Source: Acidimicrobiia bacterium (lineage in GTDB: Bacteria; Actinomycetota; Acidimicrobiia; Spongiisociales; ZC4RG35). From it: 64,000 nt of DNA. Position numbers and translations under genes: made by a program. The notes below the pieces were generated by a model. That model saw nothing but the letters and a program-made list of their open reading frames with translations. It did no database searches and was not told the origin of the DNA. Shown in pieces: positions 1-64,000 of the stretch. The stretch lies in assembly GCA_965203555.1 (NCBI GenBank), contig CBDBCY010000004.1, forward strand, positions 1,472,001 to 1,536,000. The letters are read 5' to 3'. The stretch's first letter is position 1, and the number at the start of each line of letters is the position of its first letter.

Positions 1-1
1 C

Positions 2-175
2 GGTTGCGGGGTGATTGTCTGCACCCACGACCTGGGCGAGGCCAACACCGCCGACCACGTACTTCTGCTTGGAGAAAAGCGGGTGGTCAGCGGACCTCCA
101 TCGGAAGTGCTGACCAACGAAAACCTCCTGGCGGCGTTCGGTTTGGGACTGATGCACTTCTCAAACCACCGGTAG
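2..175 (+). CDS. C-terminal fragment of ABC transporter ATP-binding protein (ZnuC/AztA-like); runs off window start
   Basis: Manual frame-2 translation GCGVIVCTHDLGEANTADHVLLLGEKRVVSGPPSEVLTNENLLAAFG...*; H-loop THDL and a tail typical of metal ABC ATPases. Confidence 0.75.
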   Translation, partial: GCGVIVCTHDLGEANTADHVLLLGEKRVVSGPPSEVLTNENLLAAFGLGLMHFSNHR

Positions 176-208
176 GCTGCAGAATAGAAGACGACGAGAG
201 AACCTCAG

Positions 209-673
209 ATGAGCGTTAAAGACGAGATGCGCGCCGAGTTGGTGAACGCCATGAAGACGGGTGACCGCCCCCGCCGGGACGCCATACGCTCCGTCGAAGC
301 GGAAATACAGACCCGAAAAACGGCCCGCGGTTTTTTGGGAACCGGGGAGGATGACGACTTTTACCGGCAGGTGATCGGAGGGTACGTAAAGAAGATGCGA
401 AAGGCCGCCTCCGAGTATTCCAAGCTGGGTGAGCGCGGGGCGGACATGGCCCGAAAGCTCTCCTTCGAGGTGGACTACCTGTCCCGGTGGCTGCCTTCCC
501 GTCTTGACGAGGACCAGAGCCGCCGGCTGGTCCGCCGGACCATCGCCCGGCTGGGGGTGGAGAGCCAACCCCGAGCACAGGGCAGGGTGATGGGACAGAT
601 CATGAAGACCCACCGTCAAGAGGTGGACGGAGGCCTGGTGTCCCGACTGGTCAGAGAAGAACTGTCCTCCTAA
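209..673 (+). CDS. GatB/YqeY domain protein
   Basis: 154 aa; AMK..D..R N-terminus, E..YL..WLP..L, GRVMGQIMK...VDGGLVSRLVRE. Confidence 0.85.
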   Translation: MSVKDEMRAELVNAMKTGDRPRRDAIRSVEAEIQTRKTARGFLGTGEDDDFYRQVIGGYVKKMRKAASEYSKLGERGADMARKLSFEVDYLSRWLPSRLDEDQSRRLVRRTIARLGVESQPRAQGRVMGQIMKTHRQEVDGGLVSRLVREELSS

Positions 674-779
674 CCCGCCCTGTTGCTCGCCTTGACCAGC
701 CCTCTTGCTCGCCGAGCCTGTTCAACACACAGACCCACTCGATCACAAAGCATCTGAAAGTGGTAAAATCGGAGGCCTG

Positions 780-1601
780 ATGCGTCCTATCTGGAAGGGC
801 GCCATCTCGTTCGGCCTGGTGAACATTCCGGTGGTGCTTTACTCGGCCACCGAAGATCGGCGCCCCAAGTTCAAACAGTTGCGTCAAAGCGACAAGAGTC
901 CGATCCGCTACAAGAGGGTGGCGGAAGTGGACGGTCGAGAGGTGCCCTGGGGGGAGATCGTGCGAGGCTACGAGGTGGAACGGGGCGCCTACGTAGTGTT
1001 CAGCGACACCGAGTTGGCCGCGGCAGGGATCGGCAAGAAAGGCCTTCCCCTGATCGACGTGATCAGGTTCGTGGAGTCCGAAGAGATCGATCCGGTGTAC
1101 TACAAGTCTTCCTATTACCTGGCGCCGGAGAAGACGGGCCTGCGCGCCTACCGGATCCTCCGGGAGGCCCTCCAATCAGCGGGAAGGGTGGGGGTAGCCC
1201 GATTCGCGATGAGAGGAAAGGAACACCTTTCCACTCTCAGATGCCACCAGGACACCCTCCTGCTGGAGACCATGTTCTGGCCCGATGAGATCCGGGCTGT
1301 TCCCGCCGGCGAGGCTGACGAAGAGGTGGAGATAAGGCCCGAGGAGGTGGAGATGGCCAAGATCCTGATCGACACCATGAGCGGACCCTTCGTGGGAGAC
1401 GACTACCAGGACAAGACCAGGGAGAACATCGAGGCGGTCGCCCGGCAGAAGGTCGAAGGAAAAGAGATCGTCTCACTGGAGTCCCCCGACCAACCCGGAG
1501 AAGTAATCGACCTGCTGGCCGCCCTCAAAGCCAGCGTAGCGGCCACCAAGGCCGCGGTGGACAGCAGAGAGACCTCCGAACCACAGACAGCCGTCGGCTG
1601 A
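780..1601 (+). CDS. ku: Non-homologous end joining protein Ku
   Basis: MRPIWKGAISFGLVNIPV start at 780; IDPVYYKSSYYL; VIDLLAALKASV. Confidence 0.95.
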   Translation: MRPIWKGAISFGLVNIPVVLYSATEDRRPKFKQLRQSDKSPIRYKRVAEVDGREVPWGEIVRGYEVERGAYVVFSDTELAAAGIGKKGLPLIDVIRFVESEEIDPVYYKSSYYLAPEKTGLRAYRILREALQSAGRVGVARFAMRGKEHLSTLRCHQDTLLLETMFWPDEIRAVPAGEADEEVEIRPEEVEMAKILIDTMSGPFVGDDYQDKTRENIEAVARQKVEGKEIVSLESPDQPGEVIDLLAALKASVAATKAAVDSRETSEPQTAVG

Positions 1602-1658
1602 CCCGCGAGAGTCGAAGCAGACCTCCCGTAGGGCAGCGGGGAGGCCGAGCCCGGGTGT

Positions 1659-2933
1659 TTACTCCACTTCCAGGCGGAACATGTCCTCGTATTCTTCCCG
1701 GCGCACTACCAGGCGGGATTGGCCGTCGGCTGCGAATACCACCGGGGGTCGGGGGACCTTTTGGTAGTTGGATCCCATGGAATGGCCGTAGGCGCCGGTC
1801 ACCGGAGTGGCGACCACGTCTCCGACTTCGACGTCGCCGGGTACCCAACCCGAATCGACCAGCCGGTCCCCGCTCTCGCAGTGCTTGCCCACCACCGTCA
1901 CCTCCCGCTCCCGGGGGGCGGTCACCGCACGGGGTAAGAAAACCTCGTAGCCGCTGCCGTACAGGACCGGCCGGGGATTGTCGCTCATCCCCCCATCCAC
2001 CGACAGGTAGGTGCGAACCCCCTCCACCTCCTTGATGGTCCCCACCCGGTACAGGGTCAGCGCCGCAGAGGCCACGATGGCCCTTCCCGGTTCGGCCGCG
2101 ATGGGACCGGTGACTCCTTCCTCCCGGCAGGTTCCCACCAGCGCCTCCGCCCACTCGGCAATGGCGGGCGCCGACTCCCCCTCCACATACGGCACTCCCA
2201 GCCCGCCTCCCAGCGACAGTTCCTCCAGACCGAACGGGACGGCCAGCCTCGCCACGATGCGAGCGGCCTCCCGGAAGGACTCCAGCCGGAAGACCTGGCT
2301 CCCGATGTGCGCATGGACGCCTCGGGCCCGCATGGAGGGGGAGTTCTTGGCTCGGCGCACCGCCTGGTCGGCGGCCCCGGTTGACACGGTGAAACCGAAC
2401 TTGGTGTCGTCATGACCGGTGGCGACAAACTCGTGAGTGTGAGCATCGACACCGGGAGTGATCCGGATCAGGACATCAACCGGCCCCATTGTCGACCGGA
2501 CGTACAGGTGGTCGATTCGATCCATCTCGTCGAAAGAGTCCACCACCACCCGGCCCACCCCGGCATCGATGGCCGTCACCAGTTCTTCCACAGACTTGTT
2601 GTTGCCGTGAAACACCAGCTTCTCGGGCGGGAATCCGGCGCGAAGCGCCATTGCCAATTCTCCGCCGGTCGCCACATCCATACCCAGACCTTCGGACTGC
2701 ACCAATCTGGCCATGGCCAAGCACAAAAAAGCCTTGGCCGCATAGACCACCTCTCCCCCGAACGCACCGGCGGCCTCCCGGCAACGATGTCGCAGGTGGA
2801 GCTCGTCGTAGACAAAAACCGGAGTGCCATATTGCTCGGCCAACTCTTCCAGATCGCATCCACCCACCACCAAACGCCCGTCGACCACCTCGGAGGTGTC
2901 GGGTAGCAGATGAAACGGTAGAGGTCCGGCCAT
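1659..2933 (-). CDS. lysA: Diaminopimelate decarboxylase
   Basis: YGTPVFVYDE, YAAKAF (PLP Lys), HGNNKS, HIGSQ, EPGR, HCESGD, GAY; start at ATG 2933 rather than the ORF-track 4193. Confidence 0.95.
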   Translation of the reverse strand: MAGPLPFHLLPDTSEVVDGRLVVGGCDLEELAEQYGTPVFVYDELHLRHRCREAAGAFGGEVVYAAKAFLCLAMARLVQSEGLGMDVATGGELAMALRAGFPPEKLVFHGNNKSVEELVTAIDAGVGRVVVDSFDEMDRIDHLYVRSTMGPVDVLIRITPGVDAHTHEFVATGHDDTKFGFTVSTGAADQAVRRAKNSPSMRARGVHAHIGSQVFRLESFREAARIVARLAVPFGLEELSLGGGLGVPYVEGESAPAIAEWAEALVGTCREEGVTGPIAAEPGRAIVASAALTLYRVGTIKEVEGVRTYLSVDGGMSDNPRPVLYGSGYEVFLPRAVTAPREREVTVVGKHCESGDRLVDSGWVPGDVEVGDVVATPVTGAYGHSMGSNYQKVPRPPVVFAADGQSRLVVRREEYEDMFRLEVE

Positions 2934-2999
2934 GTTCTTCCTAAGGGCGAGGGCGTCTGGTTTGCCGAAGCGTACCTGTGGCGCTCTACCATTCCGGCT

Positions 3000-4277
3000 A
3001 TGGAAATCGGCGTGGGCCTTCTTGGAGGAGGCACGGTAGGTGGCGAGTTGGCCAAACGGCTCCTCGAAGACCGCGACGCCATTCTGGCCAAGTCGGGAAT
3101 CGACCTGAGGCTGCGGGGCGTGGCCGTTCGCCAACCGGACAAGCCCCGACCCTTCCCCTCCCGATTCATCGTCGACCGTGCAGATCACCTGGTTTCGATG
3201 CCCGGGGTGGACCTGGTGGTGGAACTCATGGGAGGGGTCGATCCTGCCCGACAGTTGCTGCTGTCCGCTCTCGACCTGGGCAAGCCGGTGATCACCGCCA
3301 ACAAGGAACTCCTGTCTCTGCACGGACCGCAGTTGTTTGCGCGGGCGGCCGACAAGGGCGTCTCGCTGCTCTTCGAAGCGGCGGTGGGCGGAGGGATTCC
3401 TCTGATCCGTCCCCTGTCCGAGTCCTTGGCGGGCGAAAAGATCGAACGGGTCACCGGAATCGTCAACGGGACCACCAACTACATCCTGACCGCCATGGAC
3501 GCCGAGGGGATGGCCTATCAAAAGGCGTTGGCGGAAGCGCAAAGGCTGGGATACGCCGAGGCGGACCCCACCGCCGACGTAAGCGGCAACGACGCAGCCG
3601 CCAAGGCGGCCATCCTGGCCGGACTGGCCTTCGGCCAGTGGGTCGACATAAACCAGGTCTACCGGGAGGGAATCACCGAGATCTCCACCATGGACATGGG
3701 TTTCGCCCGCCAGTTGGGCTACGGCGTGAAACTGCTGGCGGTGGCAGACACTTCCTCGCAGGGTCCGGCGGTGCGGGTGCACCCGGCCCTGGTGCCGACC
3801 GGTCACCCGCTGGCCCTGATAAGGGGCGCCAACAACGGTGTCTTTCTGGAGGGTCCCTCCATCGGTGAACTGCTCTTTTTGGGACCGGGAGCGGGCGGAA
3901 GACCCACCGCCACCGCAGTGCTGGGAGACGTGATCCTCGCCTCCCGGGAATTCCTGGCCGGCACCAAGGTCGCCCCCCGGGTACGGTTCGGCAACGGCGC
4001 CGTGCGGGACTTCTCCGACGTGCAGACCCAGTGGTACCTGCGCCTGGAAGTGAAGGATGCCCCCGGGGTCCTGGCCCAGATCGCGGCGGTGTTCGGCGCT
4101 CACCAGGTGTCCATCATGTCGGTGTGGCAGGAGGGAAGGGGAGACGACGCAACCCTTTTGCTGATCACCCACCACGCACGGGAGGACCATCACCGGGCAG
4201 CGGTGCGGGACCTGGAAAAACTGCAGGTGGTAGGCCAGGTGGCGGCCACCATCCGGGTGATCGGCTCAAGCCCCTGA
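3000..4277 (+). CDS. hom: Homoserine dehydrogenase with C-terminal ACT domain
   Basis: GGGTVG Rossmann, VITANK, FEAAVGGGIP, NGTTNYIL, GYAEADPTADV, GPGAGG; TACCAT 7 nt upstream of the ATG suggests a leaderless transcript. Confidence 0.96.
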   Translation: MEIGVGLLGGGTVGGELAKRLLEDRDAILAKSGIDLRLRGVAVRQPDKPRPFPSRFIVDRADHLVSMPGVDLVVELMGGVDPARQLLLSALDLGKPVITANKELLSLHGPQLFARAADKGVSLLFEAAVGGGIPLIRPLSESLAGEKIERVTGIVNGTTNYILTAMDAEGMAYQKALAEAQRLGYAEADPTADVSGNDAAAKAAILAGLAFGQWVDINQVYREGITEISTMDMGFARQLGYGVKLLAVADTSSQGPAVRVHPALVPTGHPLALIRGANNGVFLEGPSIGELLFLGPGAGGRPTATAVLGDVILASREFLAGTKVAPRVRFGNGAVRDFSDVQTQWYLRLEVKDAPGVLAQIAAVFGAHQVSIMSVWQEGRGDDATLLLITHHAREDHHRAAVRDLEKLQVVGQVAATIRVIGSSP

Positions 4278-4308
4278 TGGACTCTCCCACCGAAGCCCGG
4301 GTCCGGCC

Positions 4309-5685
4309 GTGAGATATATCTCGACCCGGGGAGGGACCCCTCCCGCCTCTTTCGACGACATCCTCCTCCAGGGACCGGCGCCCGACGGGGGCCTGTACGT
4401 CCCGCAGCGATGGCCTTCCGTCCCGCCGTTGCCTGCGGACATCTCCTACCACGAGATGGTTGCCACGGTGGCGGCGCCCTTCATGGAAGGAAGTCTTCTT
4501 CTCGAACATCTTCCCCGGCTGGCTGCCGAAGCCTACGCCGGTTTCGGCCCCCAGGGACCGGCGCCGCTCAGGCAGGTGGCGGAGAACCGGTGGCTGCTGG
4601 ATCTCACCCTCGGCCCCACCCTCTCTTTCAAGGACTACGCCCTGCAATTGCTGGGAAGGCTGTTCGACCAACTCCTGGCGTTGCAGGGCAGGCGGATAAT
4701 GGTGCTGGGCGCCACCTCGGGAGACACCGGTTCGGCAGCCATCGAGGCCTGCCGCGACCGCCCCGCCATCGACATCGTCATTCTCTATCCCCAAGGTCGG
4801 GTATCCGACATCCAGCGTCGCCAGATGACCACCGTGGATTCATCCAATGTCCATGCGGTGGCCGTGGAGGGGACCTTCGACGACTGCCAGGACCTGGTGA
4901 AAGCGGCCTTCGCCGACCCGAGCATACGCCGCCGACTGGCCCTGGCGGCGGTCAACTCGATCAACTGGGCGCGGATAGTGGCCCAAGTCGCCTACTACCT
5001 TTGGGCTGGGCGCCGGCTGGGGCAGCCGGTCAGCTTCTGCGTGCCAACCGGCAATTTCGGCAACGTGCTGGCCGGGTGGGCCGCCCGGCGGATGGGGGGG
5101 CCCATTGACAAGTTGGTGGTGGCCAACAACCACAACCACGGACTCACCCGACTCATCTCCGAAGGGCTTCTTCCCATTGGCGAGGTGCGTCCCACTCTCG
5201 CTCCGGCCATGGACATCCAGATCCCATCCAACCTGGAGAGATACCTGTTCGAATTGGGTTCCAGGCGGGGTGAGTGGATGTCACAGATGATGAGCGACTA
5301 CCGACGGCTGGGCGAACTGCGGCTCGACGAGGACCTGCACTCTCGCCTCCAACAGGACTTCAGCGCCGGGTGGATGGGAGACACCCGGATTGTCGAGGTG
5401 ATCGCCCAAGCACATCGCGAGCACGGATTGCTGCTCGACCCTCACAGTGCGTTGGGATGGGCCATGGCGCAGCGCGTGGGCGAGACCGGCGAGCAGATCG
5501 TCAGCATCGCCACCGCCCATCCCGCCAAATTCCCCGAAGCGGTGACCGAGGCGGTGGGTTTTTCTCCCCAACTTCCGTCCCGGCTTGCCGACCTGTCCGC
5601 CCGGCGGGAGCGCACCACCGTGATTCCGGCTCGGCTTGACCGCCTGGTGGCGGTGCTGGAGAACGCCCGAGCGCAAACGGCTTGA
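4309..5685 (+). CDS. thrC: Threonine synthase
   Basis: MRYISTRG, APDGGLYVP, GPTLSFKD (PLP Lys), ATSGDTG, NSINWARI, VPTGNFGN, TAHPAKF. Confidence 0.96.
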   Translation: MRYISTRGGTPPASFDDILLQGPAPDGGLYVPQRWPSVPPLPADISYHEMVATVAAPFMEGSLLLEHLPRLAAEAYAGFGPQGPAPLRQVAENRWLLDLTLGPTLSFKDYALQLLGRLFDQLLALQGRRIMVLGATSGDTGSAAIEACRDRPAIDIVILYPQGRVSDIQRRQMTTVDSSNVHAVAVEGTFDDCQDLVKAAFADPSIRRRLALAAVNSINWARIVAQVAYYLWAGRRLGQPVSFCVPTGNFGNVLAGWAARRMGGPIDKLVVANNHNHGLTRLISEGLLPIGEVRPTLAPAMDIQIPSNLERYLFELGSRRGEWMSQMMSDYRRLGELRLDEDLHSRLQQDFSAGWMGDTRIVEVIAQAHREHGLLLDPHSALGWAMAQRVGETGEQIVSIATAHPAKFPEAVTEAVGFSPQLPSRLADLSARRERTTVIPARLDRLVAVLENARAQTA

Positions 5686-5725
5686 GCGCATCGCCCACAT
5701 TCAAACCATGGAAGCGATATCCGTT

Positions 5726-5753
5726 TTGGCACGCGGTTTTGTCTTTGTATAAT
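5726..5753 (+). promoter_or_regulatory. Putative sigma-70-type promoter of rho
   Basis: TTGGCA-N16-TATAAT, ~150 nt upstream of the rho start. Confidence 0.55.
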
Positions 5754-5906
5754 GGCGTTTGTCTGGTTCGTCGCCCTCATAGCCCCGGCGGCGGGCACCC
5801 GAGAAATCTCTCCAAGGCGGTCTCGTATAGCACGGTTACGCCCTTCGCCCCATAAGGAAGGTGAGAGGCTATTCGGAAATAACTCCGAGAGCACGAGGAA
5901 TCCTCT

Positions 5907-7448
5907 ATGACTATTCAAACCGAAAACGGCCAGCTTCGAACCAAGTCGGTTGAAGATCTGCGAAAGATCGCCAAGGCGATCGGCATCAACTCCGGCGGAA
6001 TGGGTAAGGAGCAGTTGATCGTCGCCATAACCGGCGGCGCCAAAGGTGAATCCGACGCCGGCAAGGCAACCCCTCCGCCGAAGGCAAAGGGCGGACGCCA
6101 GCAGGCCCCTCCGGCGCCCGTTCCTCCCTCTCCCTCCCGTCAAAAGACCCAAAGCGGCAGCAGCTCTGGAGGCGGCAAAAAGGAGAAAAACCCGAAGCCG
6201 GACTTTGAATTCCGGGCTACGGAGCCTCCCAGTCCCCCGCGCCCAGGCGGTGGTCGCCGTCGCCGCGGCAGGGGTCGAAGGCAACCGTCCCACGCCAACA
6301 TTCCCGAGAGCGAATTGGAGGTCCGGGAAGGACTGCTGGACATTCTCCCCGAGGGCTACGGATTCCTGCGGGTGTCCGGGTACGGTCCCGGCGACAAGGA
6401 CGTCTACGTTTCCGCCGGTCTGATCCGCCGCCTGCAACTGCGCAAGGGCGATCTGGTGGGTGGGCCGATCCGGCCGCCTCGCTCGCAGGAGAAGTATCCG
6501 GGAATGGTGAGGGTCGAGCATGTCAACAAGGTCGACCCGGGCCAAGCGATGCGCAGACCCAAATTCGAAAGGCTCACTCCCCTGTTCCCGGATCAGCGGC
6601 TCCGCCTGGAGTTGGACGGGATGCCTCAGCGGACCCTGGCCCGCCTCATCGACCTGATCTCCCCGGTCGGCAAGGGCCAGCGAGGACTGATCGTCTCCCC
6701 GCCCAAGGCAGGAAAGACCACCGTTCTCAAGGAGATCGCCCAGTCGATCACCGTGAACAACCCCGAGTGTCATCTCATGGTGGTGCTGGTGGATGAACGG
6801 CCTGAAGAAGTGACGGACATGCAGAGGTCGGTGAGAGGTGACGTGGTGTACTCCACCTTCGACCGTCCGGCGGAACAGCACACTCAAATCGCCGACCTGG
6901 CCTTGGAGCGCGCCAAGCGAATGGTGGAAGCCGGGATGGACGTGGTGATCCTGCTTGACTCCATCACCCGGCTGGCCCGCGCTCACAACCTGGCAGCCCC
7001 CGCTTCCGGACGCATGCTCTCGGGAGGGATCGACGCTACGGCGCTTTATCCGCCCAAGCGGTTCTTCGGCGCCGCCCGCAACATCGAGGAAGGCGGGAGC
7101 CTGACCATCTTGGGAACCGCGTTGGTGGAGACCCGGTCCAAGATGGACGAGGTGATCTTCGAAGAGTTCAAGGGCACCGGAAATATGGAATTGCGGTTGG
7201 ATCGCAAGCTGGCCGACAAGCGGATCTATCCGGCGGTCGACATTGAGCTCTCGGGCACTCGCCGTGAAGAGTTGCTGTTCACTGTGGACGAACTGCCCCA
7301 GGTCTGGAAACTGCGGCGGGTGCTGCTGTCGCTGGATCCGAGTGCGGCAATCGAATTGCTGATAGATAAACTGCAAAGTTCACCTTCCAACAAGGTGTTC
7401 CTGGCCGAGGTGGCCAGAAACACCGGGGATCGAGTCAGATCGGTATGA
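5907..7448 (+). CDS. rho: Transcription termination factor Rho (with N-terminal low-complexity insertion)
   Basis: [57 protein letters not shown]. Confidence 0.98.
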
Positions 7449-7702
7449 AAACAGATATACACCCCCAATACGGCCTAACAACGGTTACCTGCTCATGCGG
7501 CGCCAGCTTCGTCACCAGGACCACCAGACCTCCCGCCATGACGGTGGAACTGTGCAACGAGTGCCATCCCTTTTACACCGGCGAACAGAGACTGGTGGAT
7601 ACCGGTGGTCGGGTCGAGCACTTCCAGAGGCGCTACGGGGAGGCCGCCGAAGTCCGTTCGAAGCGGTATCAAAAGAAGAACCCGGGCAACTCCCCCGCCT
7701 AG
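7445..7702 (+). CDS. rpmE: 50S ribosomal protein L31 (Zn-binding type)
   Basis: [31 protein letters not shown]. Confidence 0.97.
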   Translation: MKTDIHPQYGLTTVTCSCGASFVTRTTRPPAMTVELCNECHPFYTGEQRLVDTGGRVEHFQRRYGEAAEVRSKRYQKKNPGNSPA

Positions 7703-7815
7703 CCGCCAGAGGGTCCGGCGCTGTCAATTCTTGGACACCGGTCACCGGAGAGCGCTCTCCGCAATCAAGAATCGGATGATCTGAGGTTGGCCGTGCACAA
7801 GCGGAGGCGACGGCA

Positions 7816-8799
7816 ATGAGCGGCCAACCTTCTACCGATAATCAGAATCCCTCGGACCCGTTGGCAGTAGGAGGACAAGCCCTGATCGAGGGGGTGATGA
7901 TCCGGGCCCCGGAAGCCTGGGCGGTTGCGGCTCGGCGCATGGACGGCGCCATAGTGGCGGAACGCCGACCGCTTCCCCGTCTCTCCACCCGCACCTGGGC
8001 CGCCAAGGTTCCCTTCCTGCGGGGCATCCTGGTGCTGGTTGAATCTCTCAATCTGGGCTTTCGATCCCTGGCGTGGTCCGCCGAGGTCGCCACGCAGGAA
8101 CCGGGAGAAGAATCCGGGACCATAGAGGGCCCGCAGGAGTCGTTGGGCTGGAAGATGTGGCTGTGGATGGGCCTGGCCCTCGGCTTCTTCGTGGCTTTCT
8201 TCATGGTGGTACCGGCCACCGTGGCGCGCTGGACCGCAGGAGAGTCCGGTCTGCTGTTCGGTTTCTTGGAGGCGGTCATCCGGTTCGGACTCTTCATCGG
8301 CTACATATGGGGAATAGGCCGGATGGCGGACATCAAGCGGGTGTTCGCCTATCACGGCGCAGAACACATGACAATTCACGCCTACGAACAACAAGAGGAT
8401 CTGTCCGTGGAATCGATCGCCAAGTACCCGCCCGAGCATCCACGCTGCGGCACCAACTTCCTTCTGATCGTGGTCATAATCTCCATCATCGCCTTCGCCC
8501 TGGTGGGCAACCCGGGCTGGTTGGTGCTGATCGCCAGCAGGATCCTGTTTATACCCGTGATCGCCGCCATCGCCTACGAACTGCTCAAATTCGCCGGTAA
8601 GCGTCAATCCCAAACCCTCGGCAGGTGGCTGGCCGCGCCTGGAATCTGGCTGCAGAAGCTCACGACCAACCAACCGGATATTTTCCAGATCGAAGTGGCC
8701 ATGACCGCTTTGCTCTCTGCAGTGGATCCATCCGAGGCCGCCCGACTGCTGGAGGCCGGGACCTTTCCTGCTTCGGTGGTAAAGGCGGTGGCCCGATGA
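7816..8799 (+). CDS. DUF1385 membrane protein
   Basis: GGQALIEGVM, VFAYHGAEH, HPRCGTNF; usual neighbour of rpmE/prfA. Confidence 0.92.
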   Translation: MSGQPSTDNQNPSDPLAVGGQALIEGVMIRAPEAWAVAARRMDGAIVAERRPLPRLSTRTWAAKVPFLRGILVLVESLNLGFRSLAWSAEVATQEPGEESGTIEGPQESLGWKMWLWMGLALGFFVAFFMVVPATVARWTAGESGLLFGFLEAVIRFGLFIGYIWGIGRMADIKRVFAYHGAEHMTIHAYEQQEDLSVESIAKYPPEHPRCGTNFLLIVVIISIIAFALVGNPGWLVLIASRILFIPVIAAIAYELLKFAGKRQSQTLGRWLAAPGIWLQKLTTNQPDIFQIEVAMTALLSAVDPSEAARLLEAGTFPASVVKAVAR

Positions 8800-9893
8800 G
8801 CACTCCGGTATGGCGAGATCGTATCCCGGAACTGGAGAGGCAGTTGGCCGAGATCGACAGGGAGATGTCCTCCCCGCAAGTCCTTTCCGATCACCGCCGG
8901 CTGGCTGATGCAGGAAGAAGGCGAGCCGAGCTATGGCCGATCGTAAAGACCGGTCGCGCCTGGGTGGCCGCCCGCGAGGATGCCCGGGAGGCTGAGGATC
9001 TGGCGGCGACCGACCCCGATCTACGGGCCGAACTCTTGGAATGGGCAGAAGAGAAGCACCGGGAAGCCGCCCAGTTGGAAAAAGACCTGGAGGTGCTGAT
9101 GGTTCCTCCCGACCCCGACGACCACCGGGATGTGATCATGGAGATCCGGGCGGCGGCAGGTGGTGACGAAGCGGCGATCTGGGCGGGAGACCTGTTCCGG
9201 ATGTACCAAAAATTCGCCGACCGGCGCGGCTTGCGAACCGAGGAAATGGAGGCTTCTGCATCCGGGGTGGGCGGATACAGCAAGATCTCCTTGGCGGTGA
9301 AAGGCCGCGGATCCTATGGCATGCTTCGTTACGAGGGCGGCGTCCACCGGGTGCAAAGGGTGCCGAGAACCGAGTCCCAGGGCAGGATCCACACCTCCAC
9401 GGCCACCGTGGCCGTACTTCCGGAAGCCGACGAGGTGGAGGTTGAAGTGAGTCCCGACGAGGTGCGAGTGGATGTCTTTCGCTCCTCGGGTCCAGGGGGC
9501 CAGTCGGTCAACACCACCGACTCGGCGGTGCGCATCACCCATCTTCCCACCGGATTGGTGGTCAGTTGCCAGGACCAAAAGAGCCAATTCCAGAACAAGG
9601 AGAAGGCGTTCCGGGTGCTGCGAGCCCGGCTTTATCGGCTGGAAGTCGAGAAGCGCCAGGAGGGAATCGCCGGAGAGAGGCGCTCGCAGGTGGGCGGAGG
9701 GGGCCGCTCGGAGAAGATCCGCACCTACAACTTCCGGGAGAACCGGGTCACCGATCATCGCATCGGATTGACGCTCAAGTCATTGGATCGGGTGCTGGAG
9801 GGCGAGATCGACCAGCTGAGCAATGCCCTGACCGCCCAGGATCGCTCCGAGAAACTGGTTTCATCACTGGTCGGGAAATCCCCGAACGACTGA
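8796..9893 (+). CDS. prfA: Peptide chain release factor 1
   Basis: GGVHRVQRVPRTESQGRIHTS (PxT), GPGGQSVN (GGQ), IRTYNF; ATG overlaps the upstream stop. Confidence 0.97.
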   Translation: MSTPVWRDRIPELERQLAEIDREMSSPQVLSDHRRLADAGRRRAELWPIVKTGRAWVAAREDAREAEDLAATDPDLRAELLEWAEEKHREAAQLEKDLEVLMVPPDPDDHRDVIMEIRAAAGGDEAAIWAGDLFRMYQKFADRRGLRTEEMEASASGVGGYSKISLAVKGRGSYGMLRYEGGVHRVQRVPRTESQGRIHTSTATVAVLPEADEVEVEVSPDEVRVDVFRSSGPGGQSVNTTDSAVRITHLPTGLVVSCQDQKSQFQNKEKAFRVLRARLYRLEVEKRQEGIAGERRSQVGGGGRSEKIRTYNFRENRVTDHRIGLTLKSLDRVLEGEIDQLSNALTAQDRSEKLVSSLVGKSPND

Positions 9894-9910
9894 CCCGTTC
9901 GCCTTCGACA

Positions 9911-10735
9911 ATGACCTCGGCCTCTCTCACTCCACTACAGTTGTCCCGCCGCAGCCGCCTCCCCTACCACGAGTTAGAGAGACTGATCGCCACGGTCACC
10001 ACGGATACAATCCATCCCGGTTTGCCGCTGGCGGCTGAGATCGCCGATCGGACATCTCTTCTCCTCGGCATGCGAAAGGCGGGAGTACCGCTGCAGTACC
10101 TGGAAGGGCACGTCGACTTCGGCCCGGTGCGGGTGGGGGTGGATCGGAGGGCACTCATACCCCGGCCCGAGACCGAACAACTATGGGAACTGGTGGTCCG
10201 GTCGGTTCCGGTCTCTGTGCCGTCGGTGATAGTGGACATCGCAACCGGCTCGGGTGCGCTGGCCCTGGCCCTCGCTCACTCCTATCCGCAAGCGGAAGTG
10301 GTGGCCACCGACATCTCTTCGGAAGCTCTGGAATTGGCACGGGAGAACATGCGGGCCAACCGCTGGGTGGGGGGACGGATCGAGTTGCGAGAAGGCGATC
10401 TCTTTGAGGCTTTGCCGTCCTCGCTTCGGGGTGAGGTGGATATTCTGGTCTCCAATCCGCCCTACGTTACGGAGTCCGAATGGCCGGAACTTCCGTCCGA
10501 CGTGAGAGCCGAGCCCTATCAGGCCCTGGTGGCGGGCCCCCGTGGCACCGAGATACTGGAGAGACTGGCTGCCGGTGTGTCGGACTGGCTGAGACCATCG
10601 GGGACGGTAGTTGTTGAAGTCGGGGAAACCCAGGCCGCGGAGGTGCAGGAGGCTTTCCGGGCCGGAGGCATCAACGCCAGGATCAAACACGACCTGGCCG
10701 GTCGACGCCGGTTCGTATGGGGAAGCGTGATCTAG
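9911..10735 (+). CDS. prmC: Release factor glutamine methyltransferase
   Basis: PLQYLEG, LIPRPETE, DIATGSG, SNPPY. Confidence 0.93.
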   Translation: MTSASLTPLQLSRRSRLPYHELERLIATVTTDTIHPGLPLAAEIADRTSLLLGMRKAGVPLQYLEGHVDFGPVRVGVDRRALIPRPETEQLWELVVRSVPVSVPSVIVDIATGSGALALALAHSYPQAEVVATDISSEALELARENMRANRWVGGRIELREGDLFEALPSSLRGEVDILVSNPPYVTESEWPELPSDVRAEPYQALVAGPRGTEILERLAAGVSDWLRPSGTVVVEVGETQAAEVQEAFRAGGINARIKHDLAGRRRFVWGSVI

Positions 10736-10739
10736 GTTC

Positions 10740-11291
10740 ATGACCCTCCCACTTCTGACTCAGGCCTGCGCCATGCTGGCCGAAGGAAAGGCAGTGGGAG
10801 TGCCGACCGACACCGTCTACGGGCTTGCCACCCATCACTGGGCGCAACAGGAGCTTTTCCGGCTGAAGGGCCGCCCGGCGGACAAGGCCATTCCCGTCCT
10901 GGTGGGGTCGATCGACGATGCACTGAGCATTGCCGTGTTTCCTCCCATAGCCCGGGAACTGGCCGAAGGCCACTGGCCGGGGCCTCTCACTCTGGTTCTG
11001 GCGGTTGAAAACTCTGACGGGAACCGGAGCGGCAACACAGTCGGCCTTCGGATGCCCGACTATCACCTCACCCTGGAACTGCTGGACCTGTGCGGTCCGC
11101 TGGCTGTCACATCCGCCAACCGGTCGGGGGGTTCACCGGCGCGATCGGATCGGGAAGCCCAGGAAGTCTTCGGCGCCCAGGTCGAGGTCTATCTACCGGG
11201 AGTGTGTCCGGGAGGACTGGCCTCCACGGTGATCGAAGCGCTGCCCGGCCGAGATCCCCGTATCCTTCGAACCGGCCCTGTCACCCTGTAG
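10740..11291 (+). CDS. tsaC: L-threonylcarbamoyladenylate synthase (TsaC/Sua5/YrdC)
   Basis: PTDTVYGL, KGRP..K, TSANRSG, STVI. Confidence 0.92.
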   Translation: MTLPLLTQACAMLAEGKAVGVPTDTVYGLATHHWAQQELFRLKGRPADKAIPVLVGSIDDALSIAVFPPIARELAEGHWPGPLTLVLAVENSDGNRSGNTVGLRMPDYHLTLELLDLCGPLAVTSANRSGGSPARSDREAQEVFGAQVEVYLPGVCPGGLASTVIEALPGRDPRILRTGPVTL

Positions 11292-11350
11292 GTATCTTCG
11301 TCAAAAAGCCGACATTCCATTTGGTTGGGCAGGCCTGTTCGGATGGCCAG

Positions 11351-11692
11351 CTACCACCAACCTCTTGGGCGACTCTTTCGACCACCGCTTCTCGTCCTGT
11401 TGTAGCGGGGATTCCTCCCCCCGGATCTCCTGCGGTACTTCGCCAGCCTCGCCCCTTCCCAGCGTCGGGCCCCTTTACGAGAAAGGCGTCGGGTTTCCAC
11501 CCGCATCCTGCCTCGTTTGCCGGCCCGCCGGTGCTGTGCTGCCCTCCGCCGGGGGTTGTTGGTGATCCCCACATACTTCACTCGCCCCCGTCGGCCTCGG
11601 AGCGTATAGCCACGAACCCCTTTAGCCCTGGTGGTTCTTCTCCGAGATCCGCCTCTCGTCCTCCGATATCGCTTCTTTCTGTATCTGCTCAT
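11351..11692 (-). CDS. Small, extremely Arg-rich GIY-YIG nuclease-like protein
   Basis: GYTL...KYVGITNNPRRRAAQH (GIY-YIG core with Arg/His), later Glu (RRWE) and PRYN; promoter motif 9 nt upstream. Confidence 0.75.
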   Translation of the reverse strand: MSRYRKKRYRRTRGGSRRRTTRAKGVRGYTLRGRRGRVKYVGITNNPRRRAAQHRRAGKRGRMRVETRRLSRKGARRWEGARLAKYRRRSGGRNPRYNRTRSGGRKSRPRGWW

Positions 11693-11701
11693 AGGAGTTG
11701 A

Positions 11702-11723
11702 AATCTATCGACATCCGGTGACA
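11702..11723 (-). promoter_or_regulatory. PafBC/RecA-NDp-like promoter of the GIY-YIG gene
   Basis: Minus strand TGTCAC-N10-TAGATT, resembling TGTC(A/G)G-N10-TANNNT. Confidence 0.6.
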
Positions 11724-11852
11724 CCCCGTGGTTGCCACCATGCGATTGGATGAACCGGGGAACCTGTCTCAATACCCTTACCGATTTGAGATCCTCTCGG
11801 TTGGCCTTCTCTTAGTGTTTGTTTTAACAACTTAGTATTATACGGTGTTGTT

Positions 11853-11874
11853 TGTCACACCCATGGTGCATACT
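11853..11874 (+). promoter_or_regulatory. PafBC/RecA-NDp-like promoter of the DUF222-HNH gene
   Basis: TGTCAC-N10-CATACT, 7 nt before ATG 11882 (leaderless geometry). Confidence 0.6.
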
Positions 11875-11881
11875 GGTATGT

Positions 11882-13093
11882 ATGAACAGAAAAGATGTGA
11901 ACGGAACATCGGTGGTCAACCGGGTGCGTCTGTTGGCACCCACTCTGCCGGTTTCTCAGGCTTCGTCTGAGCAGTTGCGACAGCGGTTGAAGTCGACGGT
12001 CCGCGTTCAGAACCAGGCGGCGGCGATCCGCGCCGAGGTCCTGTCCGAGTTGCGCCGACGCAAAGGCGCCGAGGTGGTGGAAACCGTTTTGCAAAAGGAC
12101 GGTCTGCTGCCCCGACGGAAGGCCCGGTCAGAGGTGGAAACCGCCAAAGAATTGGAGGAACTGCCCAAGACGCGGGAGGGTTTCCAAAAGGGAGAGATCT
12201 CTGCTGACAACGCCCGGATCATCGCCGGCGCCAACCAGCGGGGAGAGATCGACGAAAATGAACTGTTGGACGGTGCCCGTTCCCAGTCTCCTGACAAGTT
12301 CGCGGCCACGGTCCGCAAACACGAACAAAAGCGTGCTCAGGATGATGGTGTTTCGAAGTTGGAGCATCAGCGGTCGCGGCGGTTCGCCAGGATCAAGACC
12401 GACCTTGAGGACGGGATGACCGTGCTGTACGGGCGGTTCGATCCGGTGACGGGTGCTCGGGTCGAGACTGCAGTGTCACGGATGATGAAACAACTGTGGC
12501 ATGAGGAAGACCCCCGGAACCGGGCCACTTCGGGTCAACGGATGGCCGACGCCCTGGCCGAACTTGTCACCCGTCAGGGAAAAGACGGCCGGTCCCAGGA
12601 TGTGCGGATGTTGCTGATCGCCGACTACCACGCGGTCAGCAAGGAACTTGGAAACCCCCGCCTGTCCGATGGAACCCCCATTCCCGCCCGGACGTTGCGG
12701 CATCTGGCCTGTGATGCTCAGATCCTGCCCGCCGTGTTCGCGGGGTCTTCGATACCCCTGGATTTGGGAAGGGCCCGCCGCAAGGCCAGCGGAACCCAAC
12801 GCGCTGCTCTCATTGCCCGCGACAAGCACTGTGTGGGCTGCGGCGCCAAAGCCTCCTGGTGTCAGGCGCATCACATCGTCCACTGGGCCGACGGAGGACC
12901 CACCGATCTGGACAACATGTGTCTTTTGTGCAGCAGATGCCACCACAAAGTACACGACAACGGCTGGACAGTACACCAGTCCCCACAGGGAAGATACTCC
13001 CTCCGCCGCCCACCGAACAGCCTCGGCCGCCCACCCCGCCGCCAGGCATCTCACCGGTACCGGCGCAGGCGAACTGTCCGACAACGCAAATGA
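11882..13093 (+). CDS. DUF222 / HNH endonuclease (REP13E12-like)
   Basis: QRMADAL, LACDA, PLDLGR, ARDKHCVGCG, CQAHHIVHWADGGPTDLDNMCLLCSRCHHKVH. Confidence 0.92.
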   Translation: MNRKDVNGTSVVNRVRLLAPTLPVSQASSEQLRQRLKSTVRVQNQAAAIRAEVLSELRRRKGAEVVETVLQKDGLLPRRKARSEVETAKELEELPKTREGFQKGEISADNARIIAGANQRGEIDENELLDGARSQSPDKFAATVRKHEQKRAQDDGVSKLEHQRSRRFARIKTDLEDGMTVLYGRFDPVTGARVETAVSRMMKQLWHEEDPRNRATSGQRMADALAELVTRQGKDGRSQDVRMLLIADYHAVSKELGNPRLSDGTPIPARTLRHLACDAQILPAVFAGSSIPLDLGRARRKASGTQRAALIARDKHCVGCGAKASWCQAHHIVHWADGGPTDLDNMCLLCSRCHHKVHDNGWTVHQSPQGRYSLRRPPNSLGRPPRRQASHRYRRRRTVRQRK

Positions 13094-13264
13094 ACCCATC
13101 CGAACCCCTGCTTCTCGACAACTAACCCGCGAAAACGACCGACACACTCTTAACCCGTTGCGCCCCTTGCCCACCCCAAAGTTCTCTTCGCGAACCCGCT
13201 GGAACGCAGGAAATAGTCAGCGCTATTACCACCATCCCAGCCAAACGGGGGGTAGTGTGAAAGC

Positions 13265-14300
13265 AATCTTGTGATTGATGTGAGCAGTCCGAGTCGGGTT
13301 GCTCGCTGAATACCATAGCCCGCCAACAGGTCGGGGAGTAGCTACCGCCGACCTTGGGTGAATAGGCGAGGCCATCTGTGTCCTCACGTCAATCACAGGA
13401 ACAACCCGATGACGTGAGGACAACCATGAAAGCGTGTGGAGGAACCCTACGAGGTTCTCGTCCAGGTAGGCACCCGCCCGACCTACTACCACAAGCGGGT
13501 GGCTTACACCGTGACCATCCCATACACGCCAAGTTGCCCACACCGTGGAGACACAGTCCCAGGTGTGTCGATGACCCGAGGCCGATAGCCCGAACCGAAG
13601 GATGGGGAGGCCCGAGCAAATCAGGCCTCCCCATCAATCTTCAGTCGAGTGATAGCTGGAGGCGAGGGCAGTCACGGGGGCCGCTGGGCGGAGCCCGGAC
13701 TCCAAATCCGAGCCTGGCGGGTTCGATTCCCGCTCCCCGTGCCATAGATGAGAGAGAAGCACTTCGCCGCCGAGCCCATCGAAGCGTATGGCGACGAAGT
13801 GGCTTTGGGCGAGCGGACGGTGTTCGGTTGGGAGATTCCCGCCCAGGAGACAAGGCGCGACTCTATGTGGAGTTGATGGCGATCAGAGTCGGATGGTCTA
13901 TGCCGGCTGTGCGGCAAGAAGGCCGGGTTAGACCTACCTCCTCCCAGGCCGAAGCGCGAGTCTGGCCGCCCAAACAGTGTGAACGGGGCGGGTGCGGGAC
14001 GTTGGCTTACCACTCGGCAGGTGCGCTGGTGTTCACGTCTGTGCTGGGCGCTGGGCAACGGGAAGATGCCGTGGATGTGGCAGATGCTTCACGATTCGGC
14101 AGGAGGGGCGTGTGGAGCCTGCGGGATCGAGAGGTTCGTGCCCCAGCGGACCAAGCCCTTCGTGGTCCGTAACCGACCGGTCCTCGGACCGAATGACTGG
14201 CCCAAAAGCGAAACGCCAAGGAGGACGCCAAGAGCCTTCAGCAACAGTGGAGGGCAGAACCCCGAGTCCGGAAGCCCCGGCATGACGAGAGGAGGTCGCT
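13265..14300 (+). ncRNA. Candidate large structured non-coding RNA or leader region
   Basis: No convincing protein; 17-bp, 13-bp and 12-bp stems plus many shorter hairpins, an embedded tRNA-like element and a possible -10 TAGTGT at 13253. Confidence 0.5.
13674..13744 (+). tRNA. Aberrant tRNA-Trp(CCA)-like element (pseudo-tRNA)
   Basis: Acceptor ACGGGGG/TCCCCGT + G + CCA; anticodon arm CGGA-CTCCAAA-TCCG; T-arm GCGGG-TTCGATT-CCCGC; D-arm reduced to CCGC-TGG-GCGG. Confidence 0.75.
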
Positions 14301-14364
14301 ATGAGCGGCAACGATGATCAAGCAGTAAAGCTGCGGAAAACACGAGTTTTGAAAGGATCGAGAC

Positions 14365-15592
14365 ATGGGAGCCTGTAAGCGAATTATCATCGCCGCTGTT
14401 GCCTTTCTGTGGCTTTTCGGCGTCATGGCCGGGTTCGTAACCCGCCCGACGCCAGCCGTAGCGGCAGGGTGTACCAAGACGACCAACACGCAAGGTCTCG
14501 ATGTGTGGAACTTCGCCGGGAACACTCGCGGAGGCTGGGCGGGGAAACCCGGTGGGGCGAGCAACTACGCCAAGACGCTTTGTGAGCAGGCAGCGGAAAA
14601 GCATGCCGCCACTACAACTACCGTGCCCGGCACGACCACGACCACGACCACTCTACCTCAGGACGATAATGATGCCGTCACGAGTGGGAGAACTGGGGGC
14701 GTGAACACCAATTCGGTTAAAACCACCACGGGTGGGACGACAGGTGTGAATGAGAACAGCCACAACCAGGCCTCGGCTTTGCCGAAGGCTTGGATTGAGG
14801 CCGCAGGGTTCATCCAGAAGCGCGGCCAAACCTTCGCGAAGTTTCTCGTAAAGGTGTCGCCCGCCAACACCAATCGCATCTACGTGAGGTATAAGGTGAC
14901 TCAGTCCGGGGGGCCCGTTGCCAAACGGGCATATCTTACCTACCGTGGCTCCTCTAACTACGCTGAGGTCGATAACGGTCAAGGGCCTATTGAAGTAGGT
15001 GTCCTGGAAGAGGTCGCCACTGAAGGCAGGATCTGGGCCCAGATCCTGCCGGCCGATGAGACGGGTGGCATCTCGTACACCCTGGCGAAGACATCCAGTA
15101 GGCCCGACAAGGTCTCCATCCGTGTGGCCGCCACCGTAACTGACGATGAGTGCGCCGAGGGCAAGGAGGATATCGACGAATATGACCTACCAGATGTGAC
15201 GGTCGGGAAGCGCACAATCAGCCCTGGGACAATCGAGGTGGACCGGTGCAAGGACGTCACCGGGAATATCGCGGCGAACGCGGCGAGCAAAATAGTGGCG
15301 AAACTTCTTCAACACTTGCCTACCGATGACTCTGAGTGCCTACACGCGTCGTGCTTTCGCCAGATCCGACACTATGAGGCGGTATACGCTTGCTTCGAGG
15401 CAAGGGTTGCGGATGCGATCGAGCATACGATCAACGTGGTTCTTGTGAATGCCCCAGGTGAGATCGAGTGGTCCGATTGTGTTATCCCGGAGGACCCCGC
15501 CTGGCCGATAATTAGCGTCGCAAAGGAAGGTAATGTCGATATCGGCGCCGATGAGATCGTCTTCAAGTTCCCAATCCAACCGGATACTTGGA
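14365..15592 (+). pseudogene. 5' part of large secreted Calx-beta-like protein, interrupted by IS21
   Basis: AAGGA RBS, signal-peptide-like N-terminus, Thr-rich linker; joins in frame with 17884-21713 once the IS and one TSD copy are removed. Confidence 0.85.
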
Positions 15593-15657
15593 TGATGACG
15601 ATCATCGAAAGTACCCAGAGTCGATCAGCGAAAGTTCCCACCCTGGGTTGGGTGGTT

Positions 15658-16443
15658 TTAGGCTAGCAGGTCTCCTTTCGGTCGGTGTTTTCGGGCTTGG
15701 GCTTGGTAGCTTCTCAGGCGGTAGCTGTCGCCGGTGATGGTGAACACCACGCTTTTGTGGAGCAGCCGGTCGAGCATGGCGGCGGCGATGGTGTGGTCGG
15801 AGAAGATCTCTCCCCACGACGCGACACCGAGGTTGGTGGTGAGAATGATCGATCCTTTTCCGTACCGTCTGGAGATGACTTGGAACAGGGTGGCGGCGTC
15901 TTCTGCCGGCATGGGCAGATAGCCCAGTTCGTCGATGATCAACACTTTGGGGGTGTTGAAGAACCGCAACGTTTGGGCCCATCGTCCTTGTAGGGCGGCT
16001 TTGCGGCACCGCGCCGCCAGGTCCGCAGCGGTGGTGTAGTACACCTTGTGACCGGTGTCTACCGCGGCGCGGCCGAGGATGACCGCCAGCATGGTTTTGC
16101 CCACGCCGGGCGGTCCGATGAACAAAACGTTGGAGGCATCGGCCAGGTAGGCCCCGGTAACCAGCTCTCTTACCAGTTTCTCGTCGACGCTGGGTTGGGC
16201 GGTGAAGTCGAAGTCTTCCAGTTGCCATCTGGTGGGGAAGTTCGCCAGTTTGAGACGGGTTTCCCATCGCCGTTGTTCGGTGGTCTCGACTTCTACTCGA
16301 AGTAGACCTTCAAGGAACTCGGTGTGGCTTTCACGGTTGGTTCGTGCCTGTTCGAGGTGGGTGGGGAGCGCCTCGGCGGCGGCGGGTAGGTTGAGGTAGG
16401 CCAGATGGCCTCGCAGCTGTTGGTACACCGATTGGTTCATCAC
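15658..16443 (-). CDS. istB: IS21 helper ATPase IstB
   Basis: LEDFDF, GPPGVGKT, IIDELGY, IILTTN, AAAMLDRLLH, GDSYR. Confidence 0.96.
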   Translation of the reverse strand: MMNQSVYQQLRGHLAYLNLPAAAEALPTHLEQARTNRESHTEFLEGLLRVEVETTEQRRWETRLKLANFPTRWQLEDFDFTAQPSVDEKLVRELVTGAYLADASNVLFIGPPGVGKTMLAVILGRAAVDTGHKVYYTTAADLAARCRKAALQGRWAQTLRFFNTPKVLIIDELGYLPMPAEDAATLFQVISRRYGKGSIILTTNLGVASWGEIFSDHTIAAAMLDRLLHKSVVFTITGDSYRLRSYQAQARKHRPKGDLLA

Positions 16444-17738
16444 AGCCCCGCTTTTCGGTTTTGTTGGTCGATGTGCCGCTGGTACACCTCCAGATCGATC
16501 ACCGTTTCGGTGTACAGGTCTCCGATACCGGCGGCGATAGCCAAAGCCGCGTCTGATGGCGGACGGTTGGGTTTGGGTTTGCAGGGTGGTTTGGTGGTGA
16601 ACTCGGCTAGGACCACGTTCTCCAAAGCGGCGGTGTGTTCGGGTAGCCGAACCACCCGTCCCATACCGCGGGGTGCCTGCTGGTGGGTGGCGACCAGCCG
16701 GCCACTGGCCGAGAACATGCTGATAGTGGGGTCACCGAGCCTCCATCGGACGGTGACCTGGGTTCCTATCACCCCTGGTGGCACCGAGTATCGGTTACCG
16801 CGTACCGATACCAGCCCGTTGGATGTCACCCTGCGCTCCAAAGTCCCTTCTGCCGGGTAAGCCACCAGGGGCAGCTCGAGGAGAGGCTCGGTCTTGGCCA
16901 GCTCACCCACCGTGCTCTCACCCCGTGGGCGAAGATCGCCCACGGTCTGGCAGAATCTGTCCAGACTGTGCTGTGCTTCGGCGATGCTGGTCACCGCTGC
17001 GGTGCGCCACCACCGCTGAGAGACATAGTGGATGGCCTTTTCCACCACGCCTTTCCGTTGAGGACGGCGCGGTGGGCACGGGTCAACAACCACCCCATAA
17101 TGTTTGGCTACCCCAACGAACGACGGCTGGATACGACCGGTGGCGGCGACCACGGTCGCCATCCGATCCACCCTCCACCGCCGCGGGGTACCCTCCAGTC
17201 GTCTCAACACCTGGTCAAGACCCTCCACCAAATGGGGTTGGTCCTGGCGGGACGTGATCCACGCCCGAAAAGCGCCCGAGTGCGACAGCACACCCACCAG
17301 CACATGAGCGGTGGCTCCCCACGGCGTGTCACGTAACTCCACCCAGTCCCACTGGCACTCCTCACCCGGTGGATGATCGATGATCGCCGTGGCCCGGCCC
17401 CTGGTACCCGCACAGGCGCCACACAACGGCCGCAGGCCCCGAAGACGGACCTTCCGCACGAACGTCGGGTAGCTCTGCTCATAGCCCAAAGCCACCACCT
17501 CGTCGAACAACGCCGACCCCCACACATGCGGATCATCAGACAACCGCTGCCGCACATACGCCTCGAACTCATCAAACAGATCCGCCCCCGCCCGGGCACG
17601 CTGACCGGGCACCCGATCGCCCGACAGATACGCTCGCACGGTACGGCGGCTCTTACCAACATGACGGGCGATAGCCGAGATCGACCACCCCCGCCTCCTC
17701 AAAGCATGAACTTCCACGCACTCCTCCAGTACCAACAT
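16440..17738 (-). CDS. istA: IS21 DDE transposase IstA
   Basis: N-terminal HTH (SISAIARHVGKSRRTVRAYL), PGEECQWDW, VDRM, KGVVE, NRYSVP. Confidence 0.95.
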   Translation of the reverse strand: MLVLEECVEVHALRRRGWSISAIARHVGKSRRTVRAYLSGDRVPGQRARAGADLFDEFEAYVRQRLSDDPHVWGSALFDEVVALGYEQSYPTFVRKVRLRGLRPLCGACAGTRGRATAIIDHPPGEECQWDWVELRDTPWGATAHVLVGVLSHSGAFRAWITSRQDQPHLVEGLDQVLRRLEGTPRRWRVDRMATVVAATGRIQPSFVGVAKHYGVVVDPCPPRRPQRKGVVEKAIHYVSQRWWRTAAVTSIAEAQHSLDRFCQTVGDLRPRGESTVGELAKTEPLLELPLVAYPAEGTLERRVTSNGLVSVRGNRYSVPPGVIGTQVTVRWRLGDPTISMFSASGRLVATHQQAPRGMGRVVRLPEHTAALENVVLAEFTTKPPCKPKPNRPPSDAALAIAAGIGDLYTETVIDLEVYQRHIDQQNRKAGL

Positions 17739-19277
17739 AAAGGGCAGGGCTCCTCTCCACAGCTAGGAAATGTGACAATCCCTTAGCTTGGAGAGAGCCC
17801 TACCCAACAACGGGCATTTACCCCCAGGAGGTGGGAACTTTCAGTGATCGAGACTGGGAACTTTCAGTGATCGCCAACATGGAGGTACGAAGGCTCCCTT
17901 TTCGACCTGGATAATGCCCCAAAGTTGCGTGTCTCTATCGTTCAATTCGGCAATGTACTGACGAAGGATGCCCCCACTACCGCACCAATAGCCGCTAGTG
18001 AGGGCAAGCTGAAATTGGGTATACACCCTAACCGCTCTGGGTGGGTAGACCTCCAACTTCATCCCGGGTCCTGGTATAGCCGGACGGATCCCTACTCAGC
18101 CAGAATACAAATCAATGACAACAGGCCGGCGGCCTCCGTCAGCGCCAACTCTCCCGATCCTGGTAAGGATGTCGTCTTCACGGTGACCATGGATACCTCG
18201 GGCAATTTCGACGTGGTTCTGAAGATTGAGCAGGAGGGGGGTGTCCTCTCCCGGACCGTCACTGAAAGGACGGTGTATGTAACAAACGGCACTGGGTCCA
18301 TCAACCTTGGCACCAAGGCCAAGACTGCTGGAACCGTGACCGCCAAGATCCGGGATGATGATTGGAACCCCTTTCGGGTCGCCACCAGGTCGGCTACAGC
18401 GGCGGTCGGTAGCCTCCCAGAGCTTTTTGTCTACAAATACCAAACAGGCACTGTGACTGAAGGCCAAACCGCCTACTTTGTCATTGCTTCCAAAGACTGG
18501 ACTCCGGTCCCGTGGGATGTGACGGCGAAATTCTTCCGGGTGCAATACGGGTCGTTCGCCAACTGGAGTGGTAAGGGACAGATCACCATCCCTGAGGGCT
18601 CGTCATACTCCAACTGGATCCGGGTCACCATTCAGAAGGACAACTGCAAGGAGTCCGATGGTTGGGTCGGCATCATCCTTGATAAGGACGACAAGTACGA
18701 ACTGGCCGAACCCTCCGCCGACAAAGTGGATGTGGTCGATAACGACGGGTCCTCGGCGGATTGCTCTAGCGTATCGACAACATCGCTTTCAACCAATTGG
18801 GCTGACACGGTGAGGATGGTTAGGACTACGGGTAGTGTGGGCGGAGGGACCACCACGACGACCACCACGACCACGACGACCACCACAACTACCACGACAC
18901 CCGTGACTACCTGCTCGTCTGGCCAGTCGAAGAAGAATGGCGTTTGTGGCTACCCGGTGCTGACTATTGAAAGGGTCTCATCGAGCGTTACCGAGGGTCA
19001 GAAGGCTGAGTTCCGCATTCGCTCGGACCGCGATCTTCCAAGGGGTACGAACGTAGGAGTACGCCCCTCGCCGAGCGGCAACTACGGTATTGGTACTGCG
19101 GTTACGTCCGTCAGGATTGACAACGGCCGGTCATGGACCTTCGGTTGGTACACCACTGATGACTCCACGGACGAGGCGAACGGTTCGGTCACCGCTACCC
19201 TGGGCTCTGGCCATGGTGATTACACGGTGGGGTCGCCTAGTTCAGCCACGGTAACGATAAGGGACAACGACGAGGCT

Positions 19278-19935
19278 CCGGTGTTGTCGGTTTCTCGGCA
19301 CTCGTCGAGTGTGACCGAGGGCGGCACTGCTTATTTCCGGGTGACCTCGGATAGGTCTGTGCCTTCCACTATTTCGGTGGGTTTTTCCCGGTCGCAGAGT
19401 GGGTCGTTCGCGAGTTGGAGCGGCAGCGGAACGGTCACCATTAGCAGCGGTAACACCCGGTCGGGGTGGATCAGCGTGAGCACTGTCAATGACAGCACAG
19501 ACGAACCGAACGGTTCGCTCACCCTCACTCTGAACAGCGGAACCGGTTACACGGTGGGGTCGCCGTCGTCTGCTTCGGTGACCGTCAACGACGACGATGT
19601 TGCGCCTTTGCCGGTGTTGACGGTTTCCCGGTATCAGTCGAGTGTGACCGAGGGCAGCACTGCCTATTTCCGGGTGACCTCGGATAGGTCTGTGCCTTCC
19701 ACTATTTCGGTGGGTTTTTCCCGGTCGCAGAGTGGGTCGTTCGCTAGTTGGAGCGGCAGCGGAACGGTCACCATTAGCAGCGGTAACACCCGGTCGGGGT
19801 GGATCAGCGTGAGCACTGTTGATGACAGCACGGACGAACCGAACGGTTCGCTCACCTTGACTCTGAACAGTGGTACCGGTTACACGATCGGGTCGCCGTC
19901 GTCTGCCTCCATCACCGTCAGGGACAATGATGAGG
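19278..19935 (+). repeat. Near-identical intragenic tandem duplication, 333-bp period
   Basis: Two copies encoding SSVTEG.TAYFRVTSDRSVPSTISVGFSRSQSGSFASWSG... Confidence 0.9.
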
Positions 19936-20332
19936 CGCCCGTCACCTGCTCGTCTGGTCAGGCTGAGAAGGATGGCGTCTGTGGCTACCCCGTGCTAACT
20001 GTCCATCAGGATGACCGATCCTCGGTTACCGAGGGTTCCTATGCCGATTTCAGGATTCGCTCTGATCGGCCGTTGCCGGGCACCCTAAAGGTGGAGGTTC
20101 TCCGGTCACAGCGTGGAGACTTCACCACCCAGACTGGTGTTACCTACTGGGAATTGGGAACGGGTAGTACCTCCGGAAGTGGGAGGATTTCGACCGTAAA
20201 TGACTCGACGGATGAGACGGATGGCAGTGTTACGGTCACGATCCGAACCCACTCTGGGTGGCGCTCTGAGTACAGGGTTGGAACACCCAACTCCGCTACG
20301 GTCACCGTCAGGGACAATGACGAGTCGGTGGT

Positions 20333-21067
20333 CACCTGCTCGTCTGGTCAGTCGAAAAAGAATGGTGTCTGTGGTTACCCGGTGCTGACTATTCGGACTA
20401 GTTCGTCGGACATCACCGAGGGCCAGATAGCCTCCTTCCAGATCCATTCTGACCGTCGCGTTCCGAGGGTGGCCCCAGCCGCGTGGCGAATGGCAGGGGC
20501 GTGGACCGTGAGAAACTGGTCCACCACAATCTCCGGAGGCGATGGACCCTGGCGCATCCTTCGGTGGCGTACTCCCGATGACTCCACCGATGAGCCGGAT
20601 GGTTCGGTGGAGATATCCTTGCGGAGTGGCTCCGGCTACAGAATGGGGTCACCATCGTCCGCTACGGTGACAATCCGGGATAATGACGAACCTACCTGCT
20701 CGTCTGGTCAGTCGAAAAAGAATGGTGTCTGTGGTTACCCGGTGCTGACTATTCGGACTAGTTCGTCGGACATCACCGAGGGCCAGATAGCCTCCTTCCA
20801 GATCCATTCTGACCGTCGCGTTCCTGGATCCCTCAGGGTGGCCCTCAGCCGCGTGGCGAATGGCAACTATGGGGCGTGGACCGTGAGAAACTGGTCCACC
20901 ACAATCTCCGGAGGCGATGGACCCTGGCGCATCCTTCGGTGGCGTACTCCCGATGACTCCACCGATGAGCCGGATGGTTCGGTGGAGATATCCTTGCGGA
21001 GTGGCTCCGGCTACAGAATGGGGTCACCATCGTCCGCTACGGTGACAATCCGGGATAATGACGAACC
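20333..21067 (+). repeat. Near-identical intragenic tandem duplication (360/375 bp)
   Basis: Two copies of TCSSGQSKKNGVCGY...IRDNDEP; the first copy is 15 bp shorter near 20465-20500. Confidence 0.9.
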
Positions 21068-21740
21068 CGCCGTTGTTCCAGTGGTCAGCATCAGTGGTGG
21101 TAGGTCTGTCACTGAGGGAGGAAACGTGGTGTTTACCCTCACCGCTACTCCGAAGCCCACGAAGACGATATCGGTCAAGGTGCATATTGCGGACCCCTAC
21201 AACGATGATCCGGGAATAACCATTTTCCTCACCGATTACAGCGAAAGGACCGTGCGCATCGGCACCAGCGGTAGGGCCACACTCTCCCTTGCCACCGATG
21301 ATGACCAGACGGAGGAGTCGGACGATGATGTGGTGGCTACCATCAAGTCGGGGACCGGGTATCGCATTGGTACTGCCTCAGCCTCGGTTCGGGTGAGGGA
21401 CAATGATGCCCCGGCCACGCCACGTGCTCGGGTTGGTAGTTATGGCAGTGTCGCCGCGGGAAATAGGTTGGGTGCCTGGGTTGGGTTCTACAATGTGGAT
21501 AACCCTCCGACCAGGGTGCGGGTCAAGATAGAACGGCCAGGGTACACCACCGTATACAGGTGGATAACCACGAGCAGCGACTCGAATGGCTGGAAGTTCG
21601 GTCGTATCTCGGAAACCACCTGGAAGGCGGGGTGGGCCAAAATCACGGTTGTGTCGGGAACCGGATACACCTTTGGGGCGACCGTCTCAATCCGAATCTA
21701 TCCCCGAAATTGATGGTGGGTAGCCGATCCCCAATCAACG

Positions 21741-21770
21741 AAAGGGAGGCTGGGCAACCGGCCTCCCTTT
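21741..21770 (+). terminator. Intrinsic terminator-like hairpin, possibly bidirectional
   Basis: AAAGGGAGGC-N10-GCCTCCCTTT just after stop 21713. Confidence 0.7.
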
Positions 21771-21790
21771 CACTTGCCAAAATATTCCCA

Positions 21791-21974
21791 CACGGAAAAC
21801 TGATGGCCATGGCCGACGCGCTCGGTCTCGACCCGGAGTGGATACAGGCCGAGGGCTTCCCCCAGGAACATTTTCGATATCGGTCTCGCTAAGCGGCGTG
21901 ACGCTGTCGCGTTGGGCGCCAAGGAGGTGACCATGAAAGTGTTGGGCCGGATGATGTTCTCACGTCCCGTGTGA
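21791..21974 (+). pseudogene. DUF4031-like fragment, 5'-truncated and frameshifted
   Basis: HGKLMAMADALGLDPEWIQAEGFPQEH / FDIGLAKRRDAVALGAKEVTMKVLGRM after removing one T in TTTT 21871-21874. Confidence 0.6.
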
Positions 21975-22186
21975 GCCTTCCCATCGTCTTTCCGGGCGTT
22001 CACCAGATTCCCATCGCTTCGCGTGTTCCGCGACGCATGATCAACGTCAACATTCTGGAACGCCGATCGAGTGACTTCCAAACCGGCCCTTGGATTATGA
22101 ACTCGGGTGCCTTCACCCGTATCATTTCGGGGGAGGGGCATTTGGCGCCGGGTATCCGAGTAGGACGCAAGGGTGGAACCAGCTGA
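21971..22186 (+). pseudogene. N-terminal fragment of a phage-type tRNA-guanine-transglycosylase-like (DUF7221/DpdA-like) protein
   Basis: FPGVHQ...INVNILERRSSDF..GPWIMNSGAFT resembles the WIMDSGAF motif; GTG overlaps the upstream TGA; truncated at 71 aa. Confidence 0.5.
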
Positions 22187-22249
22187 TGCGCCTGGCGCAC
22201 ATAGTGGGCATCACCCGCCGAAAGACCACCTACCCCCATGTTTATTCCT

Positions 22250-23932
22250 TCAAGTATGCGAAACCCGCTGGGACAGTTTTCGATGAAATGTCTCGACTTT
22301 CCCGATTCGCCTTCTTTCGCGATCTCCTTCTGGTGACCCGAAGCGATCCTCCTGCGAGGGGCGAAGCGCCCGTCGCATGATCTTGCCGGTGGTGGTGCGG
22401 GGCAGTTCGTCGAGGAAGGTGACCTTGCTGGGGGTTTCATGAGCAGCCAGCCGGGTGCGGACATGGCTTTGTAGCTCGGAAGCGAGTTTTTCTGAAGGTT
22501 CGAAACCGGGGCGCAAGACTACGAACGCCGCAGGCACGTGTCCGCGGATCTCGTCCGGAACCCCCACCACCGCACACATCGACACCGCCGGGTGGGCCAT
22601 CAGGCTTTCTTCGATTTCCCCAGGGCCGATCCGGTAGCCCCGAGAGGTGATCAGGTCGTCCTTTCGGCTTCGGAACCACAGATAACCGTCGGAATCCTCG
22701 ATTCCCAGGTCGCCGGTGAGCAGCCAATCGTCCCGGTACTTCTCGGCGGTGGCATCGGGACGATTCCAGTAGGCGAGCATCATCACCGGATCGGGAGAGC
22801 GAACGCATATCTCTCCCTCCTGGTCGATCAGGCGGTTGCCCTGTTCATCTTGGACCTCCACCCTGTGTCCCGGGAGTGCCCGGCCCATCGACCCGGGCCG
22901 CACCGGCCAGACGGAGGCGCAGTTGCCTACCACCAGGTTGGCCTCGGTCTGCCCGTAACCCTCGTTGATATGGCACCCCAGAGTCTGCTCAGACCACTCC
23001 AACATCTCCGCTCCCAGGGGTTCGCCACCCGTGAAGATCGCTCGCAAAGACAGGTCAGGACGGTTGACTCCGGAGGCCCGCATCATCTTCAGAGCGGTAG
23101 GCGGCAGGAAAGCCAGCGTTACCCGATGCTCGGCCATCAGGTCGAAAGCAGCGCCCGGATCGAACCTCTCCTCGTCGGAGGTTAAAACCGGTATCCCGTA
23201 GTACCAGGCGGGAATCAGTGCATCCATCAGACCACCCAGCCATGCCCAGTCGGCGGGGGTCCACATGACGTCGTCCGGCTGGGGAGGGAACTCGTAATAG
23301 CACTCGAACCCGGTCAGATGCCCGAACAGGGAGCGGTGCGCATGAAGAGCGCCCTTGGGCGGTCCGGTGGTGCCCGAGGTGTAGATCAGATAGGCGGGAT
23401 CCTCTCCCACGGTGTCGACGGGCGCCATTGCAGGACCGGAACACAATTCATCGAACTGAGGACCGGTCTCGATCGCCGGCAGGTGAGGCGCCGCTTCCTC
23501 CAGTTTGGCCCGGCTGTCGGGATGCACGATGGCTGCCTTGGCGCCTGAATCGGAAAGACGGTAGGAGATGGCATCGGGTCCGAACAGCGTTGCCAGGGGA
23601 AGCGACAAGGCGCCCATTCTCCACAGGGCAAGATGGGCCAGACCGACCTCCAATGACTGGGGGGCGATGATGGCCACCCGATCACCGCGCTCGATTCCCA
23701 TCCCGGCCAGGCCTGCGGCAAGGCGTGAGGAAAGGTCGGTCAGTTGCCCGAAGGTGTACCGGGACGCCGCCCCCGACCGGTGAGCGACCACCAATGCAGT
23801 GGAAGAGGGGTCTTGTTCGTCGGCACACGCCACACCCAGATTGAACCGTTCCGGAATCTGCCAACTGAAGCTACTGACCAGCGACTCGTATGTCATTCCC
23901 ACGTATGGGTTCAGCATCCGTCGCCCGCTCAA
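22250..23932 (-). CDS. Acyl-CoA synthetase (AMP-binding family)
   Basis: YTSGTTGPPKG, EGYGQTE, TGD, RKDDLI, PRTTTGKI. Confidence 0.93.
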   Translation of the reverse strand: MSGRRMLNPYVGMTYESLVSSFSWQIPERFNLGVACADEQDPSSTALVVAHRSGAASRYTFGQLTDLSSRLAAGLAGMGIERGDRVAIIAPQSLEVGLAHLALWRMGALSLPLATLFGPDAISYRLSDSGAKAAIVHPDSRAKLEEAAPHLPAIETGPQFDELCSGPAMAPVDTVGEDPAYLIYTSGTTGPPKGALHAHRSLFGHLTGFECYYEFPPQPDDVMWTPADWAWLGGLMDALIPAWYYGIPVLTSDEERFDPGAAFDLMAEHRVTLAFLPPTALKMMRASGVNRPDLSLRAIFTGGEPLGAEMLEWSEQTLGCHINEGYGQTEANLVVGNCASVWPVRPGSMGRALPGHRVEVQDEQGNRLIDQEGEICVRSPDPVMMLAYWNRPDATAEKYRDDWLLTGDLGIEDSDGYLWFRSRKDDLITSRGYRIGPGEIEESLMAHPAVSMCAVVGVPDEIRGHVPAAFVVLRPGFEPSEKLASELQSHVRTRLAAHETPSKVTFLDELPRTTTGKIMRRALRPSQEDRFGSPEGDRERRRIGKVETFHRKLSQRVSHT

Positions 23933-23985
23933 AGAGATCCCCTTCTACTCAGCAGGTTCTGCCATCGTCATCGCCGCGCCACCCT

Positions 23986-24717
23986 TCACGAAGAGTCTGC
24001 CGCATCCGATCGTCGAAGGGCCCAAACCAGCTTCACCGGAGTGCCGTCCACGCGTTCATCCCCGGCACGGTCGACAGAGAAGCCCGCCTCCTCAAGAAGT
24101 CGAGCCAATCGATCCGTGTCAACTTCGTGGAAGAAGCCCGGCTGACCTCGCCGGCTGCTGTCGTATGAGTCATGACGAGGGTGGGTCGGATCGCTGAATT
24201 GCTCATCGAGGAGGACCAGCCGGCCACCCGGTCGCATCACCCGGCCGAGTTCTCGGCATGCTTTCTCATCATCTCCCCAGTGATGAACGCAATTGATGGA
24301 CCACGCCGCGTCGATCGAAGCGCTGTCCAGTGGCAGATCCTCGGCCTTGCCTTTGAGGACGACCATCCGCTCCCTCAGGCCCCGGGAGGTTCGCCTCATT
24401 CTCATGATTCCTCTCATCAGAGGGGAGGGATCCACGGCAAAAACCCGCCCGTCGCCCACCCGGTCGGAGGCGGATAGGACCGCCGGCCCCATGCCTGCCC
24501 CAATATCCAATACCTGCTCCCCGGGGATTGGATCGATCAGTTCCACCAAGGCCTCGTTCATCGGCGCCTTCCACAGTTGGGGAGCGTGTTTCAGGTATCT
24601 GAGCTGATGCAACCAGCCTTCATGGTGGTGGCCGTGGGCGTGGCCCTCGCCCCCGCCGGAATGGTCGGGAGACGAATGGTGGTGGGACTGTCCTGCAGAT
24701 TCTTGTTGATGTTCCAT
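23986..24717 (-). CDS. Class I SAM-dependent methyltransferase with His-rich N-terminus
   Basis: VLDIGAGMG, AEDLP, HHW, RVMRPGG. Confidence 0.88.
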   Translation of the reverse strand: MEHQQESAGQSHHHSSPDHSGGGEGHAHGHHHEGWLHQLRYLKHAPQLWKAPMNEALVELIDPIPGEQVLDIGAGMGPAVLSASDRVGDGRVFAVDPSPLMRGIMRMRRTSRGLRERMVVLKGKAEDLPLDSASIDAAWSINCVHHWGDDEKACRELGRVMRPGGRLVLLDEQFSDPTHPRHDSYDSSRRGQPGFFHEVDTDRLARLLEEAGFSVDRAGDERVDGTPVKLVWALRRSDAADSS

Positions 24718-24745
24718 AACCCGTCTTTCGATTGTTCTTTCCTGT

Positions 24746-26053
24746 TCACTCCCCGTTTTCCATCTCAGCCAGCACCTGGGCGGCGGCGGTCAACGCCCTC
24801 TCCACATCCGACCCGGTATGGGCCGCCGACAGGTACCACAGGCCTCTCCCGATCAGTCTTATTCCTCGACGATGCATGCCCGCCACAAAGCGCCCGTATT
24901 GGGCGGTGTCATAGGAGAGCGTGTCGCGATAGTCCCTGATCCGCTCGGCGTCGGTGAAACCGGCATGGAACATAGGTCCGGGACCCTCCACCCGGAGGGG
25001 ACGTCCCATCCGCTCGGATACCCGGCGCAGACCCTCGGCCAACTCGCCGCCCAGCCTGAAGAGACGGTCGTGGACCTGCTCTCGCTCCAGGATCCGCAGG
25101 GTTGCAACCGCCGCCGCCACGGTGGGATTGCCGGCGTTCATGGTCCCGGCGTGCAGGGCGGTCCCTTCCGCCACATGGGCCATCAGTTCCTCCCTGCCCA
25201 CCAGGGCGCTGATCGGAAACCCGTTGGCCATGGCCTTCCCGAAAGTGGCGAGATCAGGCTCCACCCCGAAATACCCCTGTGCGCCCGACATGCCCAGCCG
25301 GAACCCGGTGATCACCTCATCAAAGATCAACGCCGCCCCATAAGAGGAGCAAAGCGAACGAAGCCCTTCCAAGAATCCCTCAGACGGCATGATGCACCCG
25401 CTGTTGCACATCACCGGCTCGGTGATCACCGCCGCAATCCCTTCGGGGTCGGAAGCCAACGTCCTTTCCACCGCCTCCAGGTCGTTCCAGCAGGCGATGG
25501 CGACCTCGGTGTCCGAAGAGGGTGGACGCCCCTGCGTCCAGGGAAACGGCCGAGGGCCAAGCCGCGATCCCAACGAATCGGCAGAGGGGGCGGAGACACT
25601 CACCGCCACATTGTCAAACCAGCCGTGATAATGACCCTCGAACTTCAGAAACCGGGTCCTTCCGGTATGAACCCGCGCCGCCCGCAATGCGGCATGCACC
25701 GCCTCTGAACCGCTCAGGCTGAAGCGGACCAACTCTGCGCAGGGAACCAAACGCTTGAGGCTTTCGGCCAATTGCAGTTCGGCAAGATGCTGACCGGCAA
25801 AAATCTGACCGGACGAGGTCGCCCGGGCCACCGCCTCCACCACTTCCGGATGGGAGTGGCCCAGGATCAGGGGGCCCTGGCTGAGGGTGAAATCCAGGTA
25901 GGTGTTTCCATCCACGTCAGTGATCCGGCTACCCCGACCCGACTCGTAGAACAGAGGATGGGGGTGCTCGAAAGAGCGGAACTGGCTGGAAACTCCCCCG
26001 GCCAAGGCCATGCAAGCCCGCTGGTAGTACTCCGCGGATCTGTGATGCTTCAT
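24746..26053 (-). CDS. Class III aminotransferase (glutamate-1-semialdehyde aminomutase-like)
   Basis: DVDGNTYLDF, SGSEA, FEGHYHG, LIFDEVITGFR, FGKAMANG. Confidence 0.9.
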   Translation of the reverse strand: MKHHRSAEYYQRACMALAGGVSSQFRSFEHPHPLFYESGRGSRITDVDGNTYLDFTLSQGPLILGHSHPEVVEAVARATSSGQIFAGQHLAELQLAESLKRLVPCAELVRFSLSGSEAVHAALRAARVHTGRTRFLKFEGHYHGWFDNVAVSVSAPSADSLGSRLGPRPFPWTQGRPPSSDTEVAIACWNDLEAVERTLASDPEGIAAVITEPVMCNSGCIMPSEGFLEGLRSLCSSYGAALIFDEVITGFRLGMSGAQGYFGVEPDLATFGKAMANGFPISALVGREELMAHVAEGTALHAGTMNAGNPTVAAAVATLRILEREQVHDRLFRLGGELAEGLRRVSERMGRPLRVEGPGPMFHAGFTDAERIRDYRDTLSYDTAQYGRFVAGMHRRGIRLIGRGLWYLSAAHTGSDVERALTAAAQVLAEMENGE

Positions 26054-26096
26054 CGCCGCCCAATCTTACGACTGTTGCCCGTATGGGTCCCCATGC

Positions 26097-27371
26097 CTAC
26101 CCGGTCACCAACCACAGATCACCGACATTGGCGCCGGTGGGACCGGTGGTGATCAGGTCTCCGCAGGCTTCCAGGTACGATGACGAGTCGAAACCATGCA
26201 GGTGTTGCGACCAGTCCAGACCGGCGGCGCGACCGCGAGCCATCGTTTCGGCGTCCACCAGGCCACCGGCTGATTCACTCTCTCCATCGATCCCATCGGT
26301 GGCAAAACCCCCAAAGGCCCCCCTGCCGCGCCGGTCAAGACATGCAGCGGCGACCAGGGCGGCATGCTGGTTGCGGCCTCCCCGGCCGGGAGCATCTATA
26401 TTGATTTTCACCGTCGTCTCACCCCAATAGACATCCACCAGGTCGGGAACAGACCTCCTCACGGCCATGCGCGCCGCTTCCTCAGCCTCGCCCACCACCG
26501 GAGAAGCCACGGTCCGAGCCTTCAACCCGTCAGCCTCCAACCGGCGTCGGGCGGCCCGGGCCGCACCCAAACCGTCGGCGAGCACTTCGTAGCAGTGATC
26601 TTCCGGCCCGGGGAGCGAAGAGGCCCGAGCCCGGAGATATCTCATCACCGCGGGCGGCGCCCGGTGCTCCAGGCGGTAGTCGGACAGCACCGCCCGGGCG
26701 TCGGCGGCGGTGGTGCCGTCGGGCAGAGTAGGCCCGGAGGCGATGGCGGAAGCAGGGCCATCCAACACATCGGAGATCAGCAGGGAAACCATACGGCATC
26801 CACTGGCATTGCGAGCGATGCCCCCGTTCTTGACTTCGGACAGATGCCTTCGCACGATATTCATCTCTGCGATCGGGACCCCACCGGTGACCAGCAGCCG
26901 TCCCACCTCCTGCAAATCTCCAAAGCTGATGCCCGGCGCCGGGACCTCCATGAGAGCCGATCCCCCTCCCGACACCAGCGCCAGCAACCATTCACCGGGC
27001 TTCCCTGCCGACGCCAGCCGCAGGGCGGCCCGGCCTGCTTCCAGACTGGCCCGGCCCGGATAGGGATGATCTCCGACCATCACCCTGATCAAAGGATGGG
27101 GGGCAGGCCGATGATGATCGGCGATGATCAGGCCTCCCACCAACCGTTTCCGGAGAGTCTCCGCCGCCGCGGCAGCCATCCCGTGAGCCCCCTTTCCCAC
27201 CGCCAGCACGCGGACTCCCGTCCCGTCGTCGGGCCCTGCTCCCCCGACCTCCAACCGGTTTGCTGGTTCGCAAAGGCGCCGGCGCGTCACCAGATACGGG
27301 TCGACGGATCGCAGCGCCGCCCGGTAGGCGTCCAGAAAGGCCGTTCTGAAGGTATGAGTGTCAGCCGTCAA
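26097..27371 (-). CDS. Glycerate kinase type 2 (DUF4147/MOFRL)
   Basis: VSGGGSALM, ISDV, IASGPT, GETTV, GGRNQ, TDGIDG, TGPTGANVGD. Confidence 0.92.
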   Translation of the reverse strand: MTADTHTFRTAFLDAYRAALRSVDPYLVTRRRLCEPANRLEVGGAGPDDGTGVRVLAVGKGAHGMAAAAAETLRKRLVGGLIIADHHRPAPHPLIRVMVGDHPYPGRASLEAGRAALRLASAGKPGEWLLALVSGGGSALMEVPAPGISFGDLQEVGRLLVTGGVPIAEMNIVRRHLSEVKNGGIARNASGCRMVSLLISDVLDGPASAIASGPTLPDGTTAADARAVLSDYRLEHRAPPAVMRYLRARASSLPGPEDHCYEVLADGLGAARAARRRLEADGLKARTVASPVVGEAEEAARMAVRRSVPDLVDVYWGETTVKINIDAPGRGGRNQHAALVAAACLDRRGRGAFGGFATDGIDGESESAGGLVDAETMARGRAAGLDWSQHLHGFDSSSYLEACGDLITTGPTGANVGDLWLVTG

Positions 27372-28096
27372 GGTATGACGATCTTGAAGGCCTCGGCTGC
27401 CTTCAGCCCGGCCGGCCCACCCGCCTCGACAGCCCGGCGGTTGATCTTGTCGGCGAACCGCTCACGGTGGACCGCCGACAGGTCGGCGTCATCCATGGTG
27501 GTCTCGGCCTGACTGGAATGACAGAGCAAAGCCGCCACTTTCTGATCGACGTGTCCGCTGATGTCCTCCCGGTGGTCGGGCTGGTCGGTCGCCCAGTAGA
27601 GAATCGCATCCGGTCGGTGCTTGTTCATCCCTTCCGACAGTTGGTCGGGATAGAAGAGGTGATCCCGGGCCGCCACCACGCCGTCGCTGGCGGCCATTCC
27701 GGTTACCCGATGATCGGGGTGCAGCAGATAGCGCTTCCACGGATCGTGGGTGAGCACGACATCGGGCCGCAGTTTCCTGATCCACCAGCACAGCGTCTCC
27801 CGCAGTTTCATGGAGTACTCCAACTCTCCGTCCACCTTCCCCAGCATCACCACTTCACCCGTGACGCCCAGCGCCGACGCCGAGCGAAGCTGTTCGGCCC
27901 GGCGAGTCTCGATCAACTCGGCGGGGTCGGCGCCCGGATCCCAGCTGCCCTTCGACCCGTCGGTCATCACCAACATCGATGCCCGGCACCCCTTCGCCGA
28001 CCACTTGGAAAGCACTCCCCCCGCTCCGAACTCGGCATCGTCAGGATGAGCGCCGATTGTCAAAGCACGGGCGGGAGTGGAGAGTTGTTTGCTCAC
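27368..28096 (-). CDS. PIG-L family deacetylase
   Basis: AHPDDAE, TDGSKG, HPDH. Confidence 0.92.
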   Translation of the reverse strand: MSKQLSTPARALTIGAHPDDAEFGAGGVLSKWSAKGCRASMLVMTDGSKGSWDPGADPAELIETRRAEQLRSASALGVTGEVVMLGKVDGELEYSMKLRETLCWWIRKLRPDVVLTHDPWKRYLLHPDHRVTGMAASDGVVAARDHLFYPDQLSEGMNKHRPDAILYWATDQPDHREDISGHVDQKVAALLCHSSQAETTMDDADLSAVHRERFADKINRRAVEAGGPAGLKAAEAFKIVIP

Positions 28097-28172
28097 TTTG
28101 ATCCGTCCTTTCCCCGACCACGCATCTGCGGTTTCCTTCCGTATTCAAGCATGGTTCTCAACCCGGAATGCG

Positions 28173-28337
28173 TCAAATGCTTACCCGTTCGCCGACGTAG
28201 CGAAGCCACTCTTCATCGGGCGCCTCCTGACCGAGTGGCCAATCCGAGTGCCCTGGATAAATAATGCGCTCATCATCCTCTTCCAGGGCGCGCGCAACAC
28301 CTATCAGACTCGCGTCAAAAAATATGCGTCGGCTCAC
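28173..28337 (-). pseudogene. Truncated VapC45-like PIN toxin (54 aa)
   Basis: Manual translation MSRRIFFDASLIGVARALEEDDERIIYPGHSDWPLGQEAPDEEWLRYVGERVSI*; GTG overlaps the antitoxin stop; FFD and D.EWL motifs. Confidence 0.65.
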
Positions 28338-29053
28338 GCCGCCCGGCGTGACCAGAGTGACGATTCGAAGCGAACGGCTTCCTCTATGTCCCGGCGGGTC
28401 AGGCCATAGTCACCGTATACCTTTTGAAGGGTGGAGATGGACTCACCCGCGGTGCGCAGTTCAGCAATCATCTCCGTACGCACTCCATTGATATGCGGCA
28501 AGCCCAAGACAACGCGAGAATCCAAAACGATCCTTCGGTATCCCGGCCACGGATACCACTTGGCGGCGACTCCCCCTTCAACGCCCGGCGGCTCGAACTC
28601 AACCCGTTCGAAGAACTGTTTCGCGACAGGCGCCAAAACAAGCTGATAAGGATCGCTGGATGACCCCTCCACCACGAGAAACAGATCCCGGTCGATGTCG
28701 AGGCTTTGCTGCTCGCGCCACAGTAATTGCAGGCCGTCGGAGTAGAGAGGCCTGGCTTGGGCAAGCGGGTAAGAGGTCTGGAGGCTCTCCCGCAGGGCGA
28801 CAATCAGGGGTCGCAGTCTCTCGATTGGGAGCCTTCGATTCCTGCACTCTCCCAGGAATCCTGCTTCCACGAACTCGCCCCACGTGACATCGGTGTCACC
28901 CGTGCGCTCCGGTCTGATCAGAGGCTTGATCACCCTATCGAACCGGCGGTCGCCATCCAGCCACCTGCGCAGCGTCTTGTCCGGAATACCAAGCAGCCGA
29001 GCCGCCTCGTTCATTTGATAGACAGGACGATCCAATGGTGGCGGGTCTTGCAC
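28334..29053 (-). CDS. HTH + DUF433 antitoxin (VapB45-like)
   Basis: EAARLLGIPDKTLRRWL HTH; TWGEFVE; YPLA; C-terminal GLPHINGVRTEMIAE...GESI...DIEEAVRFE. Confidence 0.85.
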   Translation of the reverse strand: MQDPPPLDRPVYQMNEAARLLGIPDKTLRRWLDGDRRFDRVIKPLIRPERTGDTDVTWGEFVEAGFLGECRNRRLPIERLRPLIVALRESLQTSYPLAQARPLYSDGLQLLWREQQSLDIDRDLFLVVEGSSSDPYQLVLAPVAKQFFERVEFEPPGVEGGVAAKWYPWPGYRRIVLDSRVVLGLPHINGVRTEMIAELRTAGESISTLQKVYGDYGLTRRDIEEAVRFESSLWSRRAA

Positions 29054-29116
29054 CGTTACCTCCTCGCAGCCTCTGTGAGTGCCTGAGGGCTGCCGTTCAT
29101 CGTAGCCTACTTCTCT

Positions 29117-29746
29117 TCAGGTCATCAGCTTTCCCCACTCCGACTCTGCCAGAAAACTTGTCAGCCAGGCACCCCGTGGATGGGTCAGCGCGGCTTGCAG
29201 ATCGGAGGGCCGGTCGAGGTCGAGGGCAAAGCCGAGGCGATAGACCACCTGAGGAGAGTTGTGCCGGAGCCGGGAGAGGTGCCGGTGAAAACTTGCCTTG
29301 CCGTAGGCGAAGTCGAAGCCGGCCCCGACAGGGCCACCTATTACCGAAGTCCCCCCGTCGGAGGAAGGCGCCAGTACCCATCCTCCCGGCGCCATTGCTT
29401 TCATGGCGGCCGTGATGTCCGCCGCAGCCAACAGCGGGAGGTCGGCGTGTATCACCATCCACGGTACGTGGAGTCGAGCAGCCAACTCCAATGCCCCGGC
29501 GGCTGCCGCGTTCAGGGACGGCTCACGGTCCGCGATCGCCTCCCAGCCGTGCTGCTCCGCCCAATCCATCACCGTTCCGTCAGCGGCCAGAACCAGTGGA
29601 CGAGCCCCGGCCTCCGCAATGGCCCCCAAGACCCTGGAGGCCATTTGCAAACTCAGGATTCTTCTGGTTTCGGCTGAGAGAACTGAAGCCAGCCGAGATT
29701 TGGGCGAGATCGACTGTCTCGCCGGGACCGCCGCCAGGACCTCCAT
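29117..29746 (-). CDS. cofC: 2-phospho-L-lactate/PEP guanylyltransferase (F420 biosynthesis)
   Basis: PKSRL, SLNAA, ADLP, DGGT, SFHRH, DLDRPSDL. Confidence 0.85.
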   Translation of the reverse strand: MEVLAAVPARQSISPKSRLASVLSAETRRILSLQMASRVLGAIAEAGARPLVLAADGTVMDWAEQHGWEAIADREPSLNAAAAGALELAARLHVPWMVIHADLPLLAAADITAAMKAMAPGGWVLAPSSDGGTSVIGGPVGAGFDFAYGKASFHRHLSRLRHNSPQVVYRLGFALDLDRPSDLQAALTHPRGAWLTSFLAESEWGKLMT

Positions 29747-29754
29747 CACCGCGA

Positions 29755-30240
29755 TCAGGAGGAGTCGATCGACAGTCCGGCCAGAACCTCCTCCAGTGTG
29801 TACCCGACCCAAACATCCTCCTCCCATTGGGCGAGTTGGATCAGGACCCCGTTTGTGCTGCGAGGATGCAAAAAGGCCTCGTTCCAATGATCGCCGAAGT
29901 GCAGACCGGTGACGAAAAAGCCCCCTTCCTCAGCTTTCTGCACGGCCTCGGCCAAGTCCTCGACCTGGAAAGTGAGATGGTGCAGACCCTCTCCCCGCTG
30001 CTTCAGGAATCGGTGGAGAAAGGATTCCTCATCCAGCGGCGACATGAGTTCCAGCGATCCCTGGGGCAGGTGGAATTGGACCCATCGAAACCTGTTGCGG
30101 GGGTGATCGGCGCCCTGATAGAAGCGGCCTCCCAGTAACTCGACCAAAGGAAGGGCAGCGCGGATGTCATGGACCGCCCAGGCAACGTGGTCAAGCCGCT
30201 TGACTATCCCGCTCAATCCCAAAGTCGCCTCGGCATCCAT
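29755..30240 (-). CDS. VOC family protein (methylmalonyl-CoA epimerase-like)
   Basis: LDHVAWAV, LELMSP, RGEGLHHLTFQV, AFLHPRSTNGVLIQL. Confidence 0.85.
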   Translation of the reverse strand: MDAEATLGLSGIVKRLDHVAWAVHDIRAALPLVELLGGRFYQGADHPRNRFRWVQFHLPQGSLELMSPLDEESFLHRFLKQRGEGLHHLTFQVEDLAEAVQKAEEGGFFVTGLHFGDHWNEAFLHPRSTNGVLIQLAQWEEDVWVGYTLEEVLAGLSIDSS

Positions 30241-30304
30241 AGCCGGAGGAGGCTACCAGCCGCTCCGGACCGCCAAACCCACCGACTTCGGGCCTTTGAT
30301 GGAT

Positions 30305-31495
30305 TCAGCCAGCCGCAGGCGCCCACCAGTCGGAGAGGACCTCATTGAAGGACAGGGTGGGAACCAGCACCTGCGCCCCTTCCGCAGATCGATAATCCTC
30401 CACCGGGATACTGAGCTGGGACACCTGCGAGGGACTGAGATCTCTGTATCGCCAAGCCCAGTCAACCGCCTCGACGACCGACCAGCCCCTGTCCAGGCGA
30501 AGGGTATGGGACAGGTTCCGCAGTCTCGCCACCAACTCGATATGAGAGGAACTTTGCAGGCCGCCGGCCAGTTTCAGCAACAACTCCCGCTGGTGGCGCT
30601 GGCGAGCAAAGTCAGATCTCCAGGCCTGCTGCCACTCTCCTTCCACCAATTGCCGGGCATTCCGGGACCGGGCGTAGGCCAGGGCGGTGGCTCCGTCCGA
30701 ATAACAACCGGGCTCGGTGATGTCAAGATGGGCTTTTTCGTCGCGCGTGGGGTGCTCGAAGCAGACTTCGACTCCCCCCAGGCCGTCCACCAATTCCACG
30801 AAACCCTCGAAGTCCACCCGTGCAAAGTGGTCCACCTCCACACCGGTGAAGTCAGTGATGGCCATAGCCAAAAGTTCAGGACCGTTGGCAAACCCGGTAC
30901 ATCCGCCCAGATTGGCGTTTACCCGACGAAAGTCCTCGGAGCAGAAGTTGTACAGGTAAAGATCGCGGGGAATCGAAACCATTGCCGGTGGCGCGCCGCC
31001 CTCCGGAAAGAGCGCCAGGATGATGCTGTCAGCCAGATATCCGGTGGCGTCAGCGCCCATCAACAGCACCGTATCGAACATTCCGTCCGGCAACTTGACC
31101 GGACTCCGGGCGAAGGACACCGGCTCGGGGGCCGCCTCCGGTTCTTCCTCCATTGCCTCTGCTTCCTCCTCGCCGAGGTCGAGCGACGCCTCTTCAACTT
31201 CCTCTGCCGGATCTTCGACAACCGGCGACGGCTCTTCGGGGGGCGGGCTGTCGGTTTCCTGCAACTCCTGCTCGGAGATCTCCCTGCGACCCTCCTCCAC
31301 CTCGGCCGGGGTTCGCTGTTCCAAGGCGGCCCTGGCCTCGGGAGGAGAAAAAGGCACGTCGGCGGCAGCTTTGAAGCCGAAGTACAGCCGTAGTCCCACC
31401 ACCGCGAATCCCACCAGAAACACCAGGCCCACCCCGATCCAGATCCGTCGTTGCTTCCTGCGGCGTATTGTTCTGAGCGCAATCCTGCTGGTCAA
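30305..31495 (-). CDS. LCP (LytR-CpsA-Psr) family protein
   Basis: Basic N-terminus + TM; VSIPRDLY, VDHFARVDFEGF..LVD..GGV, ALAYARSR, SDFARQRHQ. Confidence 0.9.
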   Translation of the reverse strand: MTSRIALRTIRRRKQRRIWIGVGLVFLVGFAVVGLRLYFGFKAAADVPFSPPEARAALEQRTPAEVEEGRREISEQELQETDSPPPEEPSPVVEDPAEEVEEASLDLGEEEAEAMEEEPEAAPEPVSFARSPVKLPDGMFDTVLLMGADATGYLADSIILALFPEGGAPPAMVSIPRDLYLYNFCSEDFRRVNANLGGCTGFANGPELLAMAITDFTGVEVDHFARVDFEGFVELVDGLGGVEVCFEHPTRDEKAHLDITEPGCYSDGATALAYARSRNARQLVEGEWQQAWRSDFARQRHQRELLLKLAGGLQSSSHIELVARLRNLSHTLRLDRGWSVVEAVDWAWRYRDLSPSQVSQLSIPVEDYRSAEGAQVLVPTLSFNEVLSDWWAPAAG

Positions 31496-31594
31496 GTGAC
31501 TGTTGTTCCTACTGAAGAGCGGTTCCGATACCCCTAACCGAGGGAGGCTACCAGCGTTGCGGTGTCAAGCAGCGCCGCGCCGAGCCGAAGGGCG

Positions 31595-32932
31595 TCAACG
31601 GGCAGCAGGTTCCCACCATTCTGACAGGATCTTGTTGAACGGGCGGGTGGGAACGACCACCAGTTCGCCAAATGGCGTCTCGTATCCGTCCACCGCCACT
31701 CTCAGTTGCGTCACGAGGGAGAGATCCACATCGTGGTATTTCCATGCCCATCCCACCGCTTCGGCGATCGACCACCCGCTGTCCAGGCGGAAAGCGTGAG
31801 AAAGCGCCTGGAAGGAAGAGAGCAGTTCCGCAAGCGAGGACTCTCGCAATTGGTCGGCCAATTGCAATAGAAGTTCCCTCTGGTGCTGTTGACGAGTGAT
31901 ATCGGATGCCCAGGCCCGCTGCCATTCTCCATTCACCAGTTGACGAGCGTTGCGAGACCGGGCGTAGGCCAGAGCGGTTTTACCGTCCACCATTCGACAA
32001 CCCGCTTCGGTGATATCCAATCCGGCTTTTTGGTCGTAAGTGGGATGATCGAAACAGATCTCCACGCCCCCCATCTCCTCCACCAACTCGACAAAGCCCT
32101 TGAACTCGATCCGCACGTAATGATCCACTTTCACACCGGTGAAATCCTCGATTACCACCCCCAGAAGTTCCGGTCCGCTCACGCCGCCCCCGCATCCCCA
32201 CAGATTGGCGTTTATCCGGCGATGGTCCTTGGTGCACGGATTGGGCAGATACAGGTCCCGTGGAATGGAGACAAGCGCAGGAGGAGAGCCGTCCCCGGGA
32301 AAGAGTCCCAGCATGATGGTGTCCGCCAGCTTGCCACTGGCGTCGGCGCCGATCAGCAACACCGCATCAAACATCTCGTCCGGCAGAGCGGGACTGGCCA
32401 CATACGGATTGGAAAACGGTTCCGGTTCCTCTTCCGCCACTTCTGCCACATCCTGAGATTGAAGACCGAGTCCCCCCGCGCCCTGGATGAATTCGGGCGG
32501 TCTCGCATTCTCATCCCGCAAGGCTGCTCGCCGGGAGGGCGACCGGGAGGCCTCCACGACGGATGGACGCGGGCCGGCCGAGTCGTCCTCCAGCGGTCTT
32601 TCGGCATCGTCCTCGAATAGACCATTCCCCGAAGAACTCTTGACGTCCGACCCTTCCCGGGTTGGGTCATCCTTTCCGGGAAGCGGTGGCGGAATCGTGG
32701 AGGCCAGTTGCCGGCGGTTGTCGAATTCGGACCGGGAAATCTCCACTTCTCCGACGGTCAGATTCTCCATGGTCTCTCGAGCATCCCCGGTTGAATACCG
32801 CTCGCTTTCGGTGAATGTCTCCAAACCGAAGCTCACCAAGGTCAAAACCACCGAGAAAAACCCGATGACCCCCATCCACATCCGTCGCCGTTTCCAGCGC
32901 CGCTTCATTCTCGCCTCGTCTTCGATAATCAT
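31595..32932 (-). CDS. LCP family protein (tandem paralog)
   Basis: TM + disordered linker; VSIPRDLY, VDHYVRIEFKGF, ALAYARSR, SDITRQQHQ. Confidence 0.9.
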   Translation of the reverse strand: MIIEDEARMKRRWKRRRMWMGVIGFFSVVLTLVSFGLETFTESERYSTGDARETMENLTVGEVEISRSEFDNRRQLASTIPPPLPGKDDPTREGSDVKSSSGNGLFEDDAERPLEDDSAGPRPSVVEASRSPSRRAALRDENARPPEFIQGAGGLGLQSQDVAEVAEEEPEPFSNPYVASPALPDEMFDAVLLIGADASGKLADTIMLGLFPGDGSPPALVSIPRDLYLPNPCTKDHRRINANLWGCGGGVSGPELLGVVIEDFTGVKVDHYVRIEFKGFVELVEEMGGVEICFDHPTYDQKAGLDITEAGCRMVDGKTALAYARSRNARQLVNGEWQRAWASDITRQQHQRELLLQLADQLRESSLAELLSSFQALSHAFRLDSGWSIAEAVGWAWKYHDVDLSLVTQLRVAVDGYETPFGELVVVPTRPFNKILSEWWEPAAR

Positions 32933-32961
32933 CCGCGACCAGTCTTTCGAAGAGAAGAGGC

Positions 32962-33408
32962 TTACCCTGCCCGAGCGGCGGGACCGGCGCCTTTGTGAAA
33001 GACCGTCCCGGTAAAGAGCCCGACAATTCGCCCGTCCTCTCGCTCCACCGTGATTCGGTAGGTAGCCACGGATCGAGATCGGGTGGCGGGGCGCGCCGTG
33101 GCCACCAGACGATCGCCCGCCTTCGCCGATGCGGCCTGGACCAGATGAGTGTCCAGGGCGACGGCCGGGATCCGGGCATTGGAGATCAAAGAGAGTGCAA
33201 TATCAGCAAGCGAATACACCGCGCCGCCGTGAACCAGTCCCATGAAATTGGTGTGGCGGGGTTCGATCCGCAGCGCCACCTTCAGATCCACCGGATCGGG
33301 ATTGATGAGTTCGGCGCCCAGGTGGGCCGCGTACGGATCGCAAGAAAACATCTCCCGGAGGTGAGGGAACTCCCCCACCACCCGGGGTGCGTTGGGCGGC
33401 TCAGACAT
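32962..33408 (-). CDS. PaaI family hot-dog thioesterase
   Basis: DPYAAHLG, NFMGLVHGGAVYSLAD; start ATG 33408 overlaps the upstream gene. Confidence 0.88.
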   Translation of the reverse strand: MSEPPNAPRVVGEFPHLREMFSCDPYAAHLGAELINPDPVDLKVALRIEPRHTNFMGLVHGGAVYSLADIALSLISNARIPAVALDTHLVQAASAKAGDRLVATARPATRSRSVATYRITVEREDGRIVGLFTGTVFHKGAGPAARAG

Positions 33409-34117
33409 CCAATCCGGCGATCCACGCATCGAACAACTGATGGGCGCCTTCAATGAAATCATCCTCGGCGTCTTCCATTTCGGAAGCGAACTCCTGCGGA
33501 GTCTTTCCCGCTCGTTCCAGCATCTGGCGAGCGCCGGTGCCGGCCCAGTCGTTGGCTTCCGAATTGTGGGTCTCGGGATGGAACTGGATAGCCAACGCCG
33601 ATCCCTGGACGAAAGCCTGGGGAAAGCGGTCGGAACGAGCGAGCAATTCACTGCCCGGCGGCCTCTCGAAGGTGTCCTGGTGCATGGAGAAGACCCGCCG
33701 TCCGGCCACCTTGGAAACAACGGGATGACGGCGACCCGCCTCGGTCAGTTCCACCGGAACCGCCCCCACCTCCGGACGCTCGGCAAGGTAGGCGCGGCCG
33801 CCCAAGGCTGCCGCCAGGAGTTGGGAGCCCAGGCAGATCCCCAAGACCGGAACCTCCCGGTCGACGGCTTGGCGGGCCAAGGCCATTTCCTCCAAAAGGT
33901 ACGGGTTCTCTTCGGTCTCATAGGCTCCCATGATCCCGCCCATGATCACCAAAGCTCCCACTTCGTCCACCGAGGGCACGGGTTCCCCATCGGCTGTGTT
34001 GATCTCCTCCCAGTCAACCCCGGAACGGTCGAGTCGCTCCCCCAACCTGCCCACCGACCCGCAGGAATGCTTGATTACCACCACTTTGCCCACTTTGGAC
34101 AGTTTACCGGAGGCCAA
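33401..34117 (-). CDS. Class I glutamine amidotransferase (GMP-synthase-like)
   Basis: IMGG, GICLGSQ nucleophile elbow, QFHPE. Confidence 0.9.
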   Translation of the reverse strand: MASGKLSKVGKVVVIKHSCGSVGRLGERLDRSGVDWEEINTADGEPVPSVDEVGALVIMGGIMGAYETEENPYLLEEMALARQAVDREVPVLGICLGSQLLAAALGGRAYLAERPEVGAVPVELTEAGRRHPVVSKVAGRRVFSMHQDTFERPPGSELLARSDRFPQAFVQGSALAIQFHPETHNSEANDWAGTGARQMLERAGKTPQEFASEMEDAEDDFIEGAHQLFDAWIAGLDV

Positions 34118-34230
34118 AAGCTAACCTTAAACGTTCGTGCGGGCAGAAGGCCATCTTCCATATTTCTCAGAAAGACCCATAACCATCCCCTTCGTGGCAA
34201 AAAACCACGGTCTCAGCATTTGCCAAGGTC

Positions 34231-36444
34231 ATGCAGGATAATTGCCAGCCGCCAACCCCTCCCCACCGGCTACTGGGACTGACCGATCAGGAGCACGATG
34301 CCATCCGGGACCACTTGGGCCGCGAACCTAGACAGGCCGAACTCGCCGTTTACGGAGGCATGTGGTCGGAGGGTTGCTCCTACAAGTCCTCCACCCCCTA
34401 CCTGCGAAGACTCACCTCGGTCGCCTCATGGGTGGTGGTCGGACCGGGAGATAACGCCGGGGTGATCGACCTGGGAGAAGGGTGGATGCTGGCCCTTCGG
34501 ATCGAAAGTCACAATCATCCCTCCTACGTCGATCCCCACCATGGCGCCGCCACCGGAGTCGCCGGGGTGCTGAGAGACGTGGCGGCCATGGGCGCCCAGC
34601 CGGTAGCCCTGCTGAACCAGATTCGATTCGGGCCCCTCAGCCAGCCGAGGAGCCGGCAGAGGCTGCGGGATGTCGTGGAGGGAATGGCCGGATATGCCCG
34701 GACCGTGGGGGTCCCGATTGTGGGAGGGGAAGTGGCGTTCTCCGAGAGTTACGTGGACAACCCTCTGGTGAACGTGATGTGCGTGGGAACGCTCCGCCAG
34801 GGGGAACTGATCAGAGGGGTCGCCGGCCCGCCGGGCGCCAAGCTGGTGCTTCTGGGAGCGCCCACCGGCGCGGAGGGGATCGGTGGAGTGTCGATCCTTG
34901 CATCCACCGGCGCCCGGCGCTTGGAGTCTTCGCCGGTGACCATCCCGGAGGGCAATCCGGAGTTGGCCGCCGGGGTGCTGGCCGTGTGCCGGGAACTGGC
35001 CAGGAAGGGAGTGGTCGAGGGGATGCAGGACCTGGGGGGCGCAGGATTGGTCAGCGCCGCCGCCGAACCCGCCGCCCGATCCGGAGTCGGCGTCAGTATC
35101 GAGTTGTCCGCCATTCACACCCGCGGAGAAGAGATCGACGCAGCGGGCCTTTTGACCTCCGAGACCCAGGAGAGAATGTTGGCGTTCGTTGATCCTGGCT
35201 CCGTTTCAGAAGTCGTGGAGACCGCCCGGACCATGGGGGTCCACGCCTCGGTGATCGGAGAGGTGACCGCTTCACCGAACCTGCTGGTGACAAACCGGGA
35301 CGAGGTGGTGGCGGAGGCGCCGATCAAGTCCCTTACCGAAGGGGCGGTGGTCGACCATCATCAGATCGGCGAGCCGGGATGGATGGAGAATCTGTGGTCA
35401 AACAGCATCCGGTTCCTTCGCAGACCGGCACTGGGGGCGGTCCTGCTGGAGATCCTCGACGACCCCCGACTGGCCTCCAAACGCTGGATTTACCGGCAGT
35501 ACCCCACCGAGAGCAGGGAGGGCGTGATGGTCGGTCCGGGCCAGAATCATGCTCTTTTGAGAATCCCCGGCACCACCAAGTCGGTGGCGGTGTCCACCGA
35601 CGGAAACGGGCCCCTCTGTTACCTGGACCCGCGCCGCGGAGCGGGAAGACTGGTGTGTGAAGCGGCCCTCAACGTAGCCATATCCGGCGCCAGACCCCGG
35701 GCGGTGGTGGACAATCTCAATTTCGGAAGCCCCGACAGTCCCGACGTAATGTGGCAGTTCCGGGAGACTGTGGAAGGCTTGGCCGAAGCATGTGAGCTGC
35801 TCGGCCTGCCGGTGGTGTCGGGCAACGTGTCCTTCCACAACGAAATCGACGGGTACCCCATCTATCCCACCCCGGTGATCGGAGTGGTGGGAGTGGCGGA
35901 CCCGGCCCCGTCTCACCCACCCGGGATGGACCGGGCGGAGGAAGGCATGGAGTTGTGGTTACTGGGATTGAACAATACGGTCAACCTGGCGGGCAGCTCC
36001 TTTTCCAAAGTCGCTTTCGGTCACCTGGGAGGGCGTCCGGCCGCCGCTGACTTCACCCTCTGCCAGGCAGCAATCGAGACTGCCCTGCAACTGGTGAGCG
36101 AAGGCCTGACCCCGGTCCTGCACGACATTTCCGACGGAGGCCTGGCGCTGGCCGCGGCGGAGATCGCCATCTCTTCGCAGGTCGGAATCAACGTCATCTT
36201 CAAAGACTGGCGAAGCCTGTTCACCGAGGACCCCAACCGACTTCTGGCGGCGGTCCTGCCCAGGGACGTCCCCCGGCTGCTGGAGATCACCTCCCGGCAG
36301 GGCCTGCCCGCCTCTCAGGTCGGAACCTTCGGGGGAAGCGAAGTCTCCCTGGAGAGCGGCGGTGTGCGGGGCGCGGTCAACCTGGCGGTGGCCACCCGCA
36401 CGTGGCGGGACGCCATCGGCCGACGGATGGAGAAAGGGTCCTAA
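34231..36444 (+). CDS. purL: Phosphoribosylformylglycinamidine synthase subunit PurL-like (divergent active site)
   Basis: GPGDNAGV, ESHNHPS, GAATGV, DLGGAGL, DNLNFG, SGNVSF, HDISDGG; but SEGC instead of SEHC. Confidence 0.85.
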   Translation: MQDNCQPPTPPHRLLGLTDQEHDAIRDHLGREPRQAELAVYGGMWSEGCSYKSSTPYLRRLTSVASWVVVGPGDNAGVIDLGEGWMLALRIESHNHPSYVDPHHGAATGVAGVLRDVAAMGAQPVALLNQIRFGPLSQPRSRQRLRDVVEGMAGYARTVGVPIVGGEVAFSESYVDNPLVNVMCVGTLRQGELIRGVAGPPGAKLVLLGAPTGAEGIGGVSILASTGARRLESSPVTIPEGNPELAAGVLAVCRELARKGVVEGMQDLGGAGLVSAAAEPAARSGVGVSIELSAIHTRGEEIDAAGLLTSETQERMLAFVDPGSVSEVVETARTMGVHASVIGEVTASPNLLVTNRDEVVAEAPIKSLTEGAVVDHHQIGEPGWMENLWSNSIRFLRRPALGAVLLEILDDPRLASKRWIYRQYPTESREGVMVGPGQNHALLRIPGTTKSVAVSTDGNGPLCYLDPRRGAGRLVCEAALNVAISGARPRAVVDNLNFGSPDSPDVMWQFRETVEGLAEACELLGLPVVSGNVSFHNEIDGYPIYPTPVIGVVGVADPAPSHPPGMDRAEEGMELWLLGLNNTVNLAGSSFSKVAFGHLGGRPAAADFTLCQAAIETALQLVSEGLTPVLHDISDGGLALAAAEIAISSQVGINVIFKDWRSLFTEDPNRLLAAVLPRDVPRLLEITSRQGLPASQVGTFGGSEVSLESGGVRGAVNLAVATRTWRDAIGRRMEKGS

Positions 36445-36495
36445 CCCTTTGAAACCGGCCCGCTGAACTGGCGCCTCCCTACCGGAGGCCGGACA

Positions 36496-37257
36496 TCAAG
36501 ACGCGATTCCGCAGTCCTTCAGATAGTTTCCGATCGCATCAGCCAGCAGCCAGGCGTCGGGACTGAGCGCCACGAGCGAGGCACCCGCTTCCGCTCCTGC
36601 CTTGGCGTCCGCCGGTGATGAAACAGCGATCCCATAGGGAACGCCTCTCGCTCGGCATCCTTCAAAGACCTGCCCCACCAGCTCCCAGCGAGACTGTTCG
36701 TCCGCGAGCACGCCGTGGGTCAGTGACAAATCGACCGCACCCACCAGGACGGCATCGATCCCGGGAACGGCGAGAATCTCTGCCAAGTTCGCCAAACCAC
36801 CGCGGGTTTCGATCATGATCACGCACAGGACCTCGTTGTTAGCCATGTCCGTGCTCCACTCCGGTCGCCCCAGAGCGGCTCGCACCGGACCGAAACTCCG
36901 GCTGCCCAAAGGCGGAAAACGACAGGCTGCCACCGCTTCCGCCGCTTCGGCCGGGTTGTCGACCATTGGCACTATGACCCCGGTAGCTCCCGCATCCAGA
37001 ACCCTGCCGATCTCCCACCTATCGGGCCCATTCACCCGGACGATCGAAGGAAGACCGAAGCCATCGATCACCTGTAGAGCCGCGACCAACTGATCGTGAG
37101 CCCAAAGACCGTGCTGAAGATCGACTCCTACCCAGTCGTAGGGATGATGGCAAAACACCTCCGCCACAAACGGGGAAGGGATCATGCACCAGGCGCCGAA
37201 GCAGACATCCCCTCTTTGGAGCCGTTGTTTCAGGCCGTCTCTGGTCTGTTTCGTCAT
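36496..37257 (-). CDS. HpcH/HpaI aldolase family protein
   Basis: DLQHG, VRV, LDAGA.GVIVPMV, PPLGSRSFG, IET, GAVDL. Confidence 0.9.
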   Translation of the reverse strand: MTKQTRDGLKQRLQRGDVCFGAWCMIPSPFVAEVFCHHPYDWVGVDLQHGLWAHDQLVAALQVIDGFGLPSIVRVNGPDRWEIGRVLDAGATGVIVPMVDNPAEAAEAVAACRFPPLGSRSFGPVRAALGRPEWSTDMANNEVLCVIMIETRGGLANLAEILAVPGIDAVLVGAVDLSLTHGVLADEQSRWELVGQVFEGCRARGVPYGIAVSSPADAKAGAEAGASLVALSPDAWLLADAIGNYLKDCGIAS

Positions 37258-38225
37258 GCCGGTTGGCCGATGATAGCCAGTAGCCGCCGGCCCTCTTCCA
37301 GGCGATGGATGTTCTCGACGGCCATCTGGGCGCGGCGATCCGCCGTCTCCCGGGTGAGGCCCGCAATGTGTCCGGTCAAGGTCACTTTCGGATGGTTCAG
37401 CAGACCGCTTCCGGGGTCGGGAGGTTCGCTGCCGAATACATCGAGACCGGCCCCGGCCAGAGTTGCATTGGAAAGGGCCTCCAGGAGAGCATTTTCGTCC
37501 ACCAGGGCTCCCCGTGCCATGTTGATAATCCGCGCGCCGGGATGCATGAGGGCGATGCGCCTGCCATCCAGAAGATGACGGGTTCCGGAGTTGAGCGGAA
37601 CGTGAAGCGAAACAAAGTCGGCGCTCTGAAGTTGACTGTCGAGGTGGTCGATGTGACCGGCGAAGGAAAGCACCCGCCCTTCGCCATGCCGGGTTGAGAT
37701 GGGCTCTACGTCGAGGGCGTGAACCTGCATCCCAAACGCATGAGCCCTGACGGCCAAAGCTCTCCCGCTGGCGCCGAAGCCGACAATCAGAAGCAGCTTT
37801 CCACAAAGCTCTCCACCGAACGGTTCCCACATCCTGCCATTGCGCATCAACTCCTCGCTTCGCCGGGGCCGGCGGACCAGCATCAGCATGTGCATGACAG
37901 CACATTCAGCCAAGGCAATCGCGCTCGTCTGGCCGGGGCAATTGGCGACAACCAACCTTTTGGAGGCATAGGCAAGATCGAAGTGATCGAATCCGGTGCC
38001 CAGGATTTGCCATAGTCGAACGTTCCGGGCGGCATCCATCATGGATCTGGTGCCCCAGCCCCCCAGATCCACAACCACATCTGCGTCGGACAACTGTGAT
38101 TCGAGGTCGGCTTCGGAGTTCAGAGTGGTCAATCGATGTTTTGACGGAAGCACCTTTTGGAAAGCCTCCTGCCAGATGGTGAAGCCCCTCACCGGAATGA
38201 AAACAACCCGCAGGCCTGTGGTCAT
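37254..38225 (-). CDS. D-isomer-specific 2-hydroxyacid dehydrogenase
   Basis: GTGFDHFD, VGFGASG, HVPL, INMARGALVDE, LDVF..EP, GHIAG. Confidence 0.92.
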   Translation of the reverse strand: MTTGLRVVFIPVRGFTIWQEAFQKVLPSKHRLTTLNSEADLESQLSDADVVVDLGGWGTRSMMDAARNVRLWQILGTGFDHFDLAYASKRLVVANCPGQTSAIALAECAVMHMLMLVRRPRRSEELMRNGRMWEPFGGELCGKLLLIVGFGASGRALAVRAHAFGMQVHALDVEPISTRHGEGRVLSFAGHIDHLDSQLQSADFVSLHVPLNSGTRHLLDGRRIALMHPGARIINMARGALVDENALLEALSNATLAGAGLDVFGSEPPDPGSGLLNHPKVTLTGHIAGLTRETADRRAQMAVENIHRLEEGRRLLAIIGQPA

Positions 38226-38254
38226 GACCGGGTTCTCCGACCGCCCAGATCGGT

Positions 38255-39313
38255 CTATCGGTCGTTCTCGGGCCGGGAGACGGCTTCTGCCGTCCCCCGC
38301 CCGGAAGAGGTTCGCTCCCGCATTGCCAGCAGGCGGCGATATTTCTCCCTCTGTTCCTGGGAAACCTGATCGATCGCCACTGCAACCACCAGCAGGGCTC
38401 CATTGGCAACCTGCGCCCATGCCGAATCGAGACCCACGGCGATAATCCCGTTGCGGATGTTGCCGATGAGCACCAAGGCGATCAGAACGCCTCCCAGGGA
38501 TCCCTCCCCCCCGCTGAACGCCACCCCGCCCAGGATGACGGCGGTTATCACTTCGAGTTCAAATCCCACTCCGAAGGTGGGGTTGGCCGTCCCCAACCTG
38601 CTGGCTGCAAGGAGCCCTACCAAGCCGACTATCAGCCCGTTCACCAGGAACAGCCCGATGGTCATCCTCCGTATGTTGATGCCGACTCGCTGCGCGGCGT
38701 CCCGACTGCTTCCCATGGCGTAGATGTGGCGACCGGTCGTGGTGCGGTGCAGGTAGATCCCCACCACTGCGAAGCCCAGGAACAGGAACCAGACCGGAGA
38801 CTGGAGACCGAAGAACCTGGTCCCACCGAGGATCTTGAACTGGTCGGGCACGCCCGTCACCGCGTAGCCGCTGGTCATGAGAACGGCAACTCCCCGCAAC
38901 ACCGCCAGCATTCCCAGTGTGATTATCAAGGGAGAGATCTTGAACCGCCACACCATCAGGCCGTTCAACAGCCCTATGGCGCCCCCCACCGCCATGCCGG
39001 CAAGGATGGCCGGAATCACCCCGATATCGCGAGCCGCCAAGGCTGCGGCTGTGGCGCACACGGCCATCATGGAACCGATGGACAAGTCGATGTTGCCTCC
39101 GATCATCAGAAGACTGGTGCCCAGCGCTCCGATACCGATGAATGCGATTTGAAGTCCAATCACCCGGTAGTTATCGAAGTTGAAGTAGAACGGCGCGGTA
39201 AAACGCAGGAAAATCAGCCAGATGGCCAGAGCGATCAAGAGTCCGATATTGCGGGCCCCGATCCGAGGCAGGAAACGAAGTCTGCGCTTCTCTCCGTTTT
39301 GGGAGGATTTCAT
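38255..39313 (-). CDS. Sugar ABC transporter permease (RbsC-like)
   Basis: GNIDLSIGS, GRHIYAMG, ELEVITAVILGG. Confidence 0.93.
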   Translation of the reverse strand: MKSSQNGEKRRLRFLPRIGARNIGLLIALAIWLIFLRFTAPFYFNFDNYRVIGLQIAFIGIGALGTSLLMIGGNIDLSIGSMMAVCATAAALAARDIGVIPAILAGMAVGGAIGLLNGLMVWRFKISPLIITLGMLAVLRGVAVLMTSGYAVTGVPDQFKILGGTRFFGLQSPVWFLFLGFAVVGIYLHRTTTGRHIYAMGSSRDAAQRVGINIRRMTIGLFLVNGLIVGLVGLLAASRLGTANPTFGVGFELEVITAVILGGVAFSGGEGSLGGVLIALVLIGNIRNGIIAVGLDSAWAQVANGALLVVAVAIDQVSQEQREKYRRLLAMRERTSSGRGTAEAVSRPENDR

Positions 39314-40122
39314 AGATCCTCCCCGAGATCGTCCATTCCCGTCATGGCGGAGACGATCTCTCTTCGATTGGTCGAGGCCGCCGGCGTATCCAATACCACC
39401 GCACCCAGCCGCAGCACCACGATCCGATCAGCGACCCGGAAGACGTCTTCCAGACTGTGGCTGATCATCACCACCCCGACCCCTTGTTCGGCTACCTTCC
39501 TGATCAGAATCAAAGAAGCCTGGGTTTGGGTTACTCCCAGAGCGGCGGTCGGTTCGTCGAGGATCACCAGTCGGTGGGCCTTTACCAAGGCCCTGGCAAT
39601 CGCCACTGCCTGCCGCTGCCCGCCGGACAGCCTGGCTACCCGGGTGTGCAGGTCAGGGATGGCCGCACCCACCCTTCCGATCAATTCTCCGGCACGGTGG
39701 GCCGATTCCCGTTCGTCTATGAATTTCACCGGTCCTATCTTCAGCCGAACCGGCTCTTGGCCCAACATCACATTGGCAGACGCCGAGAGGGTGTCGCACA
39801 GCGCCAGATCCTGGTATACCGCTTCTATTCCAAGTTGTCTTGCCTGCAGAGTGGTCAGGCCGGCGTAAGACTCACCGCCCACCAGAATCTCTCCTTCATC
39901 CGGGCGATGGACGCCCGTAATGACCTTGATGAGAGTGCTTTTTCCGGCGCCGTTGTCTCCAACCAGGCAAAGCACCTCCCCACCCCGCACTCCCAGGCTG
40001 GCTTGGTCCACCGCTTGGAGCGCCCCGAAGTACTTCGAGACGCTCCGCACTTCCACCACATAGTCGGACTGGCCGCGCCGACCACTATCGCCGATGGTCC
40101 CAGGTTGCATGTCTTGGTTCAA
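39310..40122 (-). CDS. Sugar ABC transporter ATP-binding protein
   Basis: GDNGAGKS, VYQDLAL, LSGGQRQ, ILDEPTAALG. Confidence 0.95.
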   Translation of the reverse strand: MNQDMQPGTIGDSGRRGQSDYVVEVRSVSKYFGALQAVDQASLGVRGGEVLCLVGDNGAGKSTLIKVITGVHRPDEGEILVGGESYAGLTTLQARQLGIEAVYQDLALCDTLSASANVMLGQEPVRLKIGPVKFIDERESAHRAGELIGRVGAAIPDLHTRVARLSGGQRQAVAIARALVKAHRLVILDEPTAALGVTQTQASLILIRKVAEQGVGVVMISHSLEDVFRVADRIVVLRLGAVVLDTPAASTNRREIVSAMTGMDDLGEDL

Positions 40123-40141
40123 TAAACCAGGACTTTAGGGA

Positions 40142-41299
40142 TCAGAGCAGACCGACGTCCGTCTCCGGGTTGAACGGCCGGTTGTGAGGAATCGAATACT
40201 GATCCCATATTTTCGGGTTCATCGGGTCAGCCGTGTCGGCGATGTATTCCTCGACATTGTCGGCATTGACTATCAAGGCCGTCTGGTTTCGCCATATTGG
40301 AATCGATTCACCCTGCAGAGCTGCCGCCATCTCCATGCTGGCCAGGGCGCCGGATGCGCCGAACAGGAAAGAGGCCGATGCCTGCACGATCGACGTTCCT
40401 TTCTTCATTTCGTCCAGCGCGCCGGCAATGGCGTCCACGCCTCCGAGCCAGAAATCGTCGGGGTCGTCCCTGCCGGCCTCAAGAGCGGCCACCTGGGCTC
40501 CCAGCATTCCGTCGTCGTTGAAGCAGAGAATCGCATCCAGATCGGGATGGGCCTGAAGCAGGCTTGCGCCCCCGTCAACCCCTGTCTGGTTGCTAAATGC
40601 CTCGGCCTTTCCAACCAACTCCACGTCGGGAAGCAACTCGGCCATCTTGACTTCCATCGCCAGGGTCCGGGCGGTGAGGGCGGGAATCGAAGTAAGTTCG
40701 AACAACGCCCACTTGCCCTTCCCGCCTTTCTTCTCCTGGAACCATTCGGCCGCCGCCTCGGCAACTCCGAATCCTGCACCCACATTGTCCACTTGGATGA
40801 ATTGAGTAGTGGTGGGGAACCACGAGGTCCAAGTGATAGTAATCAAACCGGCGTCCTGGGCACGCTGACCCCAGTCCTCCCACCCTTCGGGCTGGATGTT
40901 GAAGATAAAGGCACCGTCGAAGTTCTGTGTTATGAAAGCCTCGGCGTCGGTGACCTGTTTCACCCCGTCTCCTCCGGCGTCGAGCACGGTTTCCACGTCC
41001 AGTCCCGTGCCTGCCATCTCCTGGTAGAGGCGGATGGCGTCGATGATCTCATCGTGCACACCGGCCTGCACCCATTGCGAAATCCCGCATCGCCTGCCCG
41101 CCAGCGGCGGTGCGGCGGTGGTGGTGGGCGCCGCCGTGGTAGTGGTAGCAGCCGCCGTGGTAGTGGTAGCGGCTTCCGCGCCGCAGGCGGCGAGACCGAT
41201 TCCCACCGCTCCCAATCCGGCCAGCCGAATAAAATCCCGGCGGCTGACATGAGTCAGATGCTCTCTCGGGTGCTTCTTCGAACTGTTCCTTCCAGACAT
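40142..41299 (-). CDS. Sugar ABC substrate-binding lipoprotein (Tat signal)
   Basis: SRRDFIR twin-arginine, LAAC lipobox, Thr/Ala linker, NDDG..GA and GVD of the periplasmic binding fold. Confidence 0.9.
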   Translation of the reverse strand: MSGRNSSKKHPREHLTHVSRRDFIRLAGLGAVGIGLAACGAEAATTTTAAATTTTAAPTTTAAPPLAGRRCGISQWVQAGVHDEIIDAIRLYQEMAGTGLDVETVLDAGGDGVKQVTDAEAFITQNFDGAFIFNIQPEGWEDWGQRAQDAGLITITWTSWFPTTTQFIQVDNVGAGFGVAEAAAEWFQEKKGGKGKWALFELTSIPALTARTLAMEVKMAELLPDVELVGKAEAFSNQTGVDGGASLLQAHPDLDAILCFNDDGMLGAQVAALEAGRDDPDDFWLGGVDAIAGALDEMKKGTSIVQASASFLFGASGALASMEMAAALQGESIPIWRNQTALIVNADNVEEYIADTADPMNPKIWDQYSIPHNRPFNPETDVGLL

Positions 41300-41314
41300 C
41301 TGAATCCTCCTGTC

Positions 41315-41360
41315 CGCTCTGATCTAGATATAAGAGATCATATCATTAGATATCTCGTCT
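41315..41360. promoter_or_regulatory. Putative GntR/FadR-type operator region
   Basis: AT-rich GATCT-AGATATAAG-AGATC palindrome and repeated AGATAT upstream of the ABC operon. Confidence 0.4.
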
Positions 41361-41868
41361 CCTCCATGAAAATCGCTAAAAAAGATACGCGTCCAATGAC
41401 TGCAGGATCACAGGAGTAACCCCACCGAACTCACCGACCCTGGCGCGCTCCCTCAATCTGCACGTTGGGGAAACCAAAGATCAAACCCGGTCCCTCCCCC
41501 ACAATCCTGCCATGAATCCCGCCCGATACCTTGAAAGTGTCACAGCGGCAGGCCACATTGGAACCAGCACAAACATCGAAGTGGTCCGGATCGCCTCGAT
41601 CATCAACAAGCCTCGACCATCGGCGAACGACCTTCACAACGTTTCGCCAGGTCGAGCAACCAAGCCGGCAACATTCCCCGGTTCGGACGGTCCTGCACTG
41701 CCCGACGTTTCTCGACCGGAAAGGCGGCGGCGGGTCGGGAGGGCAGTCCTAAGAATTAAGGACGCCCGACGGCCATCCGCAATAGACCTACATTTGCAGG
41801 TGCCCCGGTTCAGCCAGACTGATGAGGGGGGATTTGACGAAACTAACGCCGAAGTCGCTGGAATGCCT

Positions 41869-43617
41869 CTACACGAGTTGCCACTTGTTCCGTGGGCTAG
41901 TTCTGCTGGCTTCAGTAGGCCGCACCTCTGGCCATCTTCCTTTCCATTCGACGAAGCCACCGGAGAACCGCCTCCACGGGTCATGCCCAACTCCTCCGCC
42001 AAAATGGCCCGCCGACTAGAGGCCCATCCATGCCAGCAGAATTCGTATTTGAGACGACCGCTCACCACGGGCCGCGCCAGCAGCTTTCATTCTTGCCGTT
42101 CCTCTCTGCTCGGAACGGACAGCGCGCAGGTGCCGTGAAAGGCACCACACTGTCCAGAGTTTGTCACTGGTCTTTTCAATCATCCCCCTGCTGGCCAGTC
42201 CAGCCAGTTCACCACTTGCTGTCTGAGAGTCACAACCGGTCAAGACGCGGTACTGGGAGCTAGTTAAAGATCTATTGCGACGCAAAAACACCAGGCCGAG
42301 GCGCTGCCGATCACTGAGGCCGGTGGTGTCGAAGGTCGATAGCCATTGCACAGCCGCCGAATCAAGCAGTCCGTGGTTGCGGACAATCACCTTGAAGCTG
42401 TTGACATCATCTCTGATGATCGGTGGTTCCAAGCCAGCCTTCCTGAGAAAGGCAGCAATGGTCAAGAGACCCGAACCTCGGTTTTCGCAGACAGTCCGGC
42501 CCGAACGTGGCACTTCAACATCTTCCAGCATTTTGGCAAGTTGAGCGTTGCGCGAGGAGGTCACCGGTTCGGCAAGTAGCTTCTCACGGTCGACCGCACC
42601 GTGGAGCCCACCGGGGCTCACGACTTCTAGTCGGTCGGGATACAATTCGATTCGGACCTGCGTGCCGTGCGCCAGTGGATGGTAGTCGCGGTGCATGAGG
42701 GCATTCACAATAATCTCACGCACCACTTGTTCGGGATACTCCCAGTGATCCATGCGACCCTCCCCGGTTACGACAGCTCGTCGTTTCAAGTTCCGTCGCA
42801 CAGCGGCCACAGCACCAACCACCATCTCTGGAATGGGACCATCTATAGATTCGTTATCGAGAAAACGGGTCCCGTCGTCAAGTGGCTCACCATTTAAAGT
42901 CGGATAGGCCACGAATGTCACATTGAGTTGGGGAACGAATTGCTGAGGGTAACGTCCCAAAGAGAGAAGACCTGCAAGACTGATTCCAGGATCTCCGTCA
43001 CCGACGGTCACGCCAACCATGCGCAAGATATCTTGGTCATCCGAGTTGCTAACCGCTGGGCCACGGCGGCGCATGCGACGCAACAGGGCAGCGACCAACT
43101 CTCGGTCTAGGTGTTCGTAGGTGGCGTCGGCGACCAAGGTCATATCATTCCGAGGCTGGCCGCGGCCCGACATCAAGACATGAATCTCGTAGCCACTCAA
43201 CCGCCGGTCTCCATCGTGAGTGCGTATGTAAGCACCACCCTCAAGACCTCGGCTCTTCACATAACATGGCTTCTGCGCAGGGGACAACTCCTCCACCAAC
43301 GCTGCCACAACCTGATGACCCTTGATAGTGACGATCTCTATCTCCGGGCGAATCGATGGTTCAAGGTCATCTGCACAAGCGGCCGCTAGATCAGCGGCAA
43401 GCTTCGCGGCATCGACATTCACCGGCTCAAAGGCAGGATCGCTCAACCCGAGCAGCAGCAAACCGCCGCTCGTGTTGGCAAAGGCGGCAATTGAGTTTAT
43501 GGCTTTTTTGGGCAGTCCACCCTCTGCTTGCTTAGCTTCCACGGTCCGATAGTCAGTCCCGATCTCTCTCATTTGCCGCACAGCCGCATAAGCCTGCTTC
43601 TGAAGATCCGTTGTCAT
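41869..43617 (-). CDS. AlbA_2 (Schlafen-like) + HATPase_c_4 + wHTH ATP-binding protein; C-terminal wHTH frameshifted
   Basis: VEAK, AFANTSGG, REIIVNALMHRDY, SPGGL, RN..LA, ENRGSG; ORF stops at 42016 but the wHTH continues in shifted frames to TAG at 41869. Confidence 0.85.
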
Positions 43618-43925
43618 CGATCTGTGGGGTTTGGTTTGCTAGCTAACAAAAAGACCAACTCGTTTTCTGTTGAAACAGGCAAAATACTTCCAGTTACCTT
43701 GGCGAATTTGCTAGTAACTCCAAAATTTATAAGGCTACCTTGGTACTATCAAAGACTAGCATAGCAAATTGCAGGCTATTAGCTAGCTCTTAACAAGTCG
43801 ACCCGACTGGTGGCCTTTCGACCATGGAATTTGCGGGTTTCTTAGCCCTGCTTGGATTCCACGTCCTGGTTCACAATCCCTTCCAGGCTACAAGGTCCAA
43901 TGCCTTTGAGTGGGACCAGCCCCTA

Positions 43926-45038
43926 CTAAGGACGAATCTGGGCAATTATCTCCTCAACAGAGAGGCCTTCTAGGCCCAAGCGCTTCAAAGTGCGACCTTC
44001 GGTTATGGCCTTTTGCAAACCAACGGCGGACGCCATGGTCAGCAAGGCCGAGGCCACTGGGGTAGGCACCCCGGCCACCTTTGCCAACTCCACCATCGGC
44101 AGGAGTCCGTAACCGAAGTCCTCGGTGTAGTAGCGATGACCCAGAGAATCGGGGGCCATTATCCGGGCGTTGGCGCTGCCGGTGGAAATCGCTCCCTGTA
44201 TGTCGTCCAGATCTGCGCCGGGGTCCACCGTGCCGATGGCCGACATCTCCTCCATCAGGGACCACAAACGGTAACCAAAGGCGGAGGCCACTGCCAGCCG
44301 CTCTTCGTCCAGGCTCGCCATGACCGACGCCACCCCCGAAGTCATCCCTTCCACATAGAACCGGAAATCCCCACCGGTGGCCTCCACCCAGGCCGCTCCC
44401 AGGATGGCACCGGGAGGATGAAGCACCATGTTCACCTCCGCCAGCCCCACCGCCAGGACATCGGGCTGCCTTATCACTCCGGGATACAGCAGATCCGCCA
44501 GATCCAAAGCTCTTTCTCCACCGCCAAGGCATCCGGCCAGCATCCGGGAGGCGGCCCCGGTTATGTTCACCACCCACTGCCAGCCGCCTTCCGCGGCCTC
44601 GTCCCCGCTCGCCGAGGCCGGGAAGGCTCGTACCGTGTAAGGCAGGGTCGAACACTCGGCCACGGGGGATATCGGCTCCAGCCCGGCATCACCCATCACC
44701 TTCGCCACCTCCAAGGCCCCTCCCAGATGCCCGGGCGCCAGTATCACAGGTATCCCGCAGTAGGCATCCGCCAAGAGTCGGGCGATATGACGGTGAGCAG
44801 TGGAAGGCAGGCAAACCAGGATCCCGGCCGCCCCCACCATCGCCGACGGCAGATCGTCAGTGCAGGTAACGGGCATCACCCCGTCTCCGAACACTCCCCG
44901 GTAGGCAAGCCGGAATCCCGTCGGAGGCCTCTGGAGCACGGTGCGACGCCACCAGATGACATCGAATCCCCGAAGCGTCAGGTCCACGGTGGCGCCCATG
45001 CCCCCCGCTCCCCCTCCCATCACCACTATCCGGGTCAT
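43926..45038 (-). CDS. NAD/NADP octopine/nopaline (opine) dehydrogenase family protein
   Basis: GGGAGG, N..LHPP, FRFYVEG, HRYYTEDFGYGL, VPTP. Confidence 0.88.
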   Translation of the reverse strand: MTRIVVMGGGAGGMGATVDLTLRGFDVIWWRRTVLQRPPTGFRLAYRGVFGDGVMPVTCTDDLPSAMVGAAGILVCLPSTAHRHIARLLADAYCGIPVILAPGHLGGALEVAKVMGDAGLEPISPVAECSTLPYTVRAFPASASGDEAAEGGWQWVVNITGAASRMLAGCLGGGERALDLADLLYPGVIRQPDVLAVGLAEVNMVLHPPGAILGAAWVEATGGDFRFYVEGMTSGVASVMASLDEERLAVASAFGYRLWSLMEEMSAIGTVDPGADLDDIQGAISTGSANARIMAPDSLGHRYYTEDFGYGLLPMVELAKVAGVPTPVASALLTMASAVGLQKAITEGRTLKRLGLEGLSVEEIIAQIRP

Positions 45039-45041
45039 GGG

Positions 45042-46232
45042 CTACCCCTCACTCGACAGATCCAGGACTTTCACCTCGGCAACCGAGTACCCTTCCACCT
45101 TGGCCAAGTCGACCTCCACTCCCAGGCCAGGCCCGTCGGGTACCATCACCCGTCCCTCTTCGAAACCGAACGCCCCGGTGATCAGGTCATCGGTGTAGTA
45201 GATGCCGGCGATTTCAGGACGGTCGCTACCTTCGGAACCCGAGACCGGGCAAACACTGGGTAGGACAGCGTTCTCCGCCGCCGCTCCCAGCGCCAGGTTG
45301 GCGGCGTTGCCGATTCCCGTTTCGATCGAGCCGCCGATGTCGCACATCATGCCCAGGCGACGGGCGGTCTCGGCTTGCTGGCGGGCTCGGAAGAGGCCTC
45401 CCGGTTTGGTGACGTAACAAGAAAAGTATTCGGCGGCGCCCAAGTCGACCAGTTCCCATATGTCCTCCACCGTCCACGCCGACTCGTCGGCCATCACCGG
45501 CGTATCGATCCGCTGAGCCACCGCCGCCAATCCTTCCGCCCCCGCTACGGGTTGCTCGCACAGCATGATGTCATACTCCTCCTGGGCCCTGGTCACTCTC
45601 ACCGCTTCCGCAACATGGGAATACCCCTCATTCCCGTCCACTCTGATCTTGACATCGGGACCCACTAGTTCCCGGAGACGCCGCACCAACTCCACATCTC
45701 GAACCGGGTCAAGTCCGGTCTTGCACTTGATGGTCAATGCCCCCTCGGCCACTGCCCGCCCGGCTTCCTCCAAGCAGCGGTCGATGGACATGATTCCCAA
45801 GGAATGCGCCAGTTCGATCCCCTGCCGGTGAGAGCCTCCCAGGAGGGTGGATATCCCCACCCCCATGGCCCGTCCGGCCAAGTCGTAGCAGGCCATGTCG
45901 ATCATGGCCTTGGCATAAGGATGGCCCTTGACGGCTTTGTCCATCCGGGCGTGGACCACCGCGATCTCACGAGGGTCGAGGCCGGCCACGGCCGGAAGCA
46001 AGTGGTTGGCCGCCACTGTCTGCACCGTCTCGGGCGACTCGCCGTAGTAGCGCATCGCCGATCCACCCCAGGTGATCCCGGCCGGCGCTTCCCCCCAACC
46101 TTCCAAGTCCTGGTCGGTCCCCAGGCGCAGTATGGCATGGCGACCGATGGGAGCAGTCATCTTGGACGCCCATGTGTGGTGGCGACGAGTAGGTAAGGCC
46201 ACTATCCAGATGGCGGCGGTGGCGATCCTCAC
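45042..46232 (-). CDS. Enolase superfamily, muconate lactonizing enzyme subgroup
   Basis: GWGE, KCK, DGN, EQP, ADES, K.GGL. Confidence 0.88.
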   Translation of the reverse strand: MRIATAAIWIVALPTRRHHTWASKMTAPIGRHAILRLGTDQDLEGWGEAPAGITWGGSAMRYYGESPETVQTVAANHLLPAVAGLDPREIAVVHARMDKAVKGHPYAKAMIDMACYDLAGRAMGVGISTLLGGSHRQGIELAHSLGIMSIDRCLEEAGRAVAEGALTIKCKTGLDPVRDVELVRRLRELVGPDVKIRVDGNEGYSHVAEAVRVTRAQEEYDIMLCEQPVAGAEGLAAVAQRIDTPVMADESAWTVEDIWELVDLGAAEYFSCYVTKPGGLFRARQQAETARRLGMMCDIGGSIETGIGNAANLALGAAAENAVLPSVCPVSGSEGSDRPEIAGIYYTDDLITGAFGFEEGRVMVPDGPGLGVEVDLAKVEGYSVAEVKVLDLSSEG

Positions 46233-47224
46233 GTCTTTTCCGTCTCGTAGAGCTCGATCTCATTGCCGTCGGGATCGGCCACATAGACGGTGAGGCCGTA
46301 AGGTCCGGGTCCCAGGGGACGAACGATCCGGTAACCCGCCGCCGCCACCATCCGCTCGAACTCGGCCACTCCTTCCACCTCGAACGCAAAGTGGTCCACC
46401 TGCCCGCCCTTGCCCGTACCTCCTTCGGTGAGCCCCAAGCCCTGCTCTATTCCGATGAAGCGACGTCCGTCCCGAAAAGGCGTGCGGTTTTTGACCTTGA
46501 GTCCCAGCAGATCGACGTAGAAGCGCTCAGCGGCGTCCAGGTCGGTGGTCTCCAGCAGCACATGTCGTATCCCTTTTACCACCGGTCGTAGGCTCTCTTC
46601 CAACCAGTCGGTGACTTGCCCTGACGTCGTGAGATGGGCCAGGTAGTGCGACCAGACTTCCAGGGCGGATGGTTCCCATCGAGGACGGACCCCGGCGATA
46701 CAGTCGGTTACCGCCACCACGTCGTAGTCCCGCAGGTAAGCCTCCCGCACGGTGGTCTCGACACAGGCGTTCAGCGTCACCCCCGTTATGAACAGGGTCC
46801 GCACCCCCAGCATGCGCAGCAAGGCTTCGAGGCGCGTCTCATAGAAGGCGCCGAACCGGTGCTTTTGCACAACCATGGTCGGATCATCGGCCAGACCCGC
46901 CAATTCCTCCACGATCTCCGCATCCCAGGTCCCCGCCAGGGCCGCCACCCTCGAACGTCGCTCGGTGTGGGATGGAAGGCGCTTCCGCTGCCGGCCCCGG
47001 TCCGGTTGGAGATGGGCCTGGACCGTCCAGACGACCGGGATGCCGGCCCCCTTGAAGGCCGAGACCATTTTGCCCAGGGGCGCATAGACCCTTCGGACCG
47101 GACCGACATCCACTCCCGAATCGCCCAAGGTCCCCTCCGGATGGCAAAAGGCGTTCTGCATGTCGATCACCAGCAACGCCGACGATCCTGCGTCGAGAGC
47201 AGAAAGGCTGGAGACCTCGCTCAT
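46229..47224 (-). CDS. Isochorismatase-like cysteine hydrolase fused to a C-terminal VOC domain
   Basis: VIDMQN, KHRFGAF, CVETT.REA; C-terminal HV..ET.DL..AERFY..LLGL...DPDGNEIE. Confidence 0.88.
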   Translation of the reverse strand: MSEVSSLSALDAGSSALLVIDMQNAFCHPEGTLGDSGVDVGPVRRVYAPLGKMVSAFKGAGIPVVWTVQAHLQPDRGRQRKRLPSHTERRSRVAALAGTWDAEIVEELAGLADDPTMVVQKHRFGAFYETRLEALLRMLGVRTLFITGVTLNACVETTVREAYLRDYDVVAVTDCIAGVRPRWEPSALEVWSHYLAHLTTSGQVTDWLEESLRPVVKGIRHVLLETTDLDAAERFYVDLLGLKVKNRTPFRDGRRFIGIEQGLGLTEGGTGKGGQVDHFAFEVEGVAEFERMVAAAGYRIVRPLGPGPYGLTVYVADPDGNEIELYETEKT

Positions 47225-47415
47225 ACGTCGGTGCGATCCGGACCGAGCACGCCGGCCAGTCCCCAACTTTCCCGCGGAACATCATGAATGATCACATGCA
47301 GAGCATCCGGTCGGGCGTCGGCATGTTCCACCATCGCCTCGGTGATGGCTTTCACCAGTCGACGCTTTTGTTCGACGGTCCTTCCTTCCCACATCTCCAC
47401 CGTAACAACCGGCAC
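47221..47415 (-). CDS. 4-oxalocrotonate tautomerase family protein
   Basis: 64 aa, Pro-1, EGRTVEQKRRL, WGLAG. Confidence 0.92.
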   Translation of the reverse strand: MPVVTVEMWEGRTVEQKRRLVKAITEAMVEHADARPDALHVIIHDVPRESWGLAGVLGPDRTDV

Positions 47416-47560
47416 GGCGCTGCTCCCTTCTTGGTGCTCGCATCTAAATTTAGGGCAGTTGCAGCCAGCCGTTTCCGATAGCCTTCACAGCATCACTCAA
47501 CCACCCGCTTCCGAGGCCCCCCACCCTTCCTTGGCCCCCCACCCTTCCTTCATCTGGGAG

Positions 47561-49306
47561 ATGGTAGTTCTGGGTGACCGGATGGCGGCTTTGTCCCTGG
47601 CGTCCGAAGCTGTGGCGGGTGGTCTTCAACGGGTGCTGGTGCTCTCCCCCTCCGACCCCGGGGTCCACCCCGGCCGTTTCGAGGCGCCGGGAATGACGGT
47701 GCGGTACGAGACTGTGGCCCGGCGCGTCCGCCAGGTACGCGGCCCTCTCCTGGTTGTGGACACCTCCACCGGTCCGGTGACGGCCCGGATGGTGGTGTTG
47801 GATCTGCCCCACCCTCCCCCGGATCGGCGCTCGCCGCGAATTGCCGTCGACCCTTCGGTGTCCCACCGGGTGTTCACCCATCCGACCCAATTGGAAACGG
47901 CCCCCGGGGACGTGGTGGTGACGGGAGAGGGTGACGAGCCGGTGGAGTGGACCCTGCAACTCCTGAACGAGGGAGCGAAGGTGGTCCTGTGCATTCATCA
48001 CACCGAATTCGGCAAGATGTCCTTTCTGGCCAGACGAACCGTCCGGCGCCTCGAGGCCCAGCGGCAGATCACTGTGTTCTGGCAATCCCCGCCGACCCGG
48101 GTCTACGACATCAAGGGTTACCCGATGGTGACCTTCGGCAATCGCCAGACCCCCGATCTGCAGTTCGATCATGTGCTGGTCTCAGGACCCGAAGCGTCCG
48201 CCACCCAACTGCTGGAGGGTTCCGGAGTCGAGGTGGAGAAGGGACCTCTCCCCATTCACCTGCTGGTTCACCGGCATGGAATGGAAGAGGACCCCGAGGG
48301 GGTGGTCACCCTCCCCGCCGACCGGGCCTGGGAAACCACGCGGTCCCGACACTTTGCTTCCCTGCCCTTCCTGCCCCACCGGGAGACTCCGGTCCGGGCC
48401 GGGCAGCGGCTGTTCAACCTGGAAAACCGTTTTTACAACGCCACCATTACCTGGTTCCGGAGGGTTAATCCCGATCTGTGGATCGTCAGAGTGCAGCCCG
48501 ACCAGCGCGATTCCCCTCTGGTGCCCGGACAATACGCCACCCTGGGACTGGGTTACTGGGAACCGAGGGTGGACGGCGCCGAAGACCGGCTGGTAGGCGA
48601 GGAGCGACTGGTGAGAAGGTCCTATTCCATCTCCTCCCGTATCTTCGACTCCAAGGGATACCTGACCGATCCGGCCTACGAGGAGCACCTCGAGTTCTAT
48701 ATCGTGCTGGTCCGACCCAATGTGGACCGTCTTCCGGGTCTGACGCCCAGACTGGCTCTCAAACATGAGGGAGACCGGATCTATTTGGGACCCCGGATGG
48801 CCGGTCGCTACACCCTGGCGGGCGTGACAGACCCCTTTTCCGATGTGCTGTTCCTGGCCACCGGCACTGGGGAGGCGCCCCACAACGCCATGGCCGTGGA
48901 GTTGTTCCGCAAGGGACACCAGGGCCGCGTGATTTCGGTGGTCTCGGTCAGATACGCGGCCGACCTCGGATACGTGGCCCGGCACCGGGCCCTGGAAGAA
49001 CGCTTTCCCAACTACCGCTACCTGCCATTGGTCACCCGCGAGGACGCCCCTGGGACGCTGAGGATGCGCATCCAGCAGTTGATCGCCGAGGACCGGCTCA
49101 CCGAGGAGACCGGCCTGGAACTCGATCCCTCCCGCCTGAAGGTCTTCATGTGCGGCAACCCGGCCATGATCGGGGCACCGGAGTGGCTGGACGATCAACC
49201 GACCTTCAGTGAGACGCTGGGAGTAGCCCAACTGTTGGCGGAGCGGGGATTTACCCTCCCTCGTCATGGCGTCAAATCGAATATTCACTATGAAGAGTAC
49301 TGGTAG
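47561..49306 (+). CDS. Ferredoxin-NADP reductase with an N-terminal degenerate TrxB-like domain (start uncertain)
   Basis: PGQYATLGL, RRSYSISS, ATGTGEAP, MCGNPAMI, C-terminal YEEYW. Confidence 0.8.
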   Translation: MVVLGDRMAALSLASEAVAGGLQRVLVLSPSDPGVHPGRFEAPGMTVRYETVARRVRQVRGPLLVVDTSTGPVTARMVVLDLPHPPPDRRSPRIAVDPSVSHRVFTHPTQLETAPGDVVVTGEGDEPVEWTLQLLNEGAKVVLCIHHTEFGKMSFLARRTVRRLEAQRQITVFWQSPPTRVYDIKGYPMVTFGNRQTPDLQFDHVLVSGPEASATQLLEGSGVEVEKGPLPIHLLVHRHGMEEDPEGVVTLPADRAWETTRSRHFASLPFLPHRETPVRAGQRLFNLENRFYNATITWFRRVNPDLWIVRVQPDQRDSPLVPGQYATLGLGYWEPRVDGAEDRLVGEERLVRRSYSISSRIFDSKGYLTDPAYEEHLEFYIVLVRPNVDRLPGLTPRLALKHEGDRIYLGPRMAGRYTLAGVTDPFSDVLFLATGTGEAPHNAMAVELFRKGHQGRVISVVSVRYAADLGYVARHRALEERFPNYRYLPLVTREDAPGTLRMRIQQLIAEDRLTEETGLELDPSRLKVFMCGNPAMIGAPEWLDDQPTFSETLGVAQLLAERGFTLPRHGVKSNIHYEEYW

Positions 49307-49315
49307 AAACAGGAC

Positions 49316-50218
49316 ATGACTGTCCGGTGGAGCGAGAAGGGGATCGCGGTGGTGGGAGGAGACCGCCGAGAGCAGGAGATCGCCCGACAGGCCGCAGCCA
49401 CCGGAGCCTCGGTCCGTGCCCACGGGTTCCCGTGGCCCGACCAGGGCATCCGCGGCGTGACACTGTGCGGGAACCCGCTGGAGGCCATGGAAGGCGCCCA
49501 TTACGGCCTTCTTCCCATTCCCGGTATCGCTTCGAACGGCGCTCTCTTCGCACCTGCGGCCCCCCGACCGATCATCCTGGGAGTCGGAGAACTGTATTCA
49601 ATGGCCCCGGGCGCCCACCTGATAATGGGTGAGGCCGACCCTCGCCTGCGGGCTGCCGCGGCCCGGGCCGGGATCCGTATCGCAGAATACGAGAACGACC
49701 GGGAACTGATGCTGCGGCGGGGCCCCGCCATCGTGGAGGGGGCGTTGGGAAAGATCATCGAACTGACCGAGATCACCATTCACAACGCCCGGGTGGGAAT
49801 GGTCGGTCAGGGGACCATCGGGTCGCTCCTCACTCGCACGCTGGTGCTTTTGGGAGCGAACGTGCTGGTGGCCGCCCGAAGTCCCGTCCAGCGGGCGGCG
49901 GCGGAAGCCGTCGGGGCATCCGCCGTGCATCTCGATCAACTTGCCGATCATGCCCACCGGCTGGACATGCTCCTCTCCACCGTCCCCGTCCAAGTGGTGG
50001 GAGAAGAGGTGCTCAGCCGGTTACCGGCGGGCGGTCTGGTGATGGATCTGGCGGCGCCGCCGGGAGGGGTGGACTTGGAGTTGGCCGCCCGGATGGGTCA
50101 CAATACCTGCTGGGCAAGAGGTTTGGGCGACCGGGCGCCGGTGACGGTCGGCGCCTCCCAATGGGAGGGCATCCGAAAGAGAATAGAACAGATCGAAGGG
50201 GCGTCCCATGAAAGCTGA
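49316..50218 (+). CDS. Dipicolinate synthase subunit A-like (DpaA/SpoVFA fold) oxidoreductase
   Basis: VVGGDRRE, EGA....TEITIH, G.G.IG, DLAAPPGGVD, GL...APVT.G. Confidence 0.8.
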   Translation: MTVRWSEKGIAVVGGDRREQEIARQAAATGASVRAHGFPWPDQGIRGVTLCGNPLEAMEGAHYGLLPIPGIASNGALFAPAAPRPIILGVGELYSMAPGAHLIMGEADPRLRAAAARAGIRIAEYENDRELMLRRGPAIVEGALGKIIELTEITIHNARVGMVGQGTIGSLLTRTLVLLGANVLVAARSPVQRAAAEAVGASAVHLDQLADHAHRLDMLLSTVPVQVVGEEVLSRLPAGGLVMDLAAPPGGVDLELAARMGHNTCWARGLGDRAPVTVGASQWEGIRKRIEQIEGASHES

Positions 50219-51554
50219 TTTGGTAATCCGAAACGCCCGAGTGGTTACCCACACCGGAGAATTCCGGGGAGGGGTCTCCGTTCTTGGGGAACAGATAACG
50301 GCGGTGGGCCGCAACGGAGATTTGCCGCAGGGTCGAAAAGTGATAGACGCCGACGGCCTGGCGCTGATGCCGGGAGTCATCGATCCCCACTGCCACCTGG
50401 GGGTCAATTACCCCTATGACGATGACATGGACACCGAGACGGCCGCCGCCGCCCGGGGCGGGATCACCACCGTGCTGCTGTACATTCGCAACCTGGAGCC
50501 CTCCTACGTTCCCTTTTACCGCGACCGCCGCCGCCGGGGAGAGGCCGTGGCCCGAATCGACTTCGGGTTTCACTTCGGGATCCAACGGGAAGAACACATC
50601 GCCGAGATTCCCCGGATCGCAGAGGAGACCGGCGTGCAGTCCTTCAAGTGCTATTTCGGCTACGAGCAGAAGAACCCGATCGGGATAGTGCCCGCCGACG
50701 ACGGCTGGGTGTACACCGCCATGACCAAGATCCGGGAACTCCCCAAGGGGGTGATCTCGGTCCACTGCGAGAACACCGAGATCGCCCGGTGGATAAAGCG
50801 TTCGGTGCAGGCCACGGGGCGGCAGGACCTGGGCGCCTACACCGAGTCACGGCCGGCTTTCTGCGAGGAGGAGACCATCGCCCGGATGATCTTTCTGGCC
50901 GAACGCACCGGTTGTCCCCTTTACGTGGTGCACACCAGCGTGGCGGCGGGTCCCCCGCTGGCCGCCCGAGCCCGCGCCCGGGGCGTGGACGTAACCATCG
51001 AGACCTGCCCGCACTACCTGGTACGCACCGCCTACGACCCCGATCTCGACATGCGGGCCAAGATCTCCCCGCCGCTTCGGGACGCCCAAGAGCAGGAGGG
51101 CCTGTGGGAGGGAATCTTCGCCGGCCAGGTGGAATCGATCGGCTCGGACCACGTTCCCTTCTTTCCCAAGAAGGGCGAGGACCTGTGGGAAGAAAAACCG
51201 GGAATCGTCTCCTTTCCCTGGGAGTTGGCCCTGCTGATGGAACACGGGGTGCATCGCCGGGGATTGTCCCTCTCCCATCTGGTAAAGCTGAACTCCTACG
51301 GACCGGCGCGCCGGTTCGGCTTCTATCCCCGCAAGGGCGCCATCATTCCCGGCGCGGACGCCGACCTGGTGCTGGTCGACCCCGATCGGGTGGACACGGT
51401 CCGCCACACCGGCAACGGGACCTGCATCTATGAGGGCATGGAACTTCGAGGATGGCCGGTGACGACCGTCAGCCGGGGCCAGGTGGTGTTCGAGAACGGC
51501 GAAGTAGACCCCGACTCCCTCGGTCACGGCCGGTGCGTGACACGGCCCGACTGA
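50208..51554 (+). CDS. Cyclic amidohydrolase (dihydropyrimidinase/allantoinase/dihydroorotase family)
   Basis: PGVIDPHCH, AAARGGITT, FKCY, VHCEN, ETCPHYL, SDH, KGAI.PGADAD. Confidence 0.92.
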   Translation: MKADLVIRNARVVTHTGEFRGGVSVLGEQITAVGRNGDLPQGRKVIDADGLALMPGVIDPHCHLGVNYPYDDDMDTETAAAARGGITTVLLYIRNLEPSYVPFYRDRRRRGEAVARIDFGFHFGIQREEHIAEIPRIAEETGVQSFKCYFGYEQKNPIGIVPADDGWVYTAMTKIRELPKGVISVHCENTEIARWIKRSVQATGRQDLGAYTESRPAFCEEETIARMIFLAERTGCPLYVVHTSVAAGPPLAARARARGVDVTIETCPHYLVRTAYDPDLDMRAKISPPLRDAQEQEGLWEGIFAGQVESIGSDHVPFFPKKGEDLWEEKPGIVSFPWELALLMEHGVHRRGLSLSHLVKLNSYGPARRFGFYPRKGAIIPGADADLVLVDPDRVDTVRHTGNGTCIYEGMELRGWPVTTVSRGQVVFENGEVDPDSLGHGRCVTRPD

Positions 51555-51630
51555 GCAGGTTGCAGGAAGTCGGTATCCGGCGCAATAGCATGTCCGGTGA
51601 CGAATCGAGGTCGAGGTAAAGGAACAGCCG

Positions 51631-52224
51631 ATGAGAATCCTGGTGGTGTGGGCGCATCCTTTGGCCGACAGCTACTCGGCGGCCCTCAAGGACCGGGCGG
51701 TGGCCGCCTTGGAGAGGGCCGGCAACGACATCGATCTGCTGGATCTCTACGCCGAAGAATTCGACCCGGTCCTGTCTGCCCAGGAACGCCGGGACTATCA
51801 CGAGATCGGACCCAATCTGGCCAATATCGGCCCCTACGTGGAACAGCTGCGGGCCGCCGAGGGCCTGCTGCTGGTCTTTCCCACCTGGAGCTTCGGCTTC
51901 CCGGCCATCCTCAACGGATGGCTGCAGCGGGTGTGGGTGCCCGGGGTGGGATTCGGGCTGAGAGAAGGGGGAGGACCCATTATCACGGGGATACTCGGCA
52001 TCCGCCGGGTGGCGGCGGTCACCACCACCGGATCGCCCTGGTGGTACGTGAAGGCGGTGGGCAACCCCGCCAGGAAGGTGATCAAGCGGGGACACCGGGT
52101 CATGTTCGCCAAGGGCTGCCGGGTGAAGTGGCTCGACCTCAACAACATGAACAATGACTCCCCGAACAAGCGACGCAAGTTCCTGGCGAAAGTGGAACGC
52201 ACTCTCCCGGCCTTTTTCTCCTGA
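51631..52224 (+). CDS. NAD(P)H-dependent oxidoreductase (flavodoxin_2)
   Basis: AHP, DLYAEEFDPVL, PTWSFGFPAILNGW. Confidence 0.9.
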   Translation: MRILVVWAHPLADSYSAALKDRAVAALERAGNDIDLLDLYAEEFDPVLSAQERRDYHEIGPNLANIGPYVEQLRAAEGLLLVFPTWSFGFPAILNGWLQRVWVPGVGFGLREGGGPIITGILGIRRVAAVTTTGSPWWYVKAVGNPARKVIKRGHRVMFAKGCRVKWLDLNNMNNDSPNKRRKFLAKVERTLPAFFS

Positions 52225-52239
52225 TAGGCCGACGGGAGG

Positions 52240-52489
52240 CTTATAAGCAAATGCGCCATCTATAGAGAAAACGCTATAACAGCAACAAAACCCGATAAAC
52301 AGAAAAACGCGTCAAAAGGGAGAAACTTCCCGACCTTATAGGCAAATGTTCCATCTATAGAGAAAACGCTATAACAGCAACAAAACCCTATAAACAGAAA
52401 AACGCGTCAAAAAGGGAGAGATCCCCGACCTATAGGCAAATGTTCCATCTATAGAGAAAACGCTATAGTAGCAACAAAACCCTATAAAC
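52240..52489. repeat. AT-rich tandem repeat, ~95-bp unit, ~2.6 copies
   Basis: Units start at 52240, 52335 and ~52429; shared core CCATCTATAGAGAAAACGCTATA..AGCAACAAAACCC.ATAAAC. Confidence 0.95.
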
Positions 52490-52532
52490 GCACGCTCTCC
52501 AATAATCCGACAATTCCAAAGCACCCTTTGAA

Positions 52533-53708
52533 GTGGACCCTGGCAGGAATCCCTACAGCCCCGGCGCAGGCACCCGGCCTCGTGCCCTCGTAGGCAGACA
52601 AGCCGAACTCGAGCAATTCGAGATCGCGGCGCGACGACTGGGAGCAGGTTATTCGGACCGGAGCCTGCTGCTCAGCGGATTGCGGGGCGTGGGCAAAACT
52701 GTCCTGCTCAACGAGTTCTGCAGCATCGCCCAGCGGCACAAATGGGTTTACCAGCAAATCGAGGCGACCAGCGTTTTGGATCTGCCCCGCATCGTGGCTG
52801 ACCGAATCCGGATCGCTCTGCTGCAACTATCGGCCGGTCATCGCCTGGCAGACCGGGCCCGCCGCGCTCTGAGTGTGTTGAAATCGTTCAGAATGCGCTG
52901 GAATCTGCCGGAGGGTGGGGACATGGAAGTCGGCATCGATCCTACTCCCGGTCGCGCCGACACGGGAGTCCTTCAGGAAGATCTCGCCGATCTCTTCATC
53001 GAGGTGGGGGAGTACGCCCGTGAACGGAAAGTGGGTGTCCTCATCACCATCGATGAAGCCCAATACCTGAGACCGGACCAGCTTCGGCCTCTCGTCATGG
53101 GCCTCCACAAGGTAAGCCAGAGCCAATTGCCCTTCATGGTGGTGGGCGCAGGACTGCCTTCACTTCCCGCCTTGGTGGGCAAGTCGCGATCATACGCTGA
53201 GCGGCTGTTCACCTTCATCACCATCAATGGCCTCCCAGCCGAGGAAGCCATGGCGGCTCTCACCGTCCCCGCAGAGGAACAGGGGGTGAAGTGGCAGGTG
53301 GATGCCTTGGATCGGATCGTGGAGGAGGCCGCCGGGTATCCCTACTTTCTCCAGGAGTTCGGCAAACAGGCCTGGAACTTTGCAGCGGGGCCTAGCCAAA
53401 TCACACTGCAGGATGCCCAGTACTCCATCCCGATAGCAGTTCAAGCCCTCAACATGGGTTTCTTCAGCGTCCGGTTCGATCGTACCACCAAAGCCGAGCG
53501 AGCTTATCTGGCGGCCATGGCCTCTCTCGGACCTGGCCCGTATTCAACGCGAGAGGTTGCGTCACGGATGGGCAAATCCACATCCGGGGTCAGCACACAG
53601 CGCAATTCCATGATCGTCAAAGGTCTCTGCTACTCCCCCCGCCGCGGCGCCATTGCCTTCACCGTGCCCATGTTCGATCAGTTCATCCGTCGGCGGATGT
53701 CCCTGTGA
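52533..53708 (+). CDS. AAA-family ATPase with probable C-terminal wHTH
   Basis: NPYSPGAG..P..LVGR, GLRGVGKT, ITIDEAQ, GYPYFLQ, AFTVPMF. Confidence 0.9.
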   Translation: MDPGRNPYSPGAGTRPRALVGRQAELEQFEIAARRLGAGYSDRSLLLSGLRGVGKTVLLNEFCSIAQRHKWVYQQIEATSVLDLPRIVADRIRIALLQLSAGHRLADRARRALSVLKSFRMRWNLPEGGDMEVGIDPTPGRADTGVLQEDLADLFIEVGEYARERKVGVLITIDEAQYLRPDQLRPLVMGLHKVSQSQLPFMVVGAGLPSLPALVGKSRSYAERLFTFITINGLPAEEAMAALTVPAEEQGVKWQVDALDRIVEEAAGYPYFLQEFGKQAWNFAAGPSQITLQDAQYSIPIAVQALNMGFFSVRFDRTTKAERAYLAAMASLGPGPYSTREVASRMGKSTSGVSTQRNSMIVKGLCYSPRRGAIAFTVPMFDQFIRRRMSL

Positions 53709-53771
53709 CATGTCCGCATATCCACATAGAATCAGCCACTAAATCCTGAACAGGCAAAGGAGGCGGCCCCG

Positions 53772-54845
53772 GTGGCCCAAGAACGCACACTGCTGGCGCA
53801 CCTGGTGCCGAGGATCACCAGCCGGGTAGAGGATGCGGCCACAGATGCGCTTGCCTTCATTCTGAACAGGTCAAAGGTTTGTCGCGGCGCACTGGACGGC
53901 CTCCTTCGGGCGGACAACTTCGAGATTGGACCCCTCACCAGGTTCGAAACACAGGTGACTTACAAGGACGGATCCCGTCCCGACATGGTTGGTTACGACC
54001 GCAGCGGCGCCAAACGGTTGCTGGTTGAGTCGAAGTTCTGGGCGAGTCTTCAGCAGGGCCAGGCCAGTGGTTACTTCGGGCAACTGAAGGAAGATGGGCC
54101 CGGAGTCCTGCTGTTCATCGCCCCGGACAGCAGAATCGAGACGCTGTGGGCCGAGATCAGGCGTCAAATGGAGGGTGGCGAGAAAAGAGTGCGGCTACGA
54201 GACCTCGAAGTTCCGGGGCGGACCCGAAGAGCCAGAGTCGAGGGTTCGGACAAACAACTGATGTTGACAAGTTGGACCCTATTGCTGGACAGTATGGCCA
54301 CCGCCGTTGCCGATGACACGACGGTTGCGTCAGACATCCAGCAGCTTCGCGGCCTGGCCAAGCACCAGGATGAGGAAGCTTTCCTCCCAATCCATCTAAA
54401 GGAATTCGGATTGGCGCTACCGCGTCGGATCCGGGGGCTGAATCGGCTGATAGACGATGTGATTGATGCTCACGGAGTAAGGCAAGGATGGATAACCGTC
54501 AAAGGCTTCAGAGCTGCTCCACAGAGGGAAGGCTACGGACGATATTTCGCCTTTACCGACGTTCCGGGAGATCTGTTCCTGGGGATCAACTACAAGCTGT
54601 GGGCAACAAGCGGAGATACCCCGTTGTGGCTCCGAATCAGTTCAAAAGTCCCTGTGAACCGTGAGAGGATGCTCGACAGGATGCCTTCGCTCTCCGAACA
54701 CATAAGTCCGGGCAGTTTTACCGTGCCTATCCATTTGAGACTCGGAGTGGAGTACCAAACCGTCGTGAGCGATGTTGTCCGGCTGGTAAAGCAATTCGCC
54801 GGTATGGTCGACAAGCCCTGTGGTCGACGCCAGCCTTTCACCTAA
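53772..54845 (+). CDS. PD-(D/E)XK nuclease-like protein
   Basis: ED..T..L, RPDM...LLVESKFWA...GQ...Y motif. Confidence 0.7.
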   Translation: MAQERTLLAHLVPRITSRVEDAATDALAFILNRSKVCRGALDGLLRADNFEIGPLTRFETQVTYKDGSRPDMVGYDRSGAKRLLVESKFWASLQQGQASGYFGQLKEDGPGVLLFIAPDSRIETLWAEIRRQMEGGEKRVRLRDLEVPGRTRRARVEGSDKQLMLTSWTLLLDSMATAVADDTTVASDIQQLRGLAKHQDEEAFLPIHLKEFGLALPRRIRGLNRLIDDVIDAHGVRQGWITVKGFRAAPQREGYGRYFAFTDVPGDLFLGINYKLWATSGDTPLWLRISSKVPVNRERMLDRMPSLSEHISPGSFTVPIHLRLGVEYQTVVSDVVRLVKQFAGMVDKPCGRRQPFT

Positions 54846-55953
54846 TCGTGATCAATTGGCGGTTGTCGTTCACATCCGACAGCAGCTTGGCGCCTCGGGC
54901 GGTTACCTCCACCATGTCCTTGAGTTGCAGCCCGAAGCCGTGGCCGGTGTCGTAGATCAGAGGTTCCACACCGAACACCATTCCCTCTTCCAGCACCTGG
55001 TCGTGACGAGGACTGATGTAGGGATGCTCGTGCAGGGAGAGTCCTATGCCATGTCCGACGAATGAAAAGAGCGGCAGGCCGAGCGGACCGCACACGGCCT
55101 CGAATCGGTCCCACACCGACCGGCTGGAGACCCCTGGTCGGATGGCCTCCAGCAGGACATCGCGGCACTCCACCAGATTGGCCCATATCTCTGTCGCAAT
55201 CGGAGGCGGTGTCCCTACCACGGCCGTGCGGCACACCCCGGCGTGGTAGCCCTCCGCCACCGCGAAGATCTCCACCCGGCACACGTCACCGTCCTGCAGA
55301 ACCCGTTCGGTGGGACCCACATTGGCCAACTGGCTGCGGGGACCGGTGGCCACGATCATCAGTTCGAAGTCCTCGGCGCCGCCCCGGTAGATACCGTCGG
55401 TGAGGGCGGCGGCGATATCCATCTCGGTGTCCCCAGCCTTCACGGATCGAAGCGCCCCGCCGATGGAGGCGTCGGAGATTCTCGACAAGCGGGCCAGCAG
55501 TTGCAACTCCTGCGCCGTCTTGATCTGTCGTCGGATACCCAGCCACCGGTCGGCGGCCACCCACTCCACGCCGGCGGTCGCTTTTCGGAGGCGAGCAAAG
55601 TCCGCCGCCGGGAGAAAGCCCGGTTCCACGCCCAACCGACCTCGACCCAGACCCAGGCGCTCCAACAGTCCGGCCAGGCAGACCATGGGATCATCGCCGA
55701 ACTCGTCCCACACCGCCACCTCGGCCGCCCCGGTCCTCTGCCGGACCATCGCCTCCTCCACCCCGACGCACATCACGGCCGGATCACCGCCGGCGGGCAG
55801 CACCACTGCCGCGTGCCGCCACCGCATCAGCGGTTGGGAAGGCACCACGAATCCCGCCAGGTAGGCGAAGTTCTCGGGCGAGGAGACCACCAACCCGTCC
55901 CAACCCTGCTCCTCCAAGGCGGCGCGCAGACGGACGACGACCTGTTCTCGCAT
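54838..55953 (-). CDS. M24 family (Xaa-Pro peptidase/creatinase-like) hydrolase
   Basis: N..YLAGF, RQIKT.QE, GHGIGL.LHEHP, GVEP; metal ligands partly diverged. Confidence 0.88.
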   Translation of the reverse strand: MREQVVVRLRAALEEQGWDGLVVSSPENFAYLAGFVVPSQPLMRWRHAAVVLPAGGDPAVMCVGVEEAMVRQRTGAAEVAVWDEFGDDPMVCLAGLLERLGLGRGRLGVEPGFLPAADFARLRKATAGVEWVAADRWLGIRRQIKTAQELQLLARLSRISDASIGGALRSVKAGDTEMDIAAALTDGIYRGGAEDFELMIVATGPRSQLANVGPTERVLQDGDVCRVEIFAVAEGYHAGVCRTAVVGTPPPIATEIWANLVECRDVLLEAIRPGVSSRSVWDRFEAVCGPLGLPLFSFVGHGIGLSLHEHPYISPRHDQVLEEGMVFGVEPLIYDTGHGFGLQLKDMVEVTARGAKLLSDVNDNRQLITIR

Positions 55954-56066
55954 GTCACGATTCCTTCGGAAGGCTCGACCGAAGGCTAACAATCCCCGGC
56001 GAGTTGGAGGACCGGTCATTGCGGTATCGTTGACTCCTGAGGTATCCGAAGGAGCATGCCCAAAGA

Positions 56067-56972
56067 ATGGACCAGTATTCCACCATCTCCGTGCGAGGAC
56101 CGGCGCTTCGGTTCGAAACCCTGTTCGATGCCGATTTCTCCGACCCGGGCGAGGGACTCGAACTGCATCCCGACTTGGCGAAGGTATATGGTGGCCCGCT
56201 GCGGCTTCGCCCGGCAGGCAATGGTCTCCCGCTGCTCTCCATGAACTTCGTGACCGCCCACGACGGCAGGGTGGCTTTCAATCATCCCGATCACCGGGGG
56301 GGAGGCCCGATCTCGGGGTTCGACGACAACGACGTCTGGCTGATGGGACTGCTTCGCGCCCGCGCCGACGCGGTGGTGGTGGGGGAGGGGACGCTTCGCG
56401 CCGAACCCAGCCACATCAACACTCCAGAGGACATCTACCCCGAGGATTCGGAGGCTTTCGCCGCCCTCCGCCGCCATGAGAACCGCTCCGAGTTACCCAT
56501 CTTCTCGTACATCACTTTCGCGGGGAACCTCCCGCCGGAGTCTCGGGCTTTTTCAATGGAGGATGCTCACATAGTGGTCGCCACCACCACGGTCGGCGCT
56601 CGTCACATCCGTGAATCCATTAGCCCGGCGGGCAGATTGGACATCCTCGAATTCGGAGACGACGGCGTCGACCTGGAGAGGTATGCCCGCATCATGGCCG
56701 GAGACTACGGGGTGAACTTTCTGCTGTGCGAGGGCGGGGCCACGCTGTACGGGGCGTTGCTCCGGGCCGGAATCGTCGACGAGCCCTTCATTACCCGTTC
56801 ACCGCTGGTAGTCGGCGAGAACTTCGACAACCCCCGTCCCAGCTTGGTGGAAGGAACCGGTTGGCTCCCCGACGACGCCCCGAGGATGCAGATCCTGTCG
56901 GTTCGCAAAGCCGGTGACTACCTGTACATGCGCTACCGGGCCACCTACCCGACTCGGAATATGAGCGGATAG
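56067..56972 (+). CDS. RibD C-terminal domain (pyrimidine reductase/DHFR-like) protein
   Basis: NFV...DG, LRARADAVVVGEGTLR, LLCEGGATL. Confidence 0.85.
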   Translation: MDQYSTISVRGPALRFETLFDADFSDPGEGLELHPDLAKVYGGPLRLRPAGNGLPLLSMNFVTAHDGRVAFNHPDHRGGGPISGFDDNDVWLMGLLRARADAVVVGEGTLRAEPSHINTPEDIYPEDSEAFAALRRHENRSELPIFSYITFAGNLPPESRAFSMEDAHIVVATTTVGARHIRESISPAGRLDILEFGDDGVDLERYARIMAGDYGVNFLLCEGGATLYGALLRAGIVDEPFITRSPLVVGENFDNPRPSLVEGTGWLPDDAPRMQILSVRKAGDYLYMRYRATYPTRNMSG

Positions 56973-57019
56973 GTGGACAGGTTTGGTAAAGGTCGCGAAA
57001 TAAAGGGGGCGGCAAGGTG

Positions 57020-57049
57020 TTGACTTCTGTCACCGAGGCGGTGCATATT
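57020..57049 (+). promoter_or_regulatory. Putative promoter of the amidohydrolase/ABC operon
   Basis: TTGACT-N18-CATATT; also overlaps TGTCAC-N10-CATATT. Confidence 0.45.
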
Positions 57050-57327
57050 GATGGAGTCGAAACACCTCCCGGTCCGTACCGACGTCGCCCGGACCGCGCA
57101 AGAGCCCCCCTCGGCGGGCAAGAGGTCATATTTCTCTTCGGATCGCGTCCCCTCGGCGGGACCGACGAACCGCGTTCCGAACTGCGGTGGTGGCGGCGGG
57201 GGAGGGGCCCAACGGGCGAGCAGGATCGGGTTTGTTTTCGCGGGATAGGGAGTGATTTCGCGATTCACCGCCGCGGGCGGCGCCCGCTCGACTGCCCTCC
57301 CCGCACCCGGACACATCGCAAAAGGCC

Positions 57328-58782
57328 GTGACTCCTCCCATTTCCTCAACACTTGTCGAACACCTGGAGTTCGTTATCACCTGCGATCAGAGCAACCGGG
57401 TGATCAGTGACGGGGCCGTGCTGATCGAGGGCGATCGGATCGCCGACGTGGGAACCGCCGCCGAGGTAAACGAACGGCTGGACAGGCAAGACCCCAACCG
57501 GCCGGTAAACCGGATGAGCGGACGGAGGCTGGGACTGACCCCCGGATTCGTGGATTCACATGTGCATCTGTCCGAGACCCTGTCCCGGGCGGTGTTCCCC
57601 GATATGATCGACACCCGCACCTGGGTGTTTCACTGGGCCAAGCCCTTCTACGCCCATGTCAGCGTCGAAGACGAGAGGGTGGGGTCGCTGCTGGGAACCG
57701 CCGAGATGCTCCGGGGAGGGACCACCTGCTTTCTGGACATGGGCGCCCAGAACGACCCGGCGCCGGTGGCCGCCGCCGTGGAGCAGACCGGTATCAGAGG
57801 CATCACCGGCCGTCACGCCGCCGACGTAAAGCCAAAACAAATCCCTCCGGGTTGGTCCCCTGAGATGGTGGACCACCACTTTTTCCCCAACGCTGATGTC
57901 GCCCTGGAGGCCCTGGCGGACACGGTGCTGACCTGGAACGGCGCCGCCGGAGGGCGGCTGGGAGTGTGGGTGAACATCGAGGGCAAAGAGCCCTGCAGCC
58001 TGGACCTTCACGTCGGCGCCCGGGAACTGGCCGCCCGGATGGGAGTGGGGACCACCTACCATCTGGCCACCTCCCTGCCGGAGGCTCGAATCTCCCAGCG
58101 CAGGCATGGCAGTTGGCCGGTCACCCGAGTGGCCCGGGCGGGCGGACTGGGCGACAACCTGGTGCTTGCCCATGCCGTGGCCGTATCTGCAGAAGAGGTC
58201 CAATTGCTCTCCGCCCATGGGGCCAAGGTTGCTTTCTGTCCCTCCACCTCCCTAAAGCTGGCCAAGGGCGCCACCTCCATCGGCAAGTACCCGGAGATGA
58301 TGGAGGCCGCAGTGACGGTGGGACTGGGAACCGACGGCGTCTCGGCGGCCGGCAATCTCAACCTCCACCGTCAGATCCACCTGGCCGCAGGTCTGTTCAA
58401 GGATGCGCGGATGGACGCCTCCCTGGTGGGAGCGACGCAGGCGTTGCGCATGGCCACTATCGACGGCGCCACGGCGCTGGGCATGGAATCCGAGATAGGG
58501 TCACTGGAGGTGGGCAAGAAGGCCGATCTGGTGTTGTGGGACCTGGATCACCCCGAATGGGTGCCGTACGGTGACCCTGTGTCGGCACTGGTGTGGTCGG
58601 CGACGACCGCCTCCGTGCACCAGACCTGGGTGGACGGTCGTCCCTGCTACCGGGACGGCCGGGTGGTGGGCGTGGACGAAAGCACTCTCCACCTGGAGGC
58701 CCGCCGACGGGCCGCAGACATCCGGAACCGGGCCGGTCTCGTACGAGAGGACATTCCATTGACTACCTCTCTCTACCAGTGA
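57328..58782 (+). CDS. Amidohydrolase (MtaD/AtzA-like deaminase family)
   Basis: PGFVDSHVH, E.LRGGTT, LAHAV, GLGTDG, GSLEVGKKAD. Confidence 0.9.
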   Translation: MTPPISSTLVEHLEFVITCDQSNRVISDGAVLIEGDRIADVGTAAEVNERLDRQDPNRPVNRMSGRRLGLTPGFVDSHVHLSETLSRAVFPDMIDTRTWVFHWAKPFYAHVSVEDERVGSLLGTAEMLRGGTTCFLDMGAQNDPAPVAAAVEQTGIRGITGRHAADVKPKQIPPGWSPEMVDHHFFPNADVALEALADTVLTWNGAAGGRLGVWVNIEGKEPCSLDLHVGARELAARMGVGTTYHLATSLPEARISQRRHGSWPVTRVARAGGLGDNLVLAHAVAVSAEEVQLLSAHGAKVAFCPSTSLKLAKGATSIGKYPEMMEAAVTVGLGTDGVSAAGNLNLHRQIHLAAGLFKDARMDASLVGATQALRMATIDGATALGMESEIGSLEVGKKADLVLWDLDHPEWVPYGDPVSALVWSATTASVHQTWVDGRPCYRDGRVVGVDESTLHLEARRRAADIRNRAGLVREDIPLTTSLYQ

Positions 58783-59993
58783 CGGCCACCATCATCCACC
58801 CCCGGCATTTGGCTGCGGATGATCGACCTTCCCTGGTCGGGCCGGTGAAAGTACCCGGACATGAAGGGCCGCAGGTGGTTTCTTTGGAGCGAGGTCTCAT
58901 CAGCAAGGTAAACCACGCCCCTGGTTCTGATCACCGAGCGGCAGAACCGACCTATCTGGCCCTCCCCTCCTTTGCCGAGCCTCATCTGCATCCCGACCGC
59001 GCCTATGTGGGCGCGCCGCGGCCTCCCCGTTCCCTGGATGACGCCATCGAACTGGGGACCCGCCCGGAAGGCTACGTGGTGGAAACAGCCGGGGAGCGCG
59101 CCCACCGTCTCTTCTCAACCCTGGCTGTCAACGGCGCCACCCGGGCCCGCGGCCACGTCGGGCACCTGCCCGCTCACATCGCCCCGCCTCGCTGGCCGGT
59201 GATGTCCCAGGTCCGCGCGGAGTTGGCTGATCGCATCGAGATCGAACTGGTGGCCTTTGCGGTGGAGGGCGCCCTGGCCGATGCCGAGGAGTTGCAACGA
59301 CTCCGCCATGATCTCGCCGCCGGCAGATACCAACTTGTGGGAGGATCGCCGAATCACGATACGCATCCCCGCCGGGCGGTCAGCGCCATCATGAAACTCG
59401 CATCCGATTCGGGAGTGGACGTCGACGTTCACATAGACGAGACGCTTGACCCCGCCCGTCTTCTCATGGACTTCGCCCTCGGAGAGGTGGAACGTCACAA
59501 CCTGGAAGGACGGGTTTCCTTCAGTCACGCCTGTCTGCTGAGCGCTCTGCCGGAGCAGCAGACCCGGGCGCTGGCCCGGCGGATCGCCGGACTGGGAATA
59601 ACCGTCAACTCCATGCCCCGCACCAATCTCATCCTCCACGAATACGGCAATCACTCTGCCCGCCGGGCGCTGGCACCCATCAACCTGCTCATCGAGGAGG
59701 GAGTGCATGTGCGGTTGGGCGTGGACAATGTCGACGACACTTTCTGCCCCTTCCCCACCGCCGACCTCCTGGAGATCGGGTACCTCGCCAGACTGGCGGG
59801 TCACTTCTACGATGACGCCCGACTTATCGCTTCCCTCAGCGACGGCCGGTCGACCCTGCGGATCGGGGAAAGCGCGGATGTCACCTTTGTGAAGGCGAAT
59901 ACCCTCAATGAGGCTCTTTCTCTTCGGCCCGAACGGGTTACCATGAGGGCAGGCGTAGTGGTCGCCTCGGGCCAACAACTGAAACACGGATAG
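58779..59993 (+). CDS. Cytosine deaminase-like amidohydrolase
   Basis: EPHLHPD, DVHIDE, SHAC, LGVDNVDD.F.P; GTG overlaps the upstream stop. Confidence 0.85.
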   Translation: MTATIIHPRHLAADDRPSLVGPVKVPGHEGPQVVSLERGLISKVNHAPGSDHRAAEPTYLALPSFAEPHLHPDRAYVGAPRPPRSLDDAIELGTRPEGYVVETAGERAHRLFSTLAVNGATRARGHVGHLPAHIAPPRWPVMSQVRAELADRIEIELVAFAVEGALADAEELQRLRHDLAAGRYQLVGGSPNHDTHPRRAVSAIMKLASDSGVDVDVHIDETLDPARLLMDFALGEVERHNLEGRVSFSHACLLSALPEQQTRALARRIAGLGITVNSMPRTNLILHEYGNHSARRALAPINLLIEEGVHVRLGVDNVDDTFCPFPTADLLEIGYLARLAGHFYDDARLIASLSDGRSTLRIGESADVTFVKANTLNEALSLRPERVTMRAGVVVASGQQLKHG

Positions 59994-60002
59994 GGCCGGA
60001 CT

Positions 60003-60752
60003 ATTTCCATCGCTAACTCTGACTATTCCACCCTTATAACCTTCGACAGGGTCAGCAAGACTTTCCCCGACGGGACCCATGCGGTGGATGACGTGTCCCT
60101 CTCGGTGAAACCCGGCCAGTTCGTGACAGTGGTCGGTCCCTCCGGCTGCGGGAAGTCCACGCTGCTGCGAATGGGCTCCGGCCTCCTGCCGGTAAGTTCG
60201 GGCGAGGTACGCCGATCCGACGGGACCCTGGGATATGTTTTTCAGGACGCCACCCTCCTGCCATGGAGAACCGTGCAAAAGAACGTGGAGTTGTTCTGCG
60301 AGCTACGCGGATTCGATCGACGCGACCGACGCCAGAGAGCGGAGGACGCCATCGAACTGGTGGGATTGAGTGGGTTCAAGAAGCATTATCCCGCCGCCTT
60401 GTCGGGGGGGATGAAGATGAGAGTCTCCCTGGCCAGGTCACTTACCCTGGATCCTCCCTTGTTCTTCTTCGATGAGCCTTTCGGCGCCCTGGATGAGATA
60501 ACCCGGGAATACCTCAACACCGAATTGCTCCGCATATTCGCCCACGAGGGGTTCGGAGCGGTATTCATCACCCACAACCTGTACGAGGCGGTTTTCCTGT
60601 CCACCGACGTACTGGTGATGTCTTCCCGGCCGGGCCGCATCCTCAAGTCTTTCGAGGTCCCTTTCCCATACCCACGCGACCTGGACCTGCGCTTCGATCC
60701 GGCCTTCGCAGAGTTGACCGGCGAGGTCTCGGAAGTACTGAGGGACGAATAG
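60003..60752 (+). CDS. ABC transporter ATP-binding protein (SsuB/TauB/NitT type); start uncertain
   Basis: GPSGCGKS, FQDATLLPW, LSGGMKMR, DEPFGALD; conserved ITFDRVSKTFPDG lies upstream of the first canonical start (60084). Confidence 0.9.
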   Translation: MSIANSDYSTLITFDRVSKTFPDGTHAVDDVSLSVKPGQFVTVVGPSGCGKSTLLRMGSGLLPVSSGEVRRSDGTLGYVFQDATLLPWRTVQKNVELFCELRGFDRRDRRQRAEDAIELVGLSGFKKHYPAALSGGMKMRVSLARSLTLDPPLFFFDEPFGALDEITREYLNTELLRIFAHEGFGAVFITHNLYEAVFLSTDVLVMSSRPGRILKSFEVPFPYPRDLDLRFDPAFAELTGEVSEVLRDE

Positions 60753-61559
60753 ATGACCACCGCCCGGCACTCTCCCTCCCGTCTCCGCTCCTCCACCTAC
60801 CGGCTACTCGCCCCGGTGGTGGTATTCATGGCGGTGGTGGGCATTTGGTATGCCATCAGTCTGAGCCTTGACCCTGATCGGCAGTTCCTGCTTCCCGCTC
60901 CGCATGAGGTCGTCGATGTCGGCTTTGTCAATCAGAACAATCTGTTCCAGGTACTGGAGGGGCTGCTGTGGACGGTGGCGGTTTCCATGACGGGTTTGAT
61001 CATCGCCATCGTGCTCGGGATGACCTCCGCCATCATGATGAGTCAGGCCAAGTGGATAGAGACCTCCTTCTATCCCTACGCGGTGATCATTCAGACCGTG
61101 CCGATTCTGGCCATCGTTCCCCTGGTTGGTCTCTGGCTCGGATTCGGGTTCACCAGCCGGGTGGTCGTGTGTGTGATCATTTCCATCTTCCCGATCATCA
61201 CCAACACTCTGTTCGGTCTGCAATCGGTCCCCGCCTCGTTTCACGACCTCTTCACCCTGCACCGGGCAAACCGGCTGACCCGTCTGTTCAAGCTGCAGTT
61301 CCCCAATGCCCTTCCAGCCATTTTCACCGGGTTCCGCATTTCCGCCGGCCTGTCGGTGATCGGCGCCATAGTGGGCGAATTTTTCTTCCGAAAAGGAATA
61401 CCCGGATTGGGGAGACTGCTCGATCTCTACCGGGCGAGATTGCTCACCGAGCAACTCTTCACCGCCCTGGTGTTCTCGTCCCTGTTGGGCATCCTAGTCT
61501 TTTGGGGATTCGGATTCCTGGGCAGGTTGGCGGTGGGCAAGTGGCACGAAACCACCTGA
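60753..61559 (+). CDS. ABC transporter permease (SsuC/TauC type)
   Basis: LLPAP, QTVPILAIVPL, P.ALPAIFTG.RI, GAIVGEF. Confidence 0.92.
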   Translation: MTTARHSPSRLRSSTYRLLAPVVVFMAVVGIWYAISLSLDPDRQFLLPAPHEVVDVGFVNQNNLFQVLEGLLWTVAVSMTGLIIAIVLGMTSAIMMSQAKWIETSFYPYAVIIQTVPILAIVPLVGLWLGFGFTSRVVVCVIISIFPIITNTLFGLQSVPASFHDLFTLHRANRLTRLFKLQFPNALPAIFTGFRISAGLSVIGAIVGEFFFRKGIPGLGRLLDLYRARLLTEQLFTALVFSSLLGILVFWGFGFLGRLAVGKWHETT

Positions 61560-61637
61560 ATCCAGTGTCGGACAACCTCACATCACCCTCAAGAAAGCTA
61601 TGGAGATGACACGTTGTAAGGAAAGGAGAACCATCCA

Positions 61638-63896
61638 ATGAAAACAATGAAGGTACCGAGGTGGCTGGCCGCCTTGGCTGTGCTGGCCCTGGTGGTCGCG
61701 GCATGCGGCGACGGCGATGACGACGCCGCTCCGGAGACCACGGCCGCGCCTACGGAAACAACCGCTGCCGCTCCGGAGACCACGGCCGCGCCTACGGAAA
61801 CAACCGAGGCTGCCATGCCGGATGTGTCTCTGGCTGAGGTTTGTCCCTCCACGATCGTGGTGCAGACCGACTGGTTCCCCGAGGCCGAGCACTCGGAGTT
61901 GTACCAGTTGGCCGGCCCCGGCGGTGTGATCGATTCCACCAACGGGACCTACACCAACGAGATCGGCGACACGGGCGTGATGCTGGAGGTCCGGGCCGGC
62001 GGCCCCTACATCGGCTTCCAGAACGACATCTCGCTGCTCTACCAGGACTCCTCGATCCACTTGGCGTACACCAACACCGACGAGCAGGTGAGACTGTTCG
62101 CCACCCAACCCACCCTCGGTATCGTCGCCCCTCGCGACAAGAACCCACAAATCGTGATGTGGGACCCGGCCTTGTACTCGTTCGACAGCTTTGCGGACAT
62201 CGGCGCGTCGGGCGCCACGCTTCTCTACTTCGAGGGCGCCACTTACATCGACTTCCTGTTGGGTAAAGGCTGGGTCACCGAAGACCAGATCGACGCCTCC
62301 TACGACGGGTCCCCCGCCCGGTTCATCGCCGAAGGCAACCTGGTCCAGCAGGGATTCGCCTCCGCCGAGCCCTACCAGTACGTGCACGAGTTCGAGGACT
62401 GGGGCAAGCCGGTCGACTTCATGCTGATCCACGACTCCGGTCTGGAGATGTACCCGCAGTTGCTGGCCTCCAAGCCCGACATCATCGAGGAATACCGGGA
62501 ATGTTGGGAACTGTTCGTGCCCATGGTGCAGCAGGCCCAGGTGGACTACGCCGCCGACCCGGCCGCCACCAACGCCCAGATCGTCGAGATCGTGGCCGCG
62601 CTCGACAGCTTCTGGACCTACAGCCCCGGAGTGGCGCAGTACTCCCACGACGCCCAACTCGAGCTCGGGCTGATCGGCAACGGACCCAACGACACCATCG
62701 GCGACTTCGACATGGACCGTGTGAACGCGGTGATTGCGCTGCTCGACCCGATCTACAGCCCGCAGGGACTGGAGACCTACGACCCGAACGTGACCGCCAC
62801 CGACATCGTCACCAACGAATTCATCGATCCCAGCATCGGACTCCCCTCGATGGACATGGACATGACCATGGCCTCTCTGGCTGATGTGTGCCCGAGCACG
62901 ATCGTCGTGCAGACCGACTGGTTCCCCGAGGCCGAGCACTCGGAGTTGTACCAGTTGGCCGGCCCCGGCGGTGTGATCGATTCCACCAACGGGACCTACA
63001 CCAACGAGATCGGCGACACGGGCGTGATGCTGGAGGTCCGGGCCGGCGGCCCCTACATCGGCTTCCAGAACGACATCTCGCTGCTCTACCAGGACTCCTC
63101 GATCCACTTGGCGTACACCAACACCGACGAGCAGGTGAGACTGTTCGCCACCCAACCCACCCTCGGTATCGTGGCGCCTCGCGACAAGAACCCACAAATC
63201 GTGATGTGGGACCCTGAGGTCTACTCCTTTGAGTCCTTCGCTGATATCGGCGCGTCGGGCGCCACGCTTCTCTACTTCGAGGGCGCCACTTACATCGACT
63301 TCCTGTTGGGTAAAGGCTGGGTCACCGAAGACCAGATCGACGCCTCCTATGACGGGTCTCCCGCCCGGTTCATCGCCGAGGGCAACCTGGTCCAGCAGGG
63401 ATTCGCCTCCGCCGAGCCCTACCAGTACGTGCACGAGTTCGAGGACTGGGGCAAGCCGGTCGACTTCATGCTGATCCACGACTCCGGTCTGGAGATGTAC
63501 CCGCAGTTGCTGGCCTCCAAGCCCGACATCATCGAGGGATACCGGGAATGTTGGGAACTGTTCGTGCCCATGGTGCAGCAGGCCCAGGTGGACTACGCCG
63601 CCGACCCGGCCGCCACCAACGCCCAGATCGTCGAGATCGTGGCCGCGCTGGAGAGCTTCTGGACCTACAGCCCCGGAGTGGCGCAGTACTCTCACGACGC
63701 CCAACTCGAGCTCGGGTTGGTCAGCAACGGTCCCAACGACACCATCGGCGACTTCGACATGGACCGTGTGAACGCGGTGATTGCGCTGCTCGACCCGATC
63801 TACAGCCCGCAGGGACTGGAGACCTACGATCCGAACGTGACCGCCACCGACATCGTCACCAACGAATTCATCGATCCCAGCATCGGACTGCCGTAG
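61638..63896 (+). CDS. ABC substrate-binding lipoprotein (NMT1/THI5-like) with two tandem binding domains
   Basis: AAGGAG RBS, VAAC lipobox, ETTAAPT repeats, DWFPEAEH, QQGFASAEPY twice. Confidence 0.88.
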   Translation: MKTMKVPRWLAALAVLALVVAACGDGDDDAAPETTAAPTETTAAAPETTAAPTETTEAAMPDVSLAEVCPSTIVVQTDWFPEAEHSELYQLAGPGGVIDSTNGTYTNEIGDTGVMLEVRAGGPYIGFQNDISLLYQDSSIHLAYTNTDEQVRLFATQPTLGIVAPRDKNPQIVMWDPALYSFDSFADIGASGATLLYFEGATYIDFLLGKGWVTEDQIDASYDGSPARFIAEGNLVQQGFASAEPYQYVHEFEDWGKPVDFMLIHDSGLEMYPQLLASKPDIIEEYRECWELFVPMVQQAQVDYAADPAATNAQIVEIVAALDSFWTYSPGVAQYSHDAQLELGLIGNGPNDTIGDFDMDRVNAVIALLDPIYSPQGLETYDPNVTATDIVTNEFIDPSIGLPSMDMDMTMASLADVCPSTIVVQTDWFPEAEHSELYQLAGPGGVIDSTNGTYTNEIGDTGVMLEVRAGGPYIGFQNDISLLYQDSSIHLAYTNTDEQVRLFATQPTLGIVAPRDKNPQIVMWDPEVYSFESFADIGASGATLLYFEGATYIDFLLGKGWVTEDQIDASYDGSPARFIAEGNLVQQGFASAEPYQYVHEFEDWGKPVDFMLIHDSGLEMYPQLLASKPDIIEGYRECWELFVPMVQQAQVDYAADPAATNAQIVEIVAALESFWTYSPGVAQYSHDAQLELGLVSNGPNDTIGDFDMDRVNAVIALLDPIYSPQGLETYDPNVTATDIVTNEFIDPSIGLP
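61827..63889 (+). repeat. Intragenic direct duplication, 1047-bp period
   Basis: 61827-62842 and 62874-63889 are nearly identical. Confidence 0.97.
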
Positions 63897-63920
63897 CCGG
63901 GAACGAGAGACCGCATGCAG

Positions 63921-63952
63921 AGAAGGGGCTCCATCCGGAGCCCCTTCTTCTT
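63921..63952 (+). terminator. Intrinsic terminator
   Basis: AGAAGGGGCTCC-ATCC-GGAGCCCCTTCT followed by TCTT. Confidence 0.8.
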
Positions 63953-64000
63953 GGTTCAACAGGTTTCAGACAGCGGCTGGATCAACCGTTCCTCGAGTCA

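Follow-up and report, generated by a model that had tools for sequence, protein, structure and literature searches.

Is the region of about 1.1 kb at 13250–14360 of the window (the whole stretch of 64,000 nucleotides of Acidimicrobiia DNA analysed here) one large structured RNA, as the earlier note proposed, or does it hold a smaller conserved one? The region is a composite, and its conserved RNA part comprises the first 175 bases of the gap. These bases, 13258–13432, are a member of an uncatalogued family of structured leader RNAs of about 170 nt (Table 1). We consider it fairly probable that this RNA is the 5′ leader of an mRNA and functions as a riboswitch-type translational ON switch, the remaining ~930 nt being a lineage-specific 5′ UTR. 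The region could not be placed in a known family from the sequence alone, and the search of Rfam 15 agrees. Over the whole window there was no match at the gathering score, including GOLLD, ROOL, HEARO, T-box, known riboswitches, and ribozymes, and at E ≤ 10 the interval 13000–14600 returned noise only, plus a tRNA-Sec match of 36.2 bits against a threshold of 47; nothing was found at the leader at gathering or permissive thresholds. Rfam runs on 20 and on 12 member loci matched ordinary tRNAs only, and the accessible parts of the literature on sponge-symbiont RNA motifs and on orphan riboswitches before secreted proteins do not describe the leader family.

The covariance model R1, built from this leader, gave it a score of 156.3 bits, and the fold of 13255–13430 was more stable than those of dinucleotide shuffles (z −4.12). 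The −10-like hexamer suspected in the earlier note lies where relatives also have the motif TANNNT, which occurs within 25 nt before helix P0 in 62 of 85 members, compared with 10 of 85 when a control window lying another 100 nt upstream is scored; its spacing to P0 peaks at 6–9 nt in the 85 members, and the structured RNA begins just after it. The 5′ end of the RNA is predicted about 6–9 nt past TAGTGT, at the foot of P0. A sigma-70 consensus scan of 13050–14450 detected no promoter-like site and no full −35/−10 match, and a terminator consensus scan of the same interval detected one terminator-like site, on the minus strand and within shuffle expectation.

Table 1 Features of the region and of the gene start behind it (positions in the window)
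Feature	Position	Strand	Basis or remark
Leader RNA of the new family, whole model match	13258–13432	+	Covariance model R1, covariation, fold z
−10-like hexamer TAGTGT	13253–13258	+	TANNNT conserved in relatives
P0 5′ arm (closing helix of conserved core)	13268–13284, pairing with 13383–13399	+	17/17 pairs
P1a GUCGGG, candidate pseudoknot strand	13293–13298; partner CCCGAU 13405–13410	+	Pair compatibility
P2	13302–13307 with 13365–13370	+	Compensatory changes
Internal loops	GAAUAC 13308–13313; GAAUA 13360–13364	+	Near-invariance
P3	13318–13322 with 13355–13359	+	Compensatory changes
P4 hairpin, apical UAGCUA	13328–13354	+	MFE fold
Conserved core (P2, internal loops, P3, P4)	13302–13370	+	Compensatory changes and loop conservation
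SD-sequestering hairpin	13379–13391 with 13410–13422	+	13/13 pairs; SD GAGGA 13416–13420 inside
ATG, 5 nt 3′ of the SD	13426–13428	+	Opens a 248-codon non-protein-like frame
Species-specific structured segment, hairpins 13471–13501 and 13601–13635	13433–13673	+	Fold z
tRNA-Trp(CCA)-like element, 71 nt	13674–13744	+	ARAGORN
Spacer, non-conserved	13745–14267	+	z, indels, absence from paralog
Gene-start module	14268–14375	+	Common to paralog; SD AGGAGG 14290–14295
24-codon ORF, overlapping the ATG at 14365	14301–14375	+	Conserved
N-terminal part (signal peptide, Thr-rich) of giant secreted Calx-beta protein	14365–15592	+	IS21 removal in silico

The architecture proposed for the family is a long, variable closing helix, P0, around a core of P2, P3, and an optional hairpin, P4. 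Several stems reported earlier fit into it: the 17-bp stem pairs at all positions and is P0 itself, and both AGGTCGG/CCGACCT at the place of P4 and a hairpin at 13280–13306 are present in the MFE fold. Over 90 members, in an alignment that had been fitted to the model, 92.3% of the cells pair, as against 66.2% after shuffling and ~42% after sliding, and 26 of the 29 pairs show double (compensatory) changes; none of 500 shuffles reached the observed values. Compensatory changes occur at all 15 modelled pairs of P0 (90 members), at five of the six pairs of P2, and at all five of P3. Moreover, an alignment-free test of P0 gave a duplex energy of −29.05 kcal/mol with the own partner and −14.05 kcal/mol with mismatched partners, and the own partner was better than all 10 mismatched ones in 92% of 78 sequences. 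The paired cells contain 348 G-U as compared with 42 A-C combinations, which points to an RNA on the strand of the gene.

The internal loops are invariant or nearly so among 78 sequences; the near-invariant strands proposed for the core read YGAAUACAAYAG and CGAAUAG, although core conservation is overstated, because most members were gathered with a pattern that fixes 21 nt there. The apical loop of P4 contains a 4-nt palindrome in 68 of 85 members (37% expected). GUCGGG, found also in eight members detected independently of the pattern, could pair as a pseudoknot (P1) with CCCGRC directly 3′ of P0. In GUCGGG/CCCGAU, 98.2% of the cells pair; since the changes are one-sided only (U-G/U-A), with none compensatory, P1 is compatible with the data yet unproven. 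A further hairpin downstream of P0, CCCGRC/GYCGG, was present in only 29 of 75 members, showed no covariation (Fisher p 0.37), and was dropped as a family feature. Collectively, the family possesses what a riboswitch requires of its sensing part, a conserved structured aptamer supported by covariation.

The earlier note had also postulated a switch, and the two-state alternative pairing was confirmed. P0 (17 bp) and the sequestor (13 bp, pairing throughout as the note had it), which holds the Shine–Dalgarno (SD) sequence, overlap at 13383–13391 and are mutually exclusive. In the window, the MFE structure is the sequestered conformer (−71.3 kcal/mol), and the P0-forced conformer has −63.6 kcal/mol. 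Family-wide, the sequestor duplex has −22.6 kcal/mol with its own and −19.0 kcal/mol with mismatched partners, and the own partner beats all 10 mismatched ones in 31% of members only, a weaker signal than that of P0; when the P0b region is paired with the sequence downstream of it, the strongest duplex overlaps an SD-like word in 73 of 85 members, a count made without a control. These data reveal an expression platform with exclusive helices reaching the SD in the window, its family signal being weaker but present.

The 3′ arm of P0 and the pyrimidine-rich stretch before it can pair instead with the SD region, which would make the leader a translational switch toggling between two states, one with the start site hidden and the other with P0 closed and the start site free. 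Presumably, binding of a small molecule (or possibly the action of another cellular factor) favours the P0/core/pseudoknot fold and thereby turns translation ON, so that the RNA would serve as a riboswitch-type ON switch for exported and surface-protein genes. No credible protein starts at the ATG behind the SD (a 248-codon frame of junk-like sequence in the window and an ORF of 8 codons at the equivalent ATG of the paralog), so that the distant gene could be controlled only through coupling, polarity, or processing. The nearest known logic is that of the add adenine riboswitch of Vibrio vulnificus, a translational ON switch whose closing helix competes, through its 3′ strand, with a helix that sequesters the SD. 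The leader resembles such riboswitches in its promoter-proximal aptamer-like core, long closing helix, exclusivity between the P0 3′ arm and the SD, and start codon a few nt after the SD; it differs from them in matching no Rfam riboswitch, in preceding exported-protein rather than pathway genes, and in having a ligand that is only proposed.

Model R1 detected four copies in the own genome and full-length relatives in 10 of the 16 other genomes of the genus; five other member genomes had 1–6 copies each, and tandem copies are occasional (L037). Of the loci holding the 21-nt pattern, R1 at E ≤ 0.001 recovered, among the matches listed, 68 of the 80 from genomes and 38 of the 76 from metagenomes. 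The genome-locus members belong to MAGs labelled as at least 10 phylum-level groups, yet R1 found no leader in 290 other sampled Acidimicrobiia genomes outside the one genus (0 of 150 of the class and 0 of 140 of the other genera of the family), a distribution that argues for horizontal spread and strong selection in a common habitat. The records and runs with members suggest sponge and coral holobionts as their habitat. The name 'Poriferihabitaceae' occurs in a sponge genome note (PMC12859430). tRNA genes were considered as a family feature and rejected: 12 ARAGORN calls in 9 of 60 leader loci were mostly ordinary tRNAs at inconsistent positions and on inconsistent strands, and nearby tRNA genes were for this reason left outside the family definition.

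In the window, the leader very likely serves the gene of the giant Calx-beta surface protein, a role that the earlier note had suggested. The 433-aa ORF following the region is the N-terminal portion of a secreted Calx-beta protein of 1,685 aa whose gene an IS21 element has split: removing 15593–17879 and one TGGA copy in silico yields a single 1,685-codon ORF ending at 21713. The Calx-beta Pfam match sits in the C-terminal part of this protein, and the 433-aa piece has no database homolog. The interrupting element has the IstA (rve) and IstB (AAA) genes with their Pfam matches (IstB_IS21, 4e-77; rve; Mu-transpos_C_2), TG-starting terminal inverted repeats, and TGGA target duplication expected of IS21. 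The gene start is recognisable elsewhere in the genome, 14268–14389 being 70% identical to C4:1005675–1005798 (blastn) and the uORF module giving 53% over 30 aa in tblastn against the own genome.

At member loci in general, most of the genes downstream code for lipoproteins, membrane proteins, or proteins with a signal peptide. By a crude rule, 43 of the 72 downstream ORFs with 80 aa or more have an N-terminal hydrophobic stretch, compared with 341 of the 2,377 long ORFs in the own genome (14%). Pfam matches include OMP beta-barrel, CsgG, reprolysin-like, LRR, ankyrin, TM2, and TraT, and 61 of 88 downstream proteins have none. The set is coherent only in export, with no common metabolic pathway, and such a set suits protein- or signal-responsive leaders as well as a riboswitch. 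The leader might accordingly have a protein, an sRNA, or the ribosome as its binding partner, or be a thermosensor, coupling the expression of envelope and secreted proteins to the state of the cell, for example to secretion stress. SD masking is the logic of RNA thermometers and protein-titrated leaders as well, and the palindromic P4 loop could be a site of dimerisation or protein binding. We nevertheless regard such a non-metabolite leader as rather unlikely, since near-invariant loop strands retained across at least 10 phylum-level groups within covarying helices are typical of ligand pockets, thermometers are devoid of such conserved cores, and a protein partner would have to be common to, or transferred with, all the phyla, while no conserved neighbouring gene was seen at member loci.

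With a riboswitch-type ON switch as the preferred reading, a wider proposal may be made tentatively, and we would sooner doubt than assert it: the leader would represent a new riboswitch class, passed by horizontal transfer between bacteria that are unrelated but live in one host-associated community; its signal would come from the host, the community, or a second messenger, and its response would be to activate surface and secreted proteins. The c-di-GMP riboswitches I (GEMM) and II are associated with diverse genes for surface, adhesion, protease, and unknown secreted proteins. The leader is like them in its several copies per genome, occasional tandems, and diverse surface and secreted-protein genes; unlike them, it is not matched by the Rfam models for those classes, and a second-messenger ligand is a guess. 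If the proposal is true, the targets include eukaryotic-like LRR and ankyrin proteins, proteases, outer-membrane proteins, and giant adhesin-like proteins, and the leader would define a habitat-wide RNA regulon for symbiosis factors. Few orphan riboswitch candidates that are both widespread and strongly covarying are still missing from Rfam, and any of them can lead to a new signal molecule; the present leader stands out by the very different kinds of exported and surface-protein genes that it would control, and by its occurrence in MAGs of many phylum-level groups with no match in the 290 other sampled genomes of its own class. Should the link to sponges and corals hold, the leader flags candidate symbiosis factors straight from sequence, and an RNA of 170 nt offers an experimentally tractable handle on what these uncultured bacteria sense.

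Two further explanations seem improbable to us. One is that these 5′ UTRs carry a catalytic or processing RNA, for instance a small self-cleaving ribozyme. The patchy spread, with many phyla and 1–6 copies per genome yet nothing in the related genomes (0/150 and 0/140), and the conserved core with its possible pseudoknot would suit such an RNA, but no Rfam ribozyme family matches even at E ≤ 1–10, and the fixed place and orientation directly before an SD and start codon, together with the anti-SD, favour translational control. The other, about equally improbable, is that the element acts as DNA: it might be an att-like site or another site of recombination, or might form the end of a mobile cassette moving promoter-leader modules onto surface-protein genes. 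The in-genome paralogs indeed have the leader, uORF, and signal peptide in common and differ in the mature protein, contigs of related strains cease to match exactly at 14270, and the distribution suggests horizontal spread. Against this, the excess of G-U over A-C in paired cells shows selection on one RNA strand, no consistently adjacent integrase or transposase was seen at member loci, and 72,556 plasmid and 50,697 phage records contain no leader match; the sole viral-contig hit to the pattern has the same contig range as L160, a locus that R1 does not match at E ≤ 1.

Of the whole gap, only 13258–13432 is conserved outside this species. The segment 13433–13673 is structured (z −3.87; none of 200 dinucleotide shuffles as stable), and the 12-bp hairpin at 13601–13635 described earlier is present in its MFE structure, but it has no homolog among the 16 other genomes of the genus. 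A related strain with flanks differing by ~4–6% shows at most two differences over 13448–13758. The hairpins reported for the 3′ half did not stand up, as 13745–14044 (z −1.33) and 14045–14364 (z −0.13) were equalled by 20 of 200 and 39 of 100 shuffles, respectively. Comparison of the spacer with related strains lists 32 substitutions and indels of 1, 2, and 4 nt, and an in-genome paralog keeps the leader and the gene-start module without the ~780 nt between them (13484–14267), tRNA-like element included; the stretch 13745–14267 is probably an untranslated 5′ UTR spacer. The statement that the region has no protein-like ORF needs qualifying: a 264-codon frame does exist at 13378–14172, with an Arg/Pro/Gly-rich translation that has no Pfam match, codon-position GC is flat across the region, and the conserved 24-codon ORF had been overlooked. 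Six-frame tblastn of the spacer against the own genome hit the tRNA-like element and the uORF module and, apart from one weak match of 43 aa, nothing else, and the 50-aa ORF at 13436–13588 was not significantly similar to the paralog's 66-aa ORF (E 0.097).

That 13250–14360 as a whole forms a single large ncRNA of several domains, comparable to GOLLD or ROOL and with the tRNA module as an integral part, as was first thought, is now highly improbable: its parts lie on one strand between a promoter-like site and a gene, 13433–13673 also beats shuffles, and 13448–13758 is nearly invariant between strains, but beyond 13483 nothing outside the species is conserved except fragments of the tRNA-like element, the paralog dispenses with 13484–14267, and the 3′ 620 nt fold no better than chance, have indels, and, like the rest, find no Rfam match. 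The region resembles GOLLD and ROOL in being non-coding and structured with a tRNA-like gene near, and differs from them in a conserved unit of ~170 nt instead of 400–800 nt, in its place in a chromosomal 5′ UTR instead of a phage, and in matching neither model.

The tRNA-like cloverleaf of the earlier note was called by ARAGORN as well. The element has an acceptor stem, an anticodon arm (7-bp stem with one mismatch; anticodon CCA), a T arm with a TΨC-type loop (GGTTCGATTCC), an encoded 3′ CCA, and a truncated D arm; a standard D arm and nucleotides 8–9 are absent, the anticodon standing at position 29 with a 7-nt gap relative to the canonical tRNA-Trp of the genome. It did not reach the Rfam gathering score for tRNA (RF00005, 29 bits), the best clan match being the tRNA-Sec one given above, and the stretch alone folds no better than dinucleotide shuffles (z +0.31). 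Its paralog, G000:C4:2564248-2564316, is 82% identical, with the same D-arm deletion and two compensatory anticodon-stem pairs. The covariance model R2 gave 87 bits for each of the two and 42 bits for the canonical tRNA-Trp, and detected only canonical tRNAs in four other member genomes. Comparable are tRNA-like processing signals and the pseudo-tRNAs or tRNA-like small RNAs, of which tRNA-Other of Bacillus cereus is an example. The element is like them in having a cloverleaf-like fold, an intact T arm, and an anticodon loop of the Trp type, and in its persistence as two diverged copies whose stems show compensatory changes; it is unlike them in the truncated D arm without nucleotides 8–9, the score below the Rfam tRNA threshold, and the location inside a long 5′ UTR, where it might act as an RNase P/Z processing or stabilising module. 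D-arm-less tRNA-Trp-like RNAs were seen twice here and once in a Latescibacterota MAG; if the wider proposal is true, they would constitute another new class of small RNAs in that community.

The region between the DUF222-HNH gene and the Calx-beta gene, which the earlier note had proposed to be one long ~1.1-kb transcript and had compared with GOLLD and ROOL RNAs, was found to be composite: outside a conserved folded leader, it is an otherwise ordinary spacer with an unexplained pseudo-tRNA. The stems described there in the 5' half are real, since 13268-13284/13383-13399 forms 17 of 17 standard pairs and 13379-13391/13410-13422 forms 13 of 13, the hairpin at 13280-13306 and the AGGTCGG/CCGACCT stem are both present in the minimum-free-energy (MFE) fold, the 12-bp hairpin at 13601-13635 was recovered, and the tRNA-like cloverleaf was called by ARAGORN as a 71-nt tRNA-Trp(CCA) at 13674-13744. 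When compared with dinucleotide shuffles, the leader (13255-13430, z -4.12; opposite strand, -4.50) and 13433-13673 (z -3.87) folded unusually well, whereas the tRNA-like stretch (z +0.31), 13745-14044 (-1.33), and 14045-14364 (-0.13) did not, so that the hairpins listed in the 3' half are at the level expected by chance in GC-rich DNA. Moreover, 13211-13483 has a paralog within the genome (C4:1005211-1005487, 87% identical), and 14268-14389 separately matches C4:1005675-1005798; thus, the paralog has the leader and the gene-start module without ~780 nt that include the tRNA-like element. Because of this paralog and the chance-level folding of the 3' half, the reading of the whole region as one large ornate RNA was rejected. 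The setting is not that of a phage; the window is chromosomal DNA (G000:C4:1472001-1536000; genome of 3.4 Mb, ~62% GC), and prfA, prmC, and a Sua5/TsaC gene are among the neighbors. Codon-position GC was flat from ~13100 to 14300, unlike in the flanking genes, and the 264-codon frame at 13378-14172 gave an Arg/Pro/Gly-rich translation with no Pfam match. A 23-nt word just 3' of the DUF222-HNH gene (13185-13207) has three further copies in the genome (91% identity) and is possibly the terminus of an HNH repeat unit.

Features in and around the region (window coordinates)
Feature	Position	Strand	Remarks
DUF222-HNH gene	11852-13093		before the region
Gene-start module	14290-14375		SD AGGAGG and 24-codon ORF (14301-14375) overlapping ATG 14365; shared with the paralog
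433-aa ORF	14365-15666		after the region
IS21-family element	15593-17879		2,287 bp; TG-initiated inverted ends, TGGA target duplication
IS21 istB/istA		minus	after the 433-aa ORF
Calx-beta ORF			1,262 aa; after IS21 istB/istA

The leader was found to belong to a wider group of RNAs. A covariance model built from eight copies of the genus (R1) matched four places in the own genome, where the core (13293-13373) has two further copies on contig C1, and, within the genus, 10 of 16 further genomes (one member locus, L093, labelled an Acidimicrobiia MAG, is the same place as the match in genome G013), with no match in 150 further genomes of the class or, under stricter filters, in 140 genomes from the family's other genera. 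A degenerate 21-nt core pattern, by which the members were largely collected, occurred in at least 107 stretches of the species-representative genome collection, from which 80 loci were fetched, and in 76 stretches of metagenome contigs. At E<=0.001, R1 matched 68 of these 80 loci and, on the metagenome contigs, 38 of 76, mostly over its full length with 40-80 bits; among the 12 genome loci that it did not match at this cutoff are records bearing the labels Geobacter, Mycobacterium, Porphyromonas, and Rubrivivax, consistent with accidental occurrences of the pattern. The depositors' labels among the matches listed, all of them on MAGs, comprise at least Gamma- and Alphaproteobacteria, Nitrospirales, Acidobacteriota, Latescibacterota, Gemmatimonadetes/Longimicrobiales, Binatota, Rhodothermales, Dehalococcoidia, Limisphaerales, Acidimicrobiia, and 'Candidatus Poriferihabitaceae', a lower bound that may be skewed. 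Five member genomes searched whole carried 1, 2, 6, 3, and 2 copies, and neither the 72,556 plasmid nor the 50,697 phage records searched gave a match. A possible link to sponge and coral habitats rests on run labels for the window and on record names. Tandem leaders were seen in L037 (1464-1798) and L112 (1500-2185), and divergent pairs in L077 (894-1639) and L173 (1384-1885).

The consensus comprises, in order, a -10-like hexamer, the 5' arm of the closing helix P0 (15-18 nt, variable), a linker, GUCGGG, the 5' strand of P2 (CYYGC), YGAAUACAAYAG, P3 around an optional hairpin P4, CGAAUAG, the 3' strand of P2 (GCRRG), a pyrimidine-rich stretch, the P0 3' arm, AAYGG, CCCGRC, and, after ~30-60 nt, an SD and a start codon. 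In the model-fitted alignment of 90 members, 92.3% of the paired cells were complementary, as compared with 66.2% after shuffling and 40-45% with slid partners; changes on both sides occurred in 26 of 29 pairs, with compensatory pairs in P0 (15/15), inner P2 (5/6), and P3 (5/5), and the covariation score was 0.718 versus 0.244, none of 500 shuffles reaching any measure. Independently of the alignment, P0 arms of the same RNA paired at -29.05 kcal/mol, against -14.05 for arms of different members, and own arms beat all ten mismatched partners in 92% of 78 sequences. The excess of G-U (348) over A-C (42) in paired cells shows that selection on the structure acts at the RNA level and on the same strand as the downstream gene. 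In 62 of 85 members, TANNNT is found no more than 25 nt ahead of P0 (10 of 85 in a control window), with its end mostly 6-9 nt from the first P0 pair, which supports the -10 element TAGTGT proposed at 13253. Neither the window nor sets of 20 and 12 member loci gave an Rfam match to the motif, in agreement with the earlier suggestion of a new RNA. Collectively, it may be concluded that the leader represents a real cis-regulatory RNA family, apparently undescribed.

GUCGGG and CCCGRC pair in 98.2% of cells and may form a pseudoknot crossing P0, which we keep as a hypothesis because the variation is one-sided only. P4 is missing from the fold in 5 of 90 members; a 4-nt palindrome is part of its loop in 68 of 85 members (37% expected), most often AGCU (50 times), then GGCC, GAUC, and AAUU, which hints at kissing loop-loop dimerization or a symmetric protein site. 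The apical loop in the window is UAGCUA (13338-13343), and UGAUCA is among the family-wide variants.

In most of 104 non-redundant members, an SD-preceded ORF starts ~55-115 nt downstream of the GAAUAGG box. Of the 72 such ORFs of >=80 aa, 43 carried an N-terminal stretch of uncharged, hydrophobic residues, as against 341 of 2,377 long ORFs in the own genome, by a crude rule under which several 'negatives' are visibly signal peptides with Pro. Within the genus, the genes after the leader encode lipoproteins, small membrane proteins, and secreted proteins. Pfam gave no match for 61 of 88 downstream proteins, the hits including OMP beta-barrel (3), CsgG (2), reprolysin-like (2), LRR (2), ankyrin (1), TM2 (2-3), weak matrixin-like (3), TraT, BACON, Excalibur, BLIP-like, RAQPRD, and GT8; two RibD_C hits and one ISL3 hit were probably mis-assigned. 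In contrast to these exported-protein genes, the gene that follows a diverged leader subgroup of the same genus (L020, L025, L026, and L027; 32-128 bits) is an SDR gene, with a ~30-codon ORF in between.

The P0 3' arm in the window (13383-13399) shares nucleotides with the 5' arm of the perfect 13-bp hairpin, whose 3' arm (13410-13422) holds the SD GAGGA (13416-13420) five nt before ATG 13426. The sequestered conformer is the MFE fold (-71.3 kcal/mol), as compared with -63.6 kcal/mol when P0 is forced, pseudoknot and ligand energies uncounted. In the family as a whole, the segment lying between P2 and CCCGRC paired with its own downstream sequence at -22.6 kcal/mol and with that of other members at -19.0; own pairing beat the median control in 73% of members and all ten controls in 31%, and the best duplex touched an SD-like word in 73 of 85 members, a count without control. 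A clear SD-sequestration switch is predicted in the leader. We infer a translational ON switch, in which stabilization of P0 and the core would free the SD and turn translation on.

When the IS21 element was removed in silico, the 433-aa and 1,262-aa ORFs joined as one frame of 1,685 codons (14365 to 21713); thus, the giant surface protein named in the earlier note is the true downstream gene, a secreted Calx-beta gene now disrupted by the insertion. The leader lies about 930 nt from it, and the frame opened by the ATG just 3' of the leader runs for 248 junk-like codons in the window and for 8 codons in the paralog. The 24-codon ORF with its strong SD (14290-14375; G000:C4:1005683-1005772) is conserved in the paralog, with 53% protein identity over 30 aa, and may thus be a coupled upstream ORF; the likeness of the paralog's 804-aa protein to the giant protein is confined to the first 28 residues. 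Possibly, the state of the leader reaches the distant gene through translation-dependent protection from Rho, or through processing.

Related-strain contigs from runs with sponge and coral metagenome labels bridge 13289/13380 to 14270 and are unlike beyond. One of them has six listed substitutions in 13289-13447, at most two in 13448-13758, and 32 in 13759-14238, the last with 1- and 2-nt indels, to which the coral-metagenome contig X6 adds a 4-nt indel. The near-identity island 13448-13758 (flanks differ by ~4-6%) includes the 13601-13635 hairpin and the tRNA-like element, which are thus constrained or recently homogenized, the rest not.

Missing from the tRNA-like element are 7 nt of the D arm and nucleotides 8-9; its anticodon stem is 7 bp long, and it scores below the Rfam thresholds. 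The canonical tRNA-Trp is located elsewhere in the genome. In a Latescibacterota MAG (L092, 1793-1860), two ordinary tRNA genes flank a similar 68-nt element of the tRNA-Trp(CCA) type, whose D arm is short; a leader copy lies ~230 nt away on the opposite strand. The highest-scoring Rfam model for this element, the tRNA-like domain of tmRNA, gives a subthreshold 35 bits. A second copy in the own genome (C4:2564248-2564316; L004 1499-1567) is 82% identical with the same D-arm deletion, and a model of the three elements (R2) found no more in four other member genomes. This copy follows a small Tyr/Trp-rich ORF, 5 nt beyond its stop codon, and is called by ARAGORN only at a relaxed threshold. The anticodon stems of the two copies in the own genome differ by two compensatory pairs, which argues for a selected fold.

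Follow-up and report, generated by a model that had tools for sequence, protein, structure and literature searches.

Does a tRNA-like gene with the identity signals of tRNA-Trp and a D arm reduced to a minimal hairpin encode a genuine tRNA or an imitation of one? The question is raised by a 71-nt element in the 64-kb stretch of DNA analysed here (the window), which the initial annotation had described as a pseudo-tRNA, kept as a mimic or decoy. Its anatomical claims are borne out by the sequence: the length, A1-U72, the discriminator G, the encoded CCA, the anticodon CCA and the canonical T arm are all in place, there is no U8-type linker, the D arm reads CCGC-UGG-GCGG, a hairpin also backed by family covariation, and the anticodon stem extends to 7 bp (GCCCGGA/TCCGAGC) with one C.A mismatch. 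The parts of the element are as follows.

13674..13744, plus strand: putative compact-core tRNA-Trp(CCA) gene, 71 nt with encoded CCA, from ARAGORN and the family covariance model R2
13674..13680, plus strand: 5' strand of the acceptor stem (partner strand 13734-13740), with A1-U72 and G7.U66, read from the sequence
13681..13691, plus strand: minimal D hairpin CCGC-UGG-GCGG, 4-bp stem and 3-nt loop, abutting the acceptor stem with a 0-nt linker
13693..13713, plus strand: anticodon arm, stem GCCCGGA/UCCGAGC of 7 bp with one C.A mismatch, loop CUCCAAA
13702-13704, plus strand: anticodon CCA within the loop CUCCAAA, read from the sequence
13714..13716, plus strand: variable loop CUG, 3 nt, read from the sequence
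13717..13733, plus strand: canonical T arm GCGGG-UUCGAUU-CCCGC, read from the sequence
13741..13744, plus strand: discriminator G73 (13741) and encoded CCA (13742-13744)

In its 7-bp acceptor stem (ACGGGGG/TCCCCGT, seven pairs, among them A1-U72 and the wobble G7-U66) and its 5-bp T stem, which closes a T loop of the GTTCGAnnC type, the element matches a canonical tRNA. Such a tRNA also has the unpaired bases 8 and 9 between acceptor and D stems, about 7-11 nt in the D loop and 5 bp in the anticodon stem, whereas here the linker is 0 nt, the D loop 3 nt and the anticodon stem 7 bp, with the C.A mismatch at the pair equivalent to 27:43. The same division is seen in a comparison with the canonical tRNA-Trp(CCA) of the genome (G000:C4:201803-201878). 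Both have the loop CUCCAAA, A1-U72, G73, a 7-bp acceptor stem and an identical T stem GCGGG/CCCGC, with T loops that differ by one base. However, in the canonical gene the linker is 2 nt long, the 4-bp D stem closes a loop of 10 nt, and the anticodon stem and variable loop measure 5 bp and 5 nt, against 7 bp and 3 nt in the compact gene. According to PMC9976931, Trp identity is set mainly by three elements, namely the anticodon, the first pair of the acceptor stem and the discriminator, which is G73 in E. coli and B. subtilis, and no Trp determinant in the D arm is named in the available sections of that source. All three components of this identity set (G73, C34 C35 A36 and A1-U72) are present in the window copy.

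ARAGORN calls the element tRNA-Trp(cca), 71 nt long with the anticodon at position 29, which agrees with the Trp isotype read earlier and is the sole tRNA call within the window; dinucleotide shuffles of the window gave one ARAGORN call in 60. At Rfam gathering thresholds the window has no match (the gathering score of RF00005 is 29 bits), and the element thus does not score as an ordinary tRNA, in line with the non-canonical character first assigned to it. The best Rfam match in E-value mode is tRNA-Sec (RF01852) with 36.2 bits, below the cut-off of 47, and a tRNA-Sec identity was rejected on this score, on the anticodon (CCA rather than UCA) and on the 3-nt variable loop, which leaves no long variable arm. 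In the loci of three relatives, Rfam called 38 tRNAs and missed the compact gene in 3/3. The folding energy of the single sequence (z = -0.36) is not informative in such G+C-rich sequence, and single-sequence z-scores were non-significant overall (-0.36 to -1.90). With R2, a covariance model built from 54 family sequences including the window copy, the element gives a full-length match of 84.6 bits (E 6e-19 over the whole genome), the highest score among all copies scored and that of one of the 54 training rows, while the canonical tRNA-Trp of the genome reaches 46.3 bits. A chance origin of the element is excluded.

The family was defined in this analysis by the layout 7 / 4-3-4 / 1 / 7-7-7 / 3 / 5-7-5 / 7 plus discriminator, and its members were scored by R2. 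In words, the D stem follows the acceptor stem with a 0-nt linker, has 4 bp and carries a YGG loop of 3 nt; after a single unpaired base come the anticodon stem of 7 bp, a variable loop of 3 nt, an ordinary T arm and G73. The exact D-hairpin pattern gave 0 loci in genome contigs, and a looser pattern was then used; the scan by spacing and loops recovered 22 loci from representative bacterial genomes, and viral contigs contributed another 37. The layout is the same in every one of the 62 instances parsed, a set that counts the window copy and two relatives as well. The pattern itself fixed the spacing, the three loops, the inner pairs of the D stem and some of the anticodon loop, so that these are conserved by construction; the length of the variable loop and its third G were likewise fixed and are not independent evidence. 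When the anticodon was left free in the pattern, 45/59 viral matches carry CCA. Among the bacterial-genome matches, 12/22 carry Myxococcota-lineage titles. BLAST of the 2.5-kb region against named phages gave no matches, and the 71-mer gave a single match of 49 nt, to a tRNA-pseudo in Bacillus phage Mater. Mycobacteriophage Adephagia has a tRNA-Trp that was considered as a possible member, but it is annotated with 73 nt, scores 36.5 bits with R2 and is not compact.

Covariation across the 54 distinct sequences supports this fold. Paired cells make up 92.5% of the total, compared with 38.6-45.4% in slid controls, both-sided changes occur at 20/23 pairs, and the observed covariation score was reached by 0/500 shuffles. 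The acceptor stem has both-sided changes in 7/7 pairs (90.7% of cells paired) and the T stem in 4/5 (99.3%). For the D helix, 98.6% of cells are paired and both unconstrained pairs covary, namely 8:18 (GC 36, CG 12, AU 5, GU 1) and 9:17 (CG 28, UA 15, AU 4, GC 3, GU 1) of the outer D stem. The two extra pairs of the anticodon stem covary as well, both 20:40 (GC 42, AU 5, GU 3, other 4) and 21:39 (GC 22, AU 15, CG 9, UA 3, GU 1, other 4). ARAGORN draws the D arm differently, as a 3-bp stem with a loop of 6 nt after a linker of 2 nt, and in the 54 members this alternative stem is paired in 59.9% of cells with no both-sided changes. Because of this difference in pairing and covariation, the 4-bp/3-nt D hairpin, rather than the D arm of ARAGORN, is the predicted fold that evolution supports. 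Other positions are looser: the pair equivalent to 27:43 is unpaired in 10/54 members, 7:66 in 20/54 and the loop-closing pair in 23/54, and an encoded CCA is found in 23/54. The 1:72 pair is AU in 33, GU in 12, UG in 5, GC in 3 and other in 1. G73, which the pattern left free, is present in 54/54 members, and the Trp identity signals noted in the initial annotation agree with the determinants given in PMC9976931. Other members score with R2 82.3 bits (the relative G060), 79.3 (Acinetobacter phage phiAbaA1) and 75.7 (the relative G047), all three being training sequences too.

A second, diverged copy (copy 2) lies elsewhere in the same chromosome and scores 58.1 bits with R2. Relative to the window copy (copy 1), its anticodon stem has two compensatory changes, C-G to G-C and G-C to A-U. 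Together with the family-wide covariation, these changes uphold the earlier proposal that the arms are kept by selection rather than left by random decay. Copy 2 departs from the consensus in that one base is missing in a G run, the D loop is 4 nt, the closing pair is A.G and CCA is not encoded. The flanks of the two copies are unrelated and have no protein in common; besides the tRNA itself, they have only a 53-nt stretch in common. BLAST of the 301-nt region against 41 relatives found only these two copies and matches of 24 and 34 nt with a borderline E-value in G003 and G036.

What the family does may be approached from the company it keeps. At least five other tRNAs lie within 1.5 kb at 16/22 genome loci and 11/37 viral loci, while no other tRNA is found within that distance at 13/37 viral loci. 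A second Trp call is found at 0/59 loci. In G060, ARAGORN finds 21 tRNAs for 18 amino acids in ~2.7 kb, without Trp or Cys, and the compact gene, separated by 1 nt from the tRNA-Thr downstream of it, supplies the Trp member that this cluster lacks. In phiAbaA1, the compact gene is the only Trp among 13 annotated tRNAs (t01-t13). Cultured Acinetobacter and Vibrio phages carry the gene, and related copies are found in 23 Acinetobacter-phage and 12 Vibrio-phage records, where a 'tRNA-Trp' annotation lies under the match in 3/23 and 1/12, respectively; in most named phage records the gene is unannotated or under a protein call. ARAGORN missed 21/59 loci. The family travels mainly in phage genomes and tRNA gene arrays.

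On this evidence, the window element is probably an intact, horizontally acquired, non-canonical but genuine tRNA-Trp(CCA), a member of a widespread family and not a decoy. The gene would be transcribed and the RNA then excised by RNase P and 3' processing enzymes, as for its array relatives, and it would be charged by the TrpRS encoded by the single trpS of the genome, via G73, A1-U72 and the CCA anticodon, to decode UGG. The core layers lost from the D loop and variable loop may be replaced by the stacked mini D hairpin together with the two additional pairs of the anticodon stem, and the two G's of the D loop may then contact the T loop, itself unchanged, in the manner of G18 and G19. Acceptance of such a core by the bacterial ribosome and EF-Tu is suggested by the genomic context of the family.

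This predicted solution of the fold would be that of mammalian mt-tRNA-Ser(UCN) and, in part, of tRNA-Pyl, as reviewed in PMC7609411. In the 'type I' mt-tRNA-Ser(UCN), the linker is reduced, the D loop small, the anticodon stem elongated and the variable region 3 nt long, and the G18/G19 and T-loop motifs are retained (PMC7609411). However, this tRNA is mitochondrial and has Ser identity, its linker is 1 nt and its anticodon stem 6 bp, and the likeness is one of architecture with no homology implied. The tRNA-Pyl of M. barkeri, D. hafniense and M. alvus has a linker of 0-1 nt (none in M. alvus), a D loop of 4-5 nt, a 6-bp anticodon stem and a small variable loop, while it is described as lacking G18/G19 and the T-Psi-C motif, reading UAG and being charged by PylRS (PMC7609411). 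A tRNA-Pyl identity of the element was rejected, as its anticodon is CCA and not CUA, its D loop UGG and its T loop UUCGAUU; only the compact layout is common to both. Other non-canonical tRNAs of phage tRNA clusters are the (8/4) tRNA-Ser and tRNA-His, which PMC5389517 describes with an altered, tRNA-Sec-like split between acceptor and T stem, whereas the compact gene keeps the normal 7/5 branch and has its D and anticodon side rebuilt; 'Trp' does not occur in the main text of PMC5389517. A limited literature search found no description of the compact architecture for a bacterial or phage tRNA-Trp, which does not prove it unpublished.

Synteny shows that the window copy came in with a mobile insertion of ~11 kb, which contains the following features.

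11292..22249, no strand: insertion of ~11 kb between tsaC and an AMP-binding enzyme gene, from Pfam matches and synteny
11852-13093: DUF222/HNH endonuclease, within the insertion
13601..13635, plus strand: hairpin with 12 perfect bp, located 38 nt upstream of the tRNA, where it forms a terminator-like end of the preceding unit
14365-15666: 433-aa ORF, function not assigned, within the insertion
15658-17738, minus strand: IS21 istB/istA, within the insertion
17925-21713: 1262-aa Calx-beta repeat protein, within the insertion

The gap between the flanking genes is 10,965 bp here, compared with at most about 2.6 kb in 13/16 same-genus genomes, which thus lack the insertion, these 13 being the ones with both flanking genes on one contig. 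An R2 scan at E <= 1e-9 found matches in 3/151 genomes of the bacterial family (G000, the genome studied here, included) and in 0/10 same-genus genomes. PHROGs and Pfam scans of the island and the neighbours of copy 2 found no phage structural genes, and the domains recovered were HNH, IS21, Calx-beta, SLH and DUF4143. The terminator scan did not call the hairpin at 13601..13635, which has no T run after it; the one site it did call is on the minus strand and not relevant to the tRNA. That the element might be an att-site fragment of the host tRNA, an alternative raised by the initial annotation itself, was checked and rejected: it is a full-length cloverleaf that is not identical to the 3' half of the canonical tRNA-Trp, its 3' 25 nt have no second copy in the window at <=3 mismatches, and none of the direct-repeat families in window positions 11000-23000 includes the tRNA.

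Three other readings have to be weighed against a genuine tRNA-Trp. As the host already has a canonical tRNA-Trp, the window copy is dispensable and could be an unexpressed passenger, that is, an intact family gene that came with mobile DNA, has no use in this bacterium and will decay. The mosaic island with its HNH endonuclease and IS21, the lack of any promoter-like site near the gene in a scan limited to the sigma-70 consensus, the absence from the 10 same-genus genomes scanned and the deviations of copy 2, which could be early decay, are all consistent with this. Yet copy 1 tops the family in score, albeit as a training row of the model, and shows no visible decay, the compensatory differences in the anticodon stem are expected under structural selection, though the copies may be separate acquisitions, and solo copies are common in viral contigs. 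We therefore regard a silent passenger as unlikely. A regulatory or decoy mimic, made but idle in translation, would work by titration of TrpRS, in the way of tRNA-Other, or as a sink for an anticodon nuclease. The non-canonical body that fails the tRNA model of Rfam would fit such a role, and a speculative link has been drawn between the tRNA genes of phages and tRNA-cleavage defences (PMC3203893). The precedent is tRNA-Other of B. cereus, likened here by description, a Trp-anticodon pseudo-tRNA beside a genomic island that is not an ordinary tRNA, being poorly charged and off polysomes (PMC3399842). However, tRNA-Other has an effect on the expression of trpS1 that was examined by way of the T box system (PMC3399842), whereas no T box (RF00230) was found at E <= 0.01 in this genome (95% complete), and with one trpS there is no second synthetase to regulate. 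The compact family, unlike tRNA-Other, is the Trp member of otherwise ordinary tRNA arrays and phage tRNA sets, and it keeps its acceptor stem, T arm and G73 under covariation. The same architecture within phage and bacterial arrays with no second Trp call, the Trp slot of G060 and the only annotated Trp tRNA of phiAbaA1 all speak against the pseudo-tRNA, mimic and decoy proposals of the initial annotation, which we now consider very improbable.

The last of these readings is a tRNA-Trp with changed decoding, in which the CCA anticodon would read UGA as well, owing to the rebuilt hinge where D arm, anticodon stem and variable loop meet. It draws on the Hirsh suppressor (G24A) and A9C mutants and on the tRNA-Trp(CCA) whose anticodon stem has 4 bp, which are likewise altered near the D-arm/anticodon-stem hinge; according to PMC13092985, an unpaired top anticodon-stem pair, which adjoins the hinge, or A9C/G24A promotes UGA reading by tRNA-Trp(CCA), and the 4-bp-stem form is patchy in bacteria and prominent in Myxococcota among other phyla. 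The compact tRNA, without positions 8-9, has a wholly different hinge, the 27:43 equivalent is mismatched in the window copy and unpaired in part of the family, and one compact relative in a viral contig carries the anticodon UUA on a Trp-like acceptor stem. On the other hand, the 4-bp-stem and Hirsh variants keep a normal D arm and lose one stem pair, while the compact family has a longer stem and a smaller D arm; moreover, phiAbaA1 is annotated with ordinary genes and no sign of recoding. Changed decoding is thus a long shot. Downstream of the tRNA, reading TGA as Trp gives only a low-complexity 230-aa frame, which is not counted as evidence. It could further be speculated, with little confidence, that the compact core is adaptive and not just an oddity that is tolerated, giving tRNA-Trp(CCA) of phages and mobile arrays new properties such as Hirsh-like reading of UGA and UGG, or the ability to go unseen by host enzymes or by defence nucleases whose recognition depends on the canonical D arm or elbow. 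Either property would explain the Trp dominance of the architecture among the anticodon-free pattern matches.

If members of the family are working tRNAs, bacteria and phages use a minimal-core tRNA of a kind reviewed so far, in the available part of PMC7609411, only for mitochondria and tRNA-Pyl. The family also marks a blind spot of annotation, as the standard tRNA models miss it (Rfam in the window and the three relatives, ARAGORN at 21 loci), so that Trp genes may be undercounted in tRNA arrays and in the tRNA sets of phages; in one survey, Trp was among the rarest isotypes in arrays, at about 2% (PMC4758250). A natural compact tRNA-Trp body would be of interest to engineers of orthogonal tRNAs and for the study of how the hinge between D arm and anticodon stem tunes UGA reading, the subject treated in PMC13092985. 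In this genome, the gene is a marker of the foreign insertion. The window copy is a solo gene there, outside any array.

The element at 13674-13744, initially annotated as a Trp pseudo-tRNA with a collapsed D-arm, is probably a genuine, compact-core tRNA-Trp(CCA) gene, and every anatomical feature then listed for it is present in the sequence.

13674-13744, plus strand: compact tRNA-Trp element, 71 nt, read from the sequence
Within it, plus strand: acceptor stem, 5' strand ACGGGGG and 3' strand TCCCCGT
Within it, plus strand: D hairpin CCGC-TGG-GCGG, next base A
Within it, plus strand: anticodon stem-loop GCCCGGA-CTCCAAA-TCCGAGC
Within it, plus strand: variable loop CTG
Within it, plus strand: T arm GCGGG-TTCGATT-CCCGC
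Within it, plus strand: 3' end, G followed by CCA

ARAGORN, the check proposed initially, calls the element tRNA-Trp(cca), 71 nt, with the anticodon at position 29, and makes no other tRNA call in the window; as 60 dinucleotide shuffles of the window gave 1 call in total, this call by itself is unusual, not decisive. The view that the element is no ordinary tRNA agrees with Rfam, which has no match in the window at gathering thresholds and, in E-value mode, matches the element best to tRNA-Sec (36.2 bits, cut-off 47). The folding energy of the element (z = -0.36) is uninformative in G+C-rich DNA.

The genome holding the window (G000; 3.4 Mb, 62% G+C, four contigs, window at G000:C4:1472001-1536000) has 47 tRNAs according to ARAGORN, with a canonical tRNA-Trp at C4:201803-201878. 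In the canonical gene, the linker is 2 nt long, the D stem 4 bp with a loop of 10 nt, the anticodon stem 5 bp, and the variable loop 5 nt. A tRNA-Sec gene lies at G000:C2:39578-39672, on a separate 163-kb contig (the main contig is 3.1 Mb), and the 'tRNA-His(atg)' called by ARAGORN at G000:C4:628250-628327 (minus strand, outside the window), with several stem pairs mismatched, seems to be either a false positive or a tRNA in decay. When the region was searched by BLAST against 41 relatives, G000 alone matched, at two places, and the genome holds a second, diverged compact tRNA.

G000:C4:2564248-2564318 (L004:1499-1569 in its extracted locus), outside the window: copy 2, diverged compact tRNA-Trp, 82% identical to the window copy

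Copy 2, at which ARAGORN makes no call, has the same layout as the window copy. Two of the differences in its anticodon stem are compensatory (C-G to G-C, G-C to A-U); the C.A mismatch is repaired to C-G, the closing pair is lost, the 5' G run is shorter by one G, the D loop is 4 nt, and CCA is not encoded. The sequences flanking the two copies are not alignable, and the conserved unit is thus exactly the tRNA-like sequence. Upstream of copy 2 are an SLH-domain surface protein and a small Trp/Tyr-rich ORF, and a cluster of five ordinary tRNAs is found ~2 kb away. Where the island in the window ends on the right, a 53-nt stretch (21900-21951) is 81% identical to G000:C4:2564356-2564408, the ribosome-binding site and first codons of a 161-aa ORF directly downstream of copy 2; the frame of the window version stops after 13 codons. 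A paralogue of the 161-aa ORF, 43% identical, lies at C4:3021258-3021641. The 53-nt similarity could be a remnant of a mobile unit common to both places, or could have arisen by chance.

A covariance model built from the two G000 copies (R1) and applied to 151 genomes from the taxonomic family of G000 matched mostly ordinary ~75-nt tRNA-Trp genes, along with two 68-nt matches, in genomes G060 and G047. Both of these share the layout but differ in stem sequence, and both encode CCA and are located in dense tRNA arrays. A pattern scan that constrained nothing but the spacing, the two inner pairs of the D stem, a YGG loop, YTCCAAR, one G of the variable loop, and the T loop then matched 22 loci in species-representative genomes and 37 in viral contigs. 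The titles of the genome matches are those of MAGs from the Myxococcota lineage, Acidimicrobiia, Planctomycetota, Gammaproteobacteria, and Bacteroidia. The layout is common to all 62 parsed instances, including the window copy, G060, and G047.

Across 54 distinct sequences (duplicates removed), standard pairs fill 92.5% of cells; sliding the 3' partners by 1-3 columns lowers this share to 38.6-45.4%. Changes on both sides occur in 20 of 23 pairs, and none of 500 shuffles reached the observed covariation score. The two extra pairs of the anticodon stem covary, as do the two outer pairs of the D stem, while the alternative D stem of ARAGORN pairs in 59.9% of cells with zero both-side changes. 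Loops, spacing, and four D-stem positions were set by the search pattern and therefore carry no independent weight, but G73, which the pattern left free, occurs in 54/54. Pair 1:72 is AU in 33, GU in 12, UG in 5, GC in 3, and other in 1, and CCA is encoded in 23 of the 54 members. Still unexplained are pair 7:66, non-standard in 20/54 (the commonest bases are G at position 7 and A at position 66, each in 24 members), and the loop-closing pair, non-standard in 23/54.

Most members of this compact family have other tRNA genes nearby. At least one other tRNA is found within 1.5 kb at 20/22 genome loci and 24/37 viral loci, at least five at 16/22 and 11/37, respectively, and none of these loci has a second Trp call. 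In G060, the array called by ARAGORN spans about 2.7 kb, with 21 tRNAs that cover 18 amino acids but neither Trp nor Cys; the compact gene, between tRNA-Met and tRNA-Thr and 1 nt from the latter, is its only compact-scoring member (82.3 bits, others at most 30.1). Between tRNA-Tyr and tRNA-Arg of this array, at L156:9607-9675 (minus strand), is a weak 69-nt tRNA-like match (16.3 bits) without an ARAGORN call; Cys is otherwise absent from the array. Cultured phages carry the gene as well, in 23 Acinetobacter-phage records ('tRNA-Trp' annotated under the match in 3) and 12 Vibrio-phage records (in 1). In phiAbaA1, it is annotated as tRNA-Trp (10009-10079), the sole Trp among 13 tRNAs (t01-t13). 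ARAGORN calls the compact gene at 38 of 59 loci, while the Rfam tRNA model missed it in all three loci where it called 38 neighboring tRNAs.

Some GenBank phage records already name compact genes tRNA-Trp. In a full-text literature search of limited extent, the architecture appeared undescribed for bacterial or phage tRNA-Trp, and the consulted parts of a review of non-canonical tRNAs (PMC7609411), whose main text lacks the word 'phage', and of a paper on novel cloverleafs (PMC5389517) describe no such tRNA-Trp. The '4-bp stem' tRNA-Trp treated in PMC13092985 might include compact genes.

The window copy was acquired horizontally, within an insertion flanked by two genes.

10740-11291: tsaC, one flank of the insertion
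22250-23932, minus strand: AMP-binding enzyme gene, other flank

These genes are 10,965 bp apart in the window. Of 16 same-genus genomes, 13 have both on one contig, and in those 13 the distance does not exceed about 2.6 kb. A covariance model from 54 sequences (R2) scored the window copy, one of its training rows, at 84.6 bits, copy 2 at 58.1, and the canonical tRNA-Trp at 46.3. At E <= 1e-9, among the best 33 candidates per genome, R2 matched 3 of 151 taxonomic-family genomes (G000 counted) and none of 10 same-genus genomes; the tally includes G139, G163, G064, and G172, flagged as unpublished, as non-matches only. Beside the tRNA, the insertion carries a DUF222/HNH endonuclease, an unknown 433-aa ORF, IS21 istA/istB, and a 1262-aa Calx-beta repeat protein, and no phage structural genes were found in it. 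No repeat of the tRNA 3' end was found either, which speaks against the att-site copy considered initially. The Calx-beta gene is made up of tandem repeats of about 330-390 nt (region 18900-21400), some 93-100% identical, and two identical 19-nt direct repeats, 23 nt apart past the istA end (17832-17873), are probably part of the IS21 terminal repeats.

According to the parts consulted of PMC9976931, Trp identity resides in the discriminator, the anticodon, and the first acceptor pair, the D arm not being involved; the element has all three, and G000 encodes one trpS. The design of mt-tRNA-Ser(UCN) and tRNA-Pyl, as described in part of PMC7609411, resembles the compact layout in its reduced linker, small D loop, longer anticodon stem, and 3-nt variable loop. 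The 7-bp stem and stacked 4-bp hairpin would restore the length of the anticodon limb, and the two D-loop G's would then stand in for G18 and G19, facing a T loop that is unchanged. The structure and its conservation, the setting in tRNA arrays, and the horizontal acquisition are shown by the data; we infer that the compact element is transcribed, processed, charged, and used in decoding. A gene lying silent as an unused passenger in this bacterium seems unlikely, even if no promoter-like site was found near it. The initial suggestion of regulation like that by Bacillus cereus tRNA-Other, for which the consulted text of PMC3399842 offers a precedent, fits poorly, as no T box was found in G000 and the array context of the family suits such a role badly. 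The boldest reading, that the compact tRNA-Trp(CCA) may also read UGA, is improbable; by analogy, changes at the hinge between D arm and anticodon stem (A9C, G24A, or an unpaired 27:43) enable tRNA-Trp(CCA) to read UGA according to PMC13092985. In the compact family, this hinge is rebuilt, and the pair equivalent to 27:43 is C.A in the window copy.

Beyond Trp, an anticodon-free pattern matched 59 viral loci, 45 with CCA, nine well-folding with other anticodons (CAU three times, GUA twice, and UAC, CCU, UGC, and UUA once each), and five that do not fold. Bacillus phage Mater (KM236245.1) has an unannotated compact-layout tRNA with anticodon CAU and discriminator A (L090:1187-1258; R2 41.3 bits) between annotated tRNA-Asn and tRNA-Glu. 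The UUA tRNA, on viral contig L116, has a Trp-like acceptor stem (A1-U72, G73) and is possibly an ochre suppressor derived from the compact family.
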